In this document: positions 1 through 12,570 of the stretch, piece after piece
Position numbering within the stretch: the stretch's first letter is position 1
Layout: the number at the start of each line of letters is the position of its first letter
Assembly (NCBI GenBank): GCA_964647565.1
Contig: CAZYIM010000054.1
Coordinates: 1 to 12,570, forward strand
Reading direction: 5' to 3'
DNA: 12,570 bases
Source: an uncultured Methanosarcinales archaeon
GTDB lineage: Archaea > Nanobdellota > Nanobdellia > Woesearchaeales > CAZYIM01
Made by a program: the position numbers and the translations under genes
Notes under the pieces: generated by a model
Seen by the model: only the letters and a program-made list of their open reading frames with translations
Database searches by the model: none
What the model was told of the DNA's origin: nothing

Positions 1-297
1 AATTATAATGACCTAAGGGAGAATACTTATATCCCAAGATTATTGGTTTTGTATATTATGCCTACTGAAGAAGACCAATGGATGACACATAGTGAAGAAA
101 ATTTGATAAGTCGTAAGTGTGCTTACTGGTGTAATCTTAGTGGTTCTCCGGATGTAAGTAATACTACTTCTGTAACAGTTTATATTCCCAAAGAGAATGT
201 TTTAAATATTGGGGCACTAAGAGAATTAATGACAATTGCTTCAAGAAAAGATGACCTACCACACATTCTTAATGCGGGGGGTGAAAATAATGAATAA
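1..297 (+). CDS. DUF4365-like protein (predicted PD-(D/E)XK nuclease fold), C-terminal part; 5' truncated by the window edge
   Basis: Frame 1 is open from base 1: NYNDLRENTYIPRLLVLYIMP..W......L..RKCAYW.NL.G......TTSVTVYIPKEN. This matches my recollection of the DUF4365 C-terminal pattern. The stop TAA (295-297) overlaps the next ATG. Confidence 0.7.
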   Translation, partial: NYNDLRENTYIPRLLVLYIMPTEEDQWMTHSEENLISRKCAYWCNLSGSPDVSNTTSVTVYIPKENVLNIGALRELMTIASRKDDLPHILNAGGENNE

Positions 298-1420
298 TTC
301 CAAATTTATTAACCGTATGGGTGAAATTAAGTTAAACAGTATTAAGAATTACATTAATTCAAGAGGTTGGAATGAAAAAGAAACAAAGAAATCATTAATT
401 GAATTTACCAATGAAAAGGAAGATATAAACTACCAGTTACTAGTTCCAACAGATACATCTTATATTGATTATAAAAACTTAATGTACAATGCATTAGCGT
501 TATTAAGCAAATTTGAGAATAAGAGTGTTTATCAAATCTTCAATGATATTGTTATTCCAACTTCAGATATAATTAGGATAGCAATAGATGGTGAAAAGAC
601 TGTAGATGGAACAATCCCATTTGAAGATGGTTTGGGTGCATTGGAGGCATTCAAAAAAGCGATAATTGCTTCGGCATATAGTGTTGAAAAACCAGAACAG
701 TACCATAAGAGAACATATAGCCCAGAAGTTGAAAAGTTTCTTTCATCATGTAGATTGGGGCAAACCGAAAAAGGTAGTTTTGTGGCAACATTTTTCTGCC
801 CTCTTGATAATGTTCAATTGACATTATTTGGAGATGAAATTGAAAAATTCGGTAGAAAAGCTACAACTAATTTAATGAACTCCTTAAATCATATTCGTAA
901 ATCCATTGATAATCAGGATTTGAATAAAGTAATTAAGCCATTAGAAGGAGATCCGATTGTGAGTGGAAATCTATGTGATGCTATTTTAGATTTAAGACCT
1001 TCTTCAGTTAATTATAAACTTAGATTTGGTGTTACCTGGGCAAATAACAATCCTCCTGCAAATGTTTCCTCAAAAATTATCTTTAAAAGCTCTGATATGA
1101 GCGACATCACATTTCTTTCCAAAAGATTAGAACCAAAGACTGAAGAACATGTAGATACATTTATTGGTAAAGTAAGTCAATTAAGGGGGGAACCAAAAAA
1201 TAGTAAGATGCAAGGAGAAGCAATATTAACATTATTAGATTCTGAGGAGAATTATATCAGAGCTAAAGTAAGTTTAGGGTATCATTATTATCAGAAAGCA
1301 GTGAAATATCACGCATCCAATTCAAATGTTTCAATAAAAGGGAAGCTAGTTAAAGAGTCAAGTAGAATACATCGCATTGTTAATTTTTCTGAGTTTGGAG
1401 AACTTAAAAAATCTGAGTAA
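290..1420 (+). CDS. Hypothetical protein (~376 aa), partner of the DUF4365-like gene; possible OB-fold-like C-terminal domain
   Basis: Long ORF. The ATG at 290 follows an SD-like GGGGGTGA (276-283) and overlaps the upstream stop (ATGAATAA). It has a GQTEKGSF motif and a beta-rich C-terminus (FIGKVSQL...VSIKGKL). Confidence 0.8.
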   Translation: MNNSKFINRMGEIKLNSIKNYINSRGWNEKETKKSLIEFTNEKEDINYQLLVPTDTSYIDYKNLMYNALALLSKFENKSVYQIFNDIVIPTSDIIRIAIDGEKTVDGTIPFEDGLGALEAFKKAIIASAYSVEKPEQYHKRTYSPEVEKFLSSCRLGQTEKGSFVATFFCPLDNVQLTLFGDEIEKFGRKATTNLMNSLNHIRKSIDNQDLNKVIKPLEGDPIVSGNLCDAILDLRPSSVNYKLRFGVTWANNNPPANVSSKIIFKSSDMSDITFLSKRLEPKTEEHVDTFIGKVSQLRGEPKNSKMQGEAILTLLDSEENYIRAKVSLGYHYYQKAVKYHASNSNVSIKGKLVKESSRIHRIVNFSEFGELKKSE

Positions 1421-1566
1421 AGTTTTCTCGCCCCCATATTAATTTCTTTTTCGAAGAAAAAAACTATCTTAAAAGCCCCCTCTTAATAAATTTCTTAACG
1501 CAGTTAAGGCTATATGTGCGTAGCACTTGGACTCCCCCTTCCCTTTCTAAGTAATCCAAAAATTGG

Positions 1567-1655
1567 ATATAACATGGCGGATAGTCGAAGTTGCGAGTAT
1601 ATCGAGCAATTTGGGCGTAGGAGCGTGCTCCGGAGCCGACTATCCGCTGTTATGC
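1567..1655. repeat. attC-like recombination site 1 (branched imperfect inverted repeat)
   Basis: ATAACA(1569-1574)+TG bulge+GCGGATAGTCG(1577-1587) pairs with CGACTATCCGC(1637-1647)+TGTTAT(1648-1653). AAC/GTT core triplets sit at both ends. Internal stems: AAGTTGC/GCAATTT (1588-1612) and GGAGC/GCTCC (1620-1631). Confidence 0.75.
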
Positions 1656-1765
1656 TCCCGAATCCCCTACGTTAGTGGGGGTGAGGCAAGGGTTTACGTA
1701 GTAAATCCGCAGAGTTGCGCCTTTTCTTTTGGCTTTTACCCTATTTCTGGCGCAATTGAGTATAA
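1573..1765 (-). mobile_element. Putative gene-less (empty) 193-bp cassette between the two AA^C crossover points
   Basis: Bounded by two AAC cores (1571-1573, 1764-1766). GAGTATAAC (1758-1766) is complementary to GTTATGCTC (1649-1657), as expected for the reconstituted site of an excised circle. Confidence 0.6.
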
Positions 1766-1809
1766 CATGTATTAAGCGATACGGAGTTTCGTTTAATACC
1801 GTGTTATTT
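1760..1809. repeat. attC/attI-like recombination site 2 (short hairpin next to the recombinase)
   Basis: ATAACAT(1762-1768)+GTATTAAGCGA(1769-1779) pairs with TCGTTTAATAC(1789-1799)+unpaired C1800+GTGTTAT(1801-1807). It shares AATTGnnTATAACATG with site 1. Confidence 0.7.
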
Positions 1810-1851
1810 CTGTTTTTTGGGTGTGAGGTTTTATTAGGGAGGTTTGTTTTA

Positions 1852-1858
1852 GGGTGAT
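1852..1858 (+). promoter_or_regulatory. Shine-Dalgarno-like site of the recombinase gene
   Basis: GGGTGAT immediately upstream of ATG 1861; GGTGAT is the archaeal SD core. Confidence 0.55.
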
Positions 1859-1860
1859 TT

Positions 1861-2625
1861 ATGGAAAATAAGGATGATTTTCTTGCTAACAAGATTCGAG
1901 AATGGCGAATGAAGGGTTACTCGAAGAGGACTATTGAAACTTATTGCTATTTTATTCGGCGGTATAAGCAGTCGGGGATGGGGGCTTCTGATTTTGTTTA
2001 TTCTTTGGTGGCCAAGGGATATTCTACAGCATCTATTCGTCTTGTTTGTGCGGCTCTGCGAAGCTATTTGCCTGACACGCATATCCTTGTTCCTAAGAGG
2101 AAGAAGAGACTTCCGGTTGTTCTTTCCAAAAATGAGATTGAAAAAATGATTGCATCAACGCATAATCTAAAGCATCGTCTAGTTATTATACTGTTGTTCT
2201 CATCTGGTATGAGGGTTTCTGAACTGATCAATCTTTGCCTTGAAGATATTGATCTTGCTCGGAACATGATTCACTTAAAGGGCTGTAAGGGTGGTAAGGA
2301 TAGGTTAGCCTTGCTTTCGAAGAAGGCGAAAGCTGAACTTCGTAGATATGGTGTGTGTGAAGGGCTGGTTTTCTCAAAAGAGGGTAGAAAATACTCGCAT
2401 AGGTCTGTGCAGCAAATAGTATCTGATCTTGCAGTCAGAGCTGGTATTCCTAAGAGAGTAACCCCTCATACTCTTAGGCATTCATTTGCTACTCATCTGC
2501 TGGAGAGCGGTACCGATATTAGACATATTCAGAAGCTTCTTGGTCATTCTAACTTGGATACTACTCAGATTTACACTCATGTGGCCCGAAATGATTTGAG
2601 AAGAATAAAAAGTCCTTTTGATTGA
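1861..2625 (+). CDS. Tyrosine recombinase (Xer/integron-integrase-like) with a short SAM-like N-terminal domain
   Basis: Full catalytic set: R118 (SGMR), K143 (KGGKDR), H203-x-x-R206 (HTLRHSFATHLLE), H229 (LLGH) and Y238 (TQIYTHV). N-terminal GYSKRTIETY, K-LPVVLS and C-terminal SPFD resemble IntI-related recombinases. Confidence 0.95.
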   Translation: MENKDDFLANKIREWRMKGYSKRTIETYCYFIRRYKQSGMGASDFVYSLVAKGYSTASIRLVCAALRSYLPDTHILVPKRKKRLPVVLSKNEIEKMIASTHNLKHRLVIILLFSSGMRVSELINLCLEDIDLARNMIHLKGCKGGKDRLALLSKKAKAELRRYGVCEGLVFSKEGRKYSHRSVQQIVSDLAVRAGIPKRVTPHTLRHSFATHLLESGTDIRHIQKLLGHSNLDTTQIYTHVARNDLRRIKSPFD

Positions 2626-2626
2626 C

Positions 2627-3838
2627 TCACTGCCCCACACTATAGTAATCTTCCAGAATTATCTTGTCGAGTTTTTCGAGGTCTTTGACAACATAGAGCT
2701 TGCCAGCGCCTACTTCTGCTATCTTCTTGGCGAGTTCTTCACCTTTTTCATCCAGTTTGATACCGACCAACGAGATTGTGATCTTAGCGTTTCTTGCCTT
2801 TGAGACTGCTTCCATGGTGGCCCTTTCAGGCTCATCACCTTTGGTGGGAATTGCATCAGTAAGAATCACAAGATGTTTGGTGGCATTGCCCGGAGGGAAC
2901 ATCTCAAGAGCCTTTTCAATGGTCTTTGCAATATCTGTTTCCATCGCAGCCCTAATCTTGGTTAACTCTTCAATAAGGTCATTGAAGTTCTCTGTTGGCG
3001 GTACAGCCGCTTTGATGTCTGAGCCAAATACAATCAAACCTACCTTGTTCTTTTCTGTTATTGCCTTAAAAGCCAGTGCAATTCCTGCCTTTTTACAGGT
3101 CTTAAGCTTGTCGCCTTTCATTGAACCTGAAGAATCAATTGCATAGATGATGTTTATCTTGCCCTTTTTTTGCCTTTCAAAGATCCTTATATCATCTTTT
3201 TCTAATGCTGTATGTCCTCTTCTTATGGCTGTCTTGACGCTCTGTTTGATCGCAATATCCCTATATCTGGTTTTTTTGAAGTTGACATAGTCTTTCTTAT
3301 CCCCATAAAGGGATTTTTTCTTCTCTTTTTTCTCTCCCCAGCCTTTGGGCACAAGATTAGTAAGCTCCTCTGCGTATAATACCAAAGAACTTAACTTGAT
3401 TGCTTTGTCTGTGACAATGAAATCCTTGTCAACAAGGCCTTTTTCTTGTAGAAGATGAATCCTTTCCTCGATCCTTTTCTTGAGCTCTTTTTTGAATTCA
3501 GGTATGTTGATATTCTTTTCTATATAGTCAGAGGGATAGCCTGTCAATTCTCTGACTATGGTCTCACCGTAAAGCTTTTGGGCAAGCTTGTAATCCTTGA
3601 CCATGTTCTTGAACATGAGATCGGGTGTGAAGCTGCCCATACTCTGATTGATGCTTTCAGCAATCAGCTTGCCGTCATCTATTGTCTCCTGGTCGCTTTC
3701 AATAACAGAATGCATCAGTTTGTTCTCGTCACTGTTGTTTCGATCTAACTTGCCAGATAACTCTTCAATCTTTTCGAGTTTTTCCTTGTTAAGCTTCACA
3801 TCCGGGGCAACGTCAGGCAACCTGTCAAAGGTAACCAC
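2627..3838 (-). CDS. von Willebrand factor A domain protein (ChlD/BchD C-terminal-like), partner of the AAA+ ATPase
   Basis: MIDAS DSSGS motif (IYAIDSSGSM), later T and LVILTD. GTG start overlaps the end of the ATPase gene. Confidence 0.9.
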   Translation of the reverse strand: MVTFDRLPDVAPDVKLNKEKLEKIEELSGKLDRNNSDENKLMHSVIESDQETIDDGKLIAESINQSMGSFTPDLMFKNMVKDYKLAQKLYGETIVRELTGYPSDYIEKNINIPEFKKELKKRIEERIHLLQEKGLVDKDFIVTDKAIKLSSLVLYAEELTNLVPKGWGEKKEKKKSLYGDKKDYVNFKKTRYRDIAIKQSVKTAIRRGHTALEKDDIRIFERQKKGKINIIYAIDSSGSMKGDKLKTCKKAGIALAFKAITEKNKVGLIVFGSDIKAAVPPTENFNDLIEELTKIRAAMETDIAKTIEKALEMFPPGNATKHLVILTDAIPTKGDEPERATMEAVSKARNAKITISLVGIKLDEKGEELAKKIAEVGAGKLYVVKDLEKLDKIILEDYYSVGQ

Positions 3839-4814
3839 CCTTTTCTTCTAAGAACTTATCAAAAACATTAATAATATACTCTTCAGGTTTCTCTATGTAC
3901 TTGACACTTGGTTTTAATCTTATCCTGTGACTCAATACAGAAACTAAGACTGCTTGTATATCTTTCAAATCCACCTTTTCCCTGCCATTGACTTTTGCGT
4001 TTGACTGGGCTCTTTCAAAAATGCCTATGCTTGCACGGACACTGGGTTTTTTTTCTATGTTGTTATCTTCCCGCAGATCCCTGACAAAACCTATAATTCC
4101 ATTAAGCAGTTTATCTGGGAAATCTATAATCTTCTTACCCGCAGTAAGCACTATCTCTTTTTCTATCTCAGCACTTTCAGGATAGCCGACATAGATGATA
4201 TCAAACCTGTCTAAGAAGACGTCACTTAGAGGCTCTGTTGAACTATCTTCAGGATTCATAGTACCTATGAATATGAAATCAACATCTAAATCTACTGAAT
4301 AACTTCCTATAGTAACCTTTTTCTCTTCAAGAGCCTGTAATAGCGCGTTCTGTAGTTTTTCTGAGCATCTGTTGATCTCGTCGAAGAACAATACGCCCTG
4401 ATTGGCCTTGAACATTTTGCCTGGAGTGAAGGCTTCTAATGACAATGGTCCGAATTTCATGGCCTTGATTGGATCAATATCGCCTATCAGGTCTTCAGCC
4501 GTCAGGTCTGGGCTTCCTTGTACTCTGACAAACAGTTCCATTCCCTTGACTGTCTTGGTTTTAGTGTGCTTCTTTGCTTTGCACTCAGGGCAGACAGGTT
4601 TCGTTGGCTCACAGTTGTAGGAGCAGTTATTAACTTTTTTTTCTGGTAGTATCTTGGCAACATTCTTGGCAAGCGTGGTCTTGCCTATGCCGGGGGCTCC
4701 AACAAGGATGACATGCCGATCCATAAGAAGGGCTGATTTAAGCTGTTTCTTGACCTCTTCTTGACCCAGAATGTCATCAAAATTGTTTTTAAGTATGTAG
4801 TTTTCGAATTGCAT
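3825..4814 (-). CDS. AAA+ ATPase, Mg-chelatase ChlI / MoxR-like
   Basis: Walker A GAPGIGKT, Walker B LFFDEINR, TMNPED sensor, LDRF arginine finger, and a ChlI-like Cys cluster CSYNCEPTKPVCPEC. Confidence 0.9.
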   Translation of the reverse strand: MQFENYILKNNFDDILGQEEVKKQLKSALLMDRHVILVGAPGIGKTTLAKNVAKILPEKKVNNCSYNCEPTKPVCPECKAKKHTKTKTVKGMELFVRVQGSPDLTAEDLIGDIDPIKAMKFGPLSLEAFTPGKMFKANQGVLFFDEINRCSEKLQNALLQALEEKKVTIGSYSVDLDVDFIFIGTMNPEDSSTEPLSDVFLDRFDIIYVGYPESAEIEKEIVLTAGKKIIDFPDKLLNGIIGFVRDLREDNNIEKKPSVRASIGIFERAQSNAKVNGREKVDLKDIQAVLVSVLSHRIRLKPSVKYIEKPEEYIINVFDKFLEEKGGYL

Positions 4815-4837
4815 AGGGCAAAGTAAAATTGAGCTAG

Positions 4838-4853
4838 TTTTATAAAGTTTTTC
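4838..4853 (-). promoter_or_regulatory. Archaeal BRE/TATA promoter of the ATPase-vWA operon
   Basis: Minus strand reads GAAAAAC-TTTATAAAA, ending ~24 nt before ATG 4814, with no SD. This fits a leaderless transcript. Confidence 0.6.
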
Positions 4854-4985
4854 TATATGGTGTATTACTTAAAATAATGTTATTTTCTTATTTTTTGACT
4901 AATAATCAATTCTTTATTTAATTTAAAAACGCAAAATATAGAAAATACTTTCTTATATCTGAATATTATACTTAAACCTAATAAG

Positions 4986-5450
4986 GTGATAACAACGCGA
5001 AGAACATACAGAAGATCATCAATTGGAAGAGAACTTATTAAAGTAGGTATTTGGCTAAGTGCAGTGATCTTTATCCCTCTTGGATTAAATAAAGCATTCA
5101 ATGACTATCATCACCAAGGTTCACATTATGAGGTTCTATCAAAACCCTCTGGATGGTTAGGCCATAAGGAATACATCAGGTATTATGGTGCAGATGGCGA
5201 GCTGATTGCACAAGAGGCTAAAGAGTATAAAGGTCTTGGTCACAAATATACTTGCTCATCTGTTTACAGAGATAATGATGCAGACGGTGACATTGAAGTA
5301 ATCCAGGAGCATGGTGCAGAATGGAAGTTCAATGCACTTAAGATGTATGTTGAACAGGATCATAAGCTTGAAAACCCAGAAAAGTTTGAAAAGGGAGAAA
5401 AATTGATGAAAGAACTTGAGCAGAACTGGTTGAAAGGGCGAAACAAATAA
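4986..5450 (+). CDS. Hypothetical membrane-anchored or secreted protein with a DxDxDG motif; start uncertain
   Basis: Basic N-terminus, one hydrophobic segment (LIKVGIWLSAVIFIPLGL) and a DNDADGDIE motif. Confidence 0.7.
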   Translation: MITTRRTYRRSSIGRELIKVGIWLSAVIFIPLGLNKAFNDYHHQGSHYEVLSKPSGWLGHKEYIRYYGADGELIAQEAKEYKGLGHKYTCSSVYRDNDADGDIEVIQEHGAEWKFNALKMYVEQDHKLENPEKFEKGEKLMKELEQNWLKGRNK

Positions 5451-5460
5451 TTTTTTTAAT

Positions 5461-5514
5461 TTTTAATTACGCATATACGGAAATGATTTTAATTACGCAT
5501 ATACGGAAATGATT
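5461..5514. repeat. Perfect 26-bp tandem duplication (2 copies + 2 nt)
   Basis: TTTTAATTACGCATATACGGAAATGA at 5461-5486 and 5487-5512. Confidence 0.95.
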
Positions 5515-5560
5515 ATAAATAATGAGATATTTCTTTTTATTAAACAGGGGGTTTATTAAT

Positions 5561-5962
5561 ATGAAACAATCAAATGAAGCGAATTATGTTGTTGTACATG
5601 AGCAACTTACAGGTGTCTCTAAAGGCGCATTTACTAGTTCGGTCTTTCCATCAAAACAAGAAAGTGATGATTGGATTGCAAAGCGTTCAGTAGATTACAG
5701 GATAGAAGCAGAAGGAGTTTCTAGTGAAGAAGCAGAAAGAATCTGCCATCAAAAGACTCCTTTTTCAGTTCATATTAATGAGGCTGTCCATAAAGGTAAG
5801 ACTATACTTGATAATGGCGGTAGTATTGATACAGCCTTACAAATGGCAGATTCAAGATTAAGGACTGCCCAACTGGTTAAAGGTGTTGATAATCTTGTAT
5901 ATGGACGAGCCAAGCTGGATCTTATGAATAGACTATTTGATTATCAAGATTCCATTCGTTGA
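5561..5962 (+). CDS. Hypothetical protein (~133 aa)
   Basis: ATG 5561 follows GGGGG (5547-5551), with a TATA-like TTATAAAT at 5513-5520. No recognisable motif. Confidence 0.7.
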   Translation: MKQSNEANYVVVHEQLTGVSKGAFTSSVFPSKQESDDWIAKRSVDYRIEAEGVSSEEAERICHQKTPFSVHINEAVHKGKTILDNGGSIDTALQMADSRLRTAQLVKGVDNLVYGRAKLDLMNRLFDYQDSIR

Positions 5963-5973
5963 GCTTGGTTAAC

Positions 5974-6915
5974 ATGCCAAAACTCGAACTTCAAGTCTAC
6001 CCAAAAATAAACCTTTGTCTAGAAGTGATGAGACGAGATAGGTCGGGATATCATAAGATAGATACAGTCATCCAGGAAATTGGAAACAAGGACTTAAACT
6101 TTAAGACTCTAAACAGTATTCTTTCTGATCAAATTCAGGTTAAACTTCTTCTCGAATCAACAGAAGACAGGATAGCGCTTGATACTGACTATTCAATTGG
6201 TGAGGATACTCGCACTGAGATTTTTAATGCAATCCAAAATTTTATGAACAAATTCAGAGCTGATAAACTTGGCTTTATGGATGGGTTTTATCAAATCAAT
6301 CTTCAAAAACAAATCCCGGTTGGTGCGGGATTAGGGGGTGGAAGTGCAGACATGGCAGCTCTATTGAAATATGCTTTTAATGATCAGTCTACTAAAAAAA
6401 ATATTGACAACTATGGTGCTAATTTTGGCAAGGATATTCCTTTTTTCTTGCATGGAGGACTTTGTCGAGCAACAGGTTATGGCGATAAGATTGAAGAGCT
6501 GCTTGACCTGCCTGAGATGGATATCTTTATCTTATATCCTAAATTTAAGATTTCAACCAAATGGGCTTATAAGAAGTTGAATTCTAAAAAGAAAAAACCT
6601 GAATACATCCAGAATATCCTATTTTGTATTGAATCCAAAGCTTACAAAGACCTTCCAAAGGTCATTCATAATGATTTTGAGCCACTTATACTTGATAAAT
6701 ATCCTTTACTGGCTAAAATGAAAAAAGATCTGGCCATTTCAAATGTACATTGCAACTTGACTGGTTCTGGCTCTGCTTTTTTTGGCTTTTCAGATCAAGA
6801 AGTTGAAGATAGGCTTATTTCATTGGTCGATCAAAATCAGTTTTCTCTTTATTTTACCAAGACTCGTCCTCGAAATGCTCACCAGTCAAATCGTAAGATT
6901 TTCGATAGTCTTTAA
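5974..6915 (+). CDS. ispE: 4-diphosphocytidyl-2-C-methyl-D-erythritol kinase (GHMP kinase, IspE family)
   Basis: PKINLCLEV..R..GYHKIDTV, KQIPVGAGLGGGSAD, G.DIPFF..GG...ATG.GD, ISTKWAY, NDFE and LTGSGSAFFG. ATG 5974 preferred over TTG 5959. Confidence 0.85.
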   Translation: MPKLELQVYPKINLCLEVMRRDRSGYHKIDTVIQEIGNKDLNFKTLNSILSDQIQVKLLLESTEDRIALDTDYSIGEDTRTEIFNAIQNFMNKFRADKLGFMDGFYQINLQKQIPVGAGLGGGSADMAALLKYAFNDQSTKKNIDNYGANFGKDIPFFLHGGLCRATGYGDKIEELLDLPEMDIFILYPKFKISTKWAYKKLNSKKKKPEYIQNILFCIESKAYKDLPKVIHNDFEPLILDKYPLLAKMKKDLAISNVHCNLTGSGSAFFGFSDQEVEDRLISLVDQNQFSLYFTKTRPRNAHQSNRKIFDSL

Positions 6916-7008
6916 GGACTTTAAATTTAAAGACTTCAGCCTTTATACCTTTTTGGACAAGACATTCTGCCGTGGAATATATAAAGGAAATTATTCTATT
7001 ATTATCAT

Positions 7009-7248
7009 ATGACTTTTATCAAAATCAACAATACAATCCAGGATTATAAGAAATATACTAAAGAGACACTTCTTCTGAAGAACTATCTTAAGATAAAGCT
7101 AAAAGAGATCTTAAAAGAACAAGATTTCTCTCTGATAGCATTAGAGTCCGGCACCTATGATGAGGTTGTTCTTGTCTTTTACAACAAACACAAAGACCTA
7201 CAGTTGACAATGAGTGTCTTCAAGAAAGGCAAAGAGGTGTTTGTCTAG
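7009..7248 (+). CDS. Small hypothetical protein (79 aa)
   Basis: ATG-initiated ORF filling the gap, with a TATA-like ATATATAAA ~25 nt upstream. Confidence 0.55.
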   Translation: MTFIKINNTIQDYKKYTKETLLLKNYLKIKLKEILKEQDFSLIALESGTYDEVVLVFYNKHKDLQLTMSVFKKGKEVFV

Positions 7249-7324
7249 AATCACAATATTTTTATAATCTTTTGTAATATTATCTCATGTTTTATTATAA
7301 AAAATAACATATGAGGTAATTCAA

Positions 7325-7567
7325 ATGGTGAAAGCAATGATTACACTTGGAGAAAAGCAGGACAGGATATTAACAATTGTCAAAGGCAAATACGGACTCA
7401 AGACCAAATCAGAAGCAATAAATTTGGTTATAGATAAGTTCGAAGAGGAGATTCTTGAGCCACCACTTAGGCCTGAATTTGTTGAGAAATTGAACAAGAT
7501 AAAGAAACAGAAAGGCCTCAGGTTCAAGAATGTTGATGAGCTTAGGAAAAGTATTGAAAATGCGTGA
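7325..7567 (+). CDS. Type II antitoxin, DUF2683-like (ribbon-helix-helix type)
   Basis: MVKAMITL....DRILTIVKGKYGLKTKSEAI....EEEILEP.LRPEF matches the archaeal DUF2683 pattern. SD GAGGT at 7313-7317; overlaps the toxin start. Confidence 0.8.
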   Translation: MVKAMITLGEKQDRILTIVKGKYGLKTKSEAINLVIDKFEEEILEPPLRPEFVEKLNKIKKQKGLRFKNVDELRKSIENA

Positions 7568-7829
7568 TTTTGAGATAAAGCCAATTTTAAAAAAGAAGTT
7601 GGATAAGTTGTATAAGAAAGATAGAATTCTTTGTGAATATATTTTTAAGAAGATTGATGAAATTATCAATAATCCCTATATTGAGCATTATAAAAATTTG
7701 AGATATGATTTCAAGAAATCAAAAAGGGTACATATAGGTTCATTTGTCTTGGTTTTCTGTTTTGATAAAGAAAAAGACTTTATTTATTTTGAAGATTTTA
7801 ATCATCATGATCAGATATATGGAAGCTAA
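7560..7829 (+). CDS. Type II toxin, RelE/ParE (YafQ-like) family
   Basis: 89-aa basic protein with KKIDEI..NP..HYKNLRYD....KRVHIGSFVLVF...F.HHD.IY. ATG 7560 overlaps the antitoxin stop (ATGCGTGA). Confidence 0.85.
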   Translation: MRDFEIKPILKKKLDKLYKKDRILCEYIFKKIDEIINNPYIEHYKNLRYDFKKSKRVHIGSFVLVFCFDKEKDFIYFEDFNHHDQIYGS

Positions 7830-7836
7830 AACAATA

Positions 7837-8541
7837 TTACTTTTTTTCAACCTCAATGATTTTCTGATCGATGATGAAGTTATTGCGTTTTACATTTGAT
7901 TTGAGGTAATCAATAACATCTGATTTAAGCTGTTGATACTCTTCAGGATATGTATCGAATGAGAGCTTTAGAGTTTCGAAAAGATCTTCATAATCCTTGT
8001 AGTATATGGTTGATGAGATTGTATACTCTCGAAATTCGTGATTTTTAACAAGATCCAACAGAATATCATACGTGAAGTGGTAATCTGTTTTGACTAAGGC
8101 TGCAAATGCAAGCTTGACAGGGCCGTAATCCGCAGTCTTTCCATTAACCACAAACAAAGCAATCCCGCCAGGATTCAGAGTATCTATAATCTTGTCTAAT
8201 GCTTTTCTCTTATCCTTGAAATAATAGATGACATGGGATGCAATTATTACATCATATTTTTTGTCTGTTTGAAGCTCTTCCCAATCTGAATTAATCAACT
8301 CTACATTTTTAGGAATATTGCCTATGTATTCTCTTTTTTCAACAATTAAGTATTTTTTAAAATTATTAGACATATGCTCTGCAAAGGAGGGATTAGTGCC
8401 CAGGCCAATCTCTAGGCATGTTTTAAAACCTCTTCCTTCAATTAGATTGGATATCTTATCTATAAGAATATTTTTTTCATCTGTTGCTGAAATAAATCTT
8501 TTATACCATGTTTCATTGAACTCAACTTGGTCTACAGGCAT
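7837..8541 (-). CDS. Class I SAM-dependent methyltransferase, substrate unknown
   Basis: Motif I CLEIGLG, acidic IVE, DWE, YDVIIASHVIYY and LNPGG. Confidence 0.85.
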   Translation of the reverse strand: MPVDQVEFNETWYKRFISATDEKNILIDKISNLIEGRGFKTCLEIGLGTNPSFAEHMSNNFKKYLIVEKREYIGNIPKNVELINSDWEELQTDKKYDVIIASHVIYYFKDKRKALDKIIDTLNPGGIALFVVNGKTADYGPVKLAFAALVKTDYHFTYDILLDLVKNHEFREYTISSTIYYKDYEDLFETLKLSFDTYPEEYQQLKSDVIDYLKSNVKRNNFIIDQKIIEVEKK

Positions 8542-8589
8542 AGCTTTGTTGATAGAGTTGTCATATTAAAATGTTTCTTAAATGGCAAA

Positions 8590-8598
8590 TTATATAAA
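8590..8598 (+). promoter_or_regulatory. TATA box of the DUF368 gene
   Basis: TTATATAAA ending ~23 nt before ATG 8622; no SD. Confidence 0.55.
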
Positions 8599-8621
8599 GA
8601 CACATTTAACTAACCAATCTC

Positions 8622-9473
8622 ATGAAGACCACCATCAAAGAATACATTCTCATCTTTCTACGCGGTCTTTTAATGGGTATTGCCGACATCATACCTGGCG
8701 TTTCTGGAGGTACTATGGCACTTGTTACTGGTATCTATCAACGACTTGTACATGCTATCAGCAGCCTAACTTCGGAGTTTGTACCTCAGTTTTTCAAGGG
8801 AAAGTTCAAGAAGGCATTCAAACAGGTTGACTTCGCATTGTTTATCCCTTTACTCCTGGGAATAGCAATAGCTTTTCTGGCACTCTCTCATCTGATGGGC
8901 TTCTTACTTGAAGAATATACTGCATATACATTTGCATTTTTCTTTGGGCTTATACTTTCATCTGCATTTTTTGTATATAAGCATATTGGGAAGATCGGAT
9001 GGTCATCAATAGTAGTAGGCATCATTGGAATGGTTTTTGCGTTTTGGTTTGTTGGCTTGAATCCTTTTGCAGCGAACCACTCTATTCCTATCCTGTTCCT
9101 TTCAGCTGTGATTGCAATCTGTGCAATGATTTTACCAGGCATATCAGGCTCTTTTATCCTGCTTCTTTTAGGGCAATATGAGTATTTGCTTTCTGTTCTT
9201 AGAAACCTGGAAATTGGAAAAATATTTGTTTTTATCATGGGTGCAAGTATTGGTTTGCTGGCATTCTCAAGATTACTCGATTGGCTACTGAAGAAATTCA
9301 AGGCACCTACTATGGCTTTTCTGACAGGATTGATGGTAGGTTCATTAAGGCTGCCTTATACTAAAATTGCAGGATCTGGTGGATATCTTTGGTTAATAAT
9401 TCTGTTAGCACTGATTGGCTTTGGCGCTGTGTTTATCATAGAAAAAAAATTTGGAAATACTAGCAAAGCTTAA
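8622..9473 (+). CDS. DUF368 family membrane protein (polyprenyl-phosphate translocase family)
   Basis: Two signature repeats, MGIADIIPGVSGGTMAL..GIY and AMILPGISGSFILLLLGQY, plus multiple TM helices. Confidence 0.92.
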   Translation: MKTTIKEYILIFLRGLLMGIADIIPGVSGGTMALVTGIYQRLVHAISSLTSEFVPQFFKGKFKKAFKQVDFALFIPLLLGIAIAFLALSHLMGFLLEEYTAYTFAFFFGLILSSAFFVYKHIGKIGWSSIVVGIIGMVFAFWFVGLNPFAANHSIPILFLSAVIAICAMILPGISGSFILLLLGQYEYLLSVLRNLEIGKIFVFIMGASIGLLAFSRLLDWLLKKFKAPTMAFLTGLMVGSLRLPYTKIAGSGGYLWLIILLALIGFGAVFIIEKKFGNTSKA

Positions 9474-10692
9474 TTTTTTCAGTCTTTTCTTTAATATATT
9501 CAGAACTAATTAAATCTTTAACAAGCGCTGTAGGTATCTTGTACTGTCTCTTTAGTTTGGCAAATGCCCATCCTTTCTCAATAAAAGCCTTTTTGCCATG
9601 CTTTTCCATAAACTTCTCAAAATCTGCTCCTGTTTTTTCAGGCGGTCCCTTTCTGATTACAAAATCGCTCATTTTTTCCTTTTTTAACACAAAGTAAAGG
9701 TGAGATGGATAACCGAACTGCCATTTTGATTCAATAATCTTGAAATCATTGATCTTAAGATATTTACATATATGTTCAAACGCTTTCATTATCTTGGCGC
9801 CCACTACATCTTTTTTTCCCTCGAGTGGTGAGACCTCTAAAAAGATAAGCCATTCGTTTGAATTCCTCTTTTGAACCTCTGCATTTGAGATCTTTTTTAT
9901 AGTGAAAAACTCTTTAGAGGATTTATGCAGGAAATCTCTTGCCTTTTGCTTGAAGATATCAAACTTCTCCCTGCCAAGAGCAGCAGCTGCATTTCTATCT
10001 GGCTGGATCGGATCCACCAATATCAAAGGACTGTGAGTTTTAGATTTGTTCAATTCTTTGATGGGATCTTTAAGGTGTTTTTCAACATCAATCACAACTT
10101 TTTTACCCCAGACGCTGGCTTGCATCAGCAGTTTTTCAAATGAGCCATAATGAATTATTAGGATGTCCAGTACATGACCTGAAAAACCTTTGAGGTATGA
10201 CTCAGCACCATATACTTCAATGCCTTTACAGAATTTCTTGGCTAGACGGATCTCATCAGCCAGTTCAGGATTCTTATCGACGTATTTTTTCACATAATAA
10301 ACGTGCAAAGGACTCATGTCTGTGACATTCTCTGCTTTAGTATAATTATCGATATCTAATACAGGTACTAATTCATAGATAATATCCTCCTTCAACTGGA
10401 AATAATCCCTGCTGCCATGTACCCTTTCTAGATTCTCAAAATCACAAAGTACTTTTTCTAGCATATCTGAAATATTTTTATTCTTGTATTTATAGTCAAA
10501 CCTGATAAAAAGATCAACATCATAATCGTTCTTCAGGAACGTACCCTTTGCAAATGAGCCGCCTAGAACGCATTTTGCCTTTATGTTGTTCTTTTTTAGA
10601 TTAGTATTTATACGATCAACTACTTCAATCACGTGTTCCATTAAGACCCTGTCAGGTTTTATTTCTTTTTTCAATTCTTCAAGTAGTTTCAT
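9460..10692 (-). CDS. cca: CCA-adding tRNA nucleotidyltransferase, archaeal class I
   Basis: GGSFAKGTFL..DYDVDLF, ELVP, D.SP.H, YGAE....GFSG...ILI.HYGSF and DPIQP.RNAAAA. ATG 10692 has a TATA-like TTTTTAAAA ~24 nt upstream. Confidence 0.93.
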   Translation of the reverse strand: MKLLEELKKEIKPDRVLMEHVIEVVDRINTNLKKNNIKAKCVLGGSFAKGTFLKNDYDVDLFIRFDYKYKNKNISDMLEKVLCDFENLERVHGSRDYFQLKEDIIYELVPVLDIDNYTKAENVTDMSPLHVYYVKKYVDKNPELADEIRLAKKFCKGIEVYGAESYLKGFSGHVLDILIIHYGSFEKLLMQASVWGKKVVIDVEKHLKDPIKELNKSKTHSPLILVDPIQPDRNAAAALGREKFDIFKQKARDFLHKSSKEFFTIKKISNAEVQKRNSNEWLIFLEVSPLEGKKDVVGAKIMKAFEHICKYLKINDFKIIESKWQFGYPSHLYFVLKKEKMSDFVIRKGPPEKTGADFEKFMEKHGKKAFIEKGWAFAKLKRQYKIPTALVKDLISSEYIKEKTEKIKLC

Positions 10693-10797
10693 AGAACTTA
10701 AAAGAGCCAATCATCTTTTAAAAATCTTCTTCTTCCAATGACTTTTTCGAAAACTTAATATACCCTCTGTGTTAAGAACTATAAAAAGAGGTTGACT

Positions 10798-12006
10798 ATG
10801 GATGCACTGCTTTTTTTAACTAATCTTGTTGTAATTTTATTCTTAGGAGTAATATTCACAATTATCTCAAAGAAGCTCAGGATATCTAATGTTCTTGTTT
10901 TAATACTATTAGGTCTGTTTATGAAATTCATTAACGCGGTGATGAACCAGAATGATATCTTTAAGTTTGACTTTTCAGCATCATTTCTTGTAGCTATTTC
11001 CATATTGGGTTTGGCAATGGTGGTTTTTGACGGATCCTCAAGGTTCAAGCTAAAAGAAGTCGATGCCATGTCCAGTCATTCGTTAAGACTGGTAGGTATT
11101 TTCCTGTTATTTAACATAATCCTTGTGGCTTTTGTCACTAATCTGCTTTTCTTTAATTCTTTTTCAGCGGAGAACATAATATTTTCGCTTATTTTTGCTA
11201 TTGTAGTATCAGGTACTGATCCTGGTTCGGTATTTTTTATGTTGAAAAACAAGTCTAACAGGATTGTAAAGTTCTTGGAACTAGAAGCGATAATGAATAC
11301 TCCAATCATAATAATTATACCATTCTTGCTTGTAGACTTTATCAACAATCTTACTGGTGCGGGCTTGGTAGTAGGATTTGTGAATCTCGTATCTCCCTTC
11401 TTGCTGCAGCTTTTTGTAGGTGTGGGTGTGGGTATTATTATTGGTGTTGTTTTGTTCAAGTCTATTCGTAAGGCATATTCTGCCAGATTGACTCCTCTAG
11501 TTGTGATGATTGCAGCTCTTCTTTCATATATATTGTCGGAAAACCTTGGAGGTAGCGGAGTGTTGGCCGTCGCCACTCTTGGTTTGGTTTTTGGTAATGT
11601 GTACATTAAGCACAAGGCAGAACTTCAGGAGTTCAGTTCATTGTTTTCAGACTCTCTCGAGATTCTGGTATTTGTTCTTCTTGGTTTCATTATTGAGATT
11701 CCATTCACTTGGTCATTCTTTCTAAAATCCTTGATTATCTTCATTGTTCTGCTTATTTCAAGATTCTTGGCAATATCCGTTTCATTGAGAGGATCTGTAT
11801 ATGCGCTTAGAGAGAAGTTTTTCATGGCAATTAACATGCCCAAAGGCATTGCAGTTGCGGTGGTGGCTTTTTCTTTCACAGTATTAAAATCTGACTCTCT
11901 TGGTACAATCACTAACCTAATCCTAATATTTATAATATACTCTTTAATTCTTTCTTCATTGGCAGACAGATTTGCCAAGAGATTTATTGGAATAAAGATT
12001 GATTAA
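10798..12006 (+). CDS. CPA1/NhaP-type cation:proton antiporter (variant ion-binding motif)
   Basis: ~12-13 TM segments with GTDP, LE.EAIMNTP, GGSGVLAVATLGL..GN, F.LLG and PKG motifs. SD GAGGT precedes ATG 10798. Confidence 0.85.
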   Translation: MDALLFLTNLVVILFLGVIFTIISKKLRISNVLVLILLGLFMKFINAVMNQNDIFKFDFSASFLVAISILGLAMVVFDGSSRFKLKEVDAMSSHSLRLVGIFLLFNIILVAFVTNLLFFNSFSAENIIFSLIFAIVVSGTDPGSVFFMLKNKSNRIVKFLELEAIMNTPIIIIIPFLLVDFINNLTGAGLVVGFVNLVSPFLLQLFVGVGVGIIIGVVLFKSIRKAYSARLTPLVVMIAALLSYILSENLGGSGVLAVATLGLVFGNVYIKHKAELQEFSSLFSDSLEILVFVLLGFIIEIPFTWSFFLKSLIIFIVLLISRFLAISVSLRGSVYALREKFFMAINMPKGIAVAVVAFSFTVLKSDSLGTITNLILIFIIYSLILSSLADRFAKRFIGIKID

Positions 12007-12007
12007 A

Positions 12008-12570
12008 ATGAAAATTATCTTAGGTGTTGCAGGTACATCAGGGTTAGGGTATGAAAACGCCTTTAAGCAATGTGCCGAAACTGATATTGGTGCTTTGGAG
12101 GTTGAATTTACCTATGGGGTCAGGATGCCAATTGAAGACGCGAAATTGATTGGCGAACTTGCTAAGAAGAACAATGTAGCGCTCTCAGTGCATGCCCCTT
12201 ATTATATCAATCTTGTTTCAAAGGAAAAACAGAAAATAGGTGCCAGCAGGACCAGGATTCTTCAGAGCTGTGAAAGGGCGCATTATCTGGGTGCATCGCC
12301 AATTGTCTTTCATGCAGGTTTCTATATGGGTAGAGATCCCTCGACCATATATGACTCTATAAAAGAACAGATTGAAAAGCTTCATGATGCTATTAAGGAA
12401 AATGGTTGGGAAGTCCAACTTGCACCTGAGGTGACTGGTAAACCAACTCAATTTGGTAATCTTGAAGAGCTGCAGAGATTGAGCAAGGAAACAGGCTGTA
12501 CATACTGCATTGATTTTTCACATATGTTGGCCAGGAACGGTTCAATTGATTACAATGATGTTGTTTCAAG
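12008..12570 (+). CDS. nfo: Endonuclease IV (AP endonuclease family 2), archaeal type; 3' truncated
   Basis: Absent from the ORF track because there is no stop in the window. Manual translation from ATG 12008: MKIILGVAG...LEVEFTYGV...LSVHAPYYINL...IVFHAGFY...APEVTGK..QFG...CIDFSH. Confidence 0.88.
   Translation, partial: MKIILGVAGTSGLGYENAFKQCAETDIGALEVEFTYGVRMPIEDAKLIGELAKKNNVALSVHAPYYINLVSKEKQKIGASRTRILQSCERAHYLGASPIVFHAGFYMGRDPSTIYDSIKEQIEKLHDAIKENGWEVQLAPEVTGKPTQFGNLEELQRLSKETGCTYCIDFSHMLARNGSIDYNDVVS

Follow-up and report, generated by a model that had tools for sequence, protein, structure and literature searches.

We propose that the stretch of DNA analysed here (the window) is probably the recombinase-bearing end of an integron-like platform for gene cassettes in Nanoarchaeia, that is, in Woese- and Pacearchaeota-type DPANN archaea. 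The window is an entire contig of 12,570 bp whose first position is the contig start; therefore, there is no sequence to its left to scan. The features that the argument uses are the following.

1 to 297, + strand: DUF4365 gene, 3' part (PDC-M02A-like), cut by the contig start; Pfam DUF4365, E=5.8e-12
290 to 1420, + strand: PDC-M02B-like gene of 376 aa; PADLOC PDC-M02B, E=1.1e-93, profile positions 1-372 of 374
1421 to 1573, + strand: conserved module, the predicted 3' end of the left-hand cassette, ending in the core arm ATTGGATATAAC (1562-1573)
1570 to 1652, + strand: site A, a folded attC-like site with TAAC at 1570-1573 and GTTA at 1649-1652; fold z=-3.3
1574 to 1766, + strand: unit A, an ORF-less cassette of 193 nt that begins directly 3' of TAAC and has its own core GAGTATAAC at its end
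1763 to 1806, + strand: site B, the recombinase-proximal docking site (attI-like), with TAAC at 1763-1766 and GTTA at 1803-1806; z=-4.1
1861 to 2625, + strand: XerA-derived tyrosine recombinase of 254 aa, the presumed cassette recombinase; Pfam Phage_integrase, E=1.2e-38

The initial annotation had reported two TAAC...GTTA hairpins 5' of a tyrosine recombinase, together with AT-rich accessory genes. Both observations were borne out: the hairpins lie at 1570-1652 and 1763-1806, the recombinase ORF at 1861-2625 is intact with HxxR and Y catalytic motifs in its translation, and the genes to the left of the hairpins are real ORFs with a GC content of 0.26-0.35. The truncated first gene also matched PADLOC PDC-M02A (E=5.3e-30). 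Its neighbour at 290-1420 gave no match to Pfam or NCBIfam, and from its PADLOC profile it is probably the second member of a candidate anti-phage system of two genes. We regard both genes as presumptive cargo of the cassette ending at 1573, the hairpin of which would fall past the contig end.

The enzyme is not a canonical integron integrase, as the initial annotation had suspected. It scored 172.7 bits on the integron integrase model (TIGR02249), compared with a cut-off of 265, and 215.2 bits on NCBIfam XerA (NF040815), below the equivalog cut-off of 220. Its best solved relative is Pyrococcus abyssi XerA (PDB entry 4a8e, E=1.1e-46). The alignment to VchIntIA (PDB entry 2a3v) splits into two blocks, pairing query residues 12-161 with chain residues 9-178 and query residues 182-252 with chain residues 246-316, and about 47 IntI residues have no counterpart in the window recombinase. 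The additional domain around patch III that is specific to IntI is absent from the enzyme; therefore, the system would be integron-like in its working, yet it stands outside the canonical integrons. A search of the same genome for XerA-like genes, with the window recombinase as the query, returned the window gene itself, a paralogue on contig C48 and a 49-aa fragment on contig C67. The C48 paralogue, with 276.6 bits on the XerA model, is the ordinary XerA of this genome.

The docking site is linked to one clade of recombinases. In a tree of 54 rows, the window enzyme belongs to a separate clade of XerA paralogues (support 96/89); 26 rows of this clade have a docking site, five have too little upstream sequence and none lacks the site. 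It lies about 60-270 nt before the start codon in every clade member with enough upstream sequence. Paralogues outside this clade, the C48 enzyme among them, mostly have no docking site, and the site B signature was found upstream of 21 of the 29 closest homologues versus four of 20 other paralogues. The two groups also scored apart on the XerA model, with 201-225 bits for the site-associated clade (seven scanned) and 261-281 bits for the other paralogues (five scanned). The recombinase of a complete genome (G401) has 37% identity and forms a long branch in the tree. Many of the close homologues begin 100-230 nt from the start of their contigs, indicating that assemblies break at the site.

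Site A consists of an R box (TAAC / GTTA), a 2-nt asymmetric spacer, an L box and a three-way-junction top; the L box is the 11-bp stem GCGGATAGTCG / CGACTATCCGC, which is enclosed by TAAC and GTTA and carries the branched top. Its DNA fold gave z=-3.30, with two of 200 shuffles folding equally well. Site B is simpler, TAAC being followed by ATG and a 9-bp hairpin, TATTAAGCG / CGTTTAATA; its fold gave z=-4.10 (one of 200 shuffles equal), and it begins 98 nt before the recombinase ATG, next to the gene as attI is next to an integrase gene. The left arms of the two sites are direct repeats 193 nt apart, and for the complete spacer (1421-1860), the fold z-scores are -6.4 (+ strand) and -3.2 (- strand). 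A generic scan for TAAC..GTTA hairpins is unspecific, as shuffled sequences yield 4-6 matches per 12-18 kb. The case therefore rests on features specific to the family, beyond AAC/GTT alone.

Such features are present: the sites form a family that occurs in Woese- and Pacearchaeota-type genomes, and its hairpins exceed chance. An alignment of 33 family hairpins contains 24 consensus pairs, 14 of them with compensatory changes, and one G-U pair is retained in 32 of the 33. The L box is paired in 353 of 363 alignment cells, and it contains 19 G-T/T-G pairs versus four A-C/C-A. The folding constraint also has a direction. Of 32 hairpins, 29 under DNA parameters and 31 under RNA parameters fold more favorably on the TAAC..GTTA strand than on its complement, and C-GNA-G mini-hairpins are confined to one strand, with counts of 4 versus 0 in 1421-1860 (none of 500 shuffles attained 4), 14 versus 0 in locus L068 and 8 versus 0 in locus L067. 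This strand asymmetry and the covariation are compatible with RNA as much as with single-stranded DNA. Conservation of the three-way junction and of "domain 2" exceeds that of integron attC tops, and both may therefore have another function. Rfam 15, searched with the window at E values up to 1, gave no match in 1421-1860 and two chance-level matches elsewhere in the window; 19 related loci gave none at the gathering threshold, and ARAGORN predicted no tRNAs. An identity of the hairpins with RNase P or SRP RNA was ruled out, both RNAs being encoded on contig C4. The left-arm pattern occurs one to four times per genome in five genomes.

Within its own genome, the window stands alone. BLAST of 1421-1860 against this assembly gave the self-match only, and loose motif scans gave 37 and 14 matches, compared with 28 and 18 in shuffled genomes, of which only those on contig C54 were real. 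The assembly contained a single unit, the ORF-less unit A of the window, and no further members of the site family; the same-family search covered a single genome. Related loci hold more. Hairpin and recombinase occur together in eight loci (the window, L067, L072, L073, L075, L085, L082 and L019/L077), and in all eight the type-1 hairpins lie upstream of the recombinase and are co-oriented, in agreement with the earlier proposal of an integron-like array running leftwards from the recombinase 5' end. The longest run was found in L068, a 15.5-kb contig with at least 11 co-oriented sites, compared with two sites in the window.

In 18 of 19 cases, the units between these sites carry the split halves of their own site, in support of the proposed integron-like layout. 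In this decisive test, we compared the R' core of 19 units (193-3449 nt) from nine loci, the window and eight related ones, with the core located before the following site. All nine positions were complementary in 18 units; the exception is the unit of the window, whose R' (GTTATGCTC, 1649-1657) matches its own 3' core in eight of nine positions with one G-T wobble and the resident upstream core in six of nine. Against the resident upstream core, only 2 of the 19 units were perfect (mean 6.5), and an all-by-all control gave 12 perfect pairs among 255 (mean 5.9). It follows that each unit is a cassette in circularly permuted form, the cut being at (T)AAC, as is the case in integrons.

Content varies at a fixed junction. 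Next to near-identical recombinases, the 60 nt to the right of TAAC are 70-90% identical, whereas the 60 nt to the left are 27-47% identical, which is the kind of pattern that the initial annotation had proposed to look for in related genomes. Units also recur in different surroundings: a 249-nt unit of L068 is present in three tandem copies that are 99% identical, with a fourth copy following another unit. Unit A itself has a second neighbour in nature. It was recovered in four metagenome contig sets, where 1568/9-1768 forms a separate piece at a depth of 8.8-13.8 versus 2.6-5.3 for the flanks (these depths are from marine samples and may include other organisms), and in two of the four sets, a contig runs from unit A into another hairpin start, a second right-hand neighbour. 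JGI metagenome contigs gave no match to unit A, there was no partner core for the R' of site B downstream, and we saw neither recombination products nor circular units nor, within one strain, a pair of empty and filled sites.

The cargo of the units is mostly restriction-modification and other defense genes. Some units are long and of mixed gene orientation; in L067, six genes occupy 9.8 kb between sites, where unit membership is putative. A hairpin lies at the 3' end of an ORF in seven units, one each in L072, L073, L075 and L085 and three in L068, and in the first four loci, the ORF of the unit beside the recombinase is divergent from the recombinase.

The conserved module at 1421-1573 comprises two tandem units, each made of an A/T-rich TATA-like box and two GNA-loop mini-hairpins. 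In 39 of 400 other genomes of the class, pieces of it recur at 75-94% identity, and 44 loci contain an exact match to its final 21 nt, one base of which was left degenerate. Similarity between genomes of at least 90% ceases within a few nucleotides of the TAAC at the module end, and one gene-bearing unit of L068 has the module as its 3' end. The module is possibly an outward promoter; in appearance, it resembles a promoter firing through the sites. A hairpin partner for its core was not found anywhere in its own genome. One match to the module pattern in viral contigs was dismissed as chance, as it falls within an ORF and neither a module nor a hairpin is present there.

We propose the following mechanism. 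A dedicated XerA-derived recombinase, encoded just downstream of its own docking site B, would insert mobile units there, at the (T)AAC core. A unit would comprise a folded site (made up of spacer, L box, branched top, L box and R' core GTTA...), cargo where present and, at its 3' end, an R'' core (...TAAC) of its own. In free circular form, a unit would therefore contain one hairpin site in full, and one crossover at AA|C (G|TT on the opposite strand) would linearize the circle into the array, as happens with integron cassettes. To the left of unit A would lie the 3' end of a second unit, composed of the candidate defense gene pair and the promoter-like module. The exchange is presumably catalyzed by the window recombinase, and the likely substrate is the folded strand reading TAAC...GTTA, which is the sense strand of the recombinase.

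Part of these data could also be accommodated by duplex Xer-type, IMEX-like modules, in which dif-like core sites in alternating orientation recombine with no role for single-strand folding. The enzyme is XerA-like, every hairpin amounts to two inverted core sites, and recombination of a duplex core predicts the split-site result equally well. We consider this explanation unlikely, however, because compensatory changes are found in the P2 and P3 arms, outside any core site, because a duplex site has no need of a consistently better-folding strand or of GNA-loop mini-hairpins on one strand, and because a separate XerA paralogue above the model cut-off exists in the same genome. In a second explanation, the module would act as a strong promoter, unit A and related units would be small non-coding RNA genes or leaders, and the recombinase would use such a gene as its integration target. 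The TATA-like boxes upstream, the better-folding sense strand with its larger margin under RNA parameters, the invariant G-U pair, the conserved junction sequences GAAGT and ATTTGG and the z of -6.4 of the spacer all agree with a structured RNA. Yet the far-end complementary core of gene-bearing units of up to 3.4 kb and the clade-specific docking site would stay unexplained, Rfam was silent in the hairpin region and, at the gathering threshold, in the 19 related loci, and the RNase P and SRP RNAs are located elsewhere in the genome, which together make this explanation decidedly improbable. The structured-RNA and cassette readings are mutually compatible.

It is very unlikely that the loci belong to a canonical integron in which a true IntI acts in trans on ordinary attC sites, the Xer-like gene being a bystander. 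The layout and some cores do resemble attCs in the part of PMC9668308 Data S9 consulted (nnnTAAC, spacer, ATT(C)AA ... TTAAT, spacer, GTTAnnn); the cores of L085 read GCCTAAC / GTTAGGC, and the L box of one L067 hairpin has an extra-helical C. Against this, the homologues in the same genome are all XerA-like (with the window enzyme as the query), the docking site follows one Xer clade, and in the portion of Data S1 of the same survey consulted, 17 of 17 Nanoarchaeota genomes with attC arrays have no IntI. Least probable, to the point of being barely credible, is transposition, with non-autonomous IS200/IS605-type (PATE-like) or MITE-type elements inserting 3' of TAAC. Insertion after a fixed tetranucleotide, subterminal hairpins, a one-strand bias and tandem copies would fit such elements, but a Y1 transposase (PF01797) was found in one of five genomes searched, where it has in-frame stops, and was not found in the window's own genome (86.9% complete) or in the complete genome G401. 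Moreover, neither unit A nor the 249-nt unit has inverted repeats at its ends, and the element family follows a tyrosine recombinase.

The cassette platform proposed here may have escaped existing searches, a suggestion already made in the initial annotation. In keeping with it, none of six contig prefixes from the studied loci appeared in the part of the archaeal-integron survey supplement consulted (PMC9668308), and the IntI-less attC arrays counted above point in the same direction. A literature search for an Xer-linked cassette platform, which did not extend to bioRxiv supplements, found no description; the only related paper was Ghaly et al. 2022. A wider reading, to which we give somewhat less than even credence, is that XerA-derived recombinases with no IntI domain are the "missing integrases" of the IntI-less Nanoarchaeota attC-type arrays and recombine folded single-stranded sites. 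Cassette capture would then have arisen, or would persist ancestrally, on a plain Xer scaffold, and the module and junction may add outward transcription or structured RNA. Integron recombination is thought to need the special domain of IntI, and a widespread cassette system on a plain Xer-type enzyme would bear on the origin of integrons from Xer recombinases, on the frequent lack of an integrase beside archaeal attC arrays and on whether present integron finders overlook a large pool of mobile defense genes in ultra-small archaea. The enzyme-site pair is short and testable, comprising a protein of 254 aa and two sites of 83 and 44 nt.

Among known systems, CTX-phage-type IMEX integrate a folded single-stranded attP hairpin into dif by means of XerCD. 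By analogy, the window would likewise have an Xer-family enzyme act on a hairpin of two inverted cores tens of nucleotides apart and join it to a duplex site. It differs in having no phage genes, in stacking many unit types in arrays and in using a dedicated Xer paralogue with its own gene-adjacent site instead of the host dif. The pdif modules of Acinetobacter plasmids are gene modules bounded by Xer-type sites and have been proposed to move by duplex Xer recombination. They are similar to the units described here as discrete gene modules between Xer-type sites of alternating orientation, but those bacterial plasmid modules use the host XerC/D and have neither a conserved folded interior nor an adjacent dedicated recombinase. 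XerA/dif is the system of the closest protein family, P. abyssi XerA being the best solved relative. In the part of Cortez et al. 2010 (PMC2958812) consulted, the dif of Thermococcales is single-copy, 11-6-11 bp in structure and located away from xerA. Here, in contrast to one dif per chromosome, the sites are multiple, hairpin-forming and adjoin the gene, and the enzyme falls short of the XerA cut-off, which a second paralogue in the genome exceeds.

Integrons, as far as described in the part of Ghaly et al. 2022 (PMC9668308) consulted, share the recombinase gene adjoining a docking site. The co-oriented hairpin arrays, AAC/GTT cores, ATTAA/TTAAT-type L boxes and variable top are also alike, a likeness to integron attCs that was judged by eye from layout and cores against the consulted part of Data S9. 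Further common traits are units with split halves of their own site, a favored folding strand and cargo rich in restriction-modification genes; PF00145 and PF04471, which the consulted part of Data S7 links to Nanoarchaeota cassettes, are both present in L068. The differences are in the site, the units and the enzyme. The crossover would be at the 5' core of the hairpin, read in the recombinase sense, the hairpin tops form a conserved three-way junction, and the L box usually has no extra-helical base, the asymmetry being provided by a 3-nt versus 1-nt spacer. The recombinase is co-directional with many cargo genes, units may hold several genes in either orientation, and many end in the conserved promoter-like module. 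Finally, whereas the survey, in the part consulted, states that the additional domain of IntI is necessary for attC recombination, the enzyme here is an XerA paralogue that has no such domain.

The window, which spans the complete 12,570-bp contig C54, carries the recombinase-side end of an integron-like cassette platform, most likely operated by an XerA-derived enzyme. It belongs to a 2.68-Mb genome bin of 86 contigs, and its relatives are small genomes publicly labelled Woesearchaeota, Pacearchaeota, or Nanoarchaeota. The bin is 86.9% complete with 1.85% contamination and compares with about 0.4-2.1 Mb in the listed sampled genomes of the class; it is either an unusually large class member or a merged bin. 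The features are as follows.

1-297: DUF4365 gene, 3' part; AT-rich; PADLOC PDC-M02 match (E=5e-30)
290-1420: gene for a 376-aa protein; AT-rich; PADLOC PDC-M02 match (E=1e-93)
1421-1860: spacer, 440 nt
1570-1652: site A, an attC-like folded hairpin; TAAC 1570-1573, GTTA 1649-1652; 11-bp inner stem, branched top; z=-3.3
1763-1806: site B, the attI-like docking site; TAAC 1763-1766, GTTA 1803-1806; z=-4.1
1861-2625: intact tyrosine recombinase, 254 aa
2627-3838, minus strand: VWA-domain protein, overlapping the next gene
3825-4814, minus strand: MoxR-type AAA ATPase, overlapping the previous gene
9460-10710: archaeal CCA-adding enzyme

The first two genes match both proteins of the PADLOC candidate defence system PDC-M02. 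The VWA/MoxR pair (2627-4814, minus strand) is convergent with the recombinase, and a search of that side for family sites found none. Further along, a 99-aa ORF within 7325-7829 (plus strand) weakly matches a ParE toxin (E=1.7e-4; 22.6 bits, cut-off 23) and, with the 80-aa ORF directly upstream, may form a toxin-antitoxin pair. The AT-rich hairpin between convergent genes at 7801-7876 is probably a terminator-like structure; its match to an Rfam microRNA family is at chance level (28.5 bits against 97).

The initial annotation had noted two hairpins 5' of the recombinase. Both proved real: their cores were located, and they fold far better than shuffled sequences, of which 2/200 (site A) and 1/200 (site B) folded equally well. 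The whole spacer has a fold z of -6.4 on the plus strand. Neither the spacer nor any of 19 related loci had an Rfam or ARAGORN match, and RNase P RNA and SRP RNA were rejected as its identity, both sitting on another contig. RNAalifold on 33 aligned hairpins returned 24 pairs, 14 with compensatory changes in the inner stem (L box) and both upper arms, and a single G-U pair was retained in 32 of the 33. The L box comprised 21 distinct sequences, its 363 cells dividing into 334 Watson-Crick pairs, 19 G-T pairs, and 10 mismatches (19 G-T/T-G versus 4 A-C/C-A).

These structures are strand-specific. Of 32 hairpins, 29 fold better as the TAAC...GTTA strand than as its complement under DNA parameters, and 31 do so under RNA parameters. 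C-GNA-G mini-hairpins numbered 4 versus 0 between the strands of 1421-1860, a count reached by 0/500 shuffles, and none occurred in the remainder of the window; the corresponding counts were 14 versus 0 and 8 versus 0 in the related loci L068 and L067. In DNA, GNA triloops on a C-G pair have exceptional stability, a property that would speak for single-stranded DNA rather than RNA. We infer a single-stranded substrate for the recombinase. Viewed from the opposite strand, the recombinase gene is divergent, followed by the docking site and then by cassettes with a 3' hairpin. In this view the strand that folds better is the bottom one, matching integrons.

L068 (contig G402:C24) carries at least 11 type-1 hairpins, three-way-junction hairpins resembling site A, within 15.5 kb and in a single orientation. 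Every unit there begins directly after TAAC and closes with TAAC. At 7888-8639 of this locus, three tandem copies of an ORF-less 249-nt unit share 99% identity; a fourth copy, with a scaffold N-run inside it, lies ~700 nt away behind a different, ORF-bearing unit.

In 19 units (window, L068, L067, L072, L073, L075, L085, L019, and L007), we compared two 9-nt stretches: the one starting at GTT on the hairpin's 3' side and the one ending in AAC before the next downstream site. This far core was perfectly complementary to the unit's own hairpin 3' core in 18/19 units, the exception being unit A of the window, an ORF-less 193-nt cassette (8/9 plus one G-T). In comparison, the core now upstream of the hairpin was perfectly complementary in 2/19 (mean 6.5 of 9), and an all-by-all control gave 12/255 perfect pairs (mean 5.9). 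Each unit, from 193 nt to 3.4 kb, therefore holds both halves of its own site. Circularisation of a unit would yield a complete hairpin site, and a single crossover at the core would open the circle into an array, which is the cassette logic of integrons. This test also shows that gene-bearing units end, on the 3' side, in the module, the conserved piece at 1421-1573. The PDC-M02 genes and the module would thus form one unit with its hairpin past the contig start; no hairpin partner for it was found in the assembled genome.

The suggested check for variable content at a fixed locus upstream of related recombinases gave a positive result around TAAC. Among loci with near-identical recombinases, identity was 70-90% over 60 nt to the right of TAAC and 27-47% over 60 nt to the left. 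"Empty" loci (L056, L030, L064/L069, L084) join the module straight to the docking site; in the window, unit A (1574-1766) lies between the two. In each of the 8 loci that show both, type-1 hairpins precede the recombinase and share its orientation. In L072, L073, L075, and L085, the recombinase-adjacent unit has a divergent ORF with the hairpin at its 3' end, which is canonical integron geometry; ORF orientation is mixed elsewhere. In the complete chromosome containing L067 (G401; locus regions 4093-4198 and 14141-14344, reverse complement), the recombinase comes with a docking site and one-unit module of its own, and a second module with type-1 units lies ~10 kb off.

The window was also compared with four contig sets from marine or seawater metagenomes of two studies. 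In all four, 1568/9-1768 formed a separate contig piece, at depths of 13.8, 13.5, 13.1, and 8.8 against 2.6-5.3 for its neighbours, depth not being copy number and possibly including relatives. The break points match both TAAC cores, and in two sets the contig extends past 1768 into other sequence that starts like another type-1 hairpin.

Pieces of 1416-1720 recur at 75-94% identity in 39/400 other class genomes, frequently at contig ends, and the species-genome collection has 44 loci with an exact match to the final 21 nt before the first junction (one degenerate base). The module (~150 nt) consists of two tandem units, each an A/T-rich box plus two small hairpins, and may act as a promoter. 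Similarity of at least 90% between genomes spans it and ends a few nt or less from TAAC. The sequence 3' of TAAC falls into classes, among them the type-1 hairpin and a short site-B-like hairpin followed by a Xer-like gene. Five genomes held 0-2 full module copies and 1-4 left-arm patterns each, with one match in all to a reversed control pattern. The post-hairpin part of ORF-less units ("domain 2"; window 1653-1766 and relatives) has blocks conserved across genomes, including CCCCGA, GAGAGCGCAGCGTGG, and GCAGAGTTG, set between small GNA-loop hairpins. The sole Y1 transposase match in five genomes (G402:C1:64024-64376, minus strand) has in-frame stop codons.

The ORFs scanned within and beside the arrays encode restriction enzymes (AlwI, TdeIII, HaeIII), Dcm and N4/N6 methylases, type I hsdMSR, two GmrSD, Mrr, ThsB-type TIR, HNH, LemA, and radical SAM and SAM methyltransferases.

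The enzyme is non-canonical, as had been suggested. Its best family is archaeal XerA (NF040815, 215.2 bits, under the cut-off of 220), it scores 172.7 on the integron-integrase model (cut-off 265), and the closest solved structure is P. abyssi XerA (E=1.1e-46). When it is aligned with 2a3v, the Vibrio integron integrase, a stretch of ~47 IntI residues falls unmatched between query positions 161 and 182, so the enzyme lacks the IntI-specific domain. Homologues at E<=1e-30 occur in 257/401 class genomes, and many of the closest begin 100-230 nt into their contig. Upstream of 21/29 closest homologues is the docking-site signature, AAC and [T/G/C]ATTA with 3 nt between them, the latter opening a 9-bp hairpin; 4 of the 8 misses have <130 nt of upstream sequence. 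The signature also precedes 4/20 second paralogues, whether taken from those genomes or from others. A maximum-likelihood tree of 54 rows places the window's recombinase in a clade (support 96/89) where the site is present in 26 rows and absent from none, the other 5 having too short an upstream sequence to tell. The genome's second paralogue, on contig C48, falls in a mostly site-less group; the XerA model gives 261-281 bits for the five members of this group that were scanned (276.6 for C48). Members of the site clade from separate families and orders can be near-identical, which suggests horizontal spread. We infer that the recombinase catalyses cassette exchange.

Thermococcales XerA/dif differs from this arrangement, with one dif per chromosome, away from xerA (PMC2958812). 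Full-text literature searching, bioRxiv supplements excepted, turned up no account of a Xer-linked cassette platform. Ghaly et al. 2022 (PMC9668308) reported attC arrays in Archaea, including 17 Nanoarchaeota genomes with 2-26 attCs and no IntI, an absence that its authors attribute to fragmented assemblies. PF00145 and PF04471, which correlate there with Nanoarchaeota cassettes, are both present in L068. The attCs printed in that paper share with ours, compared by layout, the arrangement nnnTAAC, spacer, ATT(C)AA ... TTAAT, spacer, GTTAnnn; its tables contain none of six contig prefixes from family loci. One family hairpin, in L067, has the extra-helical C of classical attC sites, with the L box ATT-C-AAGCG / CGCTTAAT, and another has GCCTAAC/GTTAGGC cores. 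The split-site units, the fixed junction, and the recombinase-linked docking site together support the integron-like cassette reading of the window: its system fails the defining IntI test but would work as an integron does.

Follow-up and report, generated by a model that had tools for sequence, protein, structure and literature searches.

The region at positions 1421–1860 of the window, the whole 12,570-nt stretch analysed here, is read with slightly better than even confidence as that end of an integron-like array which lies next to the recombinase, the array consisting of mobile cassettes of defence genes. The region is flanked by a two-gene candidate defence system (PADLOC PDC-M02A/B) and by the gene of a XerA-like tyrosine recombinase (1861–2625), all on the + strand. 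The first cassette gene, a PDC-M02A candidate, is represented by its 3′ part (1–297; Pfam DUF4365, 5.8e-12; PADLOC PDC-M02A, 5.3e-30), the contig start falling inside it; the second (290–1420) encodes a 376-aa protein which matches PDC-M02B over its full length (1.1e-93) and has no Pfam or NCBIfam match. The genome (G000) is a 2.68-Mb assembly in 86 contigs, and order-level relatives have genomes of 0.6–2 Mb. Comparison with these relatives indicates that the region is not a one-off but contains members of a conserved family, of which a whole-genome search of G000 returned a single conserved 15-mer and a single Y-shaped site. No known RNA family accounts for the region: Rfam gave no match at gathering score in the window or in eight related loci, and searching 1380–1900 at E up to 10 returned only three chance-level matches (E 0.4–8). 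A tRNA/tmRNA search found none in the window or the related loci.

The first-pass annotation of this DNA had pointed to nine CGNAG pentamers on the + strand of 1447–1809 (at 1452, 1499, 1519, 1586, 1616, 1631, 1697, 1708 and 1782) against two on the other strand, and these counts are exact. None of 5000 dinucleotide-preserving shuffles contained nine or more (mean 1.30, sd 1.07, maximum 6), nor did any reach the strand difference of seven. The genome-wide rate of 1.32 per kb per strand predicts 0.48 in such an interval, and no other of the ~106,000 363-nt intervals taken at steps of 50 on both strands of the whole assembly contains nine. Other CGNAG-rich intervals (7–8) were rejected as similar elements, being coding sequence and lacking hairpin caps. 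The annotation also named five capped stems; four are genuine C-GNA-G triloop hairpins with stems of at least 4 bp on the + strand (1447–1461, GAA; 1494–1508, GCA; 1516–1526, GTA; 1690–1708, GTA), whereas AC-GGA-GT (1780–1786) has a 2-bp stem only and lies inside the loop of a larger palindrome. An initial hairpin census was noisy in AT-rich DNA; its motif-specific counts alone were used, and these were then recounted. All six proposed wobble positions place G opposite T (1590/1610, 1668/1677, 1692/1706, 1714/1756, 1776/1792 and 1768/1801). Folding of 1421–1860 likewise agrees with the suggested preference: with RNA parameters the + strand reaches −149.3 kcal/mol (z −6.4) against −114.3 (z −3.2) for the − strand, and with DNA parameters −60.9 kcal/mol (z −4.1) against −57.3 (z −3.2), a gap that is large in the first case and modest in the second.

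The attC-like Y-site occupies 1570–1652 on the + strand (covariance model R1, 72.4 bits, E 3.3e-12; covariation tested on alignment A2). Its ends, TAAC/GTTA plus an A:T pair, are followed by a 2-nt bulge, an 11-bp stem termed P1 (1577–1587 with 1637–1647), AAGTT/AATTT with the invariant G1590.T1610, and two apical hairpins. The Y-sites as a family are three-way junctions of 76–180 nt with conserved AAGTT/AATTTGGG, and they share the TAAC/GTTA ends, the 2-nt bulge, a stem that covaries and strand-specific wobble pairing. When 12 were aligned, 98.8% of 252 cells were paired and 11 of the 21 pairs showed compensatory change, a combination matched by none of 500 shuffles; slid controls paired at 31–54%. 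The same alignment holds 16 G.T cells and no A.C cell. Within the 11-bp stem helix, compensatory change affects 10 of 16 pairs, and copies which differ in sequence stay paired. The + strand folds better in all of the 24 Y-sites compared, with both DNA and RNA parameters, and G.T pairs number 39 on the + strand against 3 on the − strand, invariant positions included. False regex matches (L058:7595, L020:969, L049:3618 on the − strand and the overlapping L057:4730) were removed before counting. The earlier proposal that the + strand is selected to fold as ssDNA thus stands, across the family, for strand-specific folding of the + strand, while its choice of ssDNA over RNA is favoured.

The recombinase-proximal site extends over 1756–1807 on the + strand, its palindromic part over 1764–1807. 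It consists of a junction 11-mer, TTGAGTATAAC (1756–1766), and the arms TATTAAGCGA (1770–1779) and TCGTTTAATA (1789–1798), and ends in GTGTTAT (1801–1807). Of the 29 best XerA-like loci of the order, 23 carry a homologous palindrome 100–150 nt upstream of the gene and three more a partial copy; the inverted arms are 10–11 bp long with a spacer of 5–9 nt. Across 27 proximal sites there are 12 G.T pairs on the + strand against 2 on the − strand, and the + strand is the more stable in 19, equal in 3 and the less stable in 5. Positions flanking the palindrome also covary. The site lies upstream of the BRE/TATA-like box of the recombinase gene, for which TTTTATTA (1829–1836, + strand) is a possible TATA box; relatives have AAAGCGAAAnTTTATATA between the proximal site and the recombinase ATG.

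Folding had been said to reach beyond the att sites, and it does extend into both an A-module and a B0-like segment. The A-module (1446–1573, + strand), a cassette 3′ end module with ~85% identical copies in relatives, contains the hairpin TTTTTC-GAA-GAAAAA (1447–1461), the element AGCCCCCTCTTAATAAATTTC, the covarying hairpin CTTAAC-GCA-GTTAAG (1494–1508), the 15-mer ATATGTGCGTAGCAC (1512–1526), the element GGACTCCCCC (1529–1538), a further hairpin (1554–1568) and the junction 11-mer TTGGATATAAC (1563–1573). Its stems vary between copies with complementarity kept. The 15-mer is present in 86 of 401 genomes of the order, against seven hits with a reversed control. Of the loose 15-mer matches, L022, L027, L028, L039, L040, L045 and L054:3017 were discarded as false before counting. 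In 45 of 46 copies the conserved 15-mer carries GCGAAGC or GCGTAGC; the loops of pre-core hairpins are AAA instead of GNA in 9 of 30. Hairpin and 15-mer form a conserved core common to the A-modules and the B-modules, both of which also contain TATA-like TTAATAAATTT boxes. A viral origin of the module was considered and rejected, as the module context was found in none of 16 exact 15-mer matches in IMG/VR.

The motif of mini-hairpin DNA is defined as GCGNAGC or GCGNNAGC in the excerpts of PMC13037366, which describe d(GCGNAGC) mini-hairpins as extraordinarily stable, their RNA counterparts as much less so, and list natural uses on ssDNA at the G4 origin, ssiA and N4 promoters. At the level of sequence, the 15-mer of the A-module matches this motif exactly (GCGTAGC, 1518–1524), and C-G-closed GNA triloops cap many stems. 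The cases known from those excerpts are phage or plasmid priming or promoter signals (PMC13037366), whereas the predicted mini-hairpins here lie in and around candidate recombination sites of chromosomal cassettes.

An ORF-less mini-cassette (1568–1768, + strand) is bounded by two copies of TATAACATG (1568–1576 and 1761–1769). Its B0-like segment (1654–1712, + strand) consists of CCCGAA, a hairpin (1664–1681), GGCAAGGG, a hairpin with a GTA triloop (1690–1708) and CCGCAGAGT, an order of motifs repeated after the Y-sites of relatives (e.g. L051, 7784–7860). The hairpin GTTGCGCC/GGCGCAAT (1714–1756, + strand), closed by G1714.T1756, constitutes the B1:A3 end-pairing of the mini-cassette; in relatives the equivalent complementary segments stand at opposite ends of cassettes, and the two ends of one cassette share three complementary segments, which vary in sequence from cassette to cassette. 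Eight metagenome runs were found, all DNA and from two studies, and read placement on the stretch revealed no joints, indels or variants. Metagenome contigs from three runs comprise exactly 1568/9–1768 at 100% identity, at a depth above that of the flanks. Past 1768, the contigs in X2, X3 and X5 continue into a different Y-site-like sequence, joined exactly at AACAT|; the contigs are short, and a related strain rather than recombination in this genome could be the source of this alternative junction. Informative loose ends of the placed metagenome sequences fall at 1506–1579 and 1768 only, those at 2466–2622, inside the recombinase gene, probably being derived from homologues of other organisms.

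The 254-aa product of 1861–2625 matches Pfam Phage_integrase (1.2e-38) and Pyrococcus abyssi XerA (PDB 4a8e, 1.1e-46), with the Arg of GMRVSE and the Tyr of QIYTH, from the family's catalytic R..K..HxxR..H..Y set, aligned; its score against NCBIfam recomb_XerA_Arch, 215.2 bits, is just under the cut-off of 220. The protein does not contain the IntI-specific additional domain around patch III. Integron-integrase models score below their cut-offs (TIGR02249, 172.7 bits against 265; PRK15417, 108.1 against 435), and these two models and IntI4 (PDB 2a3v) each match the recombinase in two separate stretches. A second XerA-like gene of G000 (C48, 41% identity) is found without any such site, and in G000, G353 and G027 the site-linked recombinase is a paralogue beside another XerA-like gene. 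In G164, G035 and G065 (81–92% complete) the site-linked gene is the sole full-length XerA homologue found, and may therefore also be the housekeeping enzyme there. The archaeal XerA system is defined by a single 28-bp dif (11-6-11) in the replication terminus; a scan of the 86-contig G000 for a classical dif, GTATAA-N6-TTATAC, gave 13 hits against 24 expected by chance.

Model R1 detects Y-sites in 68 of 151 sampled genomes of the order, with up to nine per genome. Among the matches listed, 24 contigs, this one included, have Y-sites no more than 15 kb upstream of a XerA-like gene on the same strand, and two (G093:C20 and G134:C2) have them downstream. Arrays of one orientation beside the recombinase, with the primary site between, contain five Y-sites in G006:C2, six in G065:C2, four in G017:C13 and three in G028:C3. 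This layout suits the analogy with the attC bottom strand drawn in the first-pass annotation: site arrays are found upstream of the recombinase gene and on its strand, folding concerns that gene's sense strand, and the junction reads ..TATAAC|AT. Y-sites bound restriction-modification and other defence cassettes, the cargo in relatives comprising type I, II and IIG restriction-modification, Vsr, HEPN/NTase and GHKL ATPases. Many cassettes are multi-gene and up to ~12 kb long, with complementary A and B end modules. Most cassette ORFs, like the recombinase gene, share their strand with the folds, which makes transcripts of it probable; some cassettes (e.g. L055 and L051) have genes wholly or partly on the opposite strand. 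At 12 of 29 loci the contig ends within 250 nt of the XerA-like gene, that is, at the proximal site; the sites appear to break assemblies, and this part of the genome may therefore be under-sampled.

For the folded molecule, DNA is favoured over RNA on account of the loops of the DNA mini-hairpin type, the position of the proximal site upstream of the promoter-like box and, in some cassettes, an orientation of the modules that is independent of gene orientation. If the + strand acted as RNA instead, it would be transcribed through A-module, Y-site and B0 into a structured UTR element or non-coding RNA with a part in the processing, stability or regulation of mRNAs from the cassettes or the recombinase gene; G.T would be G.U, and recombination would take place at the same points on duplex DNA. 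Functional RNAs are typically marked by invariant wobbles of the G.U type. Such invariant positions occur here, and the far better folding of the + strand with RNA parameters, the strand shared by folds, most cassette ORFs and the recombinase gene, and the TATA-like boxes inside the modules all fit such a transcript. It is nevertheless unlikely, for no Rfam family is matched beyond chance level and the loops differ in kind from those of the rRNA: counting stems of at least 3 bp, the window has four C-GNA-G triloops and no GNRA tetraloop and 23 Y-sites of relatives have 18 and 6, whereas the organism's own 16S plus 23S rRNA has 2 and 25. The TATA-like box and the 15-mer have the covarying pre-core hairpin between them, so that a transcript begun at the box would presumably omit this hairpin; kilobases of array separate the complementary A and B ends; and the opposite-strand genes of L055 and L051, like the position of the proximal site upstream of the promoter-like box, also weigh against RNA.

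Several points count against folded ssDNA and the integron-like reading: the modest energy gap between the strands with DNA parameters, the AAA loops of some pre-core hairpins, the lack of the IntI domain, and the proximal site itself, whose two arms are laid out as in a classical duplex Xer site. The XerA enzymes so far characterised act on duplex dif, in the excerpts of PMC2958812 and PMC3646895, and those of PMC5357621 describe adjacent xerA/dif modules in some archaea and IMEX elements stacked at dif. With a XerA-like recombinase and a site of this arm and spacer length, the sites might be ordinary duplex Xer/dif-type sites at which elements integrate in IMEX style, the palindromes reflecting two-fold protein binding and the G.T excess strand-biased mutation, not selection for folding. 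This is improbable. The Y-sites are three-way junctions and not two-arm sites, binding of a single protein does not explain the compensation in the 11-bp stem, and the 39:3 ratio of G.T to A.C includes invariant positions; the covariation flanking the proximal palindrome argues in the same direction, as does the finding that the sole XerA-like gene in each of two single-contig genomes (G016 and G157) has no such site. Yet another reading takes the mini-hairpin modules not for recombination sites but for single-strand initiation or origin signals, whether for priming or as ssDNA promoters, of an integrated rolling-circle or ssDNA replicon. The shared core of the A- and B-modules and the known C-GNA-G mini-hairpins at ssDNA phage origins, ssiA and N4 promoters (PMC13037366, excerpts) suit it. 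It is very improbable, however, given the absence of a linked Rep/HUH gene (one IS200-type Y1 gene occurs, inside a single cassette of L058 only), the lack of module context in IMG/VR, and arrays of up to six sites adjoining a tyrosine recombinase. Such a role for the A/B cores could be an accessory function within the integron-like explanation.

That explanation, towards which the balance tips slightly, is an integron-like system run by a Xer-type recombinase without the IntI domain, with sites folded as ssDNA. The dedicated XerA-like recombinase (1861–2625) would act beside the palindromic primary site (1764–1807), upstream of which cassettes would be stacked in a single orientation. At the start of every cassette would be an attC-like Y-site with its TAAC..GTTA ends, 2-nt bulge and covarying stem; at the end there might be an A-module, segments of which would be complementary to the B-module at the cassette start. 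In the window, these elements would be the final part of a PDC-M02 defence cassette, including its A-module, then the ORF-less mini-cassette (1568–1768) and the primary site. The sites would be read as the folded + single strand, the recombinase sense strand, corresponding to the integron ‘bottom’ strand, and strand exchange may occur at ..TATAA|C, the 5′ base of the fold. The C-GNA-G mini-hairpins, conserved G.T wobbles and bulge would restrict the substrate to the + strand, and the mini-hairpins of the A- and B-modules may serve, for example, as priming or promoter signals on ssDNA.

The system resembles integrons in its same-orientation cassette arrays beside a tyrosine recombinase, its primary site between recombinase and first cassette, its folding of the recombinase sense strand, and its ORF-less cassettes. 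Each cassette site is an imperfect palindrome with a bulge in its stem and with ..TAAC and GTTA.. at its ends, comparable to RYYYAAC/GTTRRRY; in Data S9 of Ghaly et al. 2022 (PMC9668308), archaeal attCs begin with ACATAAC or GTATAAC and finish with GTTATGG or GTTATAC. The cargo consists of restriction-modification, toxin-antitoxin and defence genes, and the excerpts of that paper report Nanoarchaeota and seawater cassettes enriched in PF00145 and PF04471 (PMC9668308). In contrast to integrons, the recombinase is XerA-like without the IntI-specific domain, the Y-sites are three-way junctions of 76–180 nt, the primary site is itself palindromic, and cassettes are often multi-gene with complementary A/B ends and ORFs running mostly with the folded strand, not against it. 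The same excerpts call the IntI domain necessary for integron-mediated recombination, find no IntI among Nanoarchaeota and bring in Xer solely as an outgroup; neither AATTTGGG nor the 15-mer appears in the supplement text (PMC9668308). Nothing linking Xer to archaeal cassette arrays was found in the literature searched beyond that paper, and the excerpts of PMC12259885 do not treat the subject. CTXphi-type IMEX also combine a Xer-family recombinase with a ~150-nt folded single strand (attP(+), used by host XerCD at dif) and stack beside a chromosomal site (PMC5357621, excerpts). The elements here, however, are gene cassettes without phage genes, have sites repeated at every cassette boundary, and adjoin a physically linked recombinase gene which has a paralogue in G000, G353 and G027. 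With archaeal XerA/dif the system shares the protein family and the two-arm palindromic layout of the proximal site; it differs in its sub-cut-off NCBIfam XerA score, its linkage to variable cassette arrays and its strand-specific wobble.

Integron integrases are thought to derive from Xer-like recombinases, and to our knowledge every integron described to date, the archaeal ones of 2022 included, is defined by the IntI-specific domain. The recombinase of this system has no such domain and is physically linked, in fixed polarity, to arrays of structured, strand-specific cassette sites. A more far-reaching and tentative proposal is that this represents a Xer-based counterpart of integrons, widespread in the archaeal class, in which a XerA-like enzyme without the IntI domain captures and shuffles multi-gene defence cassettes via folded ssDNA sites. 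Excised cassettes would be single-stranded circles, with A-module, Y-site and B-module folding into one ~0.4-kb structure whose C-GNA-G mini-hairpins resist SSB and prime or promote second-strand synthesis; the system would be either the ancestral state of IntI/attC or an independent invention of structure-specific recombination. If the integron-like explanation is true, the origin of single-strand, structure-specific recombination would become testable with one small enzyme and short oligonucleotides, and the Nanoarchaeota attC clusters of Ghaly et al. without IntI may be explained. With C-GNA-G mini-hairpins packed so densely, a cellular genome would carry an unusually clear mark of functional ssDNA in its sequence, and ultra-small archaea would hold in these arrays a mobile reservoir of defence systems, restriction-modification among them.

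The first-pass annotation had reported nine copies of CGNAG on the + strand of 1447–1809 against two on the − strand, and all nine are found where it had placed them. Dinucleotide-preserving shuffles contain 1.30 copies on average and six at most, with nine reached in 0 of 5000, and the genome-wide rate predicts 0.48; no other of approximately 106,000 equal-sized windows taken throughout the 2.68-Mb assembly has as many, the next-richest being coding sequence. Five copies were said to cap stems, and in four the stem is solid: C–G-closed GNA triloops cap hairpins at 1447–1461, 1494–1508, 1516–1526 and 1690–1708. The fifth stem, at 1780–1786, has only 2 bp. The six G/T positions reported within stems are all correct. 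When both strands are folded, the 440-nt intergenic region (1421–1860) significantly beats its shuffles on each, the + strand being the better (−149.3 versus −114.3 kcal/mol with RNA parameters, −60.9 versus −57.3 kcal/mol with DNA parameters). This confirms the observation of CGNAG motifs and hairpins, which lies far outside chance expectation.

Within this region, 1570–1652 is a member of a family of Y-shaped, attC-like sites (Y-sites). Directly 3′ of TAAC, these comprise in order A, a 2-nt bulge, an 11-bp stem, AAGTT, a hairpin, AATTT, GGG, a second hairpin, the returning stem strand, T and GTTA. When 12 short copies are aligned, pairing holds in 98.8% of the 252 cells and 11 of the 21 pairs show compensatory change, values reached by 0 of 500 shuffles; slid controls give only 31–54% pairing. 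The alignment contains 16 G·T cells and no A·C, with an invariant G·T within AAGTT/AATTT. A covariance model built from it finds a single Y-site in the genome of the window (G000), the window's own. Of the order, 151 genomes at least 90% complete (unpublished genome G131 included) were scanned with it, and 68 have Y-sites, up to nine per genome and frequently in same-strand arrays.

Strand asymmetry is general across the sites. The + strand folds better in 24 of 24 Y-sites, with DNA and RNA parameters alike (G·T 39 versus 3), and among 27 palindromic recombinase-proximal sites it is better in 19, equal in three and worse in five (G·T 12 versus 2). The main rival to folding as ssDNA is that the sites fold as RNA, for which it speaks that RNA parameters give a larger strand asymmetry than DNA parameters and that the folds and most cassette genes share one strand. 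The eight runs found to carry the locus are all DNA metagenomes, with no RNA run among them. Loop chemistry points to DNA as the folded molecule: counting stems of at least 3 bp, the window has four C-GNA-G triloops and no GNRA tetraloops, while the respective counts are 18 and six over 23 Y-sites from relatives, and two and 25 in the 16S and 23S rRNAs of G000. GCGTAGC (1518–1524) is literally the d(GCGNAGC) mini-hairpin sequence; such DNA hairpins are described in the Hirao review (PMC13037366) as extraordinarily stable and poorly bound by SSB, their RNA versions as far less stable, and the natural sites so far known for them as ssDNA initiation signals. The reading with the best support is that the sites act as folded ssDNA, which is, on balance, somewhat probable; RNA folding we consider unlikely.

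XerA-like genes are found in 119 of the 151 genomes (unpublished G131 and G111 included). Their linkage to Y-sites was assessed from listed matches, 150 out of approximately 176 for the protein and 150 out of 160 for the site. Among the matches listed, at least 24 contigs, that of the window included, carry Y-sites within 15 kb upstream of an XerA-like gene on the same strand, and two (G093:C20 and G134:C2) carry them downstream; the Y-sites that precede the recombinase number, for example, five in contig G006:C2, six in G065:C2, four in G017:C13 and three in G028:C3. A palindrome homologous to the proximal site at 1764–1807 lies 100–150 nt upstream of the gene in 23 of the best 29 XerA-like loci; three others have its left part only, two lack it and one is not assessable. 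Its consensus is TTGnnnnTAAC-Ann-nTATTAARCGnA, 5–9 nt, TnCGYTTAATAn-nn-GTT. In most loci it lies upstream of a AAAGCGAAAnTTTATATA box, which we read as a putative BRE/TATA; the palindrome would then lie outside the recombinase mRNA. In 12 of the 29 the contig breaks off no more than 250 nt upstream of the gene, in one case exactly at TAAC, an outcome that variable or repeated DNA at the junction would produce. No proximal-type site was found at more distant XerA-like genes, such as the sole copies of the single-contig genomes G016 and G157 and the paralogues of G000 and G353; in G164, G035 and G065 the site-linked gene is the sole full-length XerA homologue found.

At locus L118 (G084:C1, ~182190–182215), a palindrome, CGTATAA-GGTATA-TTATACG, lies ~25 nt before the ATG of an XerA-like gene without cassette sites, and its arm is identical to the cassette junction motif GCGTATAA(C). 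It may be a classical dif beside xerA, and the identity hints that the junction 11-mer could be an Xer-type binding arm. This palindrome pattern is not enriched in G000.

The segment 1463–1540 has ~85% identical copies in relatives of other families, frequently close to contig ends. With one mismatch allowed, 86 of the 401 genomes sampled from the order contain its invariant 15-mer ATATGTGCGTAGCAC (1512–1526), where the reversed 15-mer gives seven matches; in a phylum-level sample 44 of 401 do, seven of them in other orders of the class (the unpublished genomes G131, G209 and G244 contribute to both counts, and to the counts only). Copies compared across loci fall into two module types with a common core (TAATAAATTTC, hairpin, ATATGTGCG(T/A)AGCAC). 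A-modules, such as 1446–1573, terminate in the 11-mer TTGnnnnTAAC, with divergence starting immediately beyond, and B-modules lie 3′ of a recombination site and 5′ of genes; B…A pairs occur on one strand, 1.5–12 kb apart, and enclose genes. Ends of the same cassette share three mutually complementary segments whose sequence differs from cassette to cassette (GGGATAATTCC/GGAATTATCCC in locus L051, AGGGGCTAATCTCT/AGAGATTAGCCCCT in L056), the mean complementarity score being 75.5 for cognate versus 54.2 for non-cognate ends (seven pairs). In the variant architectures of L007, L021 and L029, 5′ of recombinases in G035, G353 and G154, the A-core runs straight on into a Y-site's 3′ half (AAAATTTGG, hairpin, CGTTAAATCAWTGTTAG), followed by a CGATTTAACGAAGGCAC motif and the proximal site. 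A tandem G·A/A·G mismatch (CGA...GAG) is kept at the base of many pre-core hairpins while the inner stem varies; the hairpin CGA-GGC-GAA-GCC-GAG is found in B-type modules, for example L052, L056 and L051.

The hairpin region is flanked by two genes matching the PADLOC candidate defence system PDC-M02 (A, 5e-30; B, 1e-93) and by the recombinase. In order-level relatives, whose genomes measure 0.6–2 Mb, cassettes carry type IIG Eco57I/MmeI-like enzymes, a set of C5-methylase, R.HinP1I and Vsr bounded precisely by two Y-sites, a type I restriction-modification system, HEPN/nucleotidyltransferase pairs, GHKL ATPases with methylases, and PLD-helicase/PD-(D/E)XK sets; there are also a few non-defence genes (MFS, TrmB, YbaK-like). 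Locus L054 has, in order, six Y-sites in 4.6 kb, a restriction-modification cassette of 7 kb that has both a B- and an A-module, a proximal site and the recombinase. The array end in the window is built in the same way, with a defence cassette tail and A-module, an ORF-less mini-cassette (1568–1768), the proximal site and the recombinase gene (1861–2625). The mini-cassette consists of the Y-site, a B0-like segment and a hairpin at 1714–1756 (B1:A3 end-pairing in cis). L058 (G326:C49) has an IS200-type Y1 transposase gene at 8539–8967, within one large cassette that also includes KilA-N, Bro-N and RadC genes; no other HUH-type ssDNA enzyme was observed near Y- or proximal sites.

An alternative junction is visible in metagenomes. 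Logan contigs of three runs cover 1568/9–1768, exactly the span from one TATAACATG to the next, at 100% identity, with a depth of 8.8–13.8x versus 2–6x in the flanks. Beyond 1768, the contigs in X2, X3 and X5 continue as CGGGCTTATGAGAAGTT..., another Y-site in place of the proximal site, so the mini-cassette has a different partner in the population, with the junction inside TATAACAT. What these short contigs from mixed communities document is a second arrangement rather than an event within G000.

The 254-aa tyrosine recombinase is most similar to P. abyssi XerA (4a8e, E 1e-46), and it scores 215 bits on the NCBIfam XerA model, slightly below the cut-off of 220. Integron integrases align to it in two pieces only, so it lacks the IntI insertion. 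A second XerA-like gene of G000, on contig C48, is 41% identical, and no element resembling the window's sites was found upstream of it. Directly after the recombinase, and convergent with it, lie genes for a VWA-domain protein (2627–3838) and a MoxR-type AAA+ ATPase (3825–4814), both on the − strand; GC content at 2627–4814 is ~0.41 versus ~0.31 in the upstream defence cassette. Further along, between ORFs 4986–5450 and 5522–5962, neither of which has a family match, lie two perfect tandem copies of the 26-nt unit TTTTAATTACGCATATACGGAAATGA (5461–5512). A ParE-like toxin ORF (7530–7829, +; Pfam E 1.7e-4, under the cut-off) has 5′ of it a small ORF (7009–7248 or 7325–7567) that could be an antitoxin, and a class-I CCA-adding enzyme gene, which marks the window as archaeal, occupies 9460–10710.

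The canonical integron, viewed on the folded strand, reads host, [RYYYAA|C, attC bottom strand, cassette]n, AA|C, attI, intI→ (established biology and PMC9668308), and the window and its relatives show this layout; the TAAC/GTTA ends of Y-sites also resemble archaeal attCs presented in Data S9 of Ghaly 2022 (PMC9668308). Unlike integrons, however, the present system has an Xer-type enzyme without the IntI domain, three-way junction sites, a palindromic primary site, large A and B end modules and a different gene orientation in cassettes. A precedent for Xer action on a folded ssDNA site is described for XerCD and CTXphi (PMC5357621). We found no link in the literature between XerA-like recombinases and archaeal cassette arrays. 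We read the hairpin region as lying at the end of an Xer-type cassette system that resembles integrons. PMC9668308 describes attC clusters without IntI in Nanoarchaeota, and Nanoarchaeota and seawater cassettes enriched in C5 methylases and restriction endonucleases; those IntI-less clusters may be the same phenomenon as the arrays described here.

Follow-up and report, generated by a model that had tools for sequence, protein, structure and literature searches.

Positions 1573 to 1765 of this contig form a 193-bp stretch bounded by two hairpin-forming sites, and they raise the question of whether a segment without any apparent gene can be a complete mobile cassette and, if so, to which system it belongs. 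The original prediction took it for a cassette that had been inserted as a circle, containing only hairpins and no convincing open reading frame (ORF), in an array reading on the minus strand. The window analyzed here is the whole 12,570-bp contig (C54) of a genome that is 87% complete, with a size of 2.68 Mb and 38% GC, whose host we take to represent a DPANN-type lineage.

In addition to the recombinase gene discussed below, the window encodes a class I CCA-adding enzyme, recognized at equivalog score by a protein-family model, which marks the DNA as archaeal. The region to the left of position 1500 encodes a fragment of a DUF4365 protein and a 394-aa ORF of unknown nature. Its GC fraction is low (0.26 to 0.39, compared to 0.38 to 0.48 on the right), and it could be a large further cassette. 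A scan for tRNA and tmRNA genes returned none, and an Rfam search at a permissive threshold gave no match in positions 1400 to 1900 and two weak, chance-level matches elsewhere.

The 193-bp unit and its two flanking sites

The features of the unit and its surroundings are listed in Table 1. Site 1 extends approximately from 1565 to 1657, with the left arm at 1565–1573, and site 2 approximately from 1758 to 1811, with the left arm at 1758–1766 and, in the host genome, also a right arm at 1803–1811. With DNA folding parameters, the + strands of both sites form imperfect hairpins (site 1, −20.2 kcal/mol, z = −3.08 relative to shuffled sequences; site 2, −8.8 kcal/mol, z = −2.54), and folding is less convincing for the part in between (z = −1.70). 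The two sites have a common 16-nt direct repeat (1561–1576 and 1754–1769), which matches at 14 of 16 positions with a spacing of 193.

Table 1. Coordinates of the cassette-like unit, its parts, and neighboring features in the window
Feature	Positions	Strand	Evidence or remark
Repeated motif: TATA-like run, GNA-type mini-hairpin, C-run	1506–1546	+	Outside the cassette
Distal flank: A-run, conserved 4-nt motif, site 1 left arm up to the predicted crossover	1556–1572	+	
Predicted cargo-less cassette, 193 bp, between two crossover points	1573–1765	+	Offset rule, metagenome contigs
Complex folded site (three-way junction)	1573–1657	+	DNA fold, 11-bp arms I4, model R1
Site 1 predicted crossover letter	1573	+	
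Site 1 core pairs	1571–1574 with 1648–1651	+	
Site 1 2-nt bulge	1575–1576	+	
Site 1 inner (L) stem, perfect 11 bp	1577–1587 with 1637–1647	+	Inverted repeat I4
Helix P2 with conserved base	1588–1612	+	
Helix P3	about 1620–1631	+	
Site 1 right arm	1649–1657	+	
Accessory part: mini-hairpins at ~1664–1681 and 1690–1708, conserved end motif	1658–1714	+	
Cargo stem, 7 bp (1715–1721 with 1749–1755), closing a 27-nt T-rich loop (1722–1748)	1715–1755	+	
Conserved 4-nt motif (1754–1757) and the cassette's own left arm (1758–1765)	1754–1765	+	
Site 2: recombinase-proximal, putative attI-like docking site, simple hairpin	1766–1811	+	
XerA-paralog tyrosine recombinase, 254 aa	1861–2625	+	PF00589, 1.2e-38

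The two outer arms of site 1 had been said to match each other over the core only, and they are indeed complementary at just 6 of 9 positions, i.e., the core plus one. Between the right arm of site 1 and the left arm of site 2, all 9 nt pair: eight of the pairs are Watson-Crick, and the ninth, a T.G wobble, can form on the + strand only. Both the coordinates and the individual pairs of this match are thus as originally described, and an inverted-repeat search reports it as I8 (10 nt, 90%). Only five arm positions are informative within the window. The chance of such a match is ~2%, as calculated from composition, and matches at 4 or more of 5 positions are seen in 72 of 765 unrelated arm pairs of the site family (~9%), so the match in the window is not decisive by itself.

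The left arm of site 1 should in turn have a partner farther upstream. No match to it was found on the + strand of positions 1 to 1564, a view limited by the beginning of the contig at window position 1. The predicted partner arm has 52 9-mer matches scattered over the genome, none of them, as judged by eye, in a site context. Another inverted repeat, I1, connects the left flank of site 1 with the right flank of site 2 (1556–1577 versus 1799–1820, 17 of 22 positions). Such pairing is what one would expect of a platform with a single cassette, although the low-GC region described above could equally be another one. We considered it as the mark of an ancestral empty docking site and found it suggestive only: the A-run before the arm is a habit of the family, and the absence of visible I1-type pairing in relatives, also judged by eye, weakens this interpretation.

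Approximately 165 of the 193 nt are accounted for by the site module, and the “cargo” is a loop. There is no ORF of at least 20 aa wholly inside positions 1573 to 1765; the six overlapping ones all cross a boundary, and the two longest of them have no Pfam match, which upholds the claim that the unit has no convincing ORF. In a circular single-strand DNA fold, both ends of the unit pair, as expected from the model, and upon circularization the arm at 1758–1765 pairs with 1649–1657.

Most parts of the unit have counterparts elsewhere. The 5-bp base of helix P2 is invariant in an alignment of 7 sequences; over 28 sites, its G.T pair is present in all 28 and the other four pairs are present in 25 to 27. 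Stretches homologous to the accessory part follow the complex sites of relatives (alignment A1), the closest look-alike being located after the first site of locus L116. The 7-bp cargo stem is not significant alone (the shuffled controls reach a maximum of 9) and occupies exactly the place where the genes of relatives are bracketed. The 4-nt motif and arm layout of the distal flank are common to 28 sites, and this flank is either a part of the next cassette or a part of the ancestral docking site. A motif near-identical to 1506–1546 is found upstream of the recombinase in L016, with variants inside the arrays L111 and L113; it is possibly a cassette-borne promoter or end motif.

Folded sites and offset arm pairing in related archaea

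The relatives that we searched are mostly small genomes (0.6 to 2.1 Mb) of the same order, one per family; these sizes are our reason for placing the host in a DPANN-type lineage. A covariance model, R1, was made from 7 sequences with 20 pairs set by hand. In the underlying alignment, 94.3% of the cells are paired and 10 pairs have changed on both sides; none of 500 shuffles scored as high, and slid controls reached 29 to 55%. Over 28 sites (560 cells), there are 499 Watson-Crick pairs, 36 G.T pairs, and 3 A.C pairs, in an alignment fitted to the + strand; the strand bias of the G.T pairs comes largely from one invariant pair, which contributes 28 of the 36 G.T cells.

Site 1 is the sole match to R1 in the host genome (70 bits, E = 7e-13), with a score in the middle of the range for the site family, and site 2 matches weakly (20.8 and 17.6 bits). 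Matches are found in 31 of 61 relatives and in 68 of 151 genomes across the phylum, both in the order of the host and in other orders of the class. The cores of the complex sites in this family range from 93 to 175 nt. There are 2 to 8 sites per genome, in arrays and also away from any recombinase gene. Examples are arrays of five sites in G006:C2, four each in G017:C13 and G051:C57, and three each in G028:C3 and G002:C77. Wherever R1 matches and the recombinase gene are on one contig (11 of 11 contigs), the sites are upstream of the gene and on the same strand. Six other loci have an element resembling site 1, together with the following 60 to 110 nt, at 370 to 1,130 bp upstream of a docking hairpin. 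The assembled host genome itself has one complex site and one visible cassette, with no multi-cassette array; when it was searched with the unit, each of the two sites, and the motif at 1495–1556, no additional copies turned up beyond 15-nt chance matches.

A docking hairpin similar to site 2 is located 110 to 191 bp before the start codon of recombinase orthologs with 44 to 52% identity. It was found by pattern in 14 of 30 orthologous loci and by eye in 5 more. In 8 of the 30 loci, the contig ends within 350 bp upstream of the recombinase gene, several times at the docking hairpin. Assemblies break in this way where the neighboring DNA differs among cells.

The pairing seen in the window recurs throughout this family. 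Seven orthologous loci, including the window, have both a complex site and a recombinase-proximal site, and in all 7 the right arm of the distal site is complementary to the left arm of the proximal one, with 32 of the 35 variable positions complementary. The own left arm of the distal site, used as a control, is complementary at 12 of 35 positions, and arms paired across different loci match at a mean of 1.55 of 5. Upon permutation of the locus labels, only the true pairing reaches the observed sum (1 of 5,040). The same offset is seen in 8 related arrays, where 15 of 19 consecutive site pairs match at 4 or more of the 5 positions, 11 of them perfectly, compared to 3 of 28 sites whose own two arms match this well. 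The four site pairs that break the rule sit mostly across long gaps (2.2 to 3.7 kb); our guess is that a weaker site has been overlooked in these gaps, which would explain the failures.

From the offset rule in both data sets it follows that positions 1573 to 1765 correspond to one circularly permuted cassette. The near-invariant letters of the core have changed jointly on both arms in two places (L003/L115 and L112), which locates the crossover right of core position −2, in agreement with the cassette boundaries that had been proposed from the window. The start of the cassette is complementary to its own far arm in the 7 loci and the 8 arrays, and the circular permutation of the arms supports the proposed insertion as a circle. 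Together with the compensatory changes in the stems, the offset rule also argues that the sites would work as folded hairpins.

Cassettes of relatives carry 0.3 to 3.9 kb of cargo, which is bracketed by inverted repeats from just after the accessory end motif to just before the arm. Exact bracketing repeats of 10 to 16 bp are present in 17 of 26 cassettes (shuffled controls have averages of 5 to 7.7 and maxima of 9 to 13), and the right copy ends 0 to 3 nt before the arm in 13 of 26. Of 24 cargo ORFs, 11 have a Pfam match. The cargo includes LemA, GlpM, a phosphoesterase with an SMC-like ATPase, a hydrolase, Fic, an AbiEii-like ATPase, SurE, a prenyltransferase, and TrmB. Among the 17 gene-bearing cassettes, 8 have their longest cargo ORF on the site strand and 9 on the opposite one. 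The minus-strand reading of the array, as originally proposed, therefore holds by integron convention only, with the site at the far end of the cassette and the array leaving the recombinase gene; the cargo of relatives runs both ways, and the wobble pairs favor folding of the + strand.

ORF-less units of the same build are found in three other families, with lengths of 175 bp (G123:C3), 231 bp (G020:C4), and 300 bp (G028:C3), the last one tandemly duplicated. A common origin of the loop in the 193-bp unit and that in the 231-bp unit was considered and rejected, as the two units align poorly outside the site parts.

The recombinase and the unit in marine metagenomes

The protein encoded at 1861–2625 is presumed to be the cassette recombinase, a presumption drawn from its position and phylogeny only. 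It scores 215.2 bits with the archaeal XerA equivalog model NF040815 (cutoff, 220) and 172.7 bits, in two stretches, with the integron integrase model TIGR02249 (cutoff, 265). Its closest solved relative is XerA of P. abyssi (162.7 bits), with a colinear alignment over residues 5 to 248. The alignment with IntI4 (2a3v) is split (query residues 12–161 and 182–252 versus 9–178 and 246–316), with ~47 residues missing at the place of the IntI-specific domain. This additional domain of IntI is located near patch III. The split alignment and the two-stretch TIGR02249 score indicate that the recombinase is not an integron integrase.

Relatives of the recombinase are found in 45 of 61 genomes, including the host genome. 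In a tree of 46 proteins, it belongs to a 22-row clade (support, 97/99). Of the 13 rows flagged as hairpin-linked, 12 are in this clade, as opposed to none of the 11 with a dif-palindrome flag; the labels come from crude patterns and are lacking for 22 of the 46 rows. L133 and L131, one flagged and one array-linked, are outside this clade, in a separate small one. The second Xer copy of the host (on contig C48) groups with the dif-palindrome-linked rows on a weakly supported branch; no dif-like palindrome was found upstream of this copy, and its gene directly follows another ORF. In relatives, the gene of the housekeeping copy is directly preceded by a plain palindrome of two ~10- to 11-nt arms around a 6-nt spacer. 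Many genomes thus carry a pair of paralogs, one for housekeeping and one linked to an array. The sites associated with the array-linked recombinase are multicopy hairpins in arrays and not a single dif site per chromosome.

Assembled contigs from four runs of marine or seawater metagenomes, belonging to two studies, were compared with the window; two of these runs, X2 and X3, seem to be almost identical data sets, and the source sample of the host genome may be among the four. The piece from 1568/9 to 1768 is present in all four runs with 0 differing letters, at a depth of 13.1 to 13.8, compared to 2.6 to 4.7 for the recombinase gene and beyond, these depths being k-mer figures summed over organisms rather than copy numbers. 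The metagenome contigs break at both cores of the unit. Past position 1768, the contigs in X2 and X3 enter a different complex site and not site 2; before 1558, those in X4 and X2 have different letters; and in X3 a short high-depth piece (1548–1579) runs on into yet another site. A record from X4 (number 28, 1749–1899) bridges the cassette into site 2, which confirms the junction seen in the window. Positions 1506 to 1539 are found on separate contig pieces at a depth of 10.7, with different letters on both sides. The sites that the contigs enter differ on both sides of the unit, so it has more than one context, which we read as its presence in several array positions or genomes.

Among the assembled contigs of the four runs, there was no example of the circle junction or of the empty-site junction, and no RNA run contained the stretch. 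An exact 35-nt piece of the unit had no match in JGI metagenome contigs, and R1 had no match listed for the metagenomic recombinase loci L031 to L033. A search of metagenome contigs for close relatives of the recombinase returned mostly generic Xer matches, the best having 48% identity, and yielded no other cassette content for this platform.

A probable cargo-less cassette and its place among known systems

We estimate a probability of roughly 80% that positions 1573 to 1765 are a complete mobile cassette without cargo and part of an integron-like platform with which small, DPANN-type archaea capture genes. This platform would consist of a dedicated XerA-paralog recombinase, a docking hairpin just ahead of the recombinase promoter (site 2), and cassettes, each with a large folded site of its own. 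When free, a cassette would be a circle in which the two 9-nt arms pair, so that a single strand, probably the + strand, judging by the wobble pairs, would mimic a two-armed Xer site by means of the arms, the bulged spacer, and the variable, always paired inner stem. The paralog would exchange one strand pair at the arm/spacer border with the docking hairpin or another site. Taking place beside the invariant core triplet, this exchange would open the circle and separate the arms, after which the right arm would match the left arm of the next site toward the recombinase. Replication would then fix the product, as it does in integrons and CTX phage. The anatomy of the unit, its conservation, the offset rule, the several contexts, and the family of the recombinase are observations, and from them we infer the use of a folded single strand as the substrate, the exact position of cleavage, the acting protein, and any regulatory role.

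Most likely, the cargo-less unit persists as a non-autonomous, self-propagating minimal cassette. In the family as a whole, the bracket stem and accessory hairpins may keep the module folded regardless of its cargo. The T-rich loop could act as a stop for + strand transcripts running toward the recombinase, and the unit might, as a side effect, terminate transcription or insulate the recombinase promoter from the array.

Deletion of the cargo of a gene-bearing cassette between the cargo-stem repeats might have left a dead remnant looking much like this unit, with only a 27-nt loop where relatives hold kilobases of DNA, and inverted repeats around cargo are plausibly prone to such deletion. We find a dead remnant unlikely: the site, the accessory part, and both arms are intact, site 1 has an average R1 score for its family, letter-identical copies of the unit stand in several contexts at 3 to 5 times the depth of their neighbors, and ORF-less units of the same build recur in other families. 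An origin as a remnant and present mobility are compatible. Quite unlikely, in our judgment, is a fixed leader of the recombinase gene, i.e., a structured noncoding RNA or 5′ regulatory element that does not move, as the mere conservation of the element and its accessory part upstream of orthologs in at least six other families might suggest. Such a leader would agree with the TATA-like boxes 20 to 40 nt to the left of several sites and the T-runs after the accessory part on the + strand (both noted by eye), and the invariant G.T pair fits a + strand transcript. The fold of a transcript fails, however, to explain the arm rule, because the partner of each arm lies beyond the cargo: in relatives, the partner of the arm corresponding to 1649–1657 is up to 4 kb away, and the adjacent arm is that of the neighbor. 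The multiple sites per genome, some in arrays and some away from recombinase genes, the other contexts of the identical unit in metagenomes, and the lack of an Rfam match also speak against a leader RNA.

A fragment of a classical integron (CALIN), with attC sites served by an IntI encoded elsewhere and the Xer-like gene as a bystander, would have the identical cassette logic and sites of the same type, bulged hairpins in which the outer and inner boxes are paired. In the available text of Ghaly et al. (2022; PMC9668308), archaeal integrons are defined by an IntI with the extra domain, and Nanoarchaeota genomes with 2 to 4 attCs and no IntI are listed, as counts and not as sequences. Nevertheless, we regard such a fragment as highly improbable in this case. 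The recombinase in the window is below the IntI cutoff, as the only one of the 6 tyrosine recombinase matches in the host genome for which TIGR02249 was scored, in a genome that is 87% complete. In all contigs with both, arrays adjoin the gene of the XerA paralog, which forms a clade of its own, and cargo genes are found on both strands. As read directly, the arms also deviate in places from the canonical attC box consensus: the invariant triplet is present, and at the remaining positions of 1760–1766 and 1649–1655 the purine/pyrimidine pattern is kept only in part. Finally, the 16-nt direct repeat at both left ends and the modest significance of the arm match in the window alone (~2 to 9%) would be expected of a tandem duplication of one hairpin with complementarity by chance. 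This explanation is hardly tenable, given two kinds of site that differ in their R1 scores (70 bits versus ~20 bits) and the recurrence of offset pairing in all 7 loci and in most array pairs.

With the cargo-less cassette as the preferred reading, the locus combines the cassette logic of integrons with a plain Xer-type enzyme, in very small archaeal genomes that rely on gene exchange. It bears on the origin of integron integrases from Xer recombinases and on the ways in which DPANN archaea acquire accessory and defense genes, and it may account for the “attC clusters without integrase” of archaea. The 193-nt unit is made up of the conserved parts of the site, complete and without any addition, which makes it a natural substrate for binding, cleavage, and structural work, and its several contexts in one community suggest ongoing mobility. 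A more far-reaching scenario, which we offer tentatively and at somewhat less than even odds, is that DPANN gene capture arose from Xer, independently of or in parallel to bacterial integrons: a dedicated XerA paralog would recombine large single-stranded DNA modules, with an insulating stem looping out their cargo, and the 193-bp unit would be a minimal selfish rider now moving between array positions in marine populations. If this is true, the unit would be a ready-made minimal substrate for reconstituting the reaction.

Integrons are the textbook bacterial system for stockpiling and shuffling accessory genes, with an integrase defined by its extra domain. Integrons, including sedentary chromosomal ones as well as archaeal integrons and CALINs, resemble the system described here in several ways: cassettes are circularly permuted, with one folded site each; the sites have paired outer and inner boxes, unpaired bases between them, and a variable terminal structure; crossover takes place beside an invariant triplet, and the start of the cassette complements its own far arm; the array leaves the recombinase gene from a docking site beside its promoter; and assemblies break at the sites, with accessory genes as the cargo. 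In contrast to integrons, the recombinase here lacks the IntI-specific insertion and belongs among archaeal XerA proteins. The sites are larger, in keeping with the core lengths given above; their three-way junction and accessory hairpin region are conserved, and a stem brackets the cargo; to our knowledge, neither the bracket stem nor the accessory hairpins have been described for attC sites. The docking site is itself a hairpin, and the presence of cargo on both strands means that there is no operon-like readout from one promoter, unlike in classical integrons, whose cassettes are co-oriented, mostly promoterless, and read from a single platform promoter.

Gene-less cassettes are also found in the superintegrons of Vibrionaceae, where most of them have experimentally shown promoter activity and the leading idea is that they regulate their neighbors, as stated in the available text of Blanco et al. 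(2024; PMC11014356). As described there, these cassettes resemble the unit in having recombination sites at both bounds and no ORF. Compared with that description, the part of the unit outside the site is only a 27-nt T-rich loop, and the unit as a whole looks like a bare recombination module.

The third system for comparison is Xer itself. For archaeal XerA, each chromosome has one site of action, the 28-bp, two-armed dif. As far as the available text of Cortez et al. (2010; PMC2958812) describes archaeal XerA/dif, the similarities are an Xer family enzyme and a two-armed site with a short central region and crossover at the border between arm and central region. Unlike Xer/dif elements, the system described here has a dedicated paralog beside the array instead of the housekeeping enzyme, many direct-oriented sites in tandem arrays, and no phage or plasmid backbone. 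CTX phage, an IMEX, has a folded single-strand site that imitates a duplex site, as proposed here. IMEX and pdif modules have no recombinase of their own and are mobilized by the host Xer at duplex dif-like sites; the cassettes likewise have no recombinase of their own, whereas their sites are folded, direct-oriented, and located beside a dedicated paralog. Our search of the literature on archaeal integrons, Xer, and DPANN cassettes found no description of Xer-linked cassette arrays. We regard the system as an integron-like variant built on an Xer paralog, with the 193-bp cassette as its minimal member.

Low-GC left end and genome size

The first 1,500 nucleotides of the window (positions 1-1500) form a low-GC block (GC 0.26-0.39) that holds the first two features in the table below. 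This segment looks like accessory or defence-island DNA; it could also be another large cassette, truncated by the contig end. At 2.68 Mb (86 contigs, with estimated contamination of 1.85%), the genome itself exceeds every one of the 60 listed relatives in the order, whose sizes range from 0.6 to 2.1 Mb. It represents either an unusually large member of the order or a bin containing more than one strain. Further into the window, two small ORFs (7009-7829) may encode a toxin-antitoxin pair.

Features to the left of, around and downstream of the array
Feature	Position	Remarks
DUF4365 protein	1-297	End part only; in the low-GC block
394-aa ORF	236-1420	In the low-GC block; no match in Pfam or NCBIfam
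Motif left of the array	1506-1546	TATA-like run, mini-hairpin and C-run
Inverted repeat, left arm	1556-1577	Far left flank of site 1
Inverted repeat, right arm	1799-1820	Right flank of site 2
79-aa ORF	7009-7248	Upstream of the 99-aa ORF
99-aa ORF	7530-7829	Weak ParE-toxin match (22.6 bits versus a cut-off of 23)
Hairpin	7801-7876	Rfam microRNA match at chance level

Motif and inverted repeat at the array

A nearly letter-identical copy of the motif left of the array is found upstream of the recombinase gene in the related locus L016, and variant forms occur inside the arrays of two other loci, L111 and L113. One possibility is that it acts as a promoter carried by cassettes, another that it is a cassette-end signal of a second kind. 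The motif is also multi-copy in metagenomes, where its 1506-1539 piece reaches a depth of 10.7 (a k-mer figure summed over organisms) and is flanked by differing letters on either side. The 22-nt inverted repeat that links the two outer flanks matches at 17 of 22 positions, and it looks as if the docking site (site 2), when empty, had formerly been a closed hairpin like that of a cassette.

Related arrays and recombinase genes

Locus L112 (contig G028:C3) carries, at 2543-3142, a 300-bp ORF-less cassette in two nearly identical tandem copies. One letter of its core is changed and the partner arm carries the matching change, a naturally occurring core double mutant. In four other loci (L019, L026, L120, and L135), near-perfect palindromes precede the gene for the second Xer paralog, the housekeeping-type xerA, by 28-128 bp. 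These were scanned as two 10-nt arms separated by a 6-nt spacer, with 9-10 of the 10 positions complementary, and in some cases the palindrome adjoins the TATA box of xerA. These relatives have a dif-like site beside its own recombinase gene, whereas in Thermococcales, according to Cortez et al. (PMC2958812), dif is located away from xerA. Arrays of 2-5 complex sites are also present on contigs G020:C4, G024:C37, and G059:C20, on which a search of the relatives' genomes with the window recombinase matched no recombinase gene; such arrays are the counterpart of integron CALINs.
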